Source: Myxococcota bacterium
GTDB lineage: Bacteria > Myxococcota_A > UBA9160 > SZUA-336
Direction of reading: 5' to 3'
NCBI GenBank assembly: GCA_965247115.1
Contig: CBDFGR010000003.1
Span: 352,001 to 416,000, forward strand
Length of the DNA stretch: 64,000 bases
A program made the position numbers and the translations under genes. Of this stretch, positions 1-64,000 are shown in pieces. Position 1 is the first letter of the stretch. The number at the start of each line of letters is the position of its first letter. A model generated the notes under the pieces. That model was not told the DNA's origin and searched no databases. It saw only the letters and a list, made by a program, of their open reading frames with translations.

Positions 1-1242
1 GGCCAGGGTCGTGGATGGGGTGTACAGCATCCAGAGTCCCGCTGGGATCGGGATGAGTGCTGCGCCGATCGCAACGTAGAGGCGGCCGCGCGGGTTGCGG
101 GTGCGCCAAGAATCCCCGAGCAACCCACCCAGGGTGACTCCCAGAAAACCGAACGCTGCGGTGATGCCCCCCAGTGTCACGCCGAGCTGACCGATGGGGA
201 CTTCGTGGTAGCGAATGAAAAACGGCGCGCTGAAGTAGGCCAGCCCGTAGGTGGAAAAGCTGATCAGGGAGAGGCCCAGCACGGTGAGAACCCACGAGCG
301 GGTTTTCAGGATGAGTGTCGCGGTAGGGGGATCGCGCAACGCCAACCCTTGCGCCCAGGAGAAGGTCGCGTAGAAGCCAAGCGCCAGCGCGATCCACTGA
401 GCGAGGTTGCCGAGGGCCACCGCAAGCGCTGCGGTGGCAACCGCGAACCCCGCAACCGCAAGTAGGTTGATCGCGATCTGTCGGCGACCGGCACCGCGCC
501 GGTAGAGGCTGACGATCGTGAGACCGGGTAGAACTGCGCAAAGCTCGTTTGCGAACTCCCGGAAGGGGTGTGGCTCGGGCACGGATGTGATGCCGTCCAT
601 CGCGCCGCGCTCCGGTTCACGCAAGGTCCGTACCCAGATTGCAATGAGAAGACCCGGAAGCCCGACGACAAAAAAGGCGACTTGCCAGCCGACCAGACCA
701 AAGGGCGCGCTGCCGTCGGCGAACGCATCGTTCCAGCGCTGCACCACCTGGCCGCCGATCAACATCCCGACTCCCGCGCCGACGTAGACTCCACTCGTGA
801 GGATTGCGACGACCGTCGCGCGGCGCGCCGGAGAGAAGGAATCCGAAAGCAGCGAGTACGCTGCGGGCCCCGTGCCCGCCTCCCCGACCCCAACGGCAAT
901 CCGCGCGGTCCCGAGCTCGAGGAAGTTGCGCGCAAAGCCGGAGAGCGCGGTGGCCGTGCTCCAGAACGCCACCGCGAACGAGATCAGTGTGCGACGCATC
1001 CAGACGTCGGCGAGCCGACCCAGCGGAAGGCCAAAGAGCGCGTAGAACACCGCGAAGGCGGTTCCGTAGAGAAAGCCCATCTGAGCGTCGCTCAGGCCGA
1101 GGTCCCGTTTGATCTCTTCATTGAGGATCGAGAGGATCTGCCGGTCTACAAAATTCAAGACGTAGACCACCACGAGAAGGCTCAGCGTGTAGCACGAATA
1201 ACGAAACTCGGCGGGCGTCTGCGCAGTTTTCTCCGGCGGCAT
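1..1242 (-). CDS. MFS transporter, spinster-like (runs off the window edge)
   Basis: Not in the ORF track. My translation from ATG 1242 gives MPPEKTAQ...LLVVVYVLNFVDRQILSILNEEIKRDLGLSDAQMGFLYGTAFAVFYALFGLPLGRLAD, a typical spinster/MFS N-terminus. Confidence 0.9.
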   Translation of the reverse strand, partial: MPPEKTAQTPAEFRYSCYTLSLLVVVYVLNFVDRQILSILNEEIKRDLGLSDAQMGFLYGTAFAVFYALFGLPLGRLADVWMRRTLISFAVAFWSTATALSGFARNFLELGTARIAVGVGEAGTGPAAYSLLSDSFSPARRATVVAILTSGVYVGAGVGMLIGGQVVQRWNDAFADGSAPFGLVGWQVAFFVVGLPGLLIAIWVRTLREPERGAMDGITSVPEPHPFREFANELCAVLPGLTIVSLYRRGAGRRQIAINLLAVAGFAVATAALAVALGNLAQWIALALGFYATFSWAQGLALRDPPTATLILKTRSWVLTVLGLSLISFSTYGLAYFSAPFFIRYHEVPIGQLGVTLGGITAAFGFLGVTLGGLLGDSWRTRNPRGRLYVAIGAALIPIPAGLWMLYTPSTTLA

Positions 1243-1306
1243 GCCGGCGCAGTATACCGACAGGCCGCCAATCACCCTTCAGAGTTGCGTAACCTCCCGA
1301 ATTCCT

Positions 1307-1356
1307 TGGCCGGGGCGGCCGGACTTGAACCGGCGACCTCCTGCTCCCAAAGCAGG
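1307..1356 (-). pseudogene. 3' half of tRNA-Pro(TGG); att-like remnant
   Basis: Minus strand reads CCTGC-TTTGGGA-GCAGG AGGTC GCCGG-TTCAAGT-CCGGC CGCCCCGG CCA (anticodon arm, T arm, 3' acceptor strand, CCA). No D arm or 5' acceptor strand upstream. Confidence 0.85.
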
Positions 1357-1453
1357 CTGGGCGTCTTTTGGCACGTTTGGCTGCGTTGGCCCGCGTGCTG
1401 TAACGCACTGCTACGTTTGAGAATTCCGACGCTGCGAGGCTTGCTCCGTGCGA

Positions 1454-1501
1454 CTCCGATTGGCTCCGATTGGCCTGGTTCGCACCCAGATTCGCACCCA
1501 G
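1454..1501. repeat. Short tandem direct repeats, possible integrase arm-type sites
   Basis: CTCCGATTGG x2 (1454-1473) and TTCGCACCCAG x2 (1479-1489, 1491-1501), about 100-150 bp inside the tRNA fragment. Confidence 0.45.
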
Positions 1502-1631
1502 GATGCGCGCCTACTCCTCGAACCGAGTCGCTGCCGCTCGTCCAGCTGTCCACGGACCCCCCTACCTGCTCTTCGATTGAGCCTGCGGTTTGGATGCTGA
1601 TTCGCCCCGTCCACACGCGGACTTTCATCGA

Positions 1632-1655
1632 GGCGGCCGGACTCGAACCGGCGAC
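1632..1655 (-). repeat. Second degenerate copy of the tRNA T-arm/att core
   Basis: GGCGGCCGGACTCGAACCGGCGAC matches 1314-1337 at 23/24 positions. Confidence 0.75.
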
Positions 1656-1829
1656 AACCACGTTGGCAAGCCCTTCGAAGGAGACGGAGGAGCCGCAACC
1701 TATTGATCTAGCGTCGGCAGATTGCGGCAGCCAACGGCAAATCGCGGCACCTGGGGACGGCACCACGGTACCCAGACGGCACCGGTCCACCCAGGTGAAC
1801 TTCGTCTCGGATCATGGAATGATGAGACC

Positions 1830-2117
1830 GTGGGACCCCTCGATTTATTCACGTTCATCGTTCTCGCGGTGCTTCTCGGGGTCGGGCTCTTCGCGGCCTT
1901 TCGACTGGGTGCGCTTCCCGGGCAGATCGCCACCTCGCGCGGCCATCCTCAGGCGGACGCGATCCGCGTGGCGGGCTGGGTCGGACTGGTCACGCTGGGT
2001 TTGCTCTGGCCTCTCGCTCTGATCTGGGCGTACACGAGCAGTGGTGGGGGGCGCGAACTCGATCGGCTCCGAGAGCGCGTGGAGGCGTTGGAAGAGCGCG
2101 AGCAGGCAGAGCAATGA
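1830..2117 (+). CDS. DUF3302-like small membrane protein
   Basis: LGALPGQIATSRGHPQADAIRVAGWVGLVTLGLLWPLALIWAY motif; GTG start chosen; stop overlaps the next ATG. Confidence 0.8.
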   Translation: MGPLDLFTFIVLAVLLGVGLFAAFRLGALPGQIATSRGHPQADAIRVAGWVGLVTLGLLWPLALIWAYTSSGGGRELDRLRERVEALEEREQAEQ

Positions 2118-3052
2118 TCGCGTTCCTAACGCTGATCTACTGCGGTCTGCTCTGGCTGATCTTCTTCAAGCTGAAGCTCCTGCCCTGGAACCGGACCTCG
2201 CAGGGAACTGCCGTCGGAGTCGGGCTCGGAGGGATCCTCGCCTTACTGATCGCTCTCAGTCTCTACCAGCCCTACTCGACGGAGGTCACTGTCTATCACC
2301 GCATAGTGCAAATCGTGCCTCGCGTGACGGGCCGAGTTCTCGACGTGCCAATCAGGCCGAACGTCTCGATCGAGCAGGGCGAGGTCCTGTTTCGGGTCGA
2401 TCCGCGCCCCTATGAGTACAACGTCCGCGATTTCGAGGCTCAGCTCGAGGTCGCGGAGCGGCGGCTCCATGACATTCGGATCCTGGTGGAGAAAGAGGTC
2501 GAGCCGGAGATTGCGCTTGTGCGTGCAGAATCGGAGAGAGATGCACTGGGTGCGCGCCTCGATTCGGCTCGACTCGACCTGGCCGAGGCAACCGTCTTTG
2601 CGCCCTCGGACGGGGTCGTAACGAACCTCGCGCTCGCTCCCGGAGACGTGGCCGGGGCAATGACAACGAACCCGGTCATGACCTTCATCTACGACGACCC
2701 GGTAATCCTCGCAAGCTTCCCCCAGCAGGTCATGCGCCACATCCAGCCGGGTGACGCGGCGGAGATCGCGATCGACCGTCACCCCGGAGCCATTCTCCAG
2801 GCTCACGTTCACAGCATCATCCCAGCCACAGGGGAGGGACAACTCCAGCCGAGTGGCACGCTGCTCACTTTCGACGCCGAACCGCGCGCCCGGTTCGGCG
2901 TGAGGCTGGAACTCGACAAGGAGTCGGAAGACGTCCCGCTCCCAGCGGGCGCGGGCGGGAACGCTGCGATCTACACGGACAAGGGCAAGGCGATCCGGAT
3001 CGTCCGGAAGGTGATCATCCGGGTCTACACCTGGCTCAACTACCTGGGCTGA
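2114..3052 (+). CDS. HlyD/EmrA-family periplasmic adaptor (membrane fusion protein)
   Basis: N-terminal TM segments, lipoyl half-motifs IVPRVTGRV...GEVLFRVDP and TVFAPSDGVVTNL, coiled coil. Confidence 0.9.
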   Translation: MIAFLTLIYCGLLWLIFFKLKLLPWNRTSQGTAVGVGLGGILALLIALSLYQPYSTEVTVYHRIVQIVPRVTGRVLDVPIRPNVSIEQGEVLFRVDPRPYEYNVRDFEAQLEVAERRLHDIRILVEKEVEPEIALVRAESERDALGARLDSARLDLAEATVFAPSDGVVTNLALAPGDVAGAMTTNPVMTFIYDDPVILASFPQQVMRHIQPGDAAEIAIDRHPGAILQAHVHSIIPATGEGQLQPSGTLLTFDAEPRARFGVRLELDKESEDVPLPAGAGGNAAIYTDKGKAIRIVRKVIIRVYTWLNYLG

Positions 3053-3056
3053 ACGC

Positions 3057-3380
3057 CTATCTCAGCGCGCAGCTCAGAAAGTACTTGTCGAAGACTTCGT
3101 TGAGCGCTCCCATTCCTTTGCTGATGCCCTCGGCACAGGTCCCGTCGAACTCCGCGACGATCCGAGAGACATAGGGCAGTACACAGAGCCTGATTGTCGT
3201 CAGGTTCGCGTGGGGGTACTTCTTGGCCTCGTTGCTCGCGAGCCGTTCGTCGATCAGGTTCTCGACGACGATGGGCTTCTCCTCCGTCGTGAATCGGAGC
3301 CACTCCTGGCACTCGATCGCCGCAGCCGGCCACGCCAAGAGAAGGAGCAAACTGGTCGCCAGAACTGTCCTGCGCATCAC
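3057..3380 (-). CDS. Hypothetical secreted protein with four Cys
   Basis: Signal peptide ending PAAA; small mature domain. Confidence 0.65.
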   Translation of the reverse strand: MMRRTVLATSLLLLLAWPAAAIECQEWLRFTTEEKPIVVENLIDERLASNEAKKYPHANLTTIRLCVLPYVSRIVAEFDGTCAEGISKGMGALNEVFDKYFLSCALR

Positions 3381-3569
3381 CCACGGATGATACCCAACCG
3401 CGAGTCAAATCCGGCTAGGCCTTCCCTACATCTCCCATTTTCTGCTCATGCACCGCGCGATCAATGGCCACTCTCACGCTATCGACGTACTGCGTTCCCA
3501 CAGGAAATTTCGTTCACAATTGTGCACCAGAGGGTGGTATTCTTGTCACCCGAGAATCTGGAGGTTTCA

Positions 3570-4844
3570 TTGATCGCACGTCGAAGACTGAGGGCCGTTC
3601 TCGCAGTGACCTTTGTAGCGGGGCTCACCGTTGGCGTGTACGTCTCGACGGTTGACGTGTCATTCCTGATCCCTCGGGCGCACGCCGCCGAATCTGGGCA
3701 AGGTGAGCCGATGATCTCTCCGGTCAAAATGCGAGATAGGGACTTCTACGCGCCCAACAGCGAGGACCTCGCTCCCGATGAGATACGGGTCATCGCTTGT
3801 GGCACGGGAATGCCCACACCACGCCCTGCACAGGCGGCTGCATGCTTTCTCATGGAGCTTGGTAACGGCGAGAAGTTCATCTTCGATATTGGAGACGGGG
3901 CCGCGGAGCGGCTGATGGCCCTCCAGATTCCAACCGCCTTTCTGGATAAGGTCTTCATCGGGCATCTGCATGCAGACCATTTTGGAGACATCGGGTCCAT
4001 GTTCGTATCAATGGGGCTCGCCGGACGATTCAGTCCGCTGAGAATCTGGGGACCCAGCGGTGCGAAGCCGGAACTCGGCACGAAGGCGGCGATCGAGGCG
4101 ATGGAGAAGATGTATGCGTGGGACCTCGCTGGCCGTTTGGGCCAGACGGACGTTCGAGGATTCACGACGGAGGTCCATGAGTTCGACTACCGCAAGGAGC
4201 AGGTTGTCTATCAAGAAAACGGCGTGACGATTCGCTCGTGGCCTGCCATTCACGCGGTTGATGGAGCGGTCAGCTTTTCACTTGAGTGGAACGGCTTGAA
4301 GATCGTCTTCGGGAGCGACACGTTTCCCAACAGATGGTTCGTGAAGAACGCGAAGGGCGCGGATCTCGTGATTCACGAGTGCTTCATCACAGTTCCCGAT
4401 CTGGTAGCCAAGTATCGGCTCACCCCTGAGGCTGCTCTACAGGTCGGAACGCAGATCCATACCGCACCGGAGGCTTTCGGGAAGGTCATGAGCATGGTCG
4501 AGCCGCGTCATGCTGTTGCTTACCACTTCTTCAAGGACACGGATACGACCGGCCCTGTGCTGGAGAGAATACGGACAACGTATGACGGGCCGCTCAGCCT
4601 TGCGGAGGACTTCATGGTCTGGAATGTGACCAAGGAGGGAGTCCGCGAGCGCATGGCGGTGGTCGATGAGCATACGTGGAATCCTCCCCTCGCCTGCCCG
4701 GCCAAGGCGGTCTCTGCGGCCGACCGAGTTGGCTACTCACCGGAGATCGAAGCGGGTCGTCTCGATATGAGCGCTGTGCTCAAGCCCATCTATCAAGAGG
4801 CGAGCGACGCAGTCGGTAGGAAGTTCGAGTATCCGGCTAAGTAG
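3570..4844 (+). CDS. Exported MBL-fold metallohydrolase (RNase Z/AtsA-like)
   Basis: GTGMP, HLHADH metal motif, GSDT, HEC, HT; TTG start after GGAGG; signal-like N-terminus ending AHA. Confidence 0.85.
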   Translation: MIARRRLRAVLAVTFVAGLTVGVYVSTVDVSFLIPRAHAAESGQGEPMISPVKMRDRDFYAPNSEDLAPDEIRVIACGTGMPTPRPAQAAACFLMELGNGEKFIFDIGDGAAERLMALQIPTAFLDKVFIGHLHADHFGDIGSMFVSMGLAGRFSPLRIWGPSGAKPELGTKAAIEAMEKMYAWDLAGRLGQTDVRGFTTEVHEFDYRKEQVVYQENGVTIRSWPAIHAVDGAVSFSLEWNGLKIVFGSDTFPNRWFVKNAKGADLVIHECFITVPDLVAKYRLTPEAALQVGTQIHTAPEAFGKVMSMVEPRHAVAYHFFKDTDTTGPVLERIRTTYDGPLSLAEDFMVWNVTKEGVRERMAVVDEHTWNPPLACPAKAVSAADRVGYSPEIEAGRLDMSAVLKPIYQEASDAVGRKFEYPAK

Positions 4845-5240
4845 ATCCCTAAGGAGCGCTTCTTCTACGCTGCCGTTCCCGCTGAGGACAGCACCACTCA
4901 CCAGGAGAGCCGCCCGGCACTCCCCCATCCCGTGTGTTGTCGCCGCTCAAGGGAGTCGCGCACCGACCATGCGAGAGCTGAGCGCCTTCACCGACCGCTG
5001 GTCCGCTTGGGTCAGGGCCGCTCGATCTGGTTCGGAGCCGACGCGATGACCTTCCTCCGAGGCGTCGCGGTCGGCCTCGACTCCGCAGGCAAGCGCGACT
5101 AGCGCGCCGATGATCGAGGGCTCCCGTCACGCCCTCGCTGCACTAAGCGGAAACCACGCCAAGGAGATACACCATGAAGACTCTTTCACTCATCGCTCTC
5201 GCGGCGTTGCTCCTAGCCCCAGATGCAGAGGCTCCAAACA

Positions 5241-5844
5241 GATCATGGAGAAGAACAGCATCGCGACCGAGCTGCTGCGGCCCGTGGACTACGAGATCGC
5301 GTACGGAGTCCAGCCCGACATGAAAGAGCACGGATGGAAGGAGGACGCCTGGCCCGAAATCCTCGAGAATGTGATGGCGGCCGATATCCTCGTGATCGGC
5401 ACATCGATCTGGCTCGGCGAGAAGACCTCCGTTTGCACCAAGGTGATCGAGAGACTGTACGCGGCCTCGCATCTGCTGAACGAGCAAGGTCAATACGCCT
5501 ACTACGGCGGGGTCGGGGGTGCGCTCATCACGGGCAACGAGGATGACGCCAAGCACTGCGCCATGAACATCCTCTACTCGCTCCAGCACCTGGGCTACAC
5601 GATCCCACCCCAGGCGGACGCTGACTGGCTCGGCGAGGCCGGTCCCGGCCCCTCCTATCTCGACACAGGCTCGGGCGGCCCTGAGAACGACTTCACGAAT
5701 CGCAACACTACGTTCATGACCTGGAACCTGATTCATATGGCGCGGATGTTGAAGGACGCCGGCGGAATCCCCGCGCACGGCAACCAACGCTCCGAGTGGG
5801 ACGCGGGCTGCCGCTTCGATTTCGATAACCCCGCATACCGCTAG
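5241..5844 (+). pseudogene. 5'-truncated flavodoxin family (NADPH-dependent FMN reductase-like) gene
   Basis: ADILVIGTSIWLGEKTSVC...GPGPSYLD...NDFTNRNTTFMTWN are present. The N-terminal strand and FMN phosphate loop are missing and replaced by an out-of-frame signal-peptide start (ATG 5174). Confidence 0.7.
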
Positions 5845-6172
5845 GCCGACGCGAGAGGAATCTGTCATGCACCCCATGAAGACGACGCATCAGTCCATCC
5901 CGACCTAAACTGAGGCCACCGTGGAGCCCTCCTCGATCGCCGTAATCGCCCTGGCGGTCTGTCTCTTCGCCGCGTTCTCCAAGAAAGCCGAGCGCAATCC
6001 CCCCCCAGACGATCTTCGGGTGGTCTACCCCCATTAGCGGCGATTCGGGAAGCACTCCCCGTAGGTCAGCTTCCTGTCGGTGGGTCGAGGGTCGTGCTGC
6101 GCTACGCGACCAAGGATCCCCGGCCGCGTGTGCACGTGTGCATGTGCGCCTTGGGGGATACACGCCCCCCGC

Positions 6173-6274
6173 TCAGAGCGGGCAACTCGCGCAGCGGATC
6201 GGGAAGGCACTCGCGCCCTCTAGGCAGAACTTGGCGTGGTCGGGGTTCTCGTGGCCGCAGCTCGGGCAGTTCAC
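6173..6274 (-). pseudogene. Double zinc-ribbon N-terminal fragment (adenylate/guanylate cyclase type)
   Basis: GTG 6274 gives MNCPSCGHENPDHAKFCLEGASAFPIRCASCPL*, which stops after 33 aa. Confidence 0.7.
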
Positions 6275-6313
6275 ACGCTCATTCTACCGCTGACACAGTC
6301 AAGGTACTGGCGT

Positions 6314-7062
6314 AGCTCCAACGCTGAGTTAGACGGCCTGTTGTCTATCTGCGTCAGCACTGCGTCGCCACAGCAGAACCCCGACAGCGAACATCCAGAC
6401 AAGAAGCACGCTGCTGGAGGGCATACTCACCAGCATTGCCAGACTGGAGAAACCGCTGTGCGCCATGATGACTCCGGCCAGAACCGTCGGAGCACCCCCC
6501 AGCACAGCGAGTCCCGCTACCCACTTTGGGTATAGGTTTCGACTCCACATTGCCGTTCCGTACAGAGTAGCCGTGGACCCGAACAGCAGACTCATGACAC
6601 TGGCGAGCCCTATTTCGACCTGTCGGACGCCAAACGTGGCCTGAAACAGAGCACTCTTCTTCGAAGCTTCCGCTGCCCAAGCGTCAACCATCAATTTGAG
6701 GGCGATGCCGTCTACAGACTGCAGAGCAGCGGCCACCGCCAGGCTCGCTATCGCACCGCCCGATGCAATTCGTGCCACCGCGGCACCGCCTGTCGACTCT
6801 AGCTGCGCCGAGACGACGATTAGTGCGGCAACTATGAGGGCCACGCCCGCCAGTTGAGTGAGATGGCTGGCGACCCAGTTCTGGTCTGCAGCGTACTCTA
6901 CGAACGCAGCGAGGGGATCGTTCGGGTCTGCCTGCATTGGATGCAAGTACGTCCCAACGAAGAGGAGCACAGCACCGAGCACTGCGCACACGGCGCCAAT
7001 CCTCAGATCGCTGCGCTTCACGCCGACGTTCCAGTACCGTGCTTCGTAAGTGGCGGTCTAAC
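6314..7062 (-). mobile_element. Orphan integron-type gene cassette with truncated attC
   Basis: Minus strand: core GTTAGAC (7062-7056), short leader, ORF, then stop TAA inside the complementary GTCTAAC (6334-6328), followed by TCAGCGTTGGAGC. Confidence 0.65.
6329..7021 (-). CDS. Multi-pass membrane protein (DUF4386-like)
   Basis: About 6 hydrophobic segments; LHP...WVASHLTQL motif. Confidence 0.8.
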   Translation of the reverse strand: MKRSDLRIGAVCAVLGAVLLFVGTYLHPMQADPNDPLAAFVEYAADQNWVASHLTQLAGVALIVAALIVVSAQLESTGGAAVARIASGGAIASLAVAAALQSVDGIALKLMVDAWAAEASKKSALFQATFGVRQVEIGLASVMSLLFGSTATLYGTAMWSRNLYPKWVAGLAVLGGAPTVLAGVIMAHSGFSSLAMLVSMPSSSVLLVWMFAVGVLLWRRSADADRQQAV

Positions 7063-7123
7063 TCGCACTAGACAATTTGTTGTGTCCACATATCAGCCGG
7101 TGGTGGCGAGGGTCGGTCACCGA

Positions 7124-7825
7124 CTAGCCTTCCGGGAACCCGATGCGGCGCAGCAGGTCCTGGAAGCGGGGGTCGGGGCGCATAGGGTGGAAGGCGGGAT
7201 TCCACAGAATTGAGGGTATCGGGGAGCGCTCCTCGTAGGCTCGTTCGAGCCACTCGAAGGCGTGCTCCGTCTCTCCGAGGGCTGCCCACGCCTCCGCAAC
7301 GCGGAACGGGCTGACGTAGCGCTCATCCGAGAGTTCGATCGCCTCGCGCAGCTCCACCTCTGCCTCCGCGGTCTCGCCGACCAGGGCGCGACGGGCGGCC
7401 ACGGACGGCGATGGGCGTGGGTAGATCGTTTCCATCTCTCGCACCTGGGCGACAGCCTCGGCCTCTCGCTCGAGGTCCAGATAGATCCGAAACAGAAAGA
7501 TGTGGGGCAGTAGCGTATCGGGGTAGAGCCCCACAGTCTGGGAAAGCTGCTCGAGCGCGTCGAGCACGGCGATCGCGTCTCCGGCCATGTCCGGGATCGT
7601 GTACGGGTCCTTCTCGTAGTCGATCCAGGTCGAGAGCCCGATGTCGCGATTGTCGTATCGCACCACGCGGTAGCCGGCTTTGAGTAGCGGCTCGTAGAAG
7701 TAGGGCTCCCAGAACACGGCCTGATCCGTTGCGCCCGCCACCAGCAGCACCGTCGAATGGGCCGGATCCCCGAAATCCTCGAACCAGAGCTCAACGTCGC
7801 CGTTGCGGACTCTTCCTTCGCTCAT
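7124..7825 (-). CDS. Chimera: alpha/beta-hydrolase N-half fused to a TPR-type C-terminus
   Basis: VELWFEDFGDP...VVRYDNRDIGLS...YTIPDMAGDAIAVLDALE, then AFEWLERAYEER...DPRFQDLLRRIG; no GxSxG elbow. Confidence 0.7.
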   Translation of the reverse strand: MSEGRVRNGDVELWFEDFGDPAHSTVLLVAGATDQAVFWEPYFYEPLLKAGYRVVRYDNRDIGLSTWIDYEKDPYTIPDMAGDAIAVLDALEQLSQTVGLYPDTLLPHIFLFRIYLDLEREAEAVAQVREMETIYPRPSPSVAARRALVGETAEAEVELREAIELSDERYVSPFRVAEAWAALGETEHAFEWLERAYEERSPIPSILWNPAFHPMRPDPRFQDLLRRIGFPEG

Positions 7826-8006
7826 GCTCGCCTCCCTGGCTTCCGCGCCTCCTGAGGGCCTCGAGACCCCCATTTTACCCACTCGTCGCGCGGCATCGCC
7901 GGAGCCCAATCCGCAATTTTCTCGCCTCTCGCTCGTATAGGAGAGTAAGGAGCCGGCGGGGCAGTGAGACCGCTCCAATCGTCGCGCGAGGAGGTACGTC
8001 ATCCGA

Positions 8007-8741
8007 ATGCTCTCGTCGGTTGTCATGAGCGAGCTGGCCGGGGACGCGGTCTCCTGCTCGCCCTGCGGATCGACGCGCCTGCAGGGCGGACTAGCTACGC
8101 TCTCGGGGAGGCTGCATGGGAGGACCGGCTTCGAGGCGGATGACCAGGCAACCAGGGCAATCGTCGAACGTGCGCTTGCCGGCGATGGCGAGGCGTTCGC
8201 CACGCTGTTTCGCGAGTACGACCGGGACGTACGCCGCGTCTGTCGGCGAATGCTCGGCGATTCGCAATCGGCCGAGGATGCCGTGAGTGAGGTGTTCCTT
8301 CGCGCCCGTCGTGCCCTTGGAGGGTTCGAAGCGGATCGGCCTTTTCGGCCGTGGCTGATCGCGATTGCCGGGCACTACTGCATTGACCTGCTCCGGCGGC
8401 GCACTTCCGAGGCGCGCGTCTTCTCGGAGAACGAACCTCAGGAGTCGGATCTGGAATCACCAGGGCCGTCTCCTCTTGGCCGTTTGGTGGCGGCCGAGCA
8501 GCGGCAGGCGCTGGGACGGGCGATCGAATCGCTGCCACCTCGGTATCGGCTCCCGCTCCTGCTCCGCTACTTCGACGACATGGACTACGAGGCGATCGCG
8601 AAGTCCATCGGCGTGACACGGAACCAGGTCGGAACGCTGCTGTTTCGCGCGAAGCGCCTGCTTCGGGAGAAGATCGGGGCCGGGGCGAGTGAGCCGGCAG
8701 CGCGCCAGCGACGTCACTCACGGGCTGGGAGGAAGAAATGA
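8007..8741 (+). CDS. ECF RNA polymerase sigma factor
   Basis: GDGEAFATL, AEDAVSEVF, FRPWLIAIA (region 2) and region 4 HTH; start uncertain. Confidence 0.9.
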   Translation: MLSSVVMSELAGDAVSCSPCGSTRLQGGLATLSGRLHGRTGFEADDQATRAIVERALAGDGEAFATLFREYDRDVRRVCRRMLGDSQSAEDAVSEVFLRARRALGGFEADRPFRPWLIAIAGHYCIDLLRRRTSEARVFSENEPQESDLESPGPSPLGRLVAAEQRQALGRAIESLPPRYRLPLLLRYFDDMDYEAIAKSIGVTRNQVGTLLFRAKRLLREKIGAGASEPAARQRRHSRAGRKK

Positions 8742-10405
8742 CCGATTGCCTTCCCCAGGAGACGTACTCGGTCTACGTAGACGGTGAGCTGTCGGCCGAA
8801 GATGTCCGCGCTGTGGAGTCCCACCTCGCGGGATGCGCGATCTGCCGAGGACTGATCCTCGCGTTGCGCGATGAAGGGACAGCCATCGCGAACACGTTGC
8901 TCGAACGCCATCGCGAAGTGGTCTCACGCGCACCGGCACATGCTCGCGCAAAGGGTCTCGCGATCGGTCTGGGTCCGACCTTGGGTGTCGCGGCCCTCGT
9001 GGTCGCGGCATTGGGCTGGTTGATGGAGACTCGCCTGCCGGCCGGCGCCAGCTGGTTGAATCCGATGGAGCTGATTGGAGTGTATGAGATGACGTTCGAC
9101 ATGGTCTTCCTGTTGCGCGACCGCGCGCCGGCGCTCTTCGATTTCACCATCTGGCTCGGGGGGAATGTGAGCGCCGCCGCGATCCTCATCTTCCTTGTGA
9201 GCGCGCTCGGCAGACGAGTCACCGGAACGACCGCACTGCTGGGTTTCGTGTGGGCATCCCTACTCGCCAGCCCGCAGGCCGCCACTGCGCTGGAGCTCCG
9301 GACGGGCGAGGGAGATGTGCGGGTCGCGGCCGGTGAGACCATCGAAGAGAGTCTCTTCATCTCCGGCGAGATCGTAACGATCGATGGAACGATCGACGGC
9401 GACCTGGCGGCCTTCGGCGAACGGATCGTTCTCCGCGGCGTCATCCGCGGCAACGTCTTCACCGCGGGCCGCGAGGTGGAGGTCTTCGGAACGATCGAAG
9501 GGTCGCTCTTCGCCGCCGGTGAGCGCGTGACGATCGAGGGCGAGCTGCAGCAGAGCGTCTATGGTGCTGCCGAGACTCTCACCTTGCACGAACGCGGAAC
9601 CGTTGGCCGCGATGCCTTCCTTGTCGGTGACTCGGTTCACGCGGACGGGAGCACGGGAAGAGATCTCTTCTCGGCGGCTGAGCGCGCCGAGATTCGCGGC
9701 ACCGTCGGTCGCGACGCACTGGCGATCGGCGACCGCCTGGCAATTCACGACAGCGCGAGCATCACCGGCAATCTGCACTACGAGCTCGGAAAGGGTGACG
9801 AGCCAGAGATCGCGCCAGGTGCGCGAATCGGCGGTGAAACCACCTCGGGGGAGCTCATGCACGAAGAAGAGCGCAGGAACCGCTGGCTCGATGGCCGAAC
9901 CTACCTGAAATTCGCTGTATTCCTGGCCGCCGTCTTCCTGGCCGGAATGCTCCTCCACCGGCTTCTCCCTGACCTCTTTTCCGCCGACCTCGAGAGCTCC
10001 CCCGACTTCTTCCGCGCGCTGGGTTACGGCGCAATCGCGCTGATAGGCACCCCCATCGCGCTCATCCTCTGCTTGATCACCGTCGTCGGCATCCCCATCG
10101 GCGTCATCGGCTTCTTCCTCTACCTGACGAGCCTCTTCGTCTCCATCATCGTTGTCGCCTCCCTCGTCGGCACCTCCATCACGGCAACGCTTGGCTTCGA
10201 GCCAGAAAACACCGGCTTTGGAATGTCACTCCTCGTTGGACTCGTCGTGGTGCTGGTCGGGTTGAACCTACCGTTCGTGGGCGAGCTACTGGGTCTGCTG
10301 GTGGTGGTGACCGGGCTGGGGCTGCTCGTCGCTGCCGTGATGAGCGGTTGGCACGGAAGGGAAGAGGACATGTACGGCGCCGACAGTGAAATTCGAAACC
10401 CGTGA
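8738..10405 (+). CDS. Membrane anti-sigma factor: zf-HC2 + bactofilin-like beta-helix + TM domain
   Basis: C...HLAGCAIC zinc finger, repeated I-x-G-x-I-x-G-D motifs, C-terminal TM helices; coupled to the sigma gene. Confidence 0.85.
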   Translation: MTDCLPQETYSVYVDGELSAEDVRAVESHLAGCAICRGLILALRDEGTAIANTLLERHREVVSRAPAHARAKGLAIGLGPTLGVAALVVAALGWLMETRLPAGASWLNPMELIGVYEMTFDMVFLLRDRAPALFDFTIWLGGNVSAAAILIFLVSALGRRVTGTTALLGFVWASLLASPQAATALELRTGEGDVRVAAGETIEESLFISGEIVTIDGTIDGDLAAFGERIVLRGVIRGNVFTAGREVEVFGTIEGSLFAAGERVTIEGELQQSVYGAAETLTLHERGTVGRDAFLVGDSVHADGSTGRDLFSAAERAEIRGTVGRDALAIGDRLAIHDSASITGNLHYELGKGDEPEIAPGARIGGETTSGELMHEEERRNRWLDGRTYLKFAVFLAAVFLAGMLLHRLLPDLFSADLESSPDFFRALGYGAIALIGTPIALILCLITVVGIPIGVIGFFLYLTSLFVSIIVVASLVGTSITATLGFEPENTGFGMSLLVGLVVVLVGLNLPFVGELLGLLVVVTGLGLLVAAVMSGWHGREEDMYGADSEIRNP

Positions 10406-10421
10406 CCCAAGGAGTTGGAAC

Positions 10422-11393
10422 ATGTACAGACGAATCATCTTGTCGCTCTGCATCTTCGTCCTTGCGCTGGCACCGAGCGCATGTATCTCCGTCGATATGC
10501 AGGACATTGTTTCACCGTCATTGAAGGAGCATGAGATAAGTCGCGACAGCTCCTTCACCAGGAACAAGATCCTGGTCGTCAATATCAGCGGGCTCATTCG
10601 TTCCGGACAAGACCGTGGTCTGTTTGTCCGACATACGACTCCGAGCTCCATCAAGATGATCCTGAACAAGGCCGCCAGTGACAAGCAGATCAGGGCCGTC
10701 GTTCTTCGTATCGACTCGCCAGGAGGGGAAGTAACCGCGACGGACGTTGTCTATCACGACATCCTGGCATTCAAAGAACAGACAGGGATCCCGGTCTATG
10801 CCTCCATCATGTCTCTTGGCACCTCCGGAGCATATTATGTCGGGACGGCTGCTGACGAGATCTACAGCCATCCCACCAGTATCGTCGGCAGCATTGGCGT
10901 CATTGTGCGTGTCCCGCAGTTCGCCAAGCTTGCCGACAAGATCGGCTACAGCCAGATCATCTTCAAATCGGTAGTGAACAAGGACCTTGGCGATCCCCTG
11001 AGGACCATGCCAAAGGAGCAACAGGTCATCCTTCAGAACACGATTGATTCCATGCACGAACGGTTTCTGGAAGTCGTGGTCAAGAGCCGCTCGGGATACC
11101 AAACCAAGGATGAACTCAGGCCGATTGCGGACGGGAGAATCTACACGCCAGAGGAGGCGCTGCGCATCCGACTGATCGATGGTATTGCCTACCTCGATGA
11201 GGTCATTGCCAAGGCCAAACTCTCAGCCGGTCTGGAGAGTGCGAGAGTCGTTACCTACAACCATAGTGCCGGGCGGGACAGCAACATCTATTCGAAGTTG
11301 CCGATGCAAGTAAACCTGCTCAACGTTGACCTGCGAAGCATATTCGGTGACGGTCTGCCCGGCTTCCACTATCTCTGGATGCCAGCCGACTGA
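10422..11393 (+). CDS. sppA: Signal peptide peptidase SppA (S49)
   Basis: LRIDSPGG, TSGAYY, IVGSIGV, ADGRIYT; lipoprotein-like signal. Confidence 0.92.
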   Translation: MYRRIILSLCIFVLALAPSACISVDMQDIVSPSLKEHEISRDSSFTRNKILVVNISGLIRSGQDRGLFVRHTTPSSIKMILNKAASDKQIRAVVLRIDSPGGEVTATDVVYHDILAFKEQTGIPVYASIMSLGTSGAYYVGTAADEIYSHPTSIVGSIGVIVRVPQFAKLADKIGYSQIIFKSVVNKDLGDPLRTMPKEQQVILQNTIDSMHERFLEVVVKSRSGYQTKDELRPIADGRIYTPEEALRIRLIDGIAYLDEVIAKAKLSAGLESARVVTYNHSAGRDSNIYSKLPMQVNLLNVDLRSIFGDGLPGFHYLWMPAD

Positions 11394-11462
11394 GGGGCCC
11401 TGAGCAACCGACCGGCCCCGCATGCTGTAGAATGGCGTGCGGAAAGGGGAACGCTGGTCGGG

Positions 11463-12653
11463 ATGATTGTCGGAGTACCTCGGGAGTCGTATCCAGGTGA
11501 GCGCCGGGTCGCGCTCGTGCCAACAGTCGTGCCTGCTCTGGTCAAGGCCGGCCTCGACGTGCGCATCGAGTCCGGCGCCGGCGTGAGCGCCGGTTTCCCC
11601 GATTCGGGCTACGCGTCGCAGGGGGCGCAGCTGATGCCCGACCGTCGGCAGCTGTACTCCGAGGCAGATCTGCTGTTGCAGGTCCACGGTCCCGGGGCAA
11701 GCCCCGAGACGCGGGAGGAGGAGCGGAACCTGTTGCGCCGCGACCAGTTTGTGGTGGGTCTGTTTGACCCCCTCGGTGCGGCCGAAAACGCTCGCGGCCT
11801 GGCCGAAACGGGCATCACCGCCTTTGCTCTGGAGCTCCTTCCGCGCATCAGTCGGGCGCAGCCGATGGATGTCCTGAGCTCCATGGCGACGGTGGCCGGC
11901 TACAAAGCAGTCCTTCTCGCTGCGAGCGAGCTCGGCAAGATGTACCCCATGATGATCACCGCCGCAGGCACCATCACCCCGGCCCGGGTGTTCGTCGTCG
12001 GGGCCGGTGTGGCGGGGCTGCAGGCGATCGCGGCATCGCAGCGACTGGGAGCGGTCGTGCACGCATACGACGTCCGGCCCGCGGTCAAGGAGCAGGTCGA
12101 GAGCCTTGGGGCCAAGTTCGTGGAGATGGAGCTCGAGACGGAGACGAGCGAGGACGCCTCAGGCTATGCGAAGGGAATGGGCGAGGAGTTCTATCGACGC
12201 CAGGGGGAGCTCATGAGCCAGGTGGTCGCCGACAGCGACGTCGTGATCACGACGGCGGCGGTGCCGGGGAAGAAGGCCCCGGTGCTCATCACCGGCGAAA
12301 TGATCGCGAAGATGGCGCCGGGATCGGTCATCGTCGACCTGGCGGCCGAGGGGGGCGGGAACTGCGAGCCAACGCAGGCAGGGCAAACGGTCCAGGTCGA
12401 CGGCGTTGCGATCGTTGGCCCGGTCAATCTACCTTCGACGGTTCCCTTCCACGCGAGTCAGATGTACGCCAAGAACGTGACCGCCTTTGTCGAGAATCTC
12501 GTCAATCAAGGTCACGTCAACCTCGACATGGACGACCCGATCATCAGCGACACACTGCTGACGCAGGGGGGGGAGGTGATGAACGCTCGGGTGCGAGAGC
12601 TTCTCGCACTACCCGGGCCGTCGCCATCGAGCGACGAAAGGAGAAGCTCCTGA
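11463..12653 (+). CDS. pntAA: NAD(P) transhydrogenase alpha subunit, part 1
   Basis: GERRVAL, PRISRAQPMDVLSS, GAGVAGLQAI. Confidence 0.96.
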   Translation: MIVGVPRESYPGERRVALVPTVVPALVKAGLDVRIESGAGVSAGFPDSGYASQGAQLMPDRRQLYSEADLLLQVHGPGASPETREEERNLLRRDQFVVGLFDPLGAAENARGLAETGITAFALELLPRISRAQPMDVLSSMATVAGYKAVLLAASELGKMYPMMITAAGTITPARVFVVGAGVAGLQAIAASQRLGAVVHAYDVRPAVKEQVESLGAKFVEMELETETSEDASGYAKGMGEEFYRRQGELMSQVVADSDVVITTAAVPGKKAPVLITGEMIAKMAPGSVIVDLAAEGGGNCEPTQAGQTVQVDGVAIVGPVNLPSTVPFHASQMYAKNVTAFVENLVNQGHVNLDMDDPIISDTLLTQGGEVMNARVRELLALPGPSPSSDERRSS

Positions 12654-12955
12654 TGGAGACGTTCGTTGCAGCCCTGACCATCTTCGTGTTGGCGCTCTTT
12701 GTCGGCTTCGAAATCATCACGAAGGTGCCACCACTTCTTCACACCCCGCTCATGTCGGGCGCCAACGCGATCTCCGGCATCACTCTGGTCGGCACGCTCG
12801 TCACCTCGGGCGCCCGTTTTACAGTCGCCACCGAGATTTTCGGATTTCTCGCCGTGGCGATGGCCACGGCCAACGTCGTCGGCGGCTTTCTGGTAACCCA
12901 CCGCATGCTGGCGATGTTCCATCGGGAAGACGAGGATGTCCGGCGCATTCATTAA
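12653..12955 (+). CDS. pntAB: NAD(P) transhydrogenase alpha subunit, part 2
   Basis: KVPPLLHTPLMSGANAISG, NVVGGFLVTHRML. Confidence 0.96.
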   Translation: METFVAALTIFVLALFVGFEIITKVPPLLHTPLMSGANAISGITLVGTLVTSGARFTVATEIFGFLAVAMATANVVGGFLVTHRMLAMFHREDEDVRRIH

Positions 12956-14339
12956 CTTCTTCTATCTGATCGCCGCGGTCCTCTTCATTCTGGGCCTGAA
13001 GGGACTCACCCATCCGCGGACGGCGGTGCGCGGCAACCTGATGGGTGCCCTCGGCATGCTCATCGCCATCGTCGTCACCCTCACCGATCAGCGCATCGTC
13101 AGCTTTCAGATCATCGTCGCCGGATTTGTCGTCGGGGGTCTGATCGGCGGCGCGATGGCCTACCGCGCACCGATGACCACCATGCCGCAAGTGGTGGCGG
13201 TGTTCAACGGCTTCGGGGGTGGCGCCTCGGCCCTCGCGGTCGGAGCCGCCTTCATCGAGGCGCTGAGCGGAGAATGGATCGAGGAGATCAACGTCCAGTT
13301 CACCAGCGCGGTAGCGATGTCGGGGCTGATCGGCGGTCTCGCCTTCACCGGGAGCGCCATCGCCTTCGCCAAGCTGCAGGGTTTGACTCCGGAGCGGCCC
13401 ATTCTGATGCCGGGGCGACACGCGCTAAATGCCCTTCTCCTTGTGCTCGCTCTTGCCTTCAGCGCGTGGCTGATTGTAGAGCCGGCCTCCTCCCTGCCCT
13501 TCTGGGCGCTCACCGGCACCGCAGCGCTGCTCGGAATCATGCTGGTCATTCCCATCGGCGGTGCCGACATGCCCGTCGTGATCTCGCTACTCAACGCCTA
13601 CTCGGGGCTCGCCGCGGCCGGTCACGGCTGGGTGCTCAACAACAACGTGCTGATCGTCGCCGGCTCCCTGGTCGGAGCCGCGGGCTTCATTCTGACGGTG
13701 CTGATGTGTCGCGCGATGAACCGGTCGATCGGAAACGTCATCTTCGGCGGCGTCGGTGCGGTCGTCGACACCGGGGCAGAGACGGAGGACATCTACGCCG
13801 GGCGTGTGAAGTCGGCGTCGGCCGAAGAGGTCGCGATACTTCTCGACAGTGCTCGGCGGGTCGTCATCGCACCCGGGTACGGGATGGCCGTTGCCCAGGC
13901 CCAGTTCGCGGTCGGCGAGCTGACGAAGCAGCTGGAGGACAAGGGGGTCGAGGTCGACTTCGCGATTCATCCGGTCGCCGGCAGAATGCCCGGGCACATG
14001 AATGTTCTGCTGGCCGATGCGAAGGTACCCTACGACCGGCTCAAGGACATGGACGAGATCAATCCAACGTTCCAGCAGACCGAGGTGGTGCTGGTCATCG
14101 GGGCCAACGATGTCGTCAATCCCATGGCCCGGGAGGCCGACCCCTCGATTCCCATCGCCGGGATGCCGATCCTCAACGTCGACGAGGCGCGCTCCGTCGT
14201 CATCGTCAAGCGCAGCCTGAGTCCCGGATTCGCCGGCATCGCCAATCCCCTCTTCGCCGCCGACAACGCCCTCATGCTCTTCGGCGACGCGAAAAAAGTG
14301 GCGACAGACCTGGTGGCGGCTCTCAAGGCGACGAGCTGA
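12936..14339 (+). CDS. pntB: NAD(P) transhydrogenase beta subunit
   Basis: IGGADMPVVISLLN, HPVAGRMPGHMNVLLA, GANDVVNP. Confidence 0.97.
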   Translation: MSGAFINFFYLIAAVLFILGLKGLTHPRTAVRGNLMGALGMLIAIVVTLTDQRIVSFQIIVAGFVVGGLIGGAMAYRAPMTTMPQVVAVFNGFGGGASALAVGAAFIEALSGEWIEEINVQFTSAVAMSGLIGGLAFTGSAIAFAKLQGLTPERPILMPGRHALNALLLVLALAFSAWLIVEPASSLPFWALTGTAALLGIMLVIPIGGADMPVVISLLNAYSGLAAAGHGWVLNNNVLIVAGSLVGAAGFILTVLMCRAMNRSIGNVIFGGVGAVVDTGAETEDIYAGRVKSASAEEVAILLDSARRVVIAPGYGMAVAQAQFAVGELTKQLEDKGVEVDFAIHPVAGRMPGHMNVLLADAKVPYDRLKDMDEINPTFQQTEVVLVIGANDVVNPMAREADPSIPIAGMPILNVDEARSVVIVKRSLSPGFAGIANPLFAADNALMLFGDAKKVATDLVAALKATS

Positions 14340-14373
14340 GCTCGGCCTCCCGCGGCTCGATCGCTCGATGGGT

Positions 14374-15930
14374 TCAGGGTAGGTAGCTAAGACCAGGCGT
14401 CGGGCCGAGCTGGGTCTTCAGCATCGACTGAGCCATCTCGACGAAATCGCAGAGCAGGGGCCGTGTGTCCCGGGGATCGATGATGTCCTCGACGTTGAAC
14501 GCCTCCGCACTTCGCATGGGCGAGGCGAAGGCCTGCAGGCGACGCTCGATCTCGGCCTGCTTTGCCTTTGGATCATCGGAGGCTTCGATCTCGCGACGAT
14601 AGGCGGCGGACGTACCGCCCTCGATGTGCATCGAGCCCCACTGCGCAGAAGGCCAGGCGACGCGCTTGAACATGCCCCGCATCGACCGGTCGTGACACTG
14701 GCCGGCTACACCGTAGAGCTGGCGAATGACGAACGTGATCCACGGCATCCTGCTGTTCTGGGTCGCGCAGACCATCTTTGCGCCAGCGCGCACGATCCCC
14801 TGCCGCTGAGCCTCGAGCCCGACCATGAAGCCTGGCTCATCGGCGAAGTAGACCATCGGCAGGTGGAAGGTGTCGCAGAGCTGGATGAAGCGGATGACCT
14901 TGGTGCCGGCGGCCACGTCCATCGAGCCCCCCTGGACCAGCGGGTTGTTGATCATGACGCCCACGGGGTACCCGTTCACGCGCGCCAGTGCGGTGATCCG
15001 CGCCCCCCCGTAGTGGGGGGTGAGCTCGAAGATGGAATCGCGATCCAGAACGTGCCGGAGAAGCGCGCGAGCATCGTAGGCCCTTCGCTTCTGCCTCGGG
15101 ATCACGGACAGCAGCTCCTCGTCACGCCGGCCAGGGTCATCCGTCGGCTCGACCCGCGGGGGAGGCTCCCAGACGTTCTGCGGCAAGTAGCTGAGGAACC
15201 TCCTGGCCATCTCGAAGGCCTCCTCCTCGCTCTCGGCCAGGTTGTCGACGACTCCGCCCTCGTAGACCTGGGTCCGCTCGTCCCCCAGCTCTTCCTTGCT
15301 GATCTCCGTGCCGAGCGCGGCCTTGACGACCGGGGGACCCCCGGCAAAGACCTGGCTGATGCCCCGCACCATGACGCTGAAGTGCGACAGGCAGACCTCC
15401 ACCGCCGGGAGACCGGCAACGGAACCCAGCGCCAGGGCGACTACCGGTGACGTGCAGAGCAGCTCTTCGACGGTGTGGCTGCCAGCGTTCGAAGGGATGT
15501 ACGTGCGACCGATCTTCTCGAACGTCCTGACGCTGCCACCCGTGGCATCGAGCAGGCGGACGAACGGGAGCCGCCACTGCAGGGCCAGGTGGTTGGCGAA
15601 GCCGTGCTTGTCGCCCACGGCGGCGTCGCTGGCTCCACCCCGTACCGTGAAGTCGCCGCCCGAGAGCACGACTTTTCGACCGTCAATCCTGCACGTCCCG
15701 ATCAACATGTTGGACGGCGTGAACGACTCGAGCTTGTCGTCGCGGTAGACGGCGCCCCCGGCCAGGCCACCGATCTCCTGGAACGAGTCCGCGTCTGCCA
15801 GCGCCACGAATCGCTCGCGGACCGTGAGCTTCCCCCGCTTTCGCTGCCGCTCGATTCCCTCGGGGCCGCCCATCCGAGCGGCCAGCTCCCTCCTGCGCTT
15901 CAGCTCCTCGATCTCCGGCTCCCAGACCAC
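14374..15930 (-). CDS. Acyl-CoA carboxylase beta (carboxyltransferase) subunit
   Basis: MGGPEGIERQ..GKLTVRER, DFTVRGG, DEPGFMVG, IIDPRDTR; GTG start after GAGGA. Confidence 0.92.
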   Translation of the reverse strand: MVWEPEIEELKRRRELAARMGGPEGIERQRKRGKLTVRERFVALADADSFQEIGGLAGGAVYRDDKLESFTPSNMLIGTCRIDGRKVVLSGGDFTVRGGASDAAVGDKHGFANHLALQWRLPFVRLLDATGGSVRTFEKIGRTYIPSNAGSHTVEELLCTSPVVALALGSVAGLPAVEVCLSHFSVMVRGISQVFAGGPPVVKAALGTEISKEELGDERTQVYEGGVVDNLAESEEEAFEMARRFLSYLPQNVWEPPPRVEPTDDPGRRDEELLSVIPRQKRRAYDARALLRHVLDRDSIFELTPHYGGARITALARVNGYPVGVMINNPLVQGGSMDVAAGTKVIRFIQLCDTFHLPMVYFADEPGFMVGLEAQRQGIVRAGAKMVCATQNSRMPWITFVIRQLYGVAGQCHDRSMRGMFKRVAWPSAQWGSMHIEGGTSAAYRREIEASDDPKAKQAEIERRLQAFASPMRSAEAFNVEDIIDPRDTRPLLCDFVEMAQSMLKTQLGPTPGLSYLP

Positions 15931-16045
15931 CGAGTTCCTCCGTATCCAGCCAGGGCCCTTCGCGGGCAATCGTCGCTCCGCGCGGCTGCGAGCGCAGCCC
16001 GTGGCTCTGGTGCGCCAGCTTACCAAGTCTGAGCGAGCGCCTGCG

Positions 16046-16750
16046 CTAGCGCGTCAGGGCCTCGGGAATCTGCTCGACTCGCACGGTATCGCCGAAGGCG
16101 TCCCGGAATATCGCCAGCGCGCTAAGGCCGAGGCTCGTGTTCGCCGTCCAGACCGCGTCTTCCGCGATCAGTGTCCGGTAGCCGAGGATGGACGAAGATT
16201 GCGCCGTGCGCAGGACGCACACGTCGGTCTCCACACCGGCGACGACGACGGCGTCGACCTCGTGGTCGCCCAGGAAGGCGGCGAGCTCGGTTCGGTGGAA
16301 GCCGTCGAACGTGTGCTTGTCGATGACGCTCTCGCGCTCGCTCGACTCGCCTTCGGCCGCGATGGACGCGATCGAATCGACGAAGTCGCACCCCCACGTC
16401 GCGGTCTTGCAAGGGAAGTGACGACGCGTCGGGTCACGCAGCAACGACGGGGGTTGCACTGCGAAGGAGCGATCGTATACGGCGCGCACGAATGCGACGG
16501 GACGAGCCTCTCGCCGCGCGAGCCGAACGGCACTGCACACACGGTCGACCACCGCGGCCAGCTCGGGGGACCTGAGCACGCAGTCGGAGCCGCTCGTCGG
16601 TGGCTCCGGGAATTCCAGCTCGCGGAGCCGCTCCGCGTGCGACAGCCGGCCTTCCCGGACGCTCTCATCCAGCGCAGCGCGCCGGCCGTAGTAGCCGTCG
16701 AGGGTCAGGAAGTCGTTCTGCATGTCCACGACGATCAACGCCCAGCTCAA
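16046..16750 (-). CDS. Isochorismatase-family cysteine hydrolase
   Basis: VVDMQNDF, KHTFDGF, GVETDVCV (D-K-C triad). Confidence 0.88.
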   Translation of the reverse strand: MSWALIVVDMQNDFLTLDGYYGRRAALDESVREGRLSHAERLRELEFPEPPTSGSDCVLRSPELAAVVDRVCSAVRLARREARPVAFVRAVYDRSFAVQPPSLLRDPTRRHFPCKTATWGCDFVDSIASIAAEGESSERESVIDKHTFDGFHRTELAAFLGDHEVDAVVVAGVETDVCVLRTAQSSSILGYRTLIAEDAVWTANTSLGLSALAIFRDAFGDTVRVEQIPEALTR

Positions 16751-16889
16751 TGCCCGACCTCGCAGGGCACCCCTCGGCCCCTCCTTCGGCGCTTCGCAGC
16801 CCCGCGTTCAACGATACCAGGTCCCTGGGCCCAGCCGCGGACGCGCGCGTCTGGGTTACCGAGTGTGGTTCGTGGCGGCGAGTCGGGTG

Positions 16890-18125
16890 TCAGAGCGAGA
16901 AGCGCTCGCGCAAGTCCGGAGGCACGATCGGGCAGGCCTGTTCCGGCCTGCGAAACAGGCGCTGGCGAATGGCCGCGATCTGGTCGTAGAGCCGATCGCG
17001 CAGGACGCGCGGGACCGCTCGGGACGCGAGAGCCAGGGCCCGCCAGATGCCGCCGAGCTGATCCCCGATCTCGATCAGTGCAGCCGAGCGCACGCGAAGC
17101 TCGCCGTCCGGCGTGCGCAGCACGATGCTGTCCGGGAGCTCGCCCGCCTCACTCGGCGCGACCTCGTTGGCAAAGCGCGCACTCTCGAGTGGCGCATAGC
17201 GGAAGATGGCCTCGCGATCCTCCGCGAGGAGGAGACGCACCGTGCGATGACAGAGACCGCAGCTGCCGTCGTAGTACACGACCCACTCGCCCGCGGAGCG
17301 CCTTGCGCGCAACCAGCTCGGATCGAAGGTAAAGGCATGCAGGATCACCATCCCGAAGGAAAGATCCGCGAAATCGATCAGGACCATCAGGTTCAGGTGC
17401 AAGCCCAGCATGGCGAGCCACAGCCAGGGGCGAACTCGGCGAACCAGTGCCAGCGGGGCAAACAGAAGCTCCAGAGCGAGTCCACCCCATGTCATGAGCT
17501 GCAGCACGGGCGTGGGCAACGCCAGGACGAGGTCGCGAACAAAGCTGGGCCGGGCCAGCGGATTGTCGAGTATGCGCGCGATCGCGCTGCCATCGACCCA
17601 GGAGGGACTCACCAGCTTTGTGTAGCCGCTGTACGAGTACCCGATCGCCATCACGATCCACGCTGCAGCGTAGATACCGTCCGGTAGCTGCCAGCCAGCA
17701 CCAGGATCGGCGCGACCCCGCGCGTCCCACGAGCCGTACGGTGCGCGCGGCAGCACCGAGTGCGCGATCAGGAGCCAGCCGATGAACGGGAGGCTCGGAT
17801 TCTGGATCAGGGGATTTCGCGTGAAGAGACAGGCCCACAGGTACCAGAGCACGAGGGCACAGGCGCGATCCTTGAAGCCGGCAGCAAACAGGACTGCTGT
17901 GATCGCGGCAAGTCCCAGGAGCAGCGTGACCACGATGGGCGAGTCGAGCGCGAACAGCACGTTAGGAAACAGCGGATACAGCGGGCTCAGGGCGGCATCG
18001 GCCACCATGCCTTCGCTCGAGAACAGCTCGGGTCCCCACGCAAGCAACCCGGCGAAGTGCTGCAGCAGATAGGCACCCAGGACGATCCGGTACACGCTGT
18101 ACTGTCCGCCGGTCCAGCCGTTCAT
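16890..18125 (-). CDS. HTTM-domain membrane protein fused to a DCC1-like (DUF393) thiol-disulfide domain
   Basis: YSYSGYTKL..PSWVDGSA HTTM motif; C-terminal YYDGSCGLC (DxxCxxC). Confidence 0.85.
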   Translation of the reverse strand: MNGWTGGQYSVYRIVLGAYLLQHFAGLLAWGPELFSSEGMVADAALSPLYPLFPNVLFALDSPIVVTLLLGLAAITAVLFAAGFKDRACALVLWYLWACLFTRNPLIQNPSLPFIGWLLIAHSVLPRAPYGSWDARGRADPGAGWQLPDGIYAAAWIVMAIGYSYSGYTKLVSPSWVDGSAIARILDNPLARPSFVRDLVLALPTPVLQLMTWGGLALELLFAPLALVRRVRPWLWLAMLGLHLNLMVLIDFADLSFGMVILHAFTFDPSWLRARRSAGEWVVYYDGSCGLCHRTVRLLLAEDREAIFRYAPLESARFANEVAPSEAGELPDSIVLRTPDGELRVRSAALIEIGDQLGGIWRALALASRAVPRVLRDRLYDQIAAIRQRLFRRPEQACPIVPPDLRERFSL

Positions 18126-18613
18126 CGTGCACACGGGGCGGCGACCTCGCGGGTCAGCTCCCCGAGGTCGCTGCCCTCTAACGGCTCCAGCCGGATCCGG
18201 GGCGTTCCTTCGACGTCGTCGGGGTCGATGCCAAGCTCGCGCAGGAGCGGTGCATCTCCGCACAACGCATAGCCGGCGACGGCCTCGTAGACGGGACGGG
18301 TGGCCTCACTGGCAATCAGCACGGGACCGTAGGCGACCACGGCTCCGAACACGTTGCGGCGGTTGTAGGGGCCGCGGATGCGCGCGTACACCTCGGGCGT
18401 GAACTCGAGCGACTGAACCGTGCCGGCTCGATCCGTCCACTCGAGAAAGAAGCGGGTGGAGTAGGTCTCGAGTCCCTCTACGGCGCTGAACACTCTCGGT
18501 GCCGGCGAGGCGGTCGTTGCCAGAGCCAGGCCGCGCAGAGCTGGCAGGCCCGCGACGTCCCCGAGCATCTGGGCAAGACCCAGAAGCGTGAGCAGGCCGG
18601 CGGCGACTCTCAC
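18122..18613 (-). CDS. Conserved hypothetical protein
   Basis: Overlaps both neighbours by 4 nt; ASPAPRVFS, GPYNRRNVFGA. Confidence 0.8.
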   Translation of the reverse strand: MRVAAGLLTLLGLAQMLGDVAGLPALRGLALATTASPAPRVFSAVEGLETYSTRFFLEWTDRAGTVQSLEFTPEVYARIRGPYNRRNVFGAVVAYGPVLIASEATRPVYEAVAGYALCGDAPLLRELGIDPDDVEGTPRIRLEPLEGSDLGELTREVAAPCAR

Positions 18614-19359
18614 GAGCCGGGCCCCGGTACGGCCGGCTCATCGATCTCGCGCCCGACCAGCATGTCCAGCAGGCGCGGCTCGCCTTCGGGGCCGAACCCA
18701 CAGCTGGCCTCCCAGCGACGCGGGTTCCGGAGCGTACCGAACATGGCGTCGTATAGCGGAAGGTCTCCATAGTTGTACGAGTGCAGCCCGGCCTGGTGGT
18801 GCACACAGTGACTCTCGGGTCGCTGGATCAGAAAACCCAGCCAGTACGGTGTCGGGACGTTCCAGTGGTAGAAGAGCTCGGCCAGACCCGTCATCAACAC
18901 AGCAAGTCCCGCGGCTTCTGCTCCCACACCTACGCCGAGGTAGAGGATCGCGCTCGAAAGGACGCCGTTGGCGAAGATCTCGAAGGGGTGCTTGTAGAAG
19001 CTGGTGATCACCTCGATCCGTTGTGGGCTGTGATGGACCTGGTGGAACCACCGCCACAGGAACGGGACCGAGTGCCGGGCGCGATGCCACCAGTAGTAAA
19101 TGAATGTGATGGCGACGTATCCGACCACCGCGCCGTCGAGCTCGCCCAGTCCGTCCGCGGACCAGGGTCGGTGGCGCAGGAGCCAGCCGTCGTACGAAAC
19201 GCCGGCGAGATACACCGACGCCCCCTGCACTCCGTTCAGCAGCGCAGCGCGAGCCCACCAGCCCGGCACGCGGGGCCATGAGCGCCCCCTGCGCAGTAGC
19301 TCGAAGACCACCATCACCCCGGCAGCCGCGACAACGAAGACCGCTACCCCCATCTGCAC
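18610..19359 (-). CDS. Sterol desaturase/fatty-acid hydroxylase family protein
   Basis: His boxes HRARH, HQVHH, FYHWN, HCVHH, NYG. Confidence 0.92.
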   Translation of the reverse strand: MQMGVAVFVVAAAGVMVVFELLRRGRSWPRVPGWWARAALLNGVQGASVYLAGVSYDGWLLRHRPWSADGLGELDGAVVGYVAITFIYYWWHRARHSVPFLWRWFHQVHHSPQRIEVITSFYKHPFEIFANGVLSSAILYLGVGVGAEAAGLAVLMTGLAELFYHWNVPTPYWLGFLIQRPESHCVHHQAGLHSYNYGDLPLYDAMFGTLRNPRRWEASCGFGPEGEPRLLDMLVGREIDEPAVPGPGS

Positions 19360-19561
19360 CAGAGGCTAGCAAGCGATCGAGTAGCGGCTACTCACGCCGA
19401 ACTTCGGCAGCGCAGCAAGAGGAGGACCCAGACAGCCACCATACCTGAGCGGATCGTCACGCTGATGCCATGGGTGCTTTTCGGCGACGGCGGCACCTGA
19501 TTGGCTTGCCTTGTCCATGGGCTGGCATGCGCGGCTGACCCCGAGGTGGGAGAATGGCGGC

Positions 19562-20950
19562 GTGGCTCAGATACCCGACGTGTTGGTCATCGGCGGTGGA
19601 AATGCCGCACTCTGCGCTGCGATGACCGCGCGCCGCGCCGGCGCCCGAGTGCTGCTGCTCGAGAGCGCCTCCAAGGCCGAACGCGGCGGGAACAGCCGAC
19701 ACACGCGCAACATCCGCTACGCACACGAGCACGCGGGTAACCACCTGACCGGACCCTATGGCGAAGACGAGCTCTGGAACGATCTCCAGCAGGTGACCGG
19801 CGGCGAGACCGATGAAGCGCTGGCTCGCCTCGGGATCCGCGAGTCCCGGGACCTCGGCGCCTGGATGCCCGAGCACGGCGTGCGGTGGCAGGCCCCGCTC
19901 CGCGGTACGCTGCACCTCTCGCGGACCAACGCGTTTTTTCTCGGCGGGGGGAAGGCGCTGATCAACGCCTACTACAACACGGCGCAGAAGCTCGGCGTGG
20001 AGATCGAGTACGGCGCGGAGGTGTGCGAGCTCGAGCTTCGCGACGGGCGCTTTATCGCGGCTCACGTCGCCGGCGATGAGGGCCCTCGCGAGGTCCGAGC
20101 ACGCGCGGTCGTGGCCGCAGCCGGGGGCTTCGAGGCCAACCTGGCGTGGCTTCGGGAGTACTGGGGGGATGCGGCGGCGAACTTCGCGGTCCGGGGCACG
20201 TCCCACAACAAGGGGCGTGTGCTCCGCGCGTTGCTCGACCAGGGCGCCCGACCCGTCGGCAACCCGCGCGAGTTCCACGCGGTGGCCGTCGATGCGCGCG
20301 GACCCGACTTCGACGGCGGCATTGTGACCCGGCTCGACAGCATTCCCTTCGGCATCGTCGTCAACAAGCAGGCACGGCGCTTCTACGACGAGGGCGAGGA
20401 TCTCTGGCCGAAGCGCTACGCGATCTGGGGTGGGCTGATCGCGCGACAGCCCGACCAGCTCGCCTACTCGATCGTGGACGCGAAACAGGCCACCCGCTTC
20501 TTGCCGTCGCTCTTCCCGCCGATCCGCGCCGACTCGCTGGACGAGCTGGCCCGCGCGCTCACGCTGCCGCCCGCCGCCCTGGAGCAGACGGTGCACGAGT
20601 TCAATCGCTGCGTCCGTCCGGGTGCACTCGACCCCACGCAGCTCGACGACTGTCGGACGGAGGGGCTCGACCCGCCGAAGAGCCACTGGGCGGTACCGCT
20701 CGACGCGCCCCCCTTCCTCGCATACCCCCTGCGACCGGGCATCACGTTTACCTACCTTGGAGTCGCGGTAACCGAGCGAGCCCAGGTGGTGATGGACGAC
20801 GGCAGCCCCGCGCAGAACGTCTTTGCCGCTGGCGAGATCATGGCGGGCAACATCCTCGGGCGCGGCTACCTCGCGGGCTTTGGCATGACGATCGGCACCA
20901 CGTTCGGCAGGATTGCCGGGCGGGAGGCGGCGCGCGATGCATGCGCGTGA
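19562..20950 (+). CDS. tcuA: FAD-dependent tricarballylate dehydrogenase TcuA (CobZ-like)
   Basis: GGGNAALCAA, RGGNSRHTRN, LSRTNAFFLGGGKAL, NILGRGYLAGFGM. Confidence 0.92.
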   Translation: MAQIPDVLVIGGGNAALCAAMTARRAGARVLLLESASKAERGGNSRHTRNIRYAHEHAGNHLTGPYGEDELWNDLQQVTGGETDEALARLGIRESRDLGAWMPEHGVRWQAPLRGTLHLSRTNAFFLGGGKALINAYYNTAQKLGVEIEYGAEVCELELRDGRFIAAHVAGDEGPREVRARAVVAAAGGFEANLAWLREYWGDAAANFAVRGTSHNKGRVLRALLDQGARPVGNPREFHAVAVDARGPDFDGGIVTRLDSIPFGIVVNKQARRFYDEGEDLWPKRYAIWGGLIARQPDQLAYSIVDAKQATRFLPSLFPPIRADSLDELARALTLPPAALEQTVHEFNRCVRPGALDPTQLDDCRTEGLDPPKSHWAVPLDAPPFLAYPLRPGITFTYLGVAVTERAQVVMDDGSPAQNVFAAGEIMAGNILGRGYLAGFGMTIGTTFGRIAGREAARDACA

Positions 20951-22043
20951 GCTGCTCGACGACGCGGACCGGCAACTTCGCATCTGCAATGCCTGTCGCT
21001 ACTGCGAGGGATACTGCGCCGTCTTCCCGGCGATGGAGCGGCGCAGGAGCTTCGCAGACGCCGACTTGATCTACCTGGCGAACCTGTGCTTCGAGTGCCG
21101 CGCCTGCCACTACGCATGCCCGTACTCAGCGCCCCACGAGTTCGACGTGAACGTGCCAAGGGTTCTCGCGAAGCTGCGGCTCGAGACCTACCAGCGCTAC
21201 ACATGGCCCGGGCTGCGCGGCGGTGGATCAGGAGTCACGTGGGCCGCGGTTGTCTGCACCGTGGGGCTGCCGCTCCTCGCGCTCGCGGCTCCCGGGCCGA
21301 CGACACTGTTCTCTACACACATCGGAGCGGGCGCGTTCTACGCGGTGGTGCCGTATGCCGTGATGGTCGCGCCCTCGCTCGCAATCCTGCTCTTCGGCGT
21401 GGCGTGTCTCGCCCTGGGGGCGCTCCGCTTCTGGCGCGACACCGGCGCGCGACCGGCGCAGCTGCTCGATGCGCGCGCACTCGTCCACGCGATCCGGGAC
21501 GCTCTGGGCGTGAAGTACCTGCAGGGAGGCGGCGACGGCTGCAGCTATCCCGACGCGCGCTTTTCGCACGCGCGGCGACGACTCCACCACCTGGTGTTCT
21601 ATGGCTTCGGGCTCGCATTCAGCGCCAGCGTTGTGGCAGCCGGCTATCACCACCTGCTGGATTGGGCCGCTCCCTATCCTCTATGGAGCTGGCCGGTCGG
21701 CCTCGGCACGCTGGGCGGCGTCGCAATGGTCGCTGGCGCCTCCGGGCTGCTCTACCTCAAGTGGCGCAGCGACCCGGAGCCGGCTGAGCGGGAGATGGTC
21801 CGGATGGATGTCTCCTTTCTCGTCTTGTTCCTGTGGATCAATCTGACGGGGCTGGCACTGCTGGCCGCTCGAGACACCGCCGCGATGGGAACGCTGCTCG
21901 TCGTACATCTCGGCGCCGTGGCCGGGCTGTTCGTGACCCTGCCCTACGGGAAGCTCGCCCACGTGGCGTATCGCTACGCGGCCCTCGTCCGCAACTCCAT
22001 CGAAGAGTCGGAGAGCGAATCGGAGAATGTGCCCGGGGCTTGA
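20937..22043 (+). CDS. tcuB: Tricarballylate utilization 4Fe-4S membrane protein TcuB
   Basis: CNACRYCEGYCAVFP, CFECRACHYACPY, PYGKLAH. Confidence 0.92.
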   Translation: MHARELLDDADRQLRICNACRYCEGYCAVFPAMERRRSFADADLIYLANLCFECRACHYACPYSAPHEFDVNVPRVLAKLRLETYQRYTWPGLRGGGSGVTWAAVVCTVGLPLLALAAPGPTTLFSTHIGAGAFYAVVPYAVMVAPSLAILLFGVACLALGALRFWRDTGARPAQLLDARALVHAIRDALGVKYLQGGGDGCSYPDARFSHARRRLHHLVFYGFGLAFSASVVAAGYHHLLDWAAPYPLWSWPVGLGTLGGVAMVAGASGLLYLKWRSDPEPAEREMVRMDVSFLVLFLWINLTGLALLAARDTAAMGTLLVVHLGAVAGLFVTLPYGKLAHVAYRYAALVRNSIEESESESENVPGA

Positions 22044-22056
22044 CGAGTAGCTGGTC

Positions 22057-22830
22057 CTACTTCCCGTAGAAGGCGCGCATCAGGTCGATGGTTCGTTCGG
22101 TGCTCTCCGATAGCGTCCAGTGGCCACAATCGGAGAGGACTTCGCAGCTCGCGTTGGGGAGGCGCTTCTCCATCTCGGCCACGCGCTCTGGCGGAGCCAC
22201 CCCGTCCTCGTCACCCGTGACCAGAAGCGTGCGGCATTGGATCTGCTCCAGCTCGGCCGACCGGGCGGCCGCCAGTGCCCTGCAGCTGGCGGCGTAGCCC
22301 CTCGGGTCCTGCCTCATCAGCAACTCGAGCACGAGACCCACCACCACTGGCTTCGTCTCCTTGGTGGCTTTCGAGAGCGCCACATCGGCAATGGTTCGGG
22401 CGATCCCCTCCATGCCGTCGCTCTCGGCGGCCTCTGCGCGCGCACGGAGCGCGTCTCTCGCGGGGTCCGGGGGTTCGGCCAGCGGGCCGAGCAGAACGAG
22501 ATCGCGGACTCGCTGCGGCTGCAACGCAGCGATGTGCTGACACACAATGGTGCCCATCGAGTGCCCGACCAGGTGGGCCCACTCCAGGCCAAGTGCATCC
22601 ATCAACGCAAGCATCGATTCCGCGAGCCCGCCGATCGACAGGCTATCTGCCCCCTCGGAGCCCCCGGATCCCGGAACGTCGGGCACGACGACCTGGAACC
22701 GGTCCGAGAAGCTCGAAACCACGGGGGTCCAGTAGTTGCCCGTGCCTCCAAGACCGTGGACCAGCAGCAGGGGATCTCCCTCTCCCACCACGTCCACGGC
22801 CATGGATCGGTCATTGATCTGTCTACGCAT
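22057..22830 (-). CDS. Alpha/beta hydrolase (enol-lactonase-like)
   Basis: HGLGG, GHSMG, GDED, CGHW. Confidence 0.88.
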   Translation of the reverse strand: MRRQINDRSMAVDVVGEGDPLLLVHGLGGTGNYWTPVVSSFSDRFQVVVPDVPGSGGSEGADSLSIGGLAESMLALMDALGLEWAHLVGHSMGTIVCQHIAALQPQRVRDLVLLGPLAEPPDPARDALRARAEAAESDGMEGIARTIADVALSKATKETKPVVVGLVLELLMRQDPRGYAASCRALAAARSAELEQIQCRTLLVTGDEDGVAPPERVAEMEKRLPNASCEVLSDCGHWTLSESTERTIDLMRAFYGK

Positions 22831-22866
22831 GAAACTTCTCCTGGCGCTGGTGGATCGCGTTCACCG

Positions 22867-24378
22867 CTACAGCGTACGCCAGTCGGCGTCCTGCTCCAAG
22901 GCGTGCGCGGCCCGATAGATCGTCGACTCCTCGTACGCGCGGCCCACGAGCATGAGCCCCACAGGCAATCCCTCACTCATGCCGGACGGGATCGACATTG
23001 CCGGGTGGTGCGATTGATTGAACGGCTGCGTATTCGCTCCGACGGAGAGTGCCGCTCGGACTACCTCACCGACCGGTGCATCCTCAGGCGGAAGGGGCTG
23101 CGCCTTCATCGCCGTAGTCGGAAGGGCCAGGAGATCCAGCTCTTGAAACGCCTTGTCGTACGCGGCGCGGAGCCGCCGCACGAGGTTCATCGCCTTCGCG
23201 TAGTAGCTCCAGCCGTATCTTCGACGCAGGACCTCGGTTGCGATCAACAGCGTCTTCATCGTGGGCGGGAGCTCGTCTGCGCGCTCGCGCCAGCTCCGAT
23301 GGTGCTCGAGGAAGCTCGGGACGAAGACGTCCTGGCGACCGATGCCACACCCGTCGGTGTGGAGGACCCCCACAATGGCCGACTGCATGATGGGTGCGAA
23401 CAGGCTGCGCCCCATCGCATGCTCTGGCACTGATTGCTCTGCCACTTTCGCGCCGAGCTTCTCCAAGCGCGCGACCGCGGCCCGCGTCTTCTCGTCGACG
23501 TCGGGGTCACCGCCCTTCAGGCCGAACCCCTCGCTCAGGACTCCGATGCGCAGGCCCTCCACGCCTCGACCGAGTGCCTCGCTGTAGGTGTCGGTGCGCG
23601 GCGCGACCTGCCGTCCGTCGAGGCCGTCCGCCCCAGCGATGACCTCGAGCAGCAGTGCGTTGTCAGCGACACTGCTCGTGATCGGACCGACGTGGTCGAT
23701 CGTCGGCTCCAGTGAGAGGATCCCCGTATAGGGTACGAGGCCGTGAGTCGCCTTCATGCCGTACGCTCCACAGAACGATGACGGCATGCGGATGGAGCCG
23801 CCCTGATCTCCGCCGATTGCGAGGTCGACCTCGCCAGCGGCGACGAGCGCGGCCGATCCCGACGAGGAGCCGCCCGCCGAGCGAGTCGGGTCGTGGGGAT
23901 TGCGAACAGGGCCCGAGTCGCTCGTGTGGCTGCCACCGGATAGGCAGTACGACTCACAGACCGCCTTGCCGGCGATCGTCCCGCCCGCGTCGAGAATCCG
24001 CCCAACGATGGTCGCGTCGACAGGTGGCACGTATCCCTGAATGAGGCGAGTACCGTTCATCATCGGCACACCCGCCACCATGACGTTGTCCTTGAGCGCG
24101 ACCTCGCGTCCTGCGAGCTTGCCGTCTGCGGCTCCCTCGATGTGCGTCTTCACGTACCAGGCGCCCAGCGGATTATCAGCCGGCTCGGGTCGCTGCCAGG
24201 CTCCCCGCGGGTAGCGGACGGGCGGGAGCTCGTCGGGAAGCGTGTCGAGAACGGCGACCGACCTCACCCACGGCGTGGCGGAATCGCGGAAGGCCTCGGT
24301 CTCTTCTGGTTCCAGATGCAGTCCGAAGTCGCGCGCGATCTCCTCCACCTCGAGCTTGCTGGGGGGTCGAAAAGGCAT
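22867..24378 (-). CDS. Amidase-signature family amidase
   Basis: LKDN, GGSSSGS, GGDQGGSIRMP. Confidence 0.93.
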   Translation of the reverse strand: MPFRPPSKLEVEEIARDFGLHLEPEETEAFRDSATPWVRSVAVLDTLPDELPPVRYPRGAWQRPEPADNPLGAWYVKTHIEGAADGKLAGREVALKDNVMVAGVPMMNGTRLIQGYVPPVDATIVGRILDAGGTIAGKAVCESYCLSGGSHTSDSGPVRNPHDPTRSAGGSSSGSAALVAAGEVDLAIGGDQGGSIRMPSSFCGAYGMKATHGLVPYTGILSLEPTIDHVGPITSSVADNALLLEVIAGADGLDGRQVAPRTDTYSEALGRGVEGLRIGVLSEGFGLKGGDPDVDEKTRAAVARLEKLGAKVAEQSVPEHAMGRSLFAPIMQSAIVGVLHTDGCGIGRQDVFVPSFLEHHRSWRERADELPPTMKTLLIATEVLRRRYGWSYYAKAMNLVRRLRAAYDKAFQELDLLALPTTAMKAQPLPPEDAPVGEVVRAALSVGANTQPFNQSHHPAMSIPSGMSEGLPVGLMLVGRAYEESTIYRAAHALEQDADWRTL

Positions 24379-24439
24379 GAAGTCCTCCTTTCCCCCATCC
24401 TAGTCGGAATCGCGCAGCTTGACTGCTCGACAGCGCGAG

Positions 24440-25327
24440 TCACCTGACCATGTTCTGGATCTCCCCGATCCGCGAGATCGCGATCCGGATCACGTCTCCC
24501 TTCTGCAGGAAACGCGGCGGATCGAAGCCGATACCGACGCCCTCCGGCGTGCCCGTCGCAATGATGTCCCCCGGAAGGAGCGTCATGCAGGCCGATGCCG
24601 CCGCGATGATCTCCGGAATCGAGTAGATCAGATCGCCCGTGTGCGCGTCCTGGCGGAGCTCGCCGTTCACCCAGCAGGAGATCGAGAGATCCTCGGGATC
24701 GAGCTCGTCGGCAGAGACGATCCACGGACCCATCGGGCAGAAGGTGTCGATCGACTTGCCAAGGAACCACTGCTTGTGTTTCGACTGGAGATCCCGCGCC
24801 GTCACATCGTTGATGACCGTGTAACCCCACACATGGTCGTAGGCGTCGTCCGGTCGGATCGCGCGGCCCTCCTTGCCGATGACCACGCCCAGCTCGGCCT
24901 CGTAGTCGACCTCGCTCGTCACGGCCCAGGGGACCTGGATCTCGTCGTGGGGTCCGGACAGCGCGCAAGGGGCCTTTGAGAACAGGATCGGCGCCTGCCG
25001 AGTCGAGTCGGGCGGGCTCTGGCTGGACGAGTCATAGCCGCTGCGCGCGAACTCCACCGCGTGAGCGGCGTAGTTCTTGCCGATGCAGATCACGTTCTTG
25101 CTCGGCTTGCGAATCGGAGAATCGAGGCGAACGGAGCCGAGCGGCACCGCCCCTCCCGTCAGCGCGGCCTGGATCTCGCCAGGGCTCCACGCGAGCAACG
25201 GAATCATCGGATCCGGAACGTTCTCCGGCGCCGCGATTACCCGAAGGACCGGCTCCGCGTCACCGGCCGACTCCTCGACCAGACCGACACGAGCCTCTCC
25301 CTCAAACTGGAACCTGACAAGCTTCAT
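24440..25327 (-). CDS. Fumarylacetoacetate hydrolase family protein
   Basis: CIGKNY, DYEAEL, NDVTARD, GDIIATGTP. Confidence 0.93.
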   Translation of the reverse strand: MKLVRFQFEGEARVGLVEESAGDAEPVLRVIAAPENVPDPMIPLLAWSPGEIQAALTGGAVPLGSVRLDSPIRKPSKNVICIGKNYAAHAVEFARSGYDSSSQSPPDSTRQAPILFSKAPCALSGPHDEIQVPWAVTSEVDYEAELGVVIGKEGRAIRPDDAYDHVWGYTVINDVTARDLQSKHKQWFLGKSIDTFCPMGPWIVSADELDPEDLSISCWVNGELRQDAHTGDLIYSIPEIIAAASACMTLLPGDIIATGTPEGVGIGFDPPRFLQKGDVIRIAISRIGEIQNMVR

Positions 25328-25366
25328 GGGGGTGGCCCGACCCCCCTATCACCGAGAGCTCGCGGG

Positions 25367-25741
25367 CTACTTCTTGATCTCGACCAGGATCTCGTAGAAG
25401 GGCTCCTTTCCGGTGTTGACCGCCCACTCCGTTGCGCCCTTCGGGATGTGGAAGGTGTGGGCTCCAGGAGTGAGATTGAATACGAGGTCGTTGGTGCCAT
25501 CCTGCGAGATGCCGCACACCTTGTCGCCCTGGAGCATGACCAGGTAGTAGTCGTTCTCGTGCGTGTGCAGATCGCAGTTCTCTCCGGGCGCCAGGGTCAT
25601 GTCCCAGACCTTCACGTGGTCGTCCTCGAACAGAACGTTGGTCGCGATCGGGCCGATCTTGTCGTCCTTGTGGTCGATTCGGAACTGATCGAATTGCTTG
25701 CGCTCCTCGATATTGGGTTGCTCGATTTTGATCTCGGTCAA
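25367..25741 (-). CDS. Cupin-domain protein
   Basis: TTG start after AAAGGAG; LFEDDHVKVWDMTLAPGE..HTH. Confidence 0.8.
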   Translation of the reverse strand: MTEIKIEQPNIEERKQFDQFRIDHKDDKIGPIATNVLFEDDHVKVWDMTLAPGENCDLHTHENDYYLVMLQGDKVCGISQDGTNDLVFNLTPGAHTFHIPKGATEWAVNTGKEPFYEILVEIKK

Positions 25742-25853
25742 GGCTCTCTCCTTTGTATCAAGGGTATCCCCATGGGAGTATAGACCTGGTCCCGGGCGGT
25801 ATACTAGACTCTCGGGAGCGGGCACGCGCTCGCCCTGACAAGAGGAGACCACT

Positions 25854-26303
25854 ATGCCCCTTCCGCAAGACATCTCGCCGCTCAACCCGGAGCTCATGGA
25901 CACCATCGTCCGGGCCCCGGAGATGGACTGGGTCCCCCAGGACGACACCGGGACGGCGTTCGTCAAGCTGCTCTGGACCGGCGCCGAGACCGGGAACTGG
26001 TGTGCCCTGTTCAAGTGGGCCAAGGGCTACGTCGCGCCTGCGCACAAGCACCTGAGCGGGGCCCACGTGTACGTGGTCTCCGGGAAGCTCGAGGTCCGAG
26101 ACGCGGTGTTCAACGCCGGGGACTACGTCTACGAGCGCAACGGCATGATTCACGAGACCACCACGGCGCTCGAGGACACCGTATACCTGTTCATCTGCGA
26201 GGGTCCGGTGCTGTTCTACGACGAGAACGGCTTCACGGGCTACCTTGGCTGGGAGGAGCTCGAGCGGCAGGCGCAGGACTACGCGCGAAGCAAGGCTGCG
26301 TAG
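25854..26303 (+). CDS. Cupin (ChrR/DAD-dioxygenase-like)
   Basis: HKH, GDYVYE..GMIH. Confidence 0.85.
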   Translation: MPLPQDISPLNPELMDTIVRAPEMDWVPQDDTGTAFVKLLWTGAETGNWCALFKWAKGYVAPAHKHLSGAHVYVVSGKLEVRDAVFNAGDYVYERNGMIHETTTALEDTVYLFICEGPVLFYDENGFTGYLGWEELERQAQDYARSKAA

Positions 26304-26327
26304 GCGCTACTTCTCGGCCGGAACGCA

Positions 26328-26723
26328 CTACTCCACCAGCTTGATGAACTCCGTGTTCGGCTGGGGTGGCGCGATGATCTCCATGATCTGCAGGTCGTCA
26401 GAATGCTCCACCAGGTCGTGGACGATGCCCGCAGGCATGTTCACGCAGCCGCCCTCTTTCACCGTCACGTCGCCGGTGCCCTCGAAGTAGAACTTGCCCC
26501 ACCCCTTGAGCACGTAGAACATCTGGAACTCCACATCGTGGCGGTGCAGCCCGAGCTTGCCCGGGCACGGCCCGTTCGCTTTGATGATGCGGGCATCCAA
26601 AGCGCCACCGGTGGCCTTGATGAGGCCCAGATCCCGGATCCCGAACTGGCCTCTCGGGTCGAACTCGCCGAACTTCGCGTCGGCAGCGTGGCTGACAGAG
26701 ATCTCGGATTGGCTCAGGTCCAT
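26328..26723 (-). CDS. Cupin-domain protein (paralog of 28738-29133)
   Basis: HRHDVEFQMFYVLKG, MPAGIVH. Confidence 0.87.
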   Translation of the reverse strand: MDLSQSEISVSHAADAKFGEFDPRGQFGIRDLGLIKATGGALDARIIKANGPCPGKLGLHRHDVEFQMFYVLKGWGKFYFEGTGDVTVKEGGCVNMPAGIVHDLVEHSDDLQIMEIIAPPQPNTEFIKLVE

Positions 26724-26791
26724 GTTATCCTCCTCTCGTTTGGCAGCCCATCCTACCATCACCACCGCTCTGTTGCGCCTATTATCGAGCG

Positions 26792-26925
26792 ATGGTCGAC
26801 TGGAAGCGAAAAGAGGTCCGCCTCCCAGCTCTGGGGAGCCGATCAGCCACTACACCGACGCCGTTCGCTTCGGCAACCTGCTGTTCATCTCCGGCATGAT
26901 GGCGCGGACGCAGAGCACCAGGTGA
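26792..26925 (+). pseudogene. Frameshifted, truncated RidA-family fragment
   Basis: MVDWKRKEVRLPAL, then a shift in the CTGGGGAG G-run, then EPISHYTDAVRFGNLLFISG and an early stop. Confidence 0.75.
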
Positions 26926-26938
26926 AAAGGAGAGACCC

Positions 26939-27916
26939 ATGGCAGAAGAACCCCGGTTTCGTCCGCGGCGCTTTGCGCACTCGAACCTGTTCGTCTCTGA
27001 CATGCACCGATCGATGGACTTCTACGGACAGGTCGTGGGACTCGAGGAGTGCTTCCAGGAGCCAGCGATCCACGCCGGCTTCATGAGTAACGGAAACACG
27101 CATCACGACGTCAGTGTGACTCAGGTCTCCGACGAGTCGCTGATCGGTCGCGACGGCCAGCTTCTCGTGCCTCCCGAGTTCGGTCGGAAGCCCGATCTCT
27201 TCCACCTCGCCTTCGAGATGGAGAACGAGGCAGAGCTGGTCGCCGCTCACGACCGCGCAGTCAAGTACGGCGTCACGATCATCATGACGGTCGACCACAG
27301 CTTTGCAAAGAGCGTCTATCTGCTCGACGCAGAGAGGAATATGCTCGAGTTCACGGCCGACTCGACAAAGGACTGGCGGGCGATGTACCGCGAGTACGAG
27401 GGAAAGCTCGTGACGGGGCCTTGGACGCCCGGAGAGAAGGAACCGGCCACCGAGCGCAACTACCCCGCCAATCCGCAGATCCGCCGCATGGAGGGCGTGG
27501 CCGTCCACTCCCTGCGCACGACACACGCCGTCCTCGGCTGCAGCGACCTGGACGAGCAACTCGCCTTCTATCAGGACGTGGCCGGCCTGGATCCGGTGAT
27601 CTACTCGGACCAGTCCCAGGTCGCTGTCCTGAAGGGAACGGCCGCCGACTACTCGCTCGTGCTGTTCCAGGCTGATGCGGAGCGGCGTTCGGGCTATCAC
27701 CACATGGCCTATGAGGTGTCCCCGTCCGACTTTGACGTTGATGTCGAACAGCTCGAGCGCGAGGGATTCGCGATCGAGGCCAGCTTAGACCACCCCGCGA
27801 AGAAGAGCGTCTTCCTTCGCGATCCGGATGGGCTGGGTGTCGAGTTCTACACGCCGCTTGCGGATCTACCGGTGGATGCCGAAGAGCTGCGTCGCTTCTG
27901 GCTCGTCGCTGCCTAG
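26939..27916 (+). CDS. Two-domain VOC protein, catechol 2,3-dioxygenase-like
   Basis: HSNLFV, NGNTHHD, FHLAFE, SVYLLDAERNMLEF; repeated second domain. Confidence 0.85.
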   Translation: MAEEPRFRPRRFAHSNLFVSDMHRSMDFYGQVVGLEECFQEPAIHAGFMSNGNTHHDVSVTQVSDESLIGRDGQLLVPPEFGRKPDLFHLAFEMENEAELVAAHDRAVKYGVTIIMTVDHSFAKSVYLLDAERNMLEFTADSTKDWRAMYREYEGKLVTGPWTPGEKEPATERNYPANPQIRRMEGVAVHSLRTTHAVLGCSDLDEQLAFYQDVAGLDPVIYSDQSQVAVLKGTAADYSLVLFQADAERRSGYHHMAYEVSPSDFDVDVEQLEREGFAIEASLDHPAKKSVFLRDPDGLGVEFYTPLADLPVDAEELRRFWLVAA

Positions 27917-27930
27917 GGGAGGAAGAGGAG

Positions 27931-28683
27931 ATGACCGCGTCCACAACCAAAGTAGCCCTGATCACGGGTGGCGGCACGGGCATCGGACGCGCCATCGCAC
28001 GCGCGCTGCATCGCAAGGAGTACGAGGTGGCAATCCTGGGCCGCCGTCGAGAAAAGCTCGACTCGCCCGAGGGTTTTCATGCCTATGCGTGCGACATCGC
28101 GGATTCGGCCGCGGTCGGCGAGACGGTCGCCAAGCTGCTCTCCGATCTGGGCCGCATCGACGTGCTGGTCAACAACGCGGGCGTCATCCGGAACGGCAAT
28201 CTCGAGGACACGACCGAAGAGGAGATCGAGTACCAAGTGCAGGTCAACGTCATGGGCACGATTCGCATGACGAAGGCCTGTCTGCCCTCGCTCAAAGAGT
28301 CCAAGGGGTCGATCATCAACGTGAGCTCCACCCTGGCCTGGCTCCCCATCCTGGGAACGTCGATCTACTCGGCCACCAAGGGCGCCATGGAGGCGTTCAA
28401 CCGCGCGATGGCGCTGGAGCTCGGCCCATCCGGTGTGCGCGTGAACTGCATCGCTCCCGCCCTGACCCGCACCGACATCTACTTAGCCGACGGAATGGAC
28501 GAGCAGGGCTTCGACAGCATGATGGAGGAGTTCGGGGCCAGGTACCTGCTAGGGCGAGTCGGCGAGCCCGAGGACGTTGCCGAGCTGGCCGCCTTTCTGG
28601 TCTCCAAGCAAGCGGGTTGGATGACCGGCTCGGTGATCCCGGTCGACAGCGGCTACCGGAGTGTGGGTTTCAAACAACAGTAG
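27931..28683 (+). CDS. SDR oxidoreductase
   Basis: TGGGTGIG, NNAG, YSATK. Confidence 0.93.
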   Translation: MTASTTKVALITGGGTGIGRAIARALHRKEYEVAILGRRREKLDSPEGFHAYACDIADSAAVGETVAKLLSDLGRIDVLVNNAGVIRNGNLEDTTEEEIEYQVQVNVMGTIRMTKACLPSLKESKGSIINVSSTLAWLPILGTSIYSATKGAMEAFNRAMALELGPSGVRVNCIAPALTRTDIYLADGMDEQGFDSMMEEFGARYLLGRVGEPEDVAELAAFLVSKQAGWMTGSVIPVDSGYRSVGFKQQ

Positions 28684-28737
28684 CGACCAGCGCGATGCCG
28701 CCAGGTACTCGCCGTTCTACGCTGGGCCTGAGGGGCC

Positions 28738-29133
28738 CTACTCCACCGGCCTGATCCACTCCGTCGCGTGCTGGTGTGGCGCGATGATCTCGAGGAACAC
28801 GAAGTCGTCCGTGTGCTCCACCAGATCGTGGACAATGCCTGCGGGCATGTTCACGCAGGCGCCCGCAGTCACGTCGACTTCGCCGGTGCCCTCGAAGTAG
28901 AACTTGGCCTTCCCCTGGAGCACGTAGAACATCTGGAACGTCACGGCGTGGCGGTGCCGACCCAGATTCTTCGGGCTCTTCTGGGTCGCCGCGAGAACGC
29001 GGGCTTCGAGAGCGCCTTTCGTGGCCCCTGTGAGGCCCAGATCGCGGATCTGAAAGACCCCATCCGGGTCGAAGTTCTCGTACTTCGCATCGTCGGCATG
29101 GCTAACAGATATGTCGGATTGGCTCAGGTCCAT
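28738..29133 (-). CDS. Cupin-domain protein (paralog of 26328-26723)
   Basis: Same MDLSQS start and HRH..FQMFYVL, MPAGIVHDLVEH motifs. Confidence 0.87.
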   Translation of the reverse strand: MDLSQSDISVSHADDAKYENFDPDGVFQIRDLGLTGATKGALEARVLAATQKSPKNLGRHRHAVTFQMFYVLQGKAKFYFEGTGEVDVTAGACVNMPAGIVHDLVEHTDDFVFLEIIAPHQHATEWIRPVE

Positions 29134-29255
29134 GTCGTCCTCCCGTCGTTTGAGAGCGTCATCCTATCATCGGGGGGCCCGTTCGCGGGTATCAACCGCG
29201 CCTCCCCTGCCTGGCTACGGTACACTACCAAGGCCGCGTAGGAGGATTCTAGTCC

Positions 29256-29651
29256 ATGGCAAAGGCTGTCCACACCATGATCCGGGTGTTCGATCTCGAG
29301 CGCTCGACGGCGTTCTACAAGGAGGCGCTCGGGCTCGAGGTGGCGCAGCGCCTCGACTTCGACGACTTCACACTCGTGTATCTGCGCAGCGAAGAGAGCG
29401 ACTTCGAGCTCGAGCTCACGCACAATCACGACCAGCGCGAGCCCTACAGCCACGGTAGCGGCTACGGCCACGTGGCCGTGACCGTGGAGGGCATCGAGTC
29501 GGAGCACCGTCGCCTGCGCGAGGCGGGAGTCTCGCCGGGTGACCTCATAGAGATGAAGCATGAGGGCCAGGCGCTGGCCCGCATCTTCTTCCTCGAGGAC
29601 CCCGACGGCTACAAGATCGAGGTCATCGAGCGCGGCGGCCGCTACGTGTAA
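29256..29651 (+). CDS. VOC/lactoylglutathione lyase family protein
   Basis: HTMIRV, ELELTHN, GYGHVA, DPDGYKIE. Confidence 0.9.
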   Translation: MAKAVHTMIRVFDLERSTAFYKEALGLEVAQRLDFDDFTLVYLRSEESDFELELTHNHDQREPYSHGSGYGHVAVTVEGIESEHRRLREAGVSPGDLIEMKHEGQALARIFFLEDPDGYKIEVIERGGRYV

Positions 29652-29653
29652 CC

Positions 29654-30931
29654 TTGCCTCCGACATCCACCCAGAGCTCCGGTCCAGCGGTAGCAACCAG
29701 CGCAGAACGAGTTGCCGGTAGTCCTGGGCCCGTAGCGGGGCGCAGCGAGGCAGCGGCGTTTCTGAAGCGCATCGACGGCATCTTGCCGTTGCTCAGGGAG
29801 CGGGCCCCGGAAGCGGAAGAGCTTCGTCGGATGCCGGACGAGAGTATCCGCGCAATGACCGACGCCGATGTCTTCCGTGCAGTCCAGCCGAGGCAGTGGG
29901 GCGGATTGGAAATCGATCCTTCGACGTGGTTCGAAGCGGTCGTCCGTGTCGGTTCAGCCTGCGGCTCGAGCGGTTGGATTGCCGGCCTGGTCGGCGGCCA
30001 CGCCTGGCACACCGCCATGTTCCCCCAAGAGGCGCAGCAGGAGGTCTGGGGCGAGAACCCGGACGCCCGCATAGCGACCTCGTTCGCACCGACCGGCAAG
30101 GCCGAGCGGGACAAGGACGGCTTCCACTTGACCGGACGCTGGAGGTTCGTGAGTGGCGTCGATCATTCCGAGTGGGTCGTGCTGGCCGCAGTCCTTCCCG
30201 ACGATGGGGAGGGCCGGGAGTGGAGAAACTTCCTCGTGCCTGCCCGTGATTTCGAGATCGATCAGGACAGCTGGTGCGTAGAAGGCCTGCAGGGAACGGG
30301 AAGCAAGGACGTGACGGTGGACAGCCTGGTACCGGACCATCGCACGCAGACCATCGAGCAGGCCTACACCGCTACGGAGCCGGGCAGGACGGCAAACCCC
30401 GGACCGCTCTTCCAGCTGCCCTGGCTGTCCATGTTCGCCTATGCCGTCGGCGCGGCTGCAATCGGCGCCGCGGTCGGAGCCCTCGAGGAGTTCGTCGAGG
30501 ACAATCGCGACCGCGTCTCCGCATTGATGGGCTTTGCGGCGGTCCAGAATCCCCCCGTCCATGTCCGACTGGCAGAAGCGGCAACGCTCGTAAAGGATGC
30601 CCGAGCACGCATTCCGCGGACCTGGGGAGACTTCTACACCAAAGCTCTAGCAGGGGAGCAGATATCCGACGCGAGTCGGGCTCAGTGCCGCTACGAGGGC
30701 TCTTATGCCGTGGCCGGGTGCCTCAGCGCGGTGATGAAAGTCTTCGAGATCGCTGGCGGCGGGGTGCTCCACAGCGACAAACCGTTTCAGCGCCATCTGC
30801 GAGATCTGATGGCAATGCGCAACCATCCCTTCTGCGTCCCGGAGAACTGGGCAAGTCTCTACTCAACGACTCTGTTTGGCTTGCCACTCCAGATACCCCT
30901 AGATCGCTCGAGCCTGGGGTGCTTGCTCTAG
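29654..30931 (+). CDS. Flavin-dependent monooxygenase, acyl-CoA-dehydrogenase fold (HsaA-like)
   Basis: QPRQWGGLE, CGSSGW, GRWRFVSGVDHSEW, GLQGTGS. Confidence 0.88.
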   Translation: MPPTSTQSSGPAVATSAERVAGSPGPVAGRSEAAAFLKRIDGILPLLRERAPEAEELRRMPDESIRAMTDADVFRAVQPRQWGGLEIDPSTWFEAVVRVGSACGSSGWIAGLVGGHAWHTAMFPQEAQQEVWGENPDARIATSFAPTGKAERDKDGFHLTGRWRFVSGVDHSEWVVLAAVLPDDGEGREWRNFLVPARDFEIDQDSWCVEGLQGTGSKDVTVDSLVPDHRTQTIEQAYTATEPGRTANPGPLFQLPWLSMFAYAVGAAAIGAAVGALEEFVEDNRDRVSALMGFAAVQNPPVHVRLAEAATLVKDARARIPRTWGDFYTKALAGEQISDASRAQCRYEGSYAVAGCLSAVMKVFEIAGGGVLHSDKPFQRHLRDLMAMRNHPFCVPENWASLYSTTLFGLPLQIPLDRSSLGCLL

Positions 30932-30986
30932 AGCAAGAGGCTCAAGGGCCTGTACCGGTCGCGCCGTGTCCTGCGATAATCAGCGC

Positions 30987-32156
30987 ATGAAGTTCATGTT
31001 GCAACTCATTCCGACGATTCCGGCCTCACCGGTCGAGCGCGAGCGACTGCGGCCGATTGCTCATCGGACCGACAAGATCCAGCAGATGCTGGATGAGATG
31101 GTGGATCTGGCCCAGCTGAGCGAAGACGTGGGGTTCTCGGCGGTGACCTACTCCGAGCACCACTTCTACACCGAAGGGCTGGAGGCTGGGGCCACGCCCA
31201 TTCCGCATCTGCTTCATCTCGCCTCGAAGACCAAGCGCATCAAGGTCGGGCCGGTGGGATTCGTCCTGCCGACCTGGGACCCGATCCGCCTGGCGGAGGA
31301 TGTGGCGTGGGCAGACCAGATCACCAGAGGCCGGGTGATCGTGGGTCTGGCGCGTGGCGTATTTCCCCGTTGGGTCAACGTGCTGGGGCAGCACTATCAC
31401 GCACAGCCTGGGGTGCTGGGACCCGAAGCGGAGCAGCACAATCGAGAGGTCTTCGAGGAGCTCTTCCAGGTCATGAAGCTGGCCTGGGGAGAGGAGCCAT
31501 TTTCCTTCAAGGGCAACTACTACCAGGTGCCCTATCCCGCTGAGGGCCATGAGTGGTTGCCGCGCGAGACCACAGCCAAGTATGGCGCACCGGGCGAACT
31601 GGACGAACGCGGCTGGCTGCGCAAGATCTCGCCGGTGCCCAAGCCATACCAGAAGCCTCATCCACCCCTCTTTCAAGCCATGACGACCAACGAGGAGACC
31701 ATCCGCTGGGCAGCCAGGGAAGGAGTGGTACCGATCGTTTTCCTGCCGTTTCCCGAGCTAGCCATCAAAGGGGCAGAGCTCTACCGCGAAGAGGCGGCCA
31801 AGGCCGGCCACTCGCTCAAGAGGGGGGAGAACGTTGGCCTCGCGCGGCTGCTCTACCTTGGCGACACACGGGAGGAGGCGATGGATCGCGCGCGCAGAGG
31901 CTCGATCTTTCTCTTCAGTCGCTTCCACGCGAAGTTCTACCCGCAGATCCCGACGACCGTTGAGCCGCTGATCGAGGCGGGCATTGCCTTTGTTGGCACC
32001 GTGGATGACGTGCGCCGGCAGATGGAGGCGGTGCAGGAGAAGATGAACCCCGAGTGGTTCATGATCATCTCGGACCAGGGTTTCTTGCCGCTGCACGAGG
32101 TGAAGAAGCAGATGGAGATGTTCGGCACAAAAGTGATGCCGGAGTTCATGGGATAG
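30987..32156 (+). CDS. LLM-class flavin-dependent monooxygenase
   Basis: SEHHF, DPIRLAED, PKPYQKPHPP. Confidence 0.9.
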   Translation: MKFMLQLIPTIPASPVERERLRPIAHRTDKIQQMLDEMVDLAQLSEDVGFSAVTYSEHHFYTEGLEAGATPIPHLLHLASKTKRIKVGPVGFVLPTWDPIRLAEDVAWADQITRGRVIVGLARGVFPRWVNVLGQHYHAQPGVLGPEAEQHNREVFEELFQVMKLAWGEEPFSFKGNYYQVPYPAEGHEWLPRETTAKYGAPGELDERGWLRKISPVPKPYQKPHPPLFQAMTTNEETIRWAAREGVVPIVFLPFPELAIKGAELYREEAAKAGHSLKRGENVGLARLLYLGDTREEAMDRARRGSIFLFSRFHAKFYPQIPTTVEPLIEAGIAFVGTVDDVRRQMEAVQEKMNPEWFMIISDQGFLPLHEVKKQMEMFGTKVMPEFMG

Positions 32157-32196
32157 AGCGAACAGGAACCTCGCATCGGCATCTGGAGGGATCGAC

Positions 32197-33936
32197 ATGT
32201 CCAGCACCCCGAACGACGGCCACTACTCCGTGGTGTGGCCGCGCGGTCAGGCGACTGCAGGCATCACGCCGCTCGCAAAGCGACTGGACTCGCTCGAGGG
32301 CAAGACCGTAGCCGAGCTCTGGGACTACGTGTTCCGTGGCGACGAGATCTTCCCGCTGCTACGCGACGCACTCCGCGAGCGCCACCCCGGCGTGCGCTTC
32401 GTGGCCTACGAGGAGTTCGGCTCCACGCACGGCGAGCGAGAGCGCGAGCTTATCGAGGCCCTCCCGACTCGCCTACGCGAGCTCGGGGCGGACGCCGTCA
32501 TCTCCGGAATGGGCTGCTGAGGTAGCTGCACGCCCGCCGTGATGCGGGCAAGCGCCGCGGCCGAGGCCGCCGGAGTGCCGAGCTCCTCGCTCGTCTGTGA
32601 GGGGTTCCTCGGTCAGGCGGCCGCGACGTCGGTCGGGCTCGGCACGCCGAACCTCCCCGTCGCGCTCGTGCCAGGCCACGTCGACGGTCAGACCGAGGAG
32701 GAGCTGCGCAGTAACGTGCTCGGGGTGACGCTCGACGCGGTCGTCGAGAACCTCACCGCCGACGTCGGCGCGGCGGTCGCAAGCGATGAGCCCGCGCCCG
32801 AAGACATCGTTCTCGAGGGGTCGTTCGAGGAGGTGAATCGGCGCTTCTGCGACGAGCGCTGGAGCGACGGCTTGCCGGTCGTCCCTCCAACACCGGAGCG
32901 TGTAAAAGCCTTCCTCGAGTTCACCAACCGGGAGCCCCACTCGTCCCTCGGCATCCTGCTCCCCGATAGCCGGCGCGCAACGGCCTGGAACGTTGCCGTG
33001 AACGGTGTCATGGCGGGCTGCCGACCCGAGTACATGCCGATTCTGGTCGCGCTCGCGGAGGCGATGGCCGATCCCGGCTACGGGGTGGAGCACAGCGGAA
33101 ACACGCCAGGCTCCGACACGCTGATCGTGCTGAACGGCCCCATCATCAAAGAGCTCGGGTTCAACTTCGAACAGGGCGCGCTGCGCGACGGCTTTCAGCC
33201 CAACACGTCGGTCGGGCGCTTCTGGCGCCTGTACCTGCGCAACGTCGCGGGGTTCCTGCCGCACGAGACCGACAAGGGCACCTACGGGAACACGTGGCGG
33301 GTCGTGCTGGCCGAGAACGAGGGCGCGCTCGCCCGGCTCGGCTGGCCTCCACTCAGCGCCGACCTCGGCTTCGCGGCCGGCGAGAACGCCGTGACCATCT
33401 CGCGCTTCACCGGAGGCGACGTGATCGTATCGGCGTTCGGCAGCTCGGCCGAGGAGATCCTGCCGTACCTTGCCGACGGCGTCCTGAAGCAGTATGGCTG
33501 GCAGGTCGTCTTCACCGTCGGCCTCGCGAACGGGACGCTGCGACCCTTGCTGGTGTTGAGCCCAGTCCTGGCCGAGACGATAGCCAGGTCCGGTTTCTCG
33601 AAGCGCGACGTGAAGCAGTACCTGTTCGACCACGCGCGCATGCCCGCCGAGAAGTTCGAGCGCTACATGGGCGCCTACACGAACCTCGTGCCGGGACGCC
33701 GCAAACTCCACGACCTGGCCCAAGCGGGAAAGGCCGCGCCGGTCTTTGGCGAGAGCGACGACCCCGCGCGCCTCGTGCCCATCGTCAGCGACCCCGACCA
33801 CTTCATGATCGCCGTGACCGGCGACCCGCTCCGCACCAACGCCTACGCGTTCTCGCACAACGGCCGACTCGGCTTTCCGACCGCGAAGCGCATCGACCTG
33901 CCCCGAGACTGGAACGCCAAGCTCGCGGCGGCCTGA
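32197..33936 (+). CDS. UGSC-family selenoprotein (in-frame TGA 32518-32520 read as Sec), 579 aa
   Basis: ORFs 32197-32520 and 32539-33936 share a frame; readthrough gives GMGC-U-GSCTPAV; hairpin follows the TGA; downstream WSDGLPVVPPT domain. Confidence 0.88.
32525..32553 (+). promoter_or_regulatory. Candidate bacterial SECIS element
   Basis: GCCCGC-CGTGAT-GCGGGC stem-loop (32532-32549) starting 12 nt after the UGA, with lower GCT/AGC pairing. Confidence 0.6.
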
Positions 33937-34132
33937 GAACCCTTCCACGCGGGCGTCGTCGCGAATTCCTGTTCATCAACGCCACCTTGGAGCCATGAGC
34001 TCTAAGGTGGCTCACGCCATGCACAGGGATCCCACAATGCACCCCAGATGTGCTTCTATCTCGGGCGTGTTTGGCGTAGGATTTGGTGACTACTGCAACC
34101 AGAGCTTGGCTCAGACCCAAAGGAGGCCAGTT

Positions 34133-34606
34133 GTGAGTCCATCATCAGGGGCGGAATTCGAGAAGCTAGCCCCAGTCGGGGGACGGTACGTCCAGGTAGA
34201 CAGCATGGAGTGGGCGCCCTTTCCCGAGGCTCTCAGTAACGGTCCAATCAGGTGGAAGCTTCTGAACGTTTCTCCCGAGATGGGTGCTTGGACGGCAATC
34301 TTCGACTGTCCCGCCGGATCCTCGTTTGCACGGCACGTGCACATCGGGCCGGGTGAGTATTTCTTCATCAAGGGAAAAATGACAGTACGGGGCGGAGACG
34401 AGGAAGGTGGGTCGACAGCGGAAGGTCTCGGGTACGGTTACGAAGCATGCAACGCTCGCCACGACCAGACCTACTTCCTGGAAGACAGCCAGTTCTACAT
34501 GACCTTCCTGGGCCCATTGAACTTCATTGATGAAGATGGCAACACGCTCGCCCTGGTGACCTGGCAGGCAGCACAGGCAGCCTGGAACGCGTCGCAGTCT
34601 GGGTAG
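34133..34606 (+). CDS. Cupin (2,4'-dihydroxyacetophenone dioxygenase/ChrR-like)
   Basis: GTG after AGGAGG; HVH..PGEY, YGYE..ARHD. Confidence 0.85.
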   Translation: MSPSSGAEFEKLAPVGGRYVQVDSMEWAPFPEALSNGPIRWKLLNVSPEMGAWTAIFDCPAGSSFARHVHIGPGEYFFIKGKMTVRGGDEEGGSTAEGLGYGYEACNARHDQTYFLEDSQFYMTFLGPLNFIDEDGNTLALVTWQAAQAAWNASQSG

Positions 34607-34682
34607 CGCAGCTACGACCAGCACGGCGAAGCCGAGCGCCGACATCGGCAGGCGTGATGTTCTGAGGACGGGCGGAGCAGCC

Positions 34683-36164
34683 TTGCTTGCCCTGGCGGGC
34701 TTTCCCCATGCCCTGCTTGCGAAATCGGGCGCCCGATCCATGTCTCACGACGAGATCATCCGGATGGGTCTCGTGGATGGGGTGAGTGCACTCAGGTCGG
34801 GAAAGCTCTCTTGCGTGGACTATTGCTCGGCGGCTCTCCTGCAGGCAGACAAATTCGAAAGCTACAACATCTTCACTCAGATCTCTCCCGAGTACGTACA
34901 GGGCGCTGCCACCATCGTGGATACCAAGAGAAGAGAAGGCCAGGCCGTGGGCGCGCTCCAGGGTGTGCCCTATGCCCTGAAAGACAGCGTGGATATGGTC
35001 GAGTACTACACGATCTCCGGACATCCCTCGCTCTCGACCTTCGAGCCGTTGCTGGACGCCGATCTGGTCAAGATCTACAAGGAGGCTGACGCGATCTGCA
35101 TCGGCAAGACTCAGATTCCCGCGTTGTCTTTGTGGTGGACGACGGAGAACCCCATGACCGGTGATACGGGCAACCCGTTCAACCACGCCTACAAGACCGG
35201 CGGCAGCAGCGGCGGTTCCGGGGCAGCGGTCGCGGCACGCATCGTCCCCTTCGCAGTCGCAGAGGACACGGGTGGCTCGGTGCGGGTGCCAGCCGCCATG
35301 AACGGCGTGCAAGGACTGCGGCCAACGACGGGGCGCTGGCCGACGGCGGGCACGATGCCCCTTGCCTTCTCCGATACGCTCGGTCCGGTCGCTCGCTCCG
35401 TGGCCGACATCAAGCTTCTGGACAGCGTCTGCGCCGTGGATCGGCCGATGAACGGGCCCGGGAGACGGGATCTCAAAAAGCTGCGGATCGGCTATCAGAA
35501 GGCTGGCTTCCTCGCCGAGAACCACCCTTGGGTGCAGGAAAACACCGACCAGACCATGAGCACGCTGTCCCGGGCAGGTGCGAGCCTGGTGGAAATCAGT
35601 GGCTTACCGGCGGCAGAGATCTACGACGTCGTCCTCGCCATGCTGGCGGCCGACTTTCCAGCGTCGGTGGCGCACTACTTCAACCGTCACGGCATCTACG
35701 ACCGTTCGGGTTTCGAATTGATGCACGAGCTTCACATGGACGGTCTGAAGCAAGCCTGGCTGACCGATATGAACAACGCGGCCAGGGGGGAGGCCTATTT
35801 CGATCTCGTGATGCAAGTGGCGGAGGCCCGCAAGACCTATCAAAGGGTCATGAGCGAGAACGAGCTAGACCTCCTGATGTACCCGACCAGCAAGGTCCCC
35901 AATACGCCCAACGATGGCGGGGACGTGATGGAGAGCGTGGGCCCGCTGGGGGAGATGCTTCCCGAGCTATCGATTGGAGCAAATATGCTGTTCGCGCCCG
36001 CGATGAGAACGCCATCCATCTCGATGTACTCGGGCATGGACAAGGCCGGGCTGCCACTTTCCGTCACCTTCGACGGATACAGCGGTCAGGATCGCCGGCT
36101 GCTCGATATCGCGGAAGCCATCGAGACCGTGCTCCCACCCCTGGCAGAACCCAAGTCCCTGTGA
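34683..36164 (+). CDS. Amidase-signature family amidase, probably Tat-exported; start uncertain
   Basis: LKDS, GGSSGGSG, EDTGGSVRVP; in-frame RRDVL upstream of the called start. Confidence 0.88.
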   Translation: MLALAGFPHALLAKSGARSMSHDEIIRMGLVDGVSALRSGKLSCVDYCSAALLQADKFESYNIFTQISPEYVQGAATIVDTKRREGQAVGALQGVPYALKDSVDMVEYYTISGHPSLSTFEPLLDADLVKIYKEADAICIGKTQIPALSLWWTTENPMTGDTGNPFNHAYKTGGSSGGSGAAVAARIVPFAVAEDTGGSVRVPAAMNGVQGLRPTTGRWPTAGTMPLAFSDTLGPVARSVADIKLLDSVCAVDRPMNGPGRRDLKKLRIGYQKAGFLAENHPWVQENTDQTMSTLSRAGASLVEISGLPAAEIYDVVLAMLAADFPASVAHYFNRHGIYDRSGFELMHELHMDGLKQAWLTDMNNAARGEAYFDLVMQVAEARKTYQRVMSENELDLLMYPTSKVPNTPNDGGDVMESVGPLGEMLPELSIGANMLFAPAMRTPSISMYSGMDKAGLPLSVTFDGYSGQDRRLLDIAEAIETVLPPLAEPKSL

Positions 36165-36200
36165 CGAGGCCTTCGCGCGCCTAGCGGGCCTTTTCTTCCG

Positions 36201-36230
36201 TTGACAGGACTTCGTCGGACGGCATAGCGT
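36201..36230 (+). promoter_or_regulatory. Possible sigma70 promoter
   Basis: TTGACA-N18-TAGCGT just after a terminator-like AGGCC...GGCCT-TTT. Confidence 0.4.
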
Positions 36231-36254
36231 GTCAGGATAACCAGGAGAACCCCC

Positions 36255-37154
36255 ATGCAAATCGAGAAAATCGAGTTTCCCAGCGGCCCAGGCCGCTGCG
36301 CCGGCGACCTCTACCTCCCGGACAACGGCGGAAGTGGACAACCGGCCATCGTGATCGGACACGGCTTCAGCTTCGTCAAAGAAGCGCTCGGCGAGGAGGG
36401 AAAGCGCTTCTCGGAGGCGGGGTTCGTCACCCTGGCCATCGACTACCGCAGCTTCGGCGAAAGTCCCGGCGAGCCCCGCGGACAGCTCTTCCCGCTGAAC
36501 CAGGTCGAGGACTATCGCAACGCGATCAGCTACCTCGAGACCCGGGACGAGGTCGATTCCGACCGCATCGGGATCTGGGGGACGAGCTTTGGTGGCGCGA
36601 CGGTGATCTACACCGGCGGCGTCGAGCTCCGCGCCAAAGCGGTGGTGGCCCAGGTCCCGGTGGTGAACGGCCGCCGCTGGATGCAGGCCCTTCGCGTCAG
36701 CGACACATGGATCGAGCTGCAGAACGCGTTGGTCGAGGATCGCCGCGAGCGGTTCCGGAGCGGCAAGGGCGCACGCGTACGCGCCGCCCGCCTCCCGTCC
36801 GACGGCGAGGTGTGCGCGATGCAGGTGGATAGCCAGATCATGGGGTTCCTCGAGGAAGCCCAGAAGAACCTCAAGACCTGGCGGCCGGACATCACGCTCG
36901 AGTCCGTCGAGAAGGTGATCGAATTCGTTCCCGAAAGCGTGATCCACCAGATCGCGCCTCGTCCGCTGCTGATCGTCGCGACGGCGGGGTACGACATGAT
37001 CCACCCGATGGACCAGCTGCTCGAGGCCTACCAGAAGGCCCAGGAACCCAAGCGCCTTGCGCTGCTTCCCTACGATCAAACCGGACTCTACTCGGATCCG
37101 GGGCTAGGCGAAGCGATGGGTGAAGCCATCGGGTGGTTCCAGAAGTACCTGTAG
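36255..37154 (+). CDS. Alpha/beta hydrolase, copy 1
   Basis: HGF, DYRSFGES, WGTSFGG. Confidence 0.9.
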   Translation: MQIEKIEFPSGPGRCAGDLYLPDNGGSGQPAIVIGHGFSFVKEALGEEGKRFSEAGFVTLAIDYRSFGESPGEPRGQLFPLNQVEDYRNAISYLETRDEVDSDRIGIWGTSFGGATVIYTGGVELRAKAVVAQVPVVNGRRWMQALRVSDTWIELQNALVEDRRERFRSGKGARVRAARLPSDGEVCAMQVDSQIMGFLEEAQKNLKTWRPDITLESVEKVIEFVPESVIHQIAPRPLLIVATAGYDMIHPMDQLLEAYQKAQEPKRLALLPYDQTGLYSDPGLGEAMGEAIGWFQKYL

Positions 37155-37261
37155 TCTTCGGCCTCTCGCCCCGCTGCATCGTCTGAACTTCGAAAGCCAG
37201 CGGGAAAACTGCGCTACGACGCCGGCCGACGCCTTGTCGGACCGGATTGGAGGAGGTCTGC

Positions 37262-38440
37262 ATGCCTATCACCGCCGACGAGCTGCTCACCAGCGACGGC
37301 CTGTATCCGCGCTTCAGCGACGCGGAGTTCAGCCGGCGCCACGCCGCTGCCCGCAAACAGATGGAGCAGCACGACGTCGATGCCATAATCACCTACGGCC
37401 ACACGTTCCTGCACAACGAGATCCAGTGGATGTGCAACTGGGAGACCTCCTGGGAGGGTGCCCTCGTCTTCCCTGGCGAAGGCGATCCCACGCTCTTCGT
37501 CCATTTCTACAACCACATTCCGCTGGCCCGCAGGCTCTCCATCTTCCCTGACATCCGCTGGTTCGGCGCCGACCTAGGGCAGGGGATCGCCGACGCTCTG
37601 GACGAGAAGCGGCAGCGGCCTCGGCGGATCGGGGTCGCGGGTCCCATTACGCACGAGCGCTGGTGCAACATCGACGCCGCCCTCCCCAATGTCGAGCTGG
37701 TCGACTTCACCGCCGAGATGGCGGATCTGCGCCTGATCAAGAGCGATGAGGAGATCGCCATCCTGCAACGCGCCGCAGAGTTGACCGACCGAACCGTGCA
37801 GGCGCTGGAGCGGGAGGTCCAGCCGGGCATGACCGAGCACAAGCTGACCGAGATCGTTCAGGCGTCCTATCTCGAGCACGGCGGGCGCAACCTCATTCAC
37901 TACATGGGATCCACGCCCATGCGCGACCCCCAGGTGCCCGTACCCGCGCAGTGGCAGTCGAACCGGGTCCTGCAGAAGGGCGACGTGCTGATCACGGAGA
38001 TCAGCACGCTTTATCACGGCTACTGGGCGCAGGTCCTCCGTCCGTTCACGATCGGGGAACCCCCAACCCCCGAGTACCAGCATATCTACGACGTGGCCGA
38101 GGAGATCTTCCGGCGCTGCTGCGCCACGATTCGGCCCGGTGCCACCGTCGAAGACGTGCTGGACCAGGTCCAGTACCTGCACGATCAGGGGTACACGATC
38201 CGGGACGAGATCGTGCACGGCTTCATGGGCACCTGGACTCCGATGGTCCGCACCCGGGATACCAATCCCAAGCCGCACCCGCCGTACACGTTCGTGGAGG
38301 GCCAGACGGTCGTGATACAGCCGGCCATCGTCACCGAAGACGACACTCGCGGCGTGCAGGTGGGCGAGGCGGTTCGTGTCACCGCGACGGGGGTCGAGTC
38401 ATTTCACCACTACCCGCTGCGCTTCACGCAAATCGGCTGA
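37262..38440 (+). CDS. M24 (pita-bread) family hydrolase with a non-canonical metal site
   Basis: FSDAEFSRR, RLIKSDEEI, HG motif; ligand positions altered. Confidence 0.85.
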   Translation: MPITADELLTSDGLYPRFSDAEFSRRHAAARKQMEQHDVDAIITYGHTFLHNEIQWMCNWETSWEGALVFPGEGDPTLFVHFYNHIPLARRLSIFPDIRWFGADLGQGIADALDEKRQRPRRIGVAGPITHERWCNIDAALPNVELVDFTAEMADLRLIKSDEEIAILQRAAELTDRTVQALEREVQPGMTEHKLTEIVQASYLEHGGRNLIHYMGSTPMRDPQVPVPAQWQSNRVLQKGDVLITEISTLYHGYWAQVLRPFTIGEPPTPEYQHIYDVAEEIFRRCCATIRPGATVEDVLDQVQYLHDQGYTIRDEIVHGFMGTWTPMVRTRDTNPKPHPPYTFVEGQTVVIQPAIVTEDDTRGVQVGEAVRVTATGVESFHHYPLRFTQIG

Positions 38441-38477
38441 GCCTGCGACCACGACGGCTCACCCGTCAGAGATCCGG

Positions 38478-39356
38478 GTGCTCTTCCGCCAGCGATTGAT
38501 TCTCGCCCTGTTGGATCGGGCGGGTCGTCCCGTGCTGTCCACGGTATTGGTGAAGCTGGCGTTTCTGTTGCGGAAGGAGACCTCGGTTGGCAGTGATCCT
38601 ACCTTCTACAGCTTCGTTCCGTACCGCCATGGTCCGTTCTCCTTTGCGCTTGATCGTGAGCTGACCTCGCTCGAGCGCGTTGGCTATGTGCAAGGCTTGG
38701 AGAAGAGCCTGTCCCTCAACCCGGATACGTCCCACTTCGCGCGCGATGAGATCGCCCGGCTCAGCACGGCTCAAGTGGAAGCTGCGGATGAAGTGGTCGC
38801 CAAGTACGGGCGCATGAAACCGACCACGCTGCTTCGGAACGTCTACGAGCGATACCCTTGGTACGCGCAAAACAGCGAGCTTGCGGATTTCGTACCCGAT
38901 GATGTGCCGCGGCCCCCGCTTCGCCGGCCAGCTGCCTACACTGTCGGATACGAGGGGAAGTCGGTGGACAGCTTCTTCAACGACCTGCTGGCCTCGGGGA
39001 TTGGCGCGATCCTCGACGTACGGGCGAATCCGGTTTCCCGCAAGTACGGGTTCGCCAAACGCTCGCTGAGGCAGATCGCGCTGAGCCTGGATCTCGCATA
39101 CCACCACCTCCCAGAACTGGGCATCACCGGCGACCACCGCGCGAAGTTGACTGACTTCGACTCCTACCAGCGGCTTCTCGACAAGTATGAGAAGCGGCTA
39201 CCCAAGCTCACAGCTCACACTCTCCAAGCCGCCGCACTGCTTCGATCCCGGCCTTCAGCACTCCTTTGCGTGGAGAGAGACGTGCGTTGCTGCCACCGCG
39301 GACGCCTGGCAGACCATCTCGCCGAGGAGACCGACCTCGCGGTCGTGCATCTCTAG
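38478..39356 (+). CDS. DUF488-domain protein with an N-terminal wHTH/SocA-like region
   Basis: FVPYRHGPFS; YTVGYEG, DVRANPVSRKYGF, ALLCVERDVRCCHR. Confidence 0.85.
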   Translation: MLFRQRLILALLDRAGRPVLSTVLVKLAFLLRKETSVGSDPTFYSFVPYRHGPFSFALDRELTSLERVGYVQGLEKSLSLNPDTSHFARDEIARLSTAQVEAADEVVAKYGRMKPTTLLRNVYERYPWYAQNSELADFVPDDVPRPPLRRPAAYTVGYEGKSVDSFFNDLLASGIGAILDVRANPVSRKYGFAKRSLRQIALSLDLAYHHLPELGITGDHRAKLTDFDSYQRLLDKYEKRLPKLTAHTLQAAALLRSRPSALLCVERDVRCCHRGRLADHLAEETDLAVVHL

Positions 39357-39452
39357 CCGGAGCGCAAGAGCTGGACCAGTTCAGAGCTGGAAGCTGTACA
39401 ATCGACTCTGCCGTCAGGCGTCCCTCGCCTGCTGAACCGGAGGATACCCCCG

Positions 39453-41246
39453 ATGCAAGAGACAGTCGTAAATATGGATGCCGCCCTGAAGGGCATGATC
39501 TACGAGAAGAACGTGCGCATCGACACGCGCGATGGCTCCCATGTGATGGTCAACGTATTCCGGCCCGAGGGGGACGGTAAGTGCCCTGCGCTGCTGGCGG
39601 TGTCGCCGTATGGCAAGGATCTGCACACCAAGGACGGCTTCCCCGAGATCTGGGTCGAGATGCGGGAACACATGCCAAAGCTGGACGAGAAGTCCACGCT
39701 GAGCCTCCACACTTGGGAGAGCAACGATCCGGAGCTCTGGGTGCCGAACGGCTACGCGTGCGTGCGCCTGGACGTAACGGGAGCCGGCAAGTCTCCCGGT
39801 AAGCTCGACTGCTATTCCCCGACCGAAGCGCGGGCGACCTACGACGCCATCGAGTGGGCGGCGGCACAGCCCTGGTGCAACGGCAAGGTCGCACTGATGG
39901 GGATCTCGTACCTGGCCATCATCCAGTGGCGAGTGGCCTCGGAGCAGCCACCGCACCTGACCTGCATCTGTCCCTGGGAAGGCGAGTTCGACTACTACCG
40001 CGAGTGGGCACGCCACGGTGGGATCCTGAGCAACACGTTCTCCGAGCTCTGGTGGCCGACCCAGGTGCTGGCTCTGCAGAACGGGTACGCGGGGAGCCCG
40101 CACCGGGACCTCGACGACGGCGCTCCGATGGGCGGGCCGGTCTCGCTCTCGGATGCAGAGCTGGAGGCCAACCGCATCGACCTGACTCAGGAGTTCCGCG
40201 ATCGCGAGCTGGATGGCCCCTGGTATCGGGAGCGCAGCGGCGACTACGAAAAGATCGTGATCCCGCTTCTGTCTGCAGCGAACTGGGGTGGGTACGGCCT
40301 GCATGGGCGCGGAAACGTCGAGGGCTTCACGCAGAGCGCATCCAAGGAGAAATGGCTGCGGGTGCACGGCGGAAACCACCGCGACGCGTTCTACCTGCCC
40401 GATGGTGAGGGGCTGCAAAAGCAGTTCTTCGACCACTATTTGAAGGGCGAGGACAACGGTTGGGAGAAACGCGCCCCGGTCATGCTGAAGGTCCGCCGCA
40501 TCGACGACACCTTCTTCGAGCGCGACGAGCAGGAGTGGCCGCTGGCGCGGACGCAGTGGACCAAGTGGTACCTCGACGCGGAGTCCGGCAGCATGGGAGC
40601 CCAAGCACCGGCGCAGGAGGGCGTGGGATCGTACCCGGGGATGGGTACCGGCCTGCGCTTCCGCACCGAGCCGCTGGCTCAGGAGACCGAGATCACGGGC
40701 CCGCTGGCGGCCAAGCTGTTCATCTCGTCTGCCAGCGAGGACATGGACATCTTTGCGACCATCTGCGTTTTCGCACCCGATGGGACCGAGGCGACTTTCA
40801 TCGCCTCGGCGGAGCCGAAGGGACCCCTCGCCCAGGGCTGGCTGCGGGCGTCGCATCGCAAGCTGGACACCACGCGCAGCACCGAATGGCGCCCGTGGCA
40901 TACGCACGACACGCTCGAGAAGCTCACCCCGGGTGAGGTCTACGAGGTGGACGTGGAGATCTGGCCGACCTCGCTGGTGGTGCCCGCGGGCTACACGCTA
41001 GAGCTGCGGATCGAGGGCAAGGACTTCGCCCGCTCGGCCGAGGAGCGGGATCCGACCTACGCCCAGATGTCGGCGCGCATGAGCAGCTTTGCGGGCCGAG
41101 ATTGGCCCGAGATCTTCTGCGGCTCCGGCCTGTTCCTTCACAACGATCCCCAGGACCGGCCGCCCGAGGTATTCGGCGCGACTAACAGCGTCCACACGGG
41201 AGGCGCCCACAGCTCCTACTTGCTGGTGCCGGTGATCCCCGGCTAG
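39453..41246 (+). CDS. CocE/NonD family hydrolase, copy 1
   Basis: SPYGK, WCNGKV..GISY, GWLRASHR. Confidence 0.93.
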   Translation: MQETVVNMDAALKGMIYEKNVRIDTRDGSHVMVNVFRPEGDGKCPALLAVSPYGKDLHTKDGFPEIWVEMREHMPKLDEKSTLSLHTWESNDPELWVPNGYACVRLDVTGAGKSPGKLDCYSPTEARATYDAIEWAAAQPWCNGKVALMGISYLAIIQWRVASEQPPHLTCICPWEGEFDYYREWARHGGILSNTFSELWWPTQVLALQNGYAGSPHRDLDDGAPMGGPVSLSDAELEANRIDLTQEFRDRELDGPWYRERSGDYEKIVIPLLSAANWGGYGLHGRGNVEGFTQSASKEKWLRVHGGNHRDAFYLPDGEGLQKQFFDHYLKGEDNGWEKRAPVMLKVRRIDDTFFERDEQEWPLARTQWTKWYLDAESGSMGAQAPAQEGVGSYPGMGTGLRFRTEPLAQETEITGPLAAKLFISSASEDMDIFATICVFAPDGTEATFIASAEPKGPLAQGWLRASHRKLDTTRSTEWRPWHTHDTLEKLTPGEVYEVDVEIWPTSLVVPAGYTLELRIEGKDFARSAEERDPTYAQMSARMSSFAGRDWPEIFCGSGLFLHNDPQDRPPEVFGATNSVHTGGAHSSYLLVPVIPG

Positions 41247-41272
41247 CGTGCAGGCTAACCAGGAGACCCCCC

Positions 41273-42172
41273 ATGCAAATCGAGAAAATCGAGTTTCCGA
41301 GCGGTGATGGTCGCTGCGCGGCCGACCTCTACCTCCCGGAGAACGGCGGAAGCGGACAGCCGGGCGTCGTGATCGGGCACGGCTTCAGCTACGTCAAAGA
41401 GGCGCTCGTCGAGCTGGGACCGCGCTTCGCCGATGCGGGGTTCGTCACCCTGGCCATCGACTATCGCAGCTTCGGCGAGAGTCCGGGTGAGCCCCGCGGA
41501 CAGCTCTTCCCGCTGAACCAGGTCGAGGACTTTCGCAACGCGATCAGCTACCTCGAAACCCGGGACGAGGTCGATCCCGATCGCATCGGGATCTGGGGTA
41601 CGAGCTTTGGTGGCGCGACGGTGATCTACACCGCCGGTGTCGAGCTCCGCGCGAAAGCGGTGGTGGCCCAGGTCCCGGTGGTGAACGGCCGCCTCTGGAT
41701 GAAGGCCCTTCGCGGCAGCGACCAATGGATCGAGCTACAGGACCGGCTGGTCGAGGACCGCCGCGAACGGTTCCGCACCGGCAAGGGCGCACGGGTGCGC
41801 GTTGCCGGCGCCGCGTCGGACGGCGAGTTTGCCACGATGCAGTTGGATCGTCAGCTAATGGCGTTCCTCGAGGAAGGCGAGAAGAACCTCAAGACCTGGC
41901 GGCCGGACATCACGCTCGAATCCGTCGAGAAAGTGATCGAGTTCAACCCCTCGAGCGTGATCCACCAGATCGCGCCGCGTCCGCTGCTGATAGTCACGAC
42001 GGCGGGCCACGACATGATCCACCCGATCGAACAGATACTCGAGGCCTACAACAAGGCCCGCGAGCCCAAGCGCCTCGCGCTGCTTCCCTACGATCAAACT
42101 GGACTCTACGAAGAGCCGGGTCGCTCCGAAGCGGTGGGCGAAGCCATCACGTGGTTCCAGAAGTATCTGTAG
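41273..42172 (+). CDS. Alpha/beta hydrolase, copy 2
   Basis: Same length as copy 1, about 49 differences in 299 aa by hand count. Confidence 0.9.
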   Translation: MQIEKIEFPSGDGRCAADLYLPENGGSGQPGVVIGHGFSYVKEALVELGPRFADAGFVTLAIDYRSFGESPGEPRGQLFPLNQVEDFRNAISYLETRDEVDPDRIGIWGTSFGGATVIYTAGVELRAKAVVAQVPVVNGRLWMKALRGSDQWIELQDRLVEDRRERFRTGKGARVRVAGAASDGEFATMQLDRQLMAFLEEGEKNLKTWRPDITLESVEKVIEFNPSSVIHQIAPRPLLIVTTAGHDMIHPIEQILEAYNKAREPKRLALLPYDQTGLYEEPGRSEAVGEAITWFQKYL

Positions 42173-42264
42173 TCGTCGGTCCCCACCACGCATGCGGTCT
42201 TGGCCCCTCCTTTGTTTGGGGGGGACCCCGCGTCCCATAGTCTGCTGAAACGGAGGACACCCCC

Positions 42265-44058
42265 ATGGAAGAGACAGTCGTAAATATGGATGCCGCCCTG
42301 AAGGGCATGATCTACGAGAAGAACGTGCGCATCGACACGCGCGACGGCTCCCACGTGATGGTCAACGTATTCCGGCCCGAGGGGGACGGTCAGTGCCCTG
42401 CCCTGCTGGCGGTGTCGCCGTATGGCAAGGATCTGCACACCAAGGATGGCTTCCCCGAGATCTGGGTCGAGATGCGGGAGCACATGCCAAAGATGGACGA
42501 GAAGTCCACGCTGAGCCTCCACACCTGGGAGAGCAACGATCCGGAGCTCTGGGTGCCGTACGGCTACGCGTGCGTGCGCCTGGACGTAACGGGAGCCGGC
42601 AAATCTCCTGGCAAGCTCGATTGCTATTCCCCGACCGAAGCGCGGGCGACCTACGACGCCATCGAGTGGGCGGCGGAACAGCCCTGGTGCAACGGCAAGG
42701 TTGCACTGATTGGGATCTCGTACCTGGCCATCATCCAGTGGCGAGTGGCCTCGGAGCAGCCACCGCACCTGACCTGCATCTGTCCCTGGGAAGGTGAGTT
42801 CGACTACTACCGCGAGTGGGCACGCCACGGTGGGATCCTGAGCAACACGTTCTCCGAGCTCTGGTGGCCGACCCAGGTGCTGGCGCTGCAGAACGGGTAC
42901 GCGGGCAGCCCGCACCGAGACCTCGACGACGGCGCGCCGATGGGCGGGCCGGTCTCGCTCTCGGATGCAGAGCTGGAGGCCAACCGCATCGACCTGACTC
43001 AGGAGTTCCGCGATCGCGAGCTGGATGGCCCCTGGTATCGGGAGCGCAGCGGCGACTACGAAAAGATCGTGATCCCGCTTCTGTCCGCGGCCAACTGGGG
43101 TGGGTACGGCCTGCACGGGCGCGGAAATGTCGAGGGCTTCACGCAGAGCGCATCCAAGGAGAAGTGGCTGCGGGTGCACGGCGGCAACCACCGCGACGCG
43201 TTCTTCCTGCCCGATGGTGAGGGGCTGCAAAGGCAGTTCTTCGACCATTACTTGAAGGGCGAAGACAACGGCTGGGAGAAGCGGCCCCCGGTCATGCTGA
43301 AGGTCCGCCGCATCGACGACACCTTCTTCGAGCGCGACGAGCAGGAGTGGCCGCTGGCGCGGACGCGGTGGACCAAGTGGTACCTGGATGCGGAGTCCGG
43401 CAGCATGGGAGCCGACGCGCCGGCGCAGGAGGGCGTGGGATCGTACCCTGGCATGGGTACCGGCCTGAGCTTCCGCACCCAGCCGCTGGCCCAGGAGACC
43501 GAGATCACGGGCCCGCTGGCGGCCAAGCTGTTCATCTCGTCTGCCAGCGAAGATATGGACATCTTCGCGACCCTGCGCGTGTTTGCACCCGATGGGAGCG
43601 AGGCGACCTTCATAGCCTCTGTGGAACCGAAGGGACCCTTGGCCCAGGGCTGGCTGCGGGCTTCGCATCGCAAGCTGGACACCTCGCGCACTACCGAGTG
43701 GCGCCCGTGGCACACGCACGACACGCTCGAAAAGCTCACCCCCGGGGAGATCTACGAGGTGGACGTGGAGATCTGGCCGACCTCGCTGGTGGTGCCCGCT
43801 GGCTACACGCTGGAGCTGCTGATCGAGGGCAAGGACTTCGCACGCCCGGCCGAGGAGCGGGATCCGACCTACGCCCAGATGTCGGCGCGCATGAGCAGCT
43901 TTGCGGGCCGAGATTGGCCCGAACTCTTCTGCGGCTGCGGCCTGTTCCTTCACAACGATCCCCAGGACCGCCCGCCCGAGGTATTCGGCGCGACAAACAG
44001 CGTCCACACGGGAGGCGCCCACAGCTCCTACCTGCTGGTACCCGTGATCCCCGGCTAA
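42265..44058 (+). CDS. CocE/NonD family hydrolase, copy 2
   Basis: Same length as copy 1, about 24 differences in 597 aa by hand count. Confidence 0.93.
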   Translation: MEETVVNMDAALKGMIYEKNVRIDTRDGSHVMVNVFRPEGDGQCPALLAVSPYGKDLHTKDGFPEIWVEMREHMPKMDEKSTLSLHTWESNDPELWVPYGYACVRLDVTGAGKSPGKLDCYSPTEARATYDAIEWAAEQPWCNGKVALIGISYLAIIQWRVASEQPPHLTCICPWEGEFDYYREWARHGGILSNTFSELWWPTQVLALQNGYAGSPHRDLDDGAPMGGPVSLSDAELEANRIDLTQEFRDRELDGPWYRERSGDYEKIVIPLLSAANWGGYGLHGRGNVEGFTQSASKEKWLRVHGGNHRDAFFLPDGEGLQRQFFDHYLKGEDNGWEKRPPVMLKVRRIDDTFFERDEQEWPLARTRWTKWYLDAESGSMGADAPAQEGVGSYPGMGTGLSFRTQPLAQETEITGPLAAKLFISSASEDMDIFATLRVFAPDGSEATFIASVEPKGPLAQGWLRASHRKLDTSRTTEWRPWHTHDTLEKLTPGEIYEVDVEIWPTSLVVPAGYTLELLIEGKDFARPAEERDPTYAQMSARMSSFAGRDWPELFCGCGLFLHNDPQDRPPEVFGATNSVHTGGAHSSYLLVPVIPG

Positions 44059-44062
44059 GTCT

Positions 44063-44486
44063 GGGACCTAAAACGGGTTGTTCGCAGGCTTCTAGGAGTC
44101 AGGCAAGGGGAGGTCTGTGTCCGAGGCGCGACGGGGTGAGAAGCCGCTGGCAGCGAATCCCGAGACGACGTAGGGTTCGGTTTCGACTGACACATAAATG
44201 TGTAATAACAAAAGTACTCGAGCATCCCCCGGGGGATGTTGCGTTTCGCAGATTTCTTGCGAAAAAAACGCGAGAGCCCCTTGACAGGTTTTTGAAAACA
44301 GAACAAAGCCGGCTGAATTCTGGACCACACCGACCTCCCTCGACGTCGCCTCTGCTGTCTGCACCTCGTTCTCCCGGATTCCGCTCTCAAAGACCCTTGC
44401 GCATTCGATCGCCCCACTTGATGCATCCTCTGAGATAAAAAAACGGCGTGCTACTGTTCGGGCCTGACTCCTACTCGGTCCCGAAC
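44063..44486. ncRNA. Candidate structured non-coding RNA upstream of the HNH gene
   Basis: Nested complementary segments 44063-68/44477-82, 44093-104/44462-73 (12 bp perfect), 44103-09/44394-400, 44108-15/44332-39, plus internal hairpins. Confidence 0.45.
44221..44240. repeat. 20-bp palindromic repeat, copy 1
   Basis: AGCATCCCCCGGGGGATGTT; 19/20 match to 45530-45549. Confidence 0.85.
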
Positions 44487-44497
44487 GAGACGACAAT

Positions 44498-45571
44498 ATG
44501 AAAGGTTCACTCAAGTCCGTTACTGACGACAAGCTGCTCCGCGGACTCGACGAACTCGTTGCGAAGAATCGCCACAACGAGGCAGATCTGCTCGCGTACA
44601 TTGCAGAGGTCGATCACCGCAAGCTCTATCTCGACCAGGCCTGCTCGTCCATGTTTGGCTACTGCACGGAGGTGCTCCACTTCTCGGAGGCGCAGGCCAG
44701 TCACCGCATCCACGCCGCGCGAGCCGCGCGTGCCTATCCCGTCGTGTTTGAGAAGATTCGCAAAGGGGAGCTCCACGTGGCGGGACTGTGCTTGCTCGCC
44801 CCCGTGCTCACCCCGGAGAACCACGAGGAGCTGCTCGAGCTGGCGCGCCACAGAAGCAAGCGTGCGATCGAGGTGCTCCTGGCGGACCGCGCTCCGAAGC
44901 CGGACGCCCTGGCACGGGTGCGGCAGCTTCCCGGGCCCAGGCCGGCCCCCGCTGTCGGGCTGCCCTCGGAGATGGCCAGGTCCACGCCCGAGACAGAGAC
45001 CCGGAGTCGCACCCCGGCTCCGCCGCAGCGGGCATCACGTCCTGCGGCGAGCCCGCTGGGCGGCAAGCGCTACAAGATCGAGTTCACGGCCAGCCAGGCG
45101 CTCTACGACAAGTTTCATGAGGCGCGGGCGCTGATTCGCCACCAGATTCCGGATGGTGACATGGGGGAGATCTTCGACCGCGCGCTGACGCTGCTGGTCG
45201 AGGACGCGAAGCGGAAGAAGTTCGCGCAGACGTCGAGTCCCCGGAAGCGGTCGAAGGCTGCGCAGAAGACCGGAGTTCCGTCTCGCCACATTCCGGCGGA
45301 GATCAAGCGGGCCGTCTTCGAGCGAGACGGGGGTCGGTGTGCGTTCGTCGGACGAAGCGGTCGCCGCTGCGGCTCGCCCGACTTCGTGGAATATCACCAC
45401 CTCGACCCCTGGGCCAAGGCAAAGCGGCACTCCGTGGAGCGGATCGAGCTTCGCTGCCGCGGGCACAATCACTACGCGGCCGTGCAGGACTACGGGGCTG
45501 CGTACATGGCGCGGTTCGCGAGGCGGGACAGCATCCCCCGGGGGACGTTCGGTGTCGAGCAGCGGGAGTGA
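44498..45571 (+). CDS. DUF222-like domain + C-terminal HNH endonuclease
   Basis: LLAYIAEVDHRKLY...SSMFGYCTEVLHFSE N-domain; SRHIPAEIKRAVFERDGGRC..C..EYHH..W...LRCRGHN. Confidence 0.9.
   Translation: MKGSLKSVTDDKLLRGLDELVAKNRHNEADLLAYIAEVDHRKLYLDQACSSMFGYCTEVLHFSEAQASHRIHAARAARAYPVVFEKIRKGELHVAGLCLLAPVLTPENHEELLELARHRSKRAIEVLLADRAPKPDALARVRQLPGPRPAPAVGLPSEMARSTPETETRSRTPAPPQRASRPAASPLGGKRYKIEFTASQALYDKFHEARALIRHQIPDGDMGEIFDRALTLLVEDAKRKKFAQTSSPRKRSKAAQKTGVPSRHIPAEIKRAVFERDGGRCAFVGRSGRRCGSPDFVEYHHLDPWAKAKRHSVERIELRCRGHNHYAAVQDYGAAYMARFARRDSIPRGTFGVEQRE
45530..45549. repeat. 20-bp palindromic repeat, copy 2 (inside the 3' end of the HNH gene)
   Basis: AGCATCCCCCGGGGGACGTT. Confidence 0.85.
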
Positions 45572-45619
45572 CTCGACTCGATCCCCTGGAGTGTTGAAAC
45601 GTGCTTAGATCCCACAGTG

Positions 45620-45658
45620 GTGATCCCTCAGGAGAGTAACAACGTCCTGAGGGGTCAC
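45620..45658. terminator. Strong hairpin between convergent genes
   Basis: GTGATCCCTCAGGA-N11-TCCTGAGGGGTCAC, 14 bp with one G-U pair; no U-tract. Confidence 0.5.
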
Positions 45659-45677
45659 AGCCAGGCCAGGTCGTCGT

Positions 45678-46598
45678 CTAGGCGTACGGATCGATCAGGT
45701 GCTCGACGAGGAACTTCTTGCCTTCCTGAGCGAGCATTTCCAGGCGCGACAGGTCGCTGTAGAGCGTCATGTGGGTGGCGTCGCGACACAGGAACATGCG
45801 CTTCACCGGATTGGGGATCAGGTTGAAGACCGCCAGCTCTTCGTCCCACAGGGTGATGTCGTCCCCCTCAGCGATGCCCATGAACACCGGCTTGTCGAGG
45901 ATCCGCGGTAGGTACGGCCTGACGTCGTACTTCATCAGCAGCTCGGTCGACGCGATGGTCGTGCGGTGCTCGTGGTTGGGGGCCACGGTCTCCTTGAAGG
46001 TCCGGAAGCCGCTGGTCACCTCCGGGAAAGGCCAGGTCGACAGCTCCTGGGACGGATTCTCGCTCGACATCGGAATGTAGCCGTGCTCGCCCTTCTCGAG
46101 CCGCCTGCGGCGATCGTCGAGGATCAGCTGCTCGAGCTCGCGGAACGCCACCGCGCTGTGCACCTGCTTCATGTTCAGGTAGCCGTCCACCACCGGGATG
46201 TTGGAGACGATGCACTTCACCCGGGGATCGGTGGCGCCCACGATCAGCACGTGGCCGCCGGAATACGAGATGCCCCAGATGCCGATGCGGTCGCTGTTGA
46301 GCTCGCCGCGCGTCTCCGCGTACGAGATCGCATTGTGGTAGTCCTCGATTTGATCCCAGGGATCCAGGTGCTGGCGCGGCTCGCCGTCGCTGGTGCCCAG
46401 GCGCCGATAGTCAAAGACCAGCGCGGCAAGGCCCGCGCTCGTGAAGGCCTTGGCGTACTCGGGCTGCACCAGCTCCTTCACGTAGCACCAGCCCCCTGCC
46501 ATCACGACCACCGGGTACGGCGCGCGACCGTGCTCGGGCAGGTAGAGGTGGGCACGGATCGTTTCCCCCTCGCTCTTGAACTCGACGTCTTGCGGCAT
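45678..46598 (-). CDS. Alpha/beta hydrolase (same broad family as 36255 and 41273)
   Basis: FDYRRLGTS, WGISYSGG, GDD, ATHMTLY. Confidence 0.9.
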   Translation of the reverse strand: MPQDVEFKSEGETIRAHLYLPEHGRAPYPVVVMAGGWCYVKELVQPEYAKAFTSAGLAALVFDYRRLGTSDGEPRQHLDPWDQIEDYHNAISYAETRGELNSDRIGIWGISYSGGHVLIVGATDPRVKCIVSNIPVVDGYLNMKQVHSAVAFRELEQLILDDRRRRLEKGEHGYIPMSSENPSQELSTWPFPEVTSGFRTFKETVAPNHEHRTTIASTELLMKYDVRPYLPRILDKPVFMGIAEGDDITLWDEELAVFNLIPNPVKRMFLCRDATHMTLYSDLSRLEMLAQEGKKFLVEHLIDPYA

Positions 46599-46762
46599 GA
46601 CTCCTACTCCTTCGCCCCGCCGCGCAGAGAATACCACCCACCGGCGACCAGACCCTCGATCGAGCTGTCAATCTCGCTCGAGAAGAGGTATTCACGATGA
46701 GGGGCGATGCTGGTACCATCCAGGAAAACCCAGCATCTGGTTCAAAGCGGAGGTCGTACAGC

Positions 46763-48037
46763 ATGGTCAAGGTCATCCTCAACACGTATCCCGTGATTCC
46801 GGCTGCGGACGAAGCAGAGCGCGAGGCGCTCCGGCCGATCGGCAGAAATGCAGAGCGCTACAAGGAGACGCTCGACGACTGGCACGACCTGATTCGGGCC
46901 TGCGACACGATGGGGCTCTGGGGTGTGACGACGATCGAGCATCACTTCCACTCCGAGGGCTACGAGGTCAGCCCGAACCCCGGCGTGATCAACGCCTACT
47001 GGGCGGCCATCACCGAGAATATCCGCATCGGGCAGATGGGCTACGTGATGAGCGTCCACAACCCGATCCGCGTGGCCGAAGAGACCGCGATCCTCGACCA
47101 CCTTACCGGGGGGCGCATTTTCGTTGGCCTGGCTCGTGGCTACCAGTCGCGCTGGACCAACACGCTCGGCCAGCACATCGGTTCGGTCGCCACGCTCTCG
47201 AACAAGGATGCCGACGATCTGAAGAACCGCGCGATCTTCGAAGAGCAGGTCGAAATGATCCTGGACGCGTGGACCCAGGACAGCATCACGCACAAGAGCG
47301 ACCTGTGGAAAATTCCCAACCCTGCTGAGGGCATGTCCGGCTGGTGGATGAAGGACTGGACCGAGCGGCTCGGCGCACCGGGAGAAATTGGGGACGACGG
47401 CTTGCTCAAGCGCATCAGCGTGGTGCCCTCGCCCTACACCAAGCCGCATCCCTCTCCCGTTTTCGTGGCGAGCAACTCGAGTGTCGAGACGGTCGAGTAC
47501 TGCGCGCGAAAGGGCTTCTGCCCGAACTACTTCACGAAGATCGAGAACGCGCGCGCCCATGCGGAGGCGTACGTCAAGGCCGGTCGCGAAGTGGGAAAGA
47601 ACTATGTGCTGGGCCAGAATCAGTCGCTCGTTCGCTGGATGCAGGTCGGCAAGACGACGGAAGCTGCGCGTCAGGCGCTCGCGGATTACGACGGCGACAT
47701 CTACAAGCACTTCTACGCTCCGCTGTTCGAAAAAGGCCTGCCGAACGAATCCGGCAAGAGAACGCCGATGGACGCGACGCGCGAGTCGCTCGTGGACTCC
47801 ATCTGCGAGACGGGTCTCTGGAACTCGGGGACGCTGTCAGACGTGCGCCAGCAGTTCATCGATCAGTGGAAGCGGGTCCCGGCCGAGTACCTGACCCTGA
47901 TCTTCCACTTCGCCCAGCAACCGAAGGAGAGCGTGATCGAGAACCTGGAGATCTTCATGCGCGAGATCAAGCCGGAGCTCGACACCCTCACCTCGCACCT
48001 GGATGACGAGGAAGCGATGGCGGCGGCCGGGTCTTAA
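46763..48037 (+). CDS. LLM-class flavin-dependent monooxygenase
   Basis: IEHHF, NPIRVAEE, PSPYTKPHP; paralog of 30987. Confidence 0.9.
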   Translation: MVKVILNTYPVIPAADEAEREALRPIGRNAERYKETLDDWHDLIRACDTMGLWGVTTIEHHFHSEGYEVSPNPGVINAYWAAITENIRIGQMGYVMSVHNPIRVAEETAILDHLTGGRIFVGLARGYQSRWTNTLGQHIGSVATLSNKDADDLKNRAIFEEQVEMILDAWTQDSITHKSDLWKIPNPAEGMSGWWMKDWTERLGAPGEIGDDGLLKRISVVPSPYTKPHPSPVFVASNSSVETVEYCARKGFCPNYFTKIENARAHAEAYVKAGREVGKNYVLGQNQSLVRWMQVGKTTEAARQALADYDGDIYKHFYAPLFEKGLPNESGKRTPMDATRESLVDSICETGLWNSGTLSDVRQQFIDQWKRVPAEYLTLIFHFAQQPKESVIENLEIFMREIKPELDTLTSHLDDEEAMAAAGS

Positions 48038-48060
48038 TTGAACGACGAGGAGAAACCGAC

Positions 48061-48777
48061 ATGAACGTCGAGATCGAGGATTTCAGCAGCAAACTCGGAG
48101 AGATGAACGCCGCCTTGAAGATTGATCCGGCGTCGACCGCGATCGTCACGGTAGACATGCATCGGGGGCATCTGGACCCGAAGCTGGCCACCATGCCTTG
48201 CTCGCGCGCGACCCAGACCAGTGTCATCGCGGCCGGAGCCCGCGTGCTCAATGCCGCTCGCGGCTGCGGGATTCCGGTTTGCCACGTCACGCTGGGCTGG
48301 CGACCCGAGGAATTCGGCGTCTACATCCTGCTGCGCGGGGGAGTGCTGATCTCGGAGAACGTCGAACCCACCCCGGAGTACGCCGCGGGCACGAAACACA
48401 ACATCTTCGGCGCACCGCAGATCGAGGTGATTCCCGAGCTTCTCGACAAGACAGACATGGTGATCGACACCAAGAAGACCTTCTCCATCTTTCGCGGTAC
48501 AGACCTCGAGATGTGGCTGAACCAGATCGCGAAGGTCGACACCATCGTCCTCATGGGGATCAACACCAACACCTGCGTACAGAATGCGGCCTTCGAGAGC
48601 GCCAATGCGGGCATCCGCCCCATCGTGGTCGACTCAACGGTCGGCTCGATGTACGGAGACGACCTGCACAAGTTCGGCCTCCAGAACATCGCGCGCTGCA
48701 TCGGCTGGGTTCTGACCGAGGACGAGTTCTACGCCAAGCTCGGCCTGCCCGAGAGCCAGGCTGCCGCCGCCGGCTAG
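48061..48777 (+). CDS. Isochorismatase-family cysteine hydrolase
   Basis: VDMH, KKTFSIF, GINTNTCV. Confidence 0.9.
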   Translation: MNVEIEDFSSKLGEMNAALKIDPASTAIVTVDMHRGHLDPKLATMPCSRATQTSVIAAGARVLNAARGCGIPVCHVTLGWRPEEFGVYILLRGGVLISENVEPTPEYAAGTKHNIFGAPQIEVIPELLDKTDMVIDTKKTFSIFRGTDLEMWLNQIAKVDTIVLMGINTNTCVQNAAFESANAGIRPIVVDSTVGSMYGDDLHKFGLQNIARCIGWVLTEDEFYAKLGLPESQAAAAG

Positions 48778-48791
48778 CATTCGTTCGACAG

Positions 48792-49874
48792 CTAGGACTT
48801 CACGGTAATGCCGAGCAAGCGCTGGGCGTTGCCTCCCCAGACTAGCGCCTTGTCTGCGGTCGACAGTCCCTCGACGGAATCGACAAGGCCGACCGGATCG
48901 GGTTCGGCCATGTCAAAGGGATAGTCCGTCCCCATCAAGATGTGATCCGCGCCCCAGGCCTCGATCAGGTGACGCAGCTGCATCTCGCTGAACACCACCG
49001 TGTCGAAGTAGAGCTTCTTCACGTAATGAGAGGGTGGCTGGGGGAGTGAGCCGCCCACGTCGGCCCGAGTCGGATACGGGTGGTCGAAGCGCCCCCAGTA
49101 GCTCGGGATGAAGCCACCCCCGTGCGCGACGCAGATCTTGAGCCCCGGGTACTGCTCGAGGTATCCGTCGAACACCAGGTGGCCAACCGCGAGGGCGGAC
49201 TCCAGGGGGTGCCCCATCAGGTTGATAAAGTAGTGGTCGCGCATGCGCGAGCCCTCACTCGTACCCAGCGGATGCATGAAGATCAGCATGTCGAGCTCTT
49301 CGACCTTGCTGAAGAACTTGTCGAGGCCGACCCGGGTCAGCTCGGCGCCCTCGACGTTCGTGGCGATCTCGACCCCGCGCATGCCGTGCTCCCGATGGCA
49401 ACGCTCGAGCTCGGTCACGGCCAGCTCGGGGTGCTGCAGCGGCACGGTGCACATGGCAACCAGACGATCGGGCTTCTGCGCCTGGAACTCGGCCACGCGG
49501 TCGTTGACCTTCTGAACGAGGGCATGCGCCAGATCGCGTTCCGCCCAGTAGTGGTAGTGGAACGGGGACGGTGAGACCGCCTGGATGTCCACGCCCGTCT
49601 CGTCCATCACGGCGAGGCGTTCGTCGAGCCTTGTTAGCTTGGGCCTCAGGGTCTCGTTCTGCTCCGCGTTGAGCTTGTTCGTGAGCTCACTCGACCAGCG
49701 AACCAGGTCGAGCTTCGCGGGCTCCATTATCCCAGCGACCATCTCGTCGGCCTCCGGCACGTGCAGGTGACAGTGGATGTCGACCGTCAAGTGCTTGCGG
49801 TCGCGCTTGACCGAGCCGGGGCCAGAAGCGGCGGCTCCTCCGGCGGGAGATTGGGGGGCGCATCGGAATAGCAT
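48792..49874 (-). CDS. Amidohydrolase_2 family protein (ACMSD-like)
   Basis: DIHCH, FMHP, AHGGG, GTDYPFDM. Confidence 0.9.
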   Translation of the reverse strand: MLFRCAPQSPAGGAAASGPGSVKRDRKHLTVDIHCHLHVPEADEMVAGIMEPAKLDLVRWSSELTNKLNAEQNETLRPKLTRLDERLAVMDETGVDIQAVSPSPFHYHYWAERDLAHALVQKVNDRVAEFQAQKPDRLVAMCTVPLQHPELAVTELERCHREHGMRGVEIATNVEGAELTRVGLDKFFSKVEELDMLIFMHPLGTSEGSRMRDHYFINLMGHPLESALAVGHLVFDGYLEQYPGLKICVAHGGGFIPSYWGRFDHPYPTRADVGGSLPQPPSHYVKKLYFDTVVFSEMQLRHLIEAWGADHILMGTDYPFDMAEPDPVGLVDSVEGLSTADKALVWGGNAQRLLGITVKS

Positions 49875-49973
49875 GTCGTCTCCTCAGGCTGCGAAACCAG
49901 CGGATAGGATAGACTGTAGAGGCTCGGAAGTGTGGCGTTGGGATAGGATGAAGCAGCTGCCCCGGAGGGAACA

Positions 49974-51509
49974 ATGGCATCGACGACGAAACCTGGCCTC
50001 TTCACCGGCAAGGAGTACCTGGACAGTCTGAACGACGACCGCGAGGTCTGGATCTACGGGGAACGCGTGAAAGACGTCGGGAATCATCCCGCCTTTCGAA
50101 ATTCCGCCCGGATGTTCGCGCGGCTTTACGACGCACTACATGACCCGGAGCGCACCGATCTGATGACGATACCGATCGACAACGGATCCGGGATGCGGAC
50201 TCACAGGTTCTTCCAGGCATCTCACACCGTGGAGGAGCAGATCGCTGCGCGCGATGCCATCGCGGAATGGGCCAGGATGGGGTACGGATGGCTGGGCCGG
50301 ACCCCGGACTACAAAGCGGCCTGGGTTGGCACGCTTGCGTGCAACAGCGGCCTTTATGGGGAGTACCAGCCCAATGCCGATCGCTGGTACGACCTTGCTC
50401 GCGAACGCGTACCCTACATCAATCACGCGATCGTCCATCCGCCCGTGGACCGGCATCTCCCCAACGAGTCGGTGGACGTGTTCGTCCAGGTCGAAAAAGA
50501 GACCGATGAGGGCTTGATCGTCAGCGGCGCGAAAGTCGTGGCTACCGGGGCCGCGCTGACGCAATACACGTTTGTCGCCCATTACAACGTCGTCCACCAG
50601 CAGAAGAAGTTCTCCCCGATATTCATCGTTCGAAACAGCGCCCCGGGCGTCAAGTTCATTTGTCGAGGCTCATACGAATTCAACTCCGCCGCCGTCGGCA
50701 GTCCCTTCGACTATCCCCTATCGAGTCGAATGGATGAAAACGATTCGATCCTGATTCTCGACAAGGTCCTGGTCCCCTGGGAAGACGTGCTGATGTACGG
50801 CGTAGAGATGTCGAATCAGTTCATATTCCAATCCGGCTTCCTGGGACGTACGCTCTTGCATGGCTGCACCCGCCTGGCGGTCAAGCTGGACTTCATCTGC
50901 GGTCTCCTTCTCAAGGCGGTGGAGATCACCGGTACGAACGAGTTTCGGGGAGTGCAGGCTGTTATCGGCGAAGTGATCGGATTGCGAAATGTGATCTGGG
51001 CGCTATCCGATGCGATTGCGCGCTCCTCCGAGCCGTGGGTCCCGGGCTACGTGCTTCCAAACGCGGAGTGGGGCCTTGGCTATCGGACGATCCAGTCCGA
51101 TATCTACAGTCGGGTGAGGAACTTGATCGGCCGAGTCGTCGCGAGCGGCCTGATCTACCTTCCCTCACACGCCATCGACTTCAAGAGCCCCGAGCTGCGC
51201 CCGTATCTCGACAAGTACCTGCGTGGCTCCAATGGCGTTGAATCCGTCGAGCGTGTGAAGCTCATGAAGTTGCTCTGGGATGCAATTGGCACGGAGTTCG
51301 CCAATCGCCACGATCTGTACGAGATGAACTACTCCGGGAGCTACGAAAAGAGTCACCTGGATCCGCTTGCGATGGCAGAGGTAACCGGCCGCGCAGGGGA
51401 GTGGAAAGCCTATGCCGAACAGTGCATGGCCGAGTACGATCTGGATGGCTGGACCGTCCCCGATCTAGTGAATCCGGATGACGTCAATCTCATCAACCAG
51501 AAGAGGTAG
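49974..51509 (+). CDS. 4-hydroxyphenylacetate 3-hydroxylase-like oxygenase component
   Basis: TGKEYLDSL.D.REVWIYGERV, GRTPDY, FDYPLSSRMDEND. Confidence 0.92.
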   Translation: MASTTKPGLFTGKEYLDSLNDDREVWIYGERVKDVGNHPAFRNSARMFARLYDALHDPERTDLMTIPIDNGSGMRTHRFFQASHTVEEQIAARDAIAEWARMGYGWLGRTPDYKAAWVGTLACNSGLYGEYQPNADRWYDLARERVPYINHAIVHPPVDRHLPNESVDVFVQVEKETDEGLIVSGAKVVATGAALTQYTFVAHYNVVHQQKKFSPIFIVRNSAPGVKFICRGSYEFNSAAVGSPFDYPLSSRMDENDSILILDKVLVPWEDVLMYGVEMSNQFIFQSGFLGRTLLHGCTRLAVKLDFICGLLLKAVEITGTNEFRGVQAVIGEVIGLRNVIWALSDAIARSSEPWVPGYVLPNAEWGLGYRTIQSDIYSRVRNLIGRVVASGLIYLPSHAIDFKSPELRPYLDKYLRGSNGVESVERVKLMKLLWDAIGTEFANRHDLYEMNYSGSYEKSHLDPLAMAEVTGRAGEWKAYAEQCMAEYDLDGWTVPDLVNPDDVNLINQKR

Positions 51510-51517
51510 AAAAGAAA

Positions 51518-51970
51518 ATGCCTATCAAAGTTCTCGAGCTTCATCATCACGCCGTATGTATGCCCAACAATCTCGTCGAGAAGATGGGCGAGTTCTACGA
51601 AGGAGTCATGGGGCTTGATAAGGACAAGGGACGGCCGGACATCCCTGGCATCCCCGGGTACTGGATGGATGTGCCGGGTGATGTGCAGATTCACCTGATG
51701 GGGAAGGAGGGTGAGTCGATCTACGCGCGTGGACCGGACAAGGATCCGGTGAACATGCACGTCGCTCTCGCGGTCCCGGACGTCGTCGAGGCTGAGGAAG
51801 AGCTGAAGCGCCTGAACATCGACTACTGGTCGCTGGAGAACGTCGCGGGCGCCCACCTGTCGCAGCTCTTCTTCCGGGATCCCGCCGGTAACCAGCTCGA
51901 GCTGCACGAGATCGGTCACTGCCGGTGCAACAAGAGCACCAGGGACGCGGCCGCGACTGCGAAAGAGTGA
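51518..51970 (+). CDS. VOC family protein
   Basis: HHHAV, QIHL, HVAL, FRDPAGNQLE. Confidence 0.88.
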   Translation: MPIKVLELHHHAVCMPNNLVEKMGEFYEGVMGLDKDKGRPDIPGIPGYWMDVPGDVQIHLMGKEGESIYARGPDKDPVNMHVALAVPDVVEAEEELKRLNIDYWSLENVAGAHLSQLFFRDPAGNQLELHEIGHCRCNKSTRDAAATAKE

Positions 51971-52012
51971 CGGCCGGGCTCAGGCTGTAGGACGCTCAGT
52001 CCGGGGGACGCC

Positions 52013-52363
52013 TTACAAGTCGTCCGGAGCGTACTGGATGAGCTGCTCGTCTGTCTGACGCGGCTCCTGCAACCCGACGATGTAGACAACCCGTTCGGCG
52101 ATCTCACCCTCGGCGTGCAGCGTACGCGCGGGGATCACGATCTTGTCACCGGGCCCGACTTGGTGGCGATTGCCGCTCTCCGCGTCGTCGAACCACGTGG
52201 TTCCCTCAATCAGGTAGGCGTGTACGTTGTAGTCGTGCCAGTGGACTGGGATTCCCGGCGAGGCGTTCGACACGAACGTGCTGGGCCAGTAGCCACTGGC
52301 CTTAATATCGTCGAATACCTCTTCCCGCTTCTCGAAGTACCCCTTCAACACCTCTAAGGCCAT
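52013..52363 (-). CDS. Small cupin protein
   Basis: HWH, GDKIVIPARTLHAE; ATG after AAGGG. Confidence 0.8.
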   Translation of the reverse strand: MALEVLKGYFEKREEVFDDIKASGYWPSTFVSNASPGIPVHWHDYNVHAYLIEGTTWFDDAESGNRHQVGPGDKIVIPARTLHAEGEIAERVVYIVGLQEPRQTDEQLIQYAPDDL

Positions 52364-52612
52364 GTGAGTTCCCTTCGTTGTAGTTCCACCACCATCTTCG
52401 CCCGTCGGGCGCCCTCGGTCAACATCGGGGACGACGGTGGGAGCGCCCGCAATCGGCGCCTGACCCTTGACTGCTCGAGTCTGGGTTGCCTGTTTTAGAG
52501 CTGAGGGACCGGCTTTTGGTTCCCTGCCTAAAGCTCTGGAATCCTGCTGGTTTTGGGCCCGAAGTCGCGCCTGCGCTGCCTGATGGCCGGTCCGTGAGTC
52601 TGCAGGATTTTG

Positions 52613-52642
52613 TTGACAACGCACGTGCTCTAGGGGTGTAAT
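52613..52642 (+). promoter_or_regulatory. Possible sigma70 promoter of the TonB receptor
   Basis: TTGACA-N18-TGTAAT. Confidence 0.4.
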
Positions 52643-52677
52643 CGCTGCGACTACTTTGCAGGGATGGAGGGAGAAAC

Positions 52678-55077
52678 ATGCCTGGTACGAATAAGCTTAG
52701 CTGGATGATTGGTCTGGTCACGTGTGCGCTGTTTATCTTCGCTGCTTCGAGCGCTTGGGCCGACGAGATGGACGAGCCGATGGCACCGGCCGGGGCCGCA
52801 GCGGTCGAGACGGAGCCGCAGGGGGAGACCGATCCGCAGGGGGAGACCGCAGGCGCCAGGCGGGGGATCGAGGAGATCACCGTCACCGCCAGGAGGCGGG
52901 AGGAGAGCCTGCTCGAGATCCCGGAGTCGATAGCCGCCTTCTCCGACGTCCAGATAGACCGGGCCAACATCAGCGGTCTCTCGGACATCGGTCTGCTCGT
53001 CCCCAACCTCTACATCGGTAAGCGGACGGACGGCTTTCCCAACGTCACCATGCGCGGCATGGGCTCGTTCGGCAATGTCCAGGGGGTTGGTTTCTACCTG
53101 GACGATGTCCAGCTCTTCGGGGATTCCTCTGGCCGCTTCGGTGACCTCGAGCGAATCGAGGTGTTGAAGGGCCCGCAGGGAGTCCTGCACGGCGGCACGA
53201 ATGTCGGTGGCGCCATCAAGTGGATCACGAAGCGCCCCGATCCGGACGGATTTTCGGGCCGCTTGAGGGTGGGTGGCGGTAAGGGTACCGAGGGCAACAA
53301 GGGCACCTTCTTCGACACGGAAGTCGAGGTGAACGTTCCGCTGCCGATGCTGGGGGAGACCTGGGCCGCGCGGGTGTTCGTCTACGGCGAGGACGATGAG
53401 GGGTACCTGAAGAAGCGAAACGACCCGCGCTTCAGTGGACTGCGCGGTACCGCCGATTCGGACATCATGGAGATGCATCGCTACGGGGTACGTGGCTCCA
53501 TCGCAGGCAACATCACGGAGCGTCTGTCGGTCTTCGCCACCCTGCGCTACCACGAGGAAGACGGGGGGAACGACTATTGGGGCCGCGAGACCACCGGTGG
53601 CAGTCTCAAGCACCCCGACACGAGGGTCAATAGCTTCAATGGGGAGCACTACAGGGAGACCTGGGCCTGGAGCGTGCAGCTGGACTATGACTTCGACGAC
53701 TTCACAATCACCTCTATCACCTCGAACACGGACACGGATTCGGATCGGGAGAGCGACGTGGACAACGTCCAGGAGTTCACGCTCGATCTGCTTCGGCTCC
53801 ACAGGATCGACGTGGTCACGCAGGAGCTGCGTTTTACCTCCACGGGAGATTCGCCGTTCCAGTGGCAGTTCGGCGGCTTCTATCAGAATTACGATCGGGA
53901 CCTGAATGGCGACCTGTACGTCTTCGGCGGCAGCACCTTGGCGTTCGACGACCCAAATTCAATCCCGGACCCCGCCACGGAGACAGACCAGGGGTTCAAC
54001 TTCGATGATCCGACGAGCCGCGATCCGGACGGGTTAATCGGCTGCAGTGACCCCATGCTCTGCCCGTCGTTCGTCTTCGAGCGCAGCAAACGGCAGCGCG
54101 ACAGTCACGCCGTGTTCGTGAATGGCAGCTATCGCTGGAGCGACTTCGAGTTCTCGGCCGGCTACCGATCCGACACCTGGGAATCGCAGCGGTTCAACGA
54201 CGACAGTGGCGTATCCGGCAAGCGGAAGCAGACCCAGAACCTGTTCCGTGGCAACGTGTCGTGGTTCCTCACTGACGAAGCGATGCTGTACCTAACCTAC
54301 TCTCAGGGCTTTGAGCCGGGCGACTTCAACCTGACGAGCTTCGAGGGCGTGCGTGACCTGTTCGGTTACGGGCCCGAGAGGGCGACGAACTACGAGCTCG
54401 GCTACAAGGGCCGCCTGTTTGACGACAGAGTCGTGCTGACCGCAGCTCTCTTCAAGACCGACTACAAGGACCGGCAAGCCGAGCTCCAGCTAGAGGCACC
54501 CACTGGCGAGGTGGTCGAGGGGATCATCAATGCGGGTGATTCCAGGAACCAGGGCTGGGAGGCGTCTGTGCAGTGGCTGATCCATCCCGATTGGACCGCC
54601 ACCGTCGATGGCGGCGTCATCAGCTCCGAATGGAAGAGCGGCACGACCTCGCCGGTCACGGGTCGCAGCATCTCGGGACGGACGCCGCTCAACCACGCCG
54701 ACTGGTCCTACGCCGTTGCGGTCGATTACGATCGCCAGCTCAACCTCGACACGAGGCTGTTCGGCCGGGCTCAGGTGCGGGCAAAGGGACCTGCCGCCAC
54801 CAACGCCCAGTTCTTCGATACGCCGGATGACAGCTTCGGACCCTGGGATAACGACCAGTTCACGGTCGTGGATCTCAATATGGGTGTCGAGTGGAAGCAG
54901 TTTGAATTCGGCCTCCGCATCGAGAACATCTTCGACGAGGAGTACTACATCGACGTCCAGGAGCTCGCGAACTTCGCCGGGTCGCTCTTCCAGCCCGGCG
55001 GCAGCCAGGAAAATATCATCATCGGCACCCTGGAGCAGTCCCGCCGTATCCGTGGGTACGTGCAGTGGCGTTTCTAA
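52678..55077 (+). CDS. TonB-dependent receptor
   Basis: Signal peptide, EEITVTARRREE TonB box, ERIEVLKGPQG, C-terminal F. Confidence 0.95.
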   Translation: MPGTNKLSWMIGLVTCALFIFAASSAWADEMDEPMAPAGAAAVETEPQGETDPQGETAGARRGIEEITVTARRREESLLEIPESIAAFSDVQIDRANISGLSDIGLLVPNLYIGKRTDGFPNVTMRGMGSFGNVQGVGFYLDDVQLFGDSSGRFGDLERIEVLKGPQGVLHGGTNVGGAIKWITKRPDPDGFSGRLRVGGGKGTEGNKGTFFDTEVEVNVPLPMLGETWAARVFVYGEDDEGYLKKRNDPRFSGLRGTADSDIMEMHRYGVRGSIAGNITERLSVFATLRYHEEDGGNDYWGRETTGGSLKHPDTRVNSFNGEHYRETWAWSVQLDYDFDDFTITSITSNTDTDSDRESDVDNVQEFTLDLLRLHRIDVVTQELRFTSTGDSPFQWQFGGFYQNYDRDLNGDLYVFGGSTLAFDDPNSIPDPATETDQGFNFDDPTSRDPDGLIGCSDPMLCPSFVFERSKRQRDSHAVFVNGSYRWSDFEFSAGYRSDTWESQRFNDDSGVSGKRKQTQNLFRGNVSWFLTDEAMLYLTYSQGFEPGDFNLTSFEGVRDLFGYGPERATNYELGYKGRLFDDRVVLTAALFKTDYKDRQAELQLEAPTGEVVEGIINAGDSRNQGWEASVQWLIHPDWTATVDGGVISSEWKSGTTSPVTGRSISGRTPLNHADWSYAVAVDYDRQLNLDTRLFGRAQVRAKGPAATNAQFFDTPDDSFGPWDNDQFTVVDLNMGVEWKQFEFGLRIENIFDEEYYIDVQELANFAGSLFQPGGSQENIIIGTLEQSRRIRGYVQWRF

Positions 55078-55084
55078 CCGAGCA

Positions 55085-56845
55085 TCAGCGCTGATCCGGT
55101 AAGGCGAAGACCCATAGAACCCCCCCCTGCGGAACGTAGGTCGACGTTCCCAGGAGGGGGTTCAGCAGGTCCTGCTTGCGGGCCGCGTCCACGCCCCAGC
55201 CGGAGAGCACGGCCACGTACTGTACGCCGTCGACTTCGTAGGTGCTCGGTACGCCGGTGACGCCGGAGCTCGTGCGCTGCTTCCAGAGCGTAGCGCCGGT
55301 CTGCGCGTCGAAGGCCCGGAAGAAGCGGTCGTTGGTCCCGCCCATGAAGACGACGTTGCCCGCCGTCACGAGAACGGGGCCCCAGTTGTGGCTCTTGAAG
55401 GTCCGGGTCCAGACCTCCTTCGGCTCGTTCAGGCTCCAGGCCTGGAGCTCTCCAATGTGCTCCCTGGCGTCGTCGTGCAGCACCAGGCTGAACTCCTCGC
55501 CAGGGTCCGCCCCCATGTAGACCTGCCCCCGCCGGTACTCGACCTCCTTCCCCGCCATCGTGCCGCACAGGTTGTCGTTCGCGGGGATGTAGAGGTAACC
55601 CGTCTTTGGACTGTAGGCCGCGGGCGGCCAGTCCTTGCCGCCCCACCACGAGGGGCAAAACTGCGCACGCTTGCCGGTTCCCGGCTTGCGCGCCATGTCG
55701 TACTCGGGTCGACCGGAGCGCGGATCGATGCTCGTGAAGACATCCTGTCTGACGTACGCGCGGGCGTCGACGAAGCCGATCCGGTCGCGCGCCCGCTCGA
55801 GGAACCACAGGTAGCCGTTGCGCGCGGGGTGGACCAGGCCGTGAATCGTGCGCTTGCCCCTCTTGAAGTCGACCAGGATAGGGGCCGACACCTCATCCCA
55901 GTCCCAGGAATCGTTCCAGTGGTACTGGTGGTGGGCTCGGAGCGCGCCGGTGTCGGCGTCGAGCGCGATCACGGAGGTGGCATACAGATTGTCGCCGGGC
56001 CGCGTGTCGCCCATCCAGGGTCCACCGTTGCCGGTGCCCCAGTAGGTCAGGTTGAGAGCCGGGTCGTAAGAGCCCGTGATCCAGACGGGAACGCCTCCCG
56101 TCTTCCAGCTGGCTCCGCTCCAGGTCTCGCTGCCCGGCTCGCCCGGTGCCGGGATCGTGTAGGTCTTCCACGCGGGCTCGCCGCTCACGGCGTCGAACGC
56201 CGCGACGAAGCCCCGGATCCCGAACTCGCCGCCGGAGACGCCGACCATGACCTTGCCCCTGGCGACCATCGGGGCCAGCGTCATGTAGTAGCCCCCCGTG
56301 TAGTCCTCGACCTCGCGCTCCCAGACGACGACCCCGGTCCTGGCGTCGAGCGCCACCAGGAAGGCGTCCGCCGTCGCCAGATACACGAGCTCGCCGTACA
56401 GGGCGACGCCACGGTTCGTCGGGTGCATCTGGAACAGGTCTTCGGGTAGATCGCGCTCGTAGCGCCAGAGCAGATCGCCGGTACGCGCATCGAGAGCCAT
56501 CACCCGGTTGTGGGGCGTGCTGATGAACATCACGCCGTCGTTCACGATCGGCGGGGCCTGGTGTCCCTCCCGCATGCCCGTGGAGAAGGTCCATACGGGG
56601 ACGAGCCGGCTCGCGTTGGTGGTGTCGATCTGGTCCAGCTCGCTGTAGCCCCAGGAGTCGTAGGTGCCGCGGTACATGAGCCAGTTGCGCGGCTCGGGCT
56701 CGAGGAGCCGCTCGGCCGTGACCGGGCTGTACCTCGGCGGGGGGTCGGCCGAGCCAGCCAGCGGGAGTGAGCAGAGCACGAGCAGGGCGGGCAGCCAGCC
56801 TGCGCCCGGGAGCCAGGCGAGGCCTCGGTCGAGGCCCGACGTCAT
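55085..56845 (-). CDS. PQQ-dependent dehydrogenase, methanol/ethanol family (DxD, possibly lanthanide-binding)
   Basis: W-propeller repeats, GGEFGIRG, GNGGPW, DSWDWDE. Confidence 0.92.
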   Translation of the reverse strand: MTSGLDRGLAWLPGAGWLPALLVLCSLPLAGSADPPPRYSPVTAERLLEPEPRNWLMYRGTYDSWGYSELDQIDTTNASRLVPVWTFSTGMREGHQAPPIVNDGVMFISTPHNRVMALDARTGDLLWRYERDLPEDLFQMHPTNRGVALYGELVYLATADAFLVALDARTGVVVWEREVEDYTGGYYMTLAPMVARGKVMVGVSGGEFGIRGFVAAFDAVSGEPAWKTYTIPAPGEPGSETWSGASWKTGGVPVWITGSYDPALNLTYWGTGNGGPWMGDTRPGDNLYATSVIALDADTGALRAHHQYHWNDSWDWDEVSAPILVDFKRGKRTIHGLVHPARNGYLWFLERARDRIGFVDARAYVRQDVFTSIDPRSGRPEYDMARKPGTGKRAQFCPSWWGGKDWPPAAYSPKTGYLYIPANDNLCGTMAGKEVEYRRGQVYMGADPGEEFSLVLHDDAREHIGELQAWSLNEPKEVWTRTFKSHNWGPVLVTAGNVVFMGGTNDRFFRAFDAQTGATLWKQRTSSGVTGVPSTYEVDGVQYVAVLSGWGVDAARKQDLLNPLLGTSTYVPQGGVLWVFALPDQR

Positions 56846-56873
56846 GCGGATACTCCTCTTGCGCCAGAGGCGC

Positions 56874-57485
56874 TCACTGTGGCTGGAAGCCGACTCGCCT
56901 CGTAAAGCCGCTCACCACCCGGAGCTCCCCCGTGGCCACCTCCAGCGGGAGCATTGCGAGCGGCTTTGGGGCGGGACCACTGACGACGAGCGCGGCGTCG
57001 GTAGCTTCGAACTCGGAGCCATGACACGGGCACACGAGGCGCAGCGTTTCCCCCCGCCAGCCCGAGACATCGCAGCCTGTGTGCGTACACACGGCCGAGT
57101 AGGCCACGATCCCGTCGGCCGCACGCGAGGCCACCTTTGCTGACAGGGCGTCCGGGTCGAGCCGAATCACCAGCACCTGATTGAGCCGGGATCCGTCCCT
57201 GACCAGTCCCGACGACGATTCCACCGGATACGCGAGCAGGGGCGCGGCATCGCGCACCACGTGCTCCGCCAGGAGCTTCTTCCCGCGCTGCTCCCCAAAG
57301 GCGTAGACCAGACCATCGCCAGGCTGCGGGCGGAGCCGCTCCGGCGGCCGCCCCTGTCTCTGCGCGCGGGCGCCGGTCGGCCCGAGGCAGGCAACCGCCG
57401 CACCCAGCTGCAGCAGCGCACGCCGTGTCCAACGCAAAGACCGCCCGGTGAACTCTGCGGTCTCCTGGCGGCTCGGAGGGATCAA
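56874..57485 (-). CDS. Tat-exported Rieske 2Fe-2S protein
   Basis: TRRALL, CTHTGC, CPCHGS, GPAP. Confidence 0.9.
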   Translation of the reverse strand: MIPPSRQETAEFTGRSLRWTRRALLQLGAAVACLGPTGARAQRQGRPPERLRPQPGDGLVYAFGEQRGKKLLAEHVVRDAAPLLAYPVESSSGLVRDGSRLNQVLVIRLDPDALSAKVASRAADGIVAYSAVCTHTGCDVSGWRGETLRLVCPCHGSEFEATDAALVVSGPAPKPLAMLPLEVATGELRVVSGFTRRVGFQPQ

Positions 57486-57517
57486 GACCGCAAGACTATC
57501 TCACCTTCCGCCAAGGT

Positions 57518-58126
57518 CTACGTCGCCGGTCGCGGGTCTATGCGAAAGAACCAGATATCTTTGGGACCATCGGTCGGCGCCTCTCCCAGAGAAGCCGGCG
57601 CAACAATTTGCCCGGCCAGCTCCTCCATTCGCGAACGGAGTGTGGTCGCGAGCTCGGGATCGGTCACCCGCACCGCCTGGCGTTCGTAACGCTTGCCTGC
57701 AATGCGCAACACCACACGGCCATCACGGAGGGCATCCTCGTGCCAGCGCTTGAAGACGTAGATCACGTGTAGCACCCAGCGTTGGCGACCGGAGAACCTG
57801 CCCCACATGAAGCCGAGGTCGCAGGGCACGTAGAGTTGACCCTCGTGCACGAAAACCCCGGTAGTTCTGGATCTCGGCGGCTCGACGAGCTGGAGCTCGA
57901 CATAGGCAATCGGAACGGTTCCAAAGACTGGCACCAATGGTCCATTGGCGAATGACCACTCGACGTCTGGCGCGGACGCGAGCGTGCCCGTGCGCAGCTG
58001 CCCACCAGGGAATGGACCGATCGGGCCATCCGAGAAGCGGGCGACGACTACGCTCCCGACGGGCACCGCGACCAAGGCGAAGAGTGCGACCCCCAGTGCG
58101 ATCCCCAGCCAGCGCAGGATCCTCAT
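57518..58126 (-). CDS. Membrane-anchored hypothetical protein
   Basis: ATG after GGAGG; TM helix, then DGPIGPFPGG motif. Confidence 0.75.
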   Translation of the reverse strand: MRILRWLGIALGVALFALVAVPVGSVVVARFSDGPIGPFPGGQLRTGTLASAPDVEWSFANGPLVPVFGTVPIAYVELQLVEPPRSRTTGVFVHEGQLYVPCDLGFMWGRFSGRQRWVLHVIYVFKRWHEDALRDGRVVLRIAGKRYERQAVRVTDPELATTLRSRMEELAGQIVAPASLGEAPTDGPKDIWFFRIDPRPAT

Positions 58127-58258
58127 GGCTTCCTCCAGACGCGATTCTCTCACGTTCCGAGTTGGGGGGATGGCATTCGCCTTCCCCGACTCTTCTTTGC
58201 TTGCAGAATGCCCGCAAGAGGCATTGAATGACGATCTCCACCAGCGCAGGAGCATCTC

Positions 58259-60430
58259 TTGAGCCGCACCCTTCTCATCGTGTTGATCGTCATCGTCGTG
58301 GCTGGCGGCCTCGTGTACTGGAGCCAGCGCGGATCCGAGCCGGCCCCACCGCCCGGACCCACCGCGCAAGGCGCTGAGTCGCCCTCGCCCACACTCGGAC
58401 GGGTCGGAGACGCGGAGCTACAGGATCCTGAGCTGGGCAGCTGGCCCGCCCACGGCCGGGATTACGCCGAACAGCGCTTCTCGCCTCTCACCCAGATCAG
58501 CAGAGACACGGTGAGCGGCCTGGGGCTCGCCTTCGCCGTGGACCTCGGCACGAAGTTCGCCCTCGAGGCGACCCCGCTGATGGTGGATGACACGCTGATC
58601 TTTCCCAGCAACTGGAACGTGGTGCACGCGCTCGACGCGACCACGGGCGAGGAGAAGTGGCGCTTCGACCCGCAGGTCCCGCGCGAGGCGCTCCGCGCCG
58701 CGATCGGGCCCATCAGCCGCGGCGTGGCCGTCTACCGCGGGAAGGTGTACGCGGGCACGCTCGACGGGCGCCTGATCGCGCTCGACGCCGGCACGGGGCA
58801 GAAGATCTGGGAAGTGGACACGATCGTCGATCACAATGTGCCGTACTCGATCACGGGTGCGCCGCGGGCCGCGAAGGGGAAGGTATTTATCGGGAACGGG
58901 GGCTCGGAGCTCGGAGCCCGCGGATACGTGACCGCCTACGACGCCGAGACAGGCGCACAGGTGTGGCGCTTCTTCACCGTGCCGGGCGATCCGTCGCTCC
59001 CGTTCGAGCATCCGGAGCTCGAGATGGCCGCCAAGACCTGGAAGGGCGGCGAGTGGTGGAAGTACGGAGGGGGCGGCACGGTCTGGAACTCCATCGTGTA
59101 CGACGAGGAGTTCGACCAGGTCTACCTCGGCGTCGGGAACGCGGTGCCGTGGAGCCGACTCAGCCGAGCGTCGGGCGGCGGCGACAACCTGTTCGTGGCG
59201 TCGATCGTGGCGGTCGACGCGGATACGGGTCGCATGAACTGGTACTACCAGACGACGCCGGGCGACAACTGGGACTACACCGCTGTACAGGACATGATCC
59301 TCGCGGATCTCGAGGTCGACGGCACGCCGCGCAAGGTGCTGATGCAGGCGCCCAAGAACGGCTTCTTCTACGTCATCGATCGGTCGGACGGCACGCTGCT
59401 GCGCGCGCATCCGTTCGTGGCGACCACGTGGGCGAGCCACGTCGACCTGGCGACCGGTCGGCCCGTCGAGAACGCCGCCACGAACTACGACGATGGACCC
59501 AAGTGGGTGCTGCCCGGTCCGCTCGGCGGGCACAACTGGCAGGCCATGTCCTTCGACCCGAGGAAGGGGATCGCCTACTTCCCGGCCCAGGATCGCCCCT
59601 TCATCTACGCCCTCCCTGACTCGCTCCGGGATTCGGGCTTTTACAAGATCAGACAGGGCGTGATGAACTTCGGAGTCGAGTTCGGACGAATCGCGGAGCT
59701 CACGGACCTCCCGGGCGAGCCCGAGTCCAAGGGCTATCTGAAGGCCTTCAACCCGCTGACGGGTGAGGAGCCCTGGGTGGTGGAACTCGAGCATTTCTGG
59801 AACGGCGGCTCGCTGGCCACGGCGGGCGACCTCGTCTTCCAGGGGAGCGCTATGGGGACGCTCGACGCCTACGACGCAGACACTGGAGAGCGTCTCTGGA
59901 GCTTCGACACCTACACGTCGATCCTCGCACCGCCCATCACGTACGCGGTCGATGGGGTCCAGCACGTCGCGATCCTGACGGGGACGGGCTTCGCCGAGAA
60001 CTTCAGCGGCTACGTGAACGACATCGCGTCTCACCGGTACGGCAATGGCGGGGAGCTGCTGGTCTTCAAGCTCGACGGCAGTGCAGAGATCGCCAGGCCC
60101 GCCCTGCTCGATTACACGATCCCGGAGCCCCCCGTGGTCGAGGCCTCGGCCGAGCAGCTCAAGCGCGGGGAGATCCTCTACCACGAGATCTGTTCCAGCT
60201 GTCACGGCGGAAAGGCGCAGTCCGCTGGGGTCATGCCCGACCTGCGTCTGATGAACGCCGCGACCCACCAGATCTTCGGCCAGATCGTGCTGGACGGGGT
60301 GTACCTGCCCCGGGGCATGGCCAGCTTCGCAGACGTCCTGAACGAGGACGACACGAACCTGATCCACGCCTACATCGTCTCTCGCGCTCGTGCGGACCGC
60401 ACAGAGGCGCTCGCCGGCGACGCGGAGTAA
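58259..60430 (+). CDS. Type II quinohemoprotein alcohol dehydrogenase (PQQ + heme c)
   Basis: EQRFSPLTQI, GARGYVTAYD, WDYT, GGHNW, CSSCH. Confidence 0.93.
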   Translation: MSRTLLIVLIVIVVAGGLVYWSQRGSEPAPPPGPTAQGAESPSPTLGRVGDAELQDPELGSWPAHGRDYAEQRFSPLTQISRDTVSGLGLAFAVDLGTKFALEATPLMVDDTLIFPSNWNVVHALDATTGEEKWRFDPQVPREALRAAIGPISRGVAVYRGKVYAGTLDGRLIALDAGTGQKIWEVDTIVDHNVPYSITGAPRAAKGKVFIGNGGSELGARGYVTAYDAETGAQVWRFFTVPGDPSLPFEHPELEMAAKTWKGGEWWKYGGGGTVWNSIVYDEEFDQVYLGVGNAVPWSRLSRASGGGDNLFVASIVAVDADTGRMNWYYQTTPGDNWDYTAVQDMILADLEVDGTPRKVLMQAPKNGFFYVIDRSDGTLLRAHPFVATTWASHVDLATGRPVENAATNYDDGPKWVLPGPLGGHNWQAMSFDPRKGIAYFPAQDRPFIYALPDSLRDSGFYKIRQGVMNFGVEFGRIAELTDLPGEPESKGYLKAFNPLTGEEPWVVELEHFWNGGSLATAGDLVFQGSAMGTLDAYDADTGERLWSFDTYTSILAPPITYAVDGVQHVAILTGTGFAENFSGYVNDIASHRYGNGGELLVFKLDGSAEIARPALLDYTIPEPPVVEASAEQLKRGEILYHEICSSCHGGKAQSAGVMPDLRLMNAATHQIFGQIVLDGVYLPRGMASFADVLNEDDTNLIHAYIVSRARADRTEALAGDAE

Positions 60431-60511
60431 TCGGAACGCGGTCCGCGGACATCGTGGACCACGCGGCGGCTGAGGCGTTGCCCGACCGTCTGGAGATCGG
60501 CTGGATCGGGC

Positions 60512-60922
60512 TTAGTCGCCAGGCCTGCGGTCGAAGGTCGCGGCGCCTTCCGGCACGTGGTGGAAGCTCTGCTTGTCGCACAGGAAGATCGCCATCTGGG
60601 GCTCCCCATAGGCGCCAGGATCGTCGAGCGTGCCCACCTTCAGGATCACGTTCCCCGGCACGCGGGGCGACTTCGCCAGGATGTGCGTGCCGCAGTCAGC
60701 GCAGAACTCGCGGGTCACCGGGCTGTCGAGGTCGCTGCGCCGGAACTCCTTCGGGGAGCCCTTGGTGTACGAGAAGCCCGCCTCTGGAAGCGCCATCAGC
60801 ACGTTGGGGTTCCCTCCCGAGATGTACTGGCACTCGCGACAATGGCACTGACCCTTGAACAGGGGGTCTCCCGTCGCCTGGTAGCGCACCGCTCCGCAGT
60901 AGCACCCACCTTCGAAAGCCAT
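60512..60922 (-). CDS. GFA/CENP-V family protein
   Basis: GGCYCGAVRY, CHCRECQ, FCADCGT. Confidence 0.92.
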   Translation of the reverse strand: MAFEGGCYCGAVRYQATGDPLFKGQCHCRECQYISGGNPNVLMALPEAGFSYTKGSPKEFRRSDLDSPVTREFCADCGTHILAKSPRVPGNVILKVGTLDDPGAYGEPQMAIFLCDKQSFHHVPEGAATFDRRPGD

Positions 60923-61034
60923 CGCGTGTCTCCTTCTGCACGATCTTGCCTGAGCCTATCACGCTCGCTGCCGCAGCGGCGACGTCGCTATCCGGAGCCG
61001 GCTTTGGCGTGTGAGTACTGGTAGCCTGGGGAGA

Positions 61035-61712
61035 ATGCCCGTGTCGGCGGCAAACAAATCTGTCGTGAAGAGGGCTCCGCGCGTCTCGCTCGACGAGCTC
61101 GCCATCCACCGGCTCACGCCAAAGCGGATGGACGATCTGCGCCGTGTCCTCAGTGGAAGCTGGGGGAGCGGGTGTTGGTGCATGTTTCCCCGGTTGACCA
61201 AGGCCCAAGAGGACGCACTTCCCGGACCCGGAGGGGACTCCGAGCGACGCAAGCGAGCCATGACCAAACTGGCTCGCCGGCGCCGCGCACCTGGACTCCT
61301 GGCGTATCTGGACGGAGAAGCCGTCGGCTGGGTCGCGGTCGCTCCTCGCGGCGAGCTGAACCGCGTCGACGCGTCGCGTGCCACCCCCCGCGTGGACGAG
61401 GTCGACGTGTGGGTGGTTCCGTGTGTCACCGTACGCAAGCGAGCTCGAGGCCGTGGAATCGCGCTAAATCTCGTCCGGGCCGCGGTTGACTATGCCACCC
61501 AGCAGGGGGCGCCCGTGGTAGAGGCCTACGCTCGGGCCGGCAAGCAGCGAGTGAACGACGACGGCGCCTACTACGGGACCGAGTCCCTCTACCGCAAGGC
61601 GGGGTTTCGCGTGGTCCGGAAGCCGCTTCCAAACCAGCCAAAGAACTGGACTCCCCGCGTGACCATGCGGATCAACTGCAGTACGCCCTCGATATGCCCG
61701 GAACCCCACTGA
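61035..61712 (+). CDS. GNAT family acetyltransferase
   Basis: CWCM, RARGRGIA, VEAY, LYRKAGF. Confidence 0.88.
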   Translation: MPVSAANKSVVKRAPRVSLDELAIHRLTPKRMDDLRRVLSGSWGSGCWCMFPRLTKAQEDALPGPGGDSERRKRAMTKLARRRRAPGLLAYLDGEAVGWVAVAPRGELNRVDASRATPRVDEVDVWVVPCVTVRKRARGRGIALNLVRAAVDYATQQGAPVVEAYARAGKQRVNDDGAYYGTESLYRKAGFRVVRKPLPNQPKNWTPRVTMRINCSTPSICPEPH

Positions 61713-61728
61713 CGGACGGAGACCGACG

Positions 61729-62454
61729 ATGAAGAAGGTCCTGGCGGCACTCATGCTGGCTGCGTTCGTGGCCGCGTGCGCGGACTCAGACGCGGAGACC
61801 GCGATGGCGCGAAAGCAGCCGGGGGCCGAAGTCGAGCTCTACGCACCGGAGCAGCACGATCTCTACGACGGCCGCTTCGTCCTGACCGCGGGGCGGCTGT
61901 ACCAGGTGGGCCAGCTCGACGACCCCCCCGGGTGGGACCACATGGGAAACGATGCGTCCACCGCGCACAGTGTGGAAGGGAGCGTCGAGATCGATGTAGA
62001 CGAGATCGGGAACAGGGGCCGGTTCGTTGCCCGGCTGGCCGTTCCGCAGGGCTCTCTCGTCCTGGAGTTCGATCGCTTCCACGAGTTCAGCCCCTGTCAG
62101 GACGGGGGTGTGGCTGCGTTCCTCTACGAGCACGGCGACTCGGGCTGCGGGGATGCGAACTGGCCCAAGACCTTCGTCTACGTCGCAGGGTGGGGCTACG
62201 GCCACGCGACGCTCAACGGCGAGCCTCTTCACCGGGACTACCAGATGCACTTCATGATCACGCAGGGCATCCGCGACCGGAAGACGCGGAAGGTCAGCTA
62301 CCCCCTGTTGAACAAGCGCTCCTCCGCCGGAGCGGTAAATCCGGCGGCCCAACAGCTCGACTTCTACATCCGCAGTCCCGAGGTCGACGAGCGCAACAAT
62401 CCGACACGGAAGGTCTTCGACCACTTCTTCGCCCTTGAGGTGACCTGGAAGTAG
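61729..62454 (+). CDS. Hypothetical lipoprotein
   Basis: Lipobox VAAC; beta-rich mature part. Confidence 0.75.
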   Translation: MKKVLAALMLAAFVAACADSDAETAMARKQPGAEVELYAPEQHDLYDGRFVLTAGRLYQVGQLDDPPGWDHMGNDASTAHSVEGSVEIDVDEIGNRGRFVARLAVPQGSLVLEFDRFHEFSPCQDGGVAAFLYEHGDSGCGDANWPKTFVYVAGWGYGHATLNGEPLHRDYQMHFMITQGIRDRKTRKVSYPLLNKRSSAGAVNPAAQQLDFYIRSPEVDERNNPTRKVFDHFFALEVTWK

Positions 62455-62564
62455 TGGGCCTCCCTGCAGCCAGACAGTGTGGGATGATAATGGCGACCCG
62501 TACGGCCTGGTGTTGATCGAGAGCCCGGAGTCGCCCCGGCGGTAGCTACTGAAGGATGGACTGC

Positions 62565-64000
62565 ATGGAGCTGAGGAAGCTGCTGATCGCCAACCGCGGC
62601 GAGATCGCGATCCGCATCAGCCGCGCCGCGGCGGAGCTCGAGATTGCGACGGTTGCCGTCCTCTCGGAGGACGACGCGCAGTCCCTGCACCTCCGCAGGG
62701 CGGACGAGGCGTACGCCCTCACAGGCAGTGGGCCGCGCGCCTACCTGGATGTCGAGCAGATCGTAGGGGCGGCACGCGAACGCCAGTGCGACGCCATCCA
62801 CCCGGGCTACGGCTTCCTCGCGGAGAACGCCGCCCTGGCCGCGGCCTGCGCGGAGGCGGGCATCACCTTCGTGGGTCCCTCGGTGGCGGCGCTCGAGCTA
62901 TTCGGCAACAAGGTCCGGGCCCGCGCCCTGGCCGAAGAGCACGGTGTCCCCGTACTGCCCGGCAGCACCGAAGCGGTGACCCTGGAGGGGGCCGAGGCCT
63001 TCTTCGCCGGGCTCCGCGACAACGCCCAGATGGTGATCAAGGCCGTGGGTGGAGGCGGCGGTCGCGGCATGCGCGTCGTGACGCGGACCGACAAGATCCC
63101 GGAGGCCTACGCCCGAGCGCGGTCGGAAGCGGGATTGGCCTTCGGGAATGACGCCGTTTACGTGGAGCGGATGATCGAGCGTGCGCGCCATCTCGAGGTA
63201 CAGGTGATCGGTGACACAAGAGGGGCCATCAGTCACCTGGGCGAGCGCGAGTGCAGCGTCCAGCGGCGGCATCAGAAGCTGGTCGAGATCGCGCCCAGTC
63301 CCTCGCTGAGTGCGAGCCTGCGAGAACACCTCACGGCGGCTGCAGTTCGCCTCGCGGAGGCCGCCAGCTACCACAGCCTCGGCACCGTGGAGTTCCTGAT
63401 CGACGAGCAGTCAGAGGGGGACTTCGCCTTTATCGAGGCCAACGCGCGTCTGCAGGTGGAACACACCGTCACGGAGCAGGTGACCGGCGCGGACCTGGTG
63501 CAGGCGCAGCTGCGCATCGCCAGAGGCGAGACGCTCGCGCAGCTCGGGCTCGAGCAGGCATCCATCCCGAGCCCTCGCGGCTATGCGATCCAGGCACGGG
63601 TCAACATGGAACACATGGAGCCGGACGGCAGCCTGCGGCCGGCGACCGGTGTCCTGACTGCGTTCGAGCCGCCCGCCGGACCTGGCATTCGCGTGGAGAC
63701 GCTCGGCTACACGGGCTACGCCACCAACCCCAACTTCGACTCGCTGCTCGCGAAAGTAATCGCACATTCCGCCTCGGACGACTTCAGCGACGCCGTCAGG
63801 CGCGCCGCGCGGGCGCTGGCCGAGTTCGAGATCGGCGGTATCGACACGAACGTCTCGTTCCTGCGGCGCGTGCTTGCCCACCACGACTTCGTGGAGGGCG
63901 GCGTCTACACCCGCTGGGTGGAGGACCACGTGGCCGAGCTTGCCGCCGTCGAGGAGCCGCCCCGTCCCACCCCTGGTGGAGAGCGTCAGGCCGGCGCCAG
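62565..64000 (+). CDS. Biotin carboxylase-domain protein (acyl-CoA carboxylase; runs off the window edge)
   Basis: Not in the ORF track. MELRKLLIANRGEIAIRI, IHPGYGFLAENA, GGGGRGMR, ECSVQRRHQK, RLQVEH. Confidence 0.93.
   Translation, partial: MELRKLLIANRGEIAIRISRAAAELEIATVAVLSEDDAQSLHLRRADEAYALTGSGPRAYLDVEQIVGAARERQCDAIHPGYGFLAENAALAAACAEAGITFVGPSVAALELFGNKVRARALAEEHGVPVLPGSTEAVTLEGAEAFFAGLRDNAQMVIKAVGGGGGRGMRVVTRTDKIPEAYARARSEAGLAFGNDAVYVERMIERARHLEVQVIGDTRGAISHLGERECSVQRRHQKLVEIAPSPSLSASLREHLTAAAVRLAEAASYHSLGTVEFLIDEQSEGDFAFIEANARLQVEHTVTEQVTGADLVQAQLRIARGETLAQLGLEQASIPSPRGYAIQARVNMEHMEPDGSLRPATGVLTAFEPPAGPGIRVETLGYTGYATNPNFDSLLAKVIAHSASDDFSDAVRRAARALAEFEIGGIDTNVSFLRRVLAHHDFVEGGVYTRWVEDHVAELAAVEEPPRPTPGGERQAGA

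Follow-up and report, generated by a model that had tools for sequence, protein, structure and literature searches.

A multicopy HNH nuclease gene between matched palindromes in a Myxococcota genome, with a promoter-like leader of fixed geometry

The locus and its copies

The window analysed here is a 64,000-nucleotide stretch of a Myxococcota bacterium genome. It contains a catabolic gene cluster with a 357-aa open reading frame (ORF), flanked by a peptidase-S15-family gene on one side and a convergent alpha/beta hydrolase gene on the other (Table 1). An earlier note on this DNA had described the gene, about 440 bp of non-coding DNA upstream of it (439 bp as measured) and a copy of the upstream palindrome at its 3' end. 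All three are present, and the two palindromes are identical at 19 of 20 positions. Also found were a 9/10 inverted match between 44062-71 and 45605-14, which is 10/10 in the orthologue from a sister genome, and a strong downstream hairpin (-28.1 kcal/mol). The match had been placed near the putative ends of an element, but neither it nor the hairpin is an element end; comparison of copies puts the left edge at the left palindrome, where inter-copy homology starts, and not at 44062. By BLAST, the genome has a single copy of the hairpin and of the 160-bp stretch to the left of the palindrome, and neither is present in the gene-less allele described below; the last ~40 bp of the left stretch also resemble one solo palindrome site. 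The surrounding cluster includes tandem duplicates of peptidase-S15-family genes (window 39453-41246 and 42265-44058) and of alpha/beta hydrolase genes (36255-37154 and 41273-42172), and a gene fusing a SocA-like part (weak match) to DUF488 breaks into it at 38376-39356.

Table 1. Features of the nuclease locus, in window coordinates
Feature	Position	Strand	Remarks
Locus-specific left extension holding TGGGACCTAA	44059..44220	.	Differs between sister genomes; missing from gene-less allele; not core element
Left 20-bp palindrome	44221..44240	.	Centre CCC/GGG between 44230 and 44231; left edge of inter-copy homology
T/A-tract, then TTGACA (44281-44286) and GGTTTT	44252..44292	+	-35-like half; no -10 at normal distance
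Fixed-length 165-bp spacer	44287..44451	+	Poor sequence conservation and no common fold; AT profile matches that of IS66 leaders in phase
Gene-proximal promoter-like half	44430..44457	+	Weak -35 position, A-tract, TG at 44449-50, -10-like TACTGT at 44452-44457; consensus match only
357-aa ORF	44498..45571	+	HTH about aa 23-134, linker, ribbon-helix-helix-like about 192-240, HNH about 254-333
Right palindrome	45530..45549	.	Within last ORF codons; 1309 bp centre to centre from left palindrome
Tail, about 25 nt	45550..45574	+	Alike among copies at different loci; retained in gene-less allele
Strong single-copy hairpin between convergent genes	45617..45661	.	Not element end

The gene had been called lone, a description that does not hold, as its source genome (G000, 5.17 Mb) contains 14 dispersed family loci with 52-74% protein identity, several of them broken or interrupted. 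Upstream homology between copies sets in abruptly at a palindrome, which in most of them lies about 236-281 bp ahead of the start codon. A palindrome centred on CCCGGG is found on the left side of 12 of the 14 copies and on the right side of nine, the remainder being degenerate or missing. Perfect CCCGGG-centred 20-mers occur 14 times in the genome, and their recurrence is beyond chance because 10 of them sit at family loci; two others are solo and two flank a 1.6-kb cargo. The inner letters of the palindromes vary from copy to copy, yet left and right agree within a copy. Identity between a copy's own left and right palindromes was 15.7/20 as against 13.2 when permuted, and none of 20,000 permutations was as good (11 pairs, with one mis-picked pair retained). 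For seven of the eight palindrome base pairs, either no more than one of the 10 leaders breaks the pair or both sides have changed, so that symmetry is kept. Other families in the phylum have a different palindrome core that is likewise matched left to right, and many family loci have no clear palindrome pair.

The wider family comprises 18,057 clusters at 50% identity (E<=0.001), and Bdellovibrionales and Planctomycetota records have the same cassette layout. The plasmid and phage collections searched gave no family match, and two family loci were found in a metagenome scan. The cargo in G000 (G000:C3:1479385-1481021) consists of 1.6 kb of small genes with no HNH gene between two perfect family-type palindromes. 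By eye, we take these genes to be toxin-antitoxin-like pairs and a transposase fragment, and the whole is possibly a cargo-carrying non-autonomous unit. One solo palindrome (G000:C2:490976-491045) is of the window's variant, has left-end-like flanks and lies shortly after a stop codon.

The predicted protein

In an AlphaFold2 model (mean pLDDT 89), the window protein appears as a ParB-like helix-turn-helix (HTH) domain followed by ribbon-helix-helix (RHH) and HNH domains. Residues 23-134 align to the DNA-binding domains of ParB, KorB and Spo0J (Z 6.7-7.3), residues 192-240 to RHH-type domains (TraM Z 5.1, NikR 4.4) and residues 254-333 to HNH nucleases (Z 6.3-6.8), every score being below 8, a range in which, according to the tool, a match may be just a common arrangement. 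A Foldseek search with the model returned nothing at E<=0.001, a sequence search of the PDB gave weak HNH matches (E 0.15-0.77), and a Pfam scan of the window protein found no family at E<=0.1. Among 24 aligned members of the family, HNH (PF01844) was matched in 13 and DUF222 in two, and weak DUF222 matches occur in 4 of 84 longer homologues. Of the label "DUF222-like" HNH nuclease given earlier, the HNH part is thus sound; the DUF222 part finds no match in the window protein and is only indirect, through the few weak matches of its homologues. Neither the HUH (Y1) transposase of REPtrons and IS200/IS605 nor the DEDD RuvC-like recombinase of IS110 has a Pfam match in the window protein, the 24 aligned members or the 84 longer homologues.

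Across 150 homologues, His301 is shared by 149, Asn324 by 145 and the zinc ligands by 147-150. At position 315, Asn predominates (98 homologues), ahead of Gly (22) and Arg (14); the window protein has Arg, as the earlier note had suspected in stating that the usual HNH Asn appears to be Arg. The available text of one source describes this Asn as orienting the catalytic His (PMC3592412), so altered activity is possible with Arg at 315. The further suggestion that this copy is attenuated fits poorly, since all 11 clade copies tested have Arg or Gly at 315 and keep His301, Asn324 and the four zinc ligands. The HNH region also has the lowest dN/dS of four regions (0.11 when compared with the orthologue, 0.16 among 10 paralogues), a sign of strong purifying selection, and these comparisons do not indicate copy-specific decay of the domain.

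Eight of the 84 longer homologues (P0153, P0221, P0254 and five others; three over the cut-off) carry a RuvA C-terminal-like domain after the HNH domain, hinting at RuvB recruitment. The window protein has no RuvA_C domain.

Described relatives include the REP13E12 repeats of mycobacteria, units of about 1.3-1.4 kb that carry DUF222-HNH genes (PF02720 and PF01844). Both are multicopy stand-alone genes with a helical N-terminus and a C-terminal HNH domain, and the window family, at 1309 bp centre to centre, is of similar length; the two differ in the DUF222 matches described above. In the available text of PMC10589994, the REP13E12 family is listed only as a repetitive element. Within our partial coverage of the literature, no mechanism has been published for the family and the element's ends are not described; nor are palindromic ends, a hybrid scar, inversion or a split promoter described for REP13E12.

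The leader

The non-coding DNA upstream of the gene had been read as a nested multi-stem structure, possibly a cis-encoded RNA. The 439-nt region folds at -149.9 kcal/mol, which 23 of 100 shuffles equalled (z -0.82 on the forward and +0.97 on the reverse strand), and an Rfam search of it gave no match. For 45 of 54 leaders in four groups, mean folding z on both strands ranged from +0.40 to -0.66. Alignment folds had a structure conservation index of 0.03-0.27, a level that 1-15 of 25 column shuffles reached as well, and the sole strong covarying helix among 10 leaders was the palindrome itself. The covariation check proposed earlier therefore found no conserved structure beyond the palindrome. 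An end-pairing stem was also considered and dropped, as the own-pair duplex beat cross-clade pairs in just 23 of 54. The upstream region probably works as DNA and not as RNA, and the RNA reading is rejected at the level of these tools.

What the leaders do share is a set of promoter-like parts. An A/T tract is followed by TTGAC(A/G), which lacks a -10 at normal distance; an extended -10 with a weak -35 lies close to the gene. A sigma70 scan found no normally spaced promoter, and the T/A-tract-TTGACA motif scores highly in G000 at family copies only. The best -10 anywhere downstream of TTGAC is 162-169 bp away in 52 of 54 leaders and 176 bp away in the other two, while its distance to the predicted start varies from 14 to 77; these leaders were picked for a TTGAC 150-290 bp before the start and are non-independent, 12 coming from G000 and 19 from the distant relative G141. 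Eight of 28 phylum loci have no TTGAC in range. Sigma70 promoters need a spacer of 16-18 bp, and one orthologous pair of copies has a collapsed form with TTGACA 16 bp from the -10. Subtracting 17 from about 165 leaves 148 bp, or 14 helical turns, and the 176 class has one turn more. Dyad symmetry in the spacer was weak (best r 0.36) and off-centre, and was rejected as a feature.

Outside the phylum, the same arrangement turned up when GTDB genomes were scanned for the motif pair at gaps of 151-181. The scan gave at least 115 stretches and, among the matches listed, 30 had a gap of 166, with 0-6 at each other gap. All nine listed matches that precede family genes have gaps of 165-168; four duplicate leaders already in the set and five are new (Chitinivibrionia, Planctomycetota, two Bdellovibrionales and one unclassified). 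When two of these genomes were searched under relaxed settings, the gap was 166-167 for 7 of 7 matches ahead of family genes; five were new, and palindromes or half-site arrays lay upstream of them. IS66-family elements account for most of the other listed matches at 166-167, which fall at their left ends and come from records of Nitrosomonas, Desulfospira, Desulfobacterium, Desulfobacula, Nitrospiria and Gammaproteobacteria; DDE_Tnp_IS66 was confirmed by Pfam for two of the proteins, and the single-ORF elements are presumably ISBst12-like. In the scan of the phylum itself, 7 of 301 genomes matched, including four single matches (gaps 153, 164, 180 and 181) with no family gene behind them. A peak in a viral scan (9 of 14 matches at gap 167) came from one phage coding region before a helicase-like gene and was set aside as chance; it illustrates that a single lineage can fake a peak. 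Six IS66 copies in one genome (L151, L176, L189, L198, L218 and L257), four of them near-identical over 1.7 kb, have TTGACA and TGTTATAAT 166 bp apart.

IS66 leaders thus have the same order of A-tract, TTGACA, T-tract, 166-167 bp, A-tract and TG-TATAAT-like element, in front of an unrelated DDE_Tnp_IS66 enzyme and within terminal inverted repeats. Their spacers are nearly as unlike those of the HNH family in sequence as shuffled ones (26% identity vs 24%). The correlation between the two AT profiles peaks at lag 0 (r=0.50, rank 1 of 134; rank 9 of 134 for the window's own spacer). Each set has a phase-coherent AT/GC period of 9.5-10 bp. With Myxococcota-type leaders alone, the evidence for periodicity was equivocal: SS gave p=0.003 and W p=0.03, and the remaining four measures did not reach significance. 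After IS66 and other phyla were added the result was clearer, with circular-shift p values for spacer A/T content of 0.007 for IS66 and 0.013 for HNH spacers in reduced lineage sets against 0.53 for 63 other-gap controls, six or three measures having been tried each time. Our partial coverage of the literature gave no account of a fixed-gap promoter-like layout or of an in-phase ~10-bp AT pattern, and the leader feature may be categorically new.

A tentative explanation, for which we would give clearly less than even odds, is that two unrelated mobile families, spread over six or more phyla, rely on a split sigma70 promoter. Its halves, about 166 bp apart across a phased, wrappable spacer, would cooperate only when looping, wrapping or deletion takes up ~149 bp (14 helical turns), as might happen in an excised or supercoiled intermediate, and the HNH cassette would move transposase-free by self-directed cutting at the centre of its palindromes. 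This fixed-gap pair is the larger surprise of the analysis, in that two unrelated element families keep its halves 162-169 bp from each other. Cooperation between the halves would amount to a new mode of mobile-element gene control by DNA geometry; if there is none, the layout still marks a host-factor complex common to these elements.

Mobility and its explanations

Empty sites in related genomes, a check suggested earlier, were found both with and without a palindrome. When six G000 copies were looked for in the sister genome G002, none was at the orthologous site. At three of these sites the flanks close up to 25-135 bp; two of the three have no palindrome, and the third has a solo palindrome that belongs to another variant. 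Two more sites are occupied by 2.1 kb of other DNA, and at the last the right flank alone was seen. As two of the three short sites have no palindrome, integration at palindromes does not account for all entries. Five other sites, the window's included, are common to G000 and G002, so these insertions are old, and together with the divergence among paralogues this speaks against a recent jump in G000. At one common site, the gene is inverted relative to its flanks, with a breakpoint at a palindrome. In addition, a solo hybrid palindrome in G000 joins a left-type left arm to a right-end tail, and its G002 counterpart is the right end of a full copy.

A gene-less allele of the window locus was found in three of four sequencing runs (X5, X6 and X8, from three studies; run X1 was without it). 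It has the same gene pair, no nuclease gene and a single palindrome made of the left-end arm and the right-end arm and tail, with contig junctions from 44057 to 45532 (12 letters between) and from 45574 to 45680. Support amounts to one contig per run at a depth of about 5, with 43 letters on the short side and 85% likeness, and the upstream gene has a tandem paralogue of 94% identity. The allele would be an excision scar and not an ancestral target, because its tail resembles those of copies at unrelated loci. In the distant relative G141, the 19 loci examined carry tandem arrays of hybrid arms joined at the CCC/GGG centre. The arrays at the two ends are reverse complements of each other and have inverted repeats on their outer side, and a gene-less cluster (L138) is built of the same parts. 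In G010, the palindrome forms part of ~38-bp terminal direct repeats in two copies, and five have upstream DNA without a left palindrome.

The reading we favour, at a probability of roughly 0.55, is that of a ~1.3-kb selfish DNA cassette ended by two directly repeated, self-symmetric 20-bp sites, whose nuclease recognises and cuts its own palindromes and whose leader serves as DNA control. The protein would dimerise through its RHH domain and bind the terminal palindromes through its ParB-like HTH domain, and the HNH domain would nick or cut at or near the symmetric centre. Host repair could then join left arm to right arm, so that the cassette is freed with one palindrome left behind, or is flipped. 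The -35-like and extended -10-like halves, about 165 bp apart across a phased and probably bendable spacer, would most likely exert a geometry-dependent control that holds expression low. Comparison between copies and genomes supplies the basis, namely the multiple copies, matched ends, presence and absence, gene-less hybrid allele, inversion and arm exchange in G141; from these we infer dimer binding at the palindromes, central cutting, host-mediated joining and geometry-dependent promoter control. The earlier idea of a mobile or selfish nuclease element is supported by the same comparison, and the hybrid palindrome and the inversion breakpoint agree with its proposal that the palindrome specifies the site. 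Against this reading, deletion between 20-bp direct repeats is possible without any protein.

That objection leads to the strongest competitor, to which we would give perhaps half the weight of the cassette reading. The palindromes could be mere operators or docking sites, scars and inversions could arise passively by host recombination or slippage, and the enzyme of another element could move the cassette. ParB-type HTH and RHH domains are classic palindrome binders and both were matched by fold here, no transposase or recombinase fold was found in the window protein, the leader is common to IS66 elements, and two empty sites have no palindrome. In G285, moreover, the gene sits within a larger unit bearing a transposase-like fragment, which we take to be of ISAs1 type. 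However, arms are exchanged at the palindrome centre in both the G141 arrays and the gene-less allele, and the window region has no companion transposase. Inner positions that vary while remaining symmetric and matched from left to right also argue against a plain operator, which needs neither property.

Alternatively, though improbably, the gene may encode a host-beneficial or addiction-type nuclease, induced by stress or the SOS response and spread by duplication and horizontal transfer, with palindromes and leader being regulatory only. Old copies are under strong purifying selection, and all 19 G141 leaders tested have a near-match (0-2 mismatches) to the SOS box of M. xanthus, as given in the available text of PMC9705874. 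The G000 leaders match this box poorly (2-4 mismatches); DNA upstream of lexA or recA yielded no box for G000 itself. Distribution is also patchy (at least 26 of 301 phylum genomes and 6 of 31 relatives), gene-less derivative clusters such as L138 exist, and no same-strand partner gene common to the copies was found. Least of all do we expect a cis-encoded structured RNA acting as guide or helper to the nuclease, in the manner of IscB-omegaRNA or IS110 bridge RNA systems. In its favour are a near-constant leader of RNA-gene size and an HNH domain that aligns to that of IscB (Z 5.2-5.7), as to many HNH proteins. Against it, the leaders showed no excess or conserved folding, no end-pairing stem, no Rfam match and no -10 at normal spacing after TTGACA, and the same layout stands ahead of unrelated IS66 transposases.

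Among known systems, the element is closest to the REPtron in layout and to ParB-parS in recognition, and it is related to the DUF222-HNH (REP13E12) repeats. REPtrons combine a RAYT (TnpA-REP) gene with REP, REPIN or BIME repeats; as in the cassette, short palindromes lie on both sides of a single gene, and tandem arrays and gene-less clusters occur, here in G141. The enzyme of the REPtron is an HUH tyrosine transposase, in contrast to the HNH enzyme here, and the present palindromes stay near the family genes, with two solo sites and one cargo-flanking pair as the exceptions among the 14 perfect sites of G000. ParB-parS, Noc-NBS and KorB-OB resemble the element in the aligned DNA-binding domain and the short palindromic site. 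Unlike in ParB-parS, the aligned ranges include no ParB CTPase domain, the HTH domain is fused to RHH and HNH domains, and the sites bracket the gene and differ in sequence from copy to copy. IscB-omegaRNA (OMEGA/HEARO) and IS110 bridge RNA systems pair mobile nuclease or recombinase genes with non-coding RNA; the likeness lies in a mobile nuclease gene with a non-coding leader and, for IscB, in the HNH domain. Here no RuvC-like or recombinase domain was matched and no conserved RNA structure was found. The IscB alignment covers residues 267-333, the rest being taken up by the modelled domains, although a fold not listed among the matches is possible. The element is probably not of IscB type, and it is neither IS110 nor IS200/IS605. 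Since the locus offers cognate palindromes and predicted products (a hybrid scar and an inversion), it turns the old question of DUF222/13E12-like HNH proteins into a simple assay.

Other repeats and mobile DNA adjoin several copies. An insertion sequence of ~1.29 kb, found at 30 or more sites in G000, interrupts one family copy there, and a relative of it adjoins three copies in G002. A ~100-bp repeat upstream of one copy (L017:2950-3053) has more than 30 matches in G002 and is unrelated to the element ends. Directly upstream of three leaders (L073 and L090 in G285, and L048 at G002:C22), we recognised by eye a sequence that looks like the 3' end of a group II intron or a reverse-transcriptase fragment. 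Many near-identical copies in G285 (L093-L108) belong to a unit of ~2.9 kb that has 51-bp inverted repeats and carries the transposase-like fragment, a pattern that suggests recent spread by another route.
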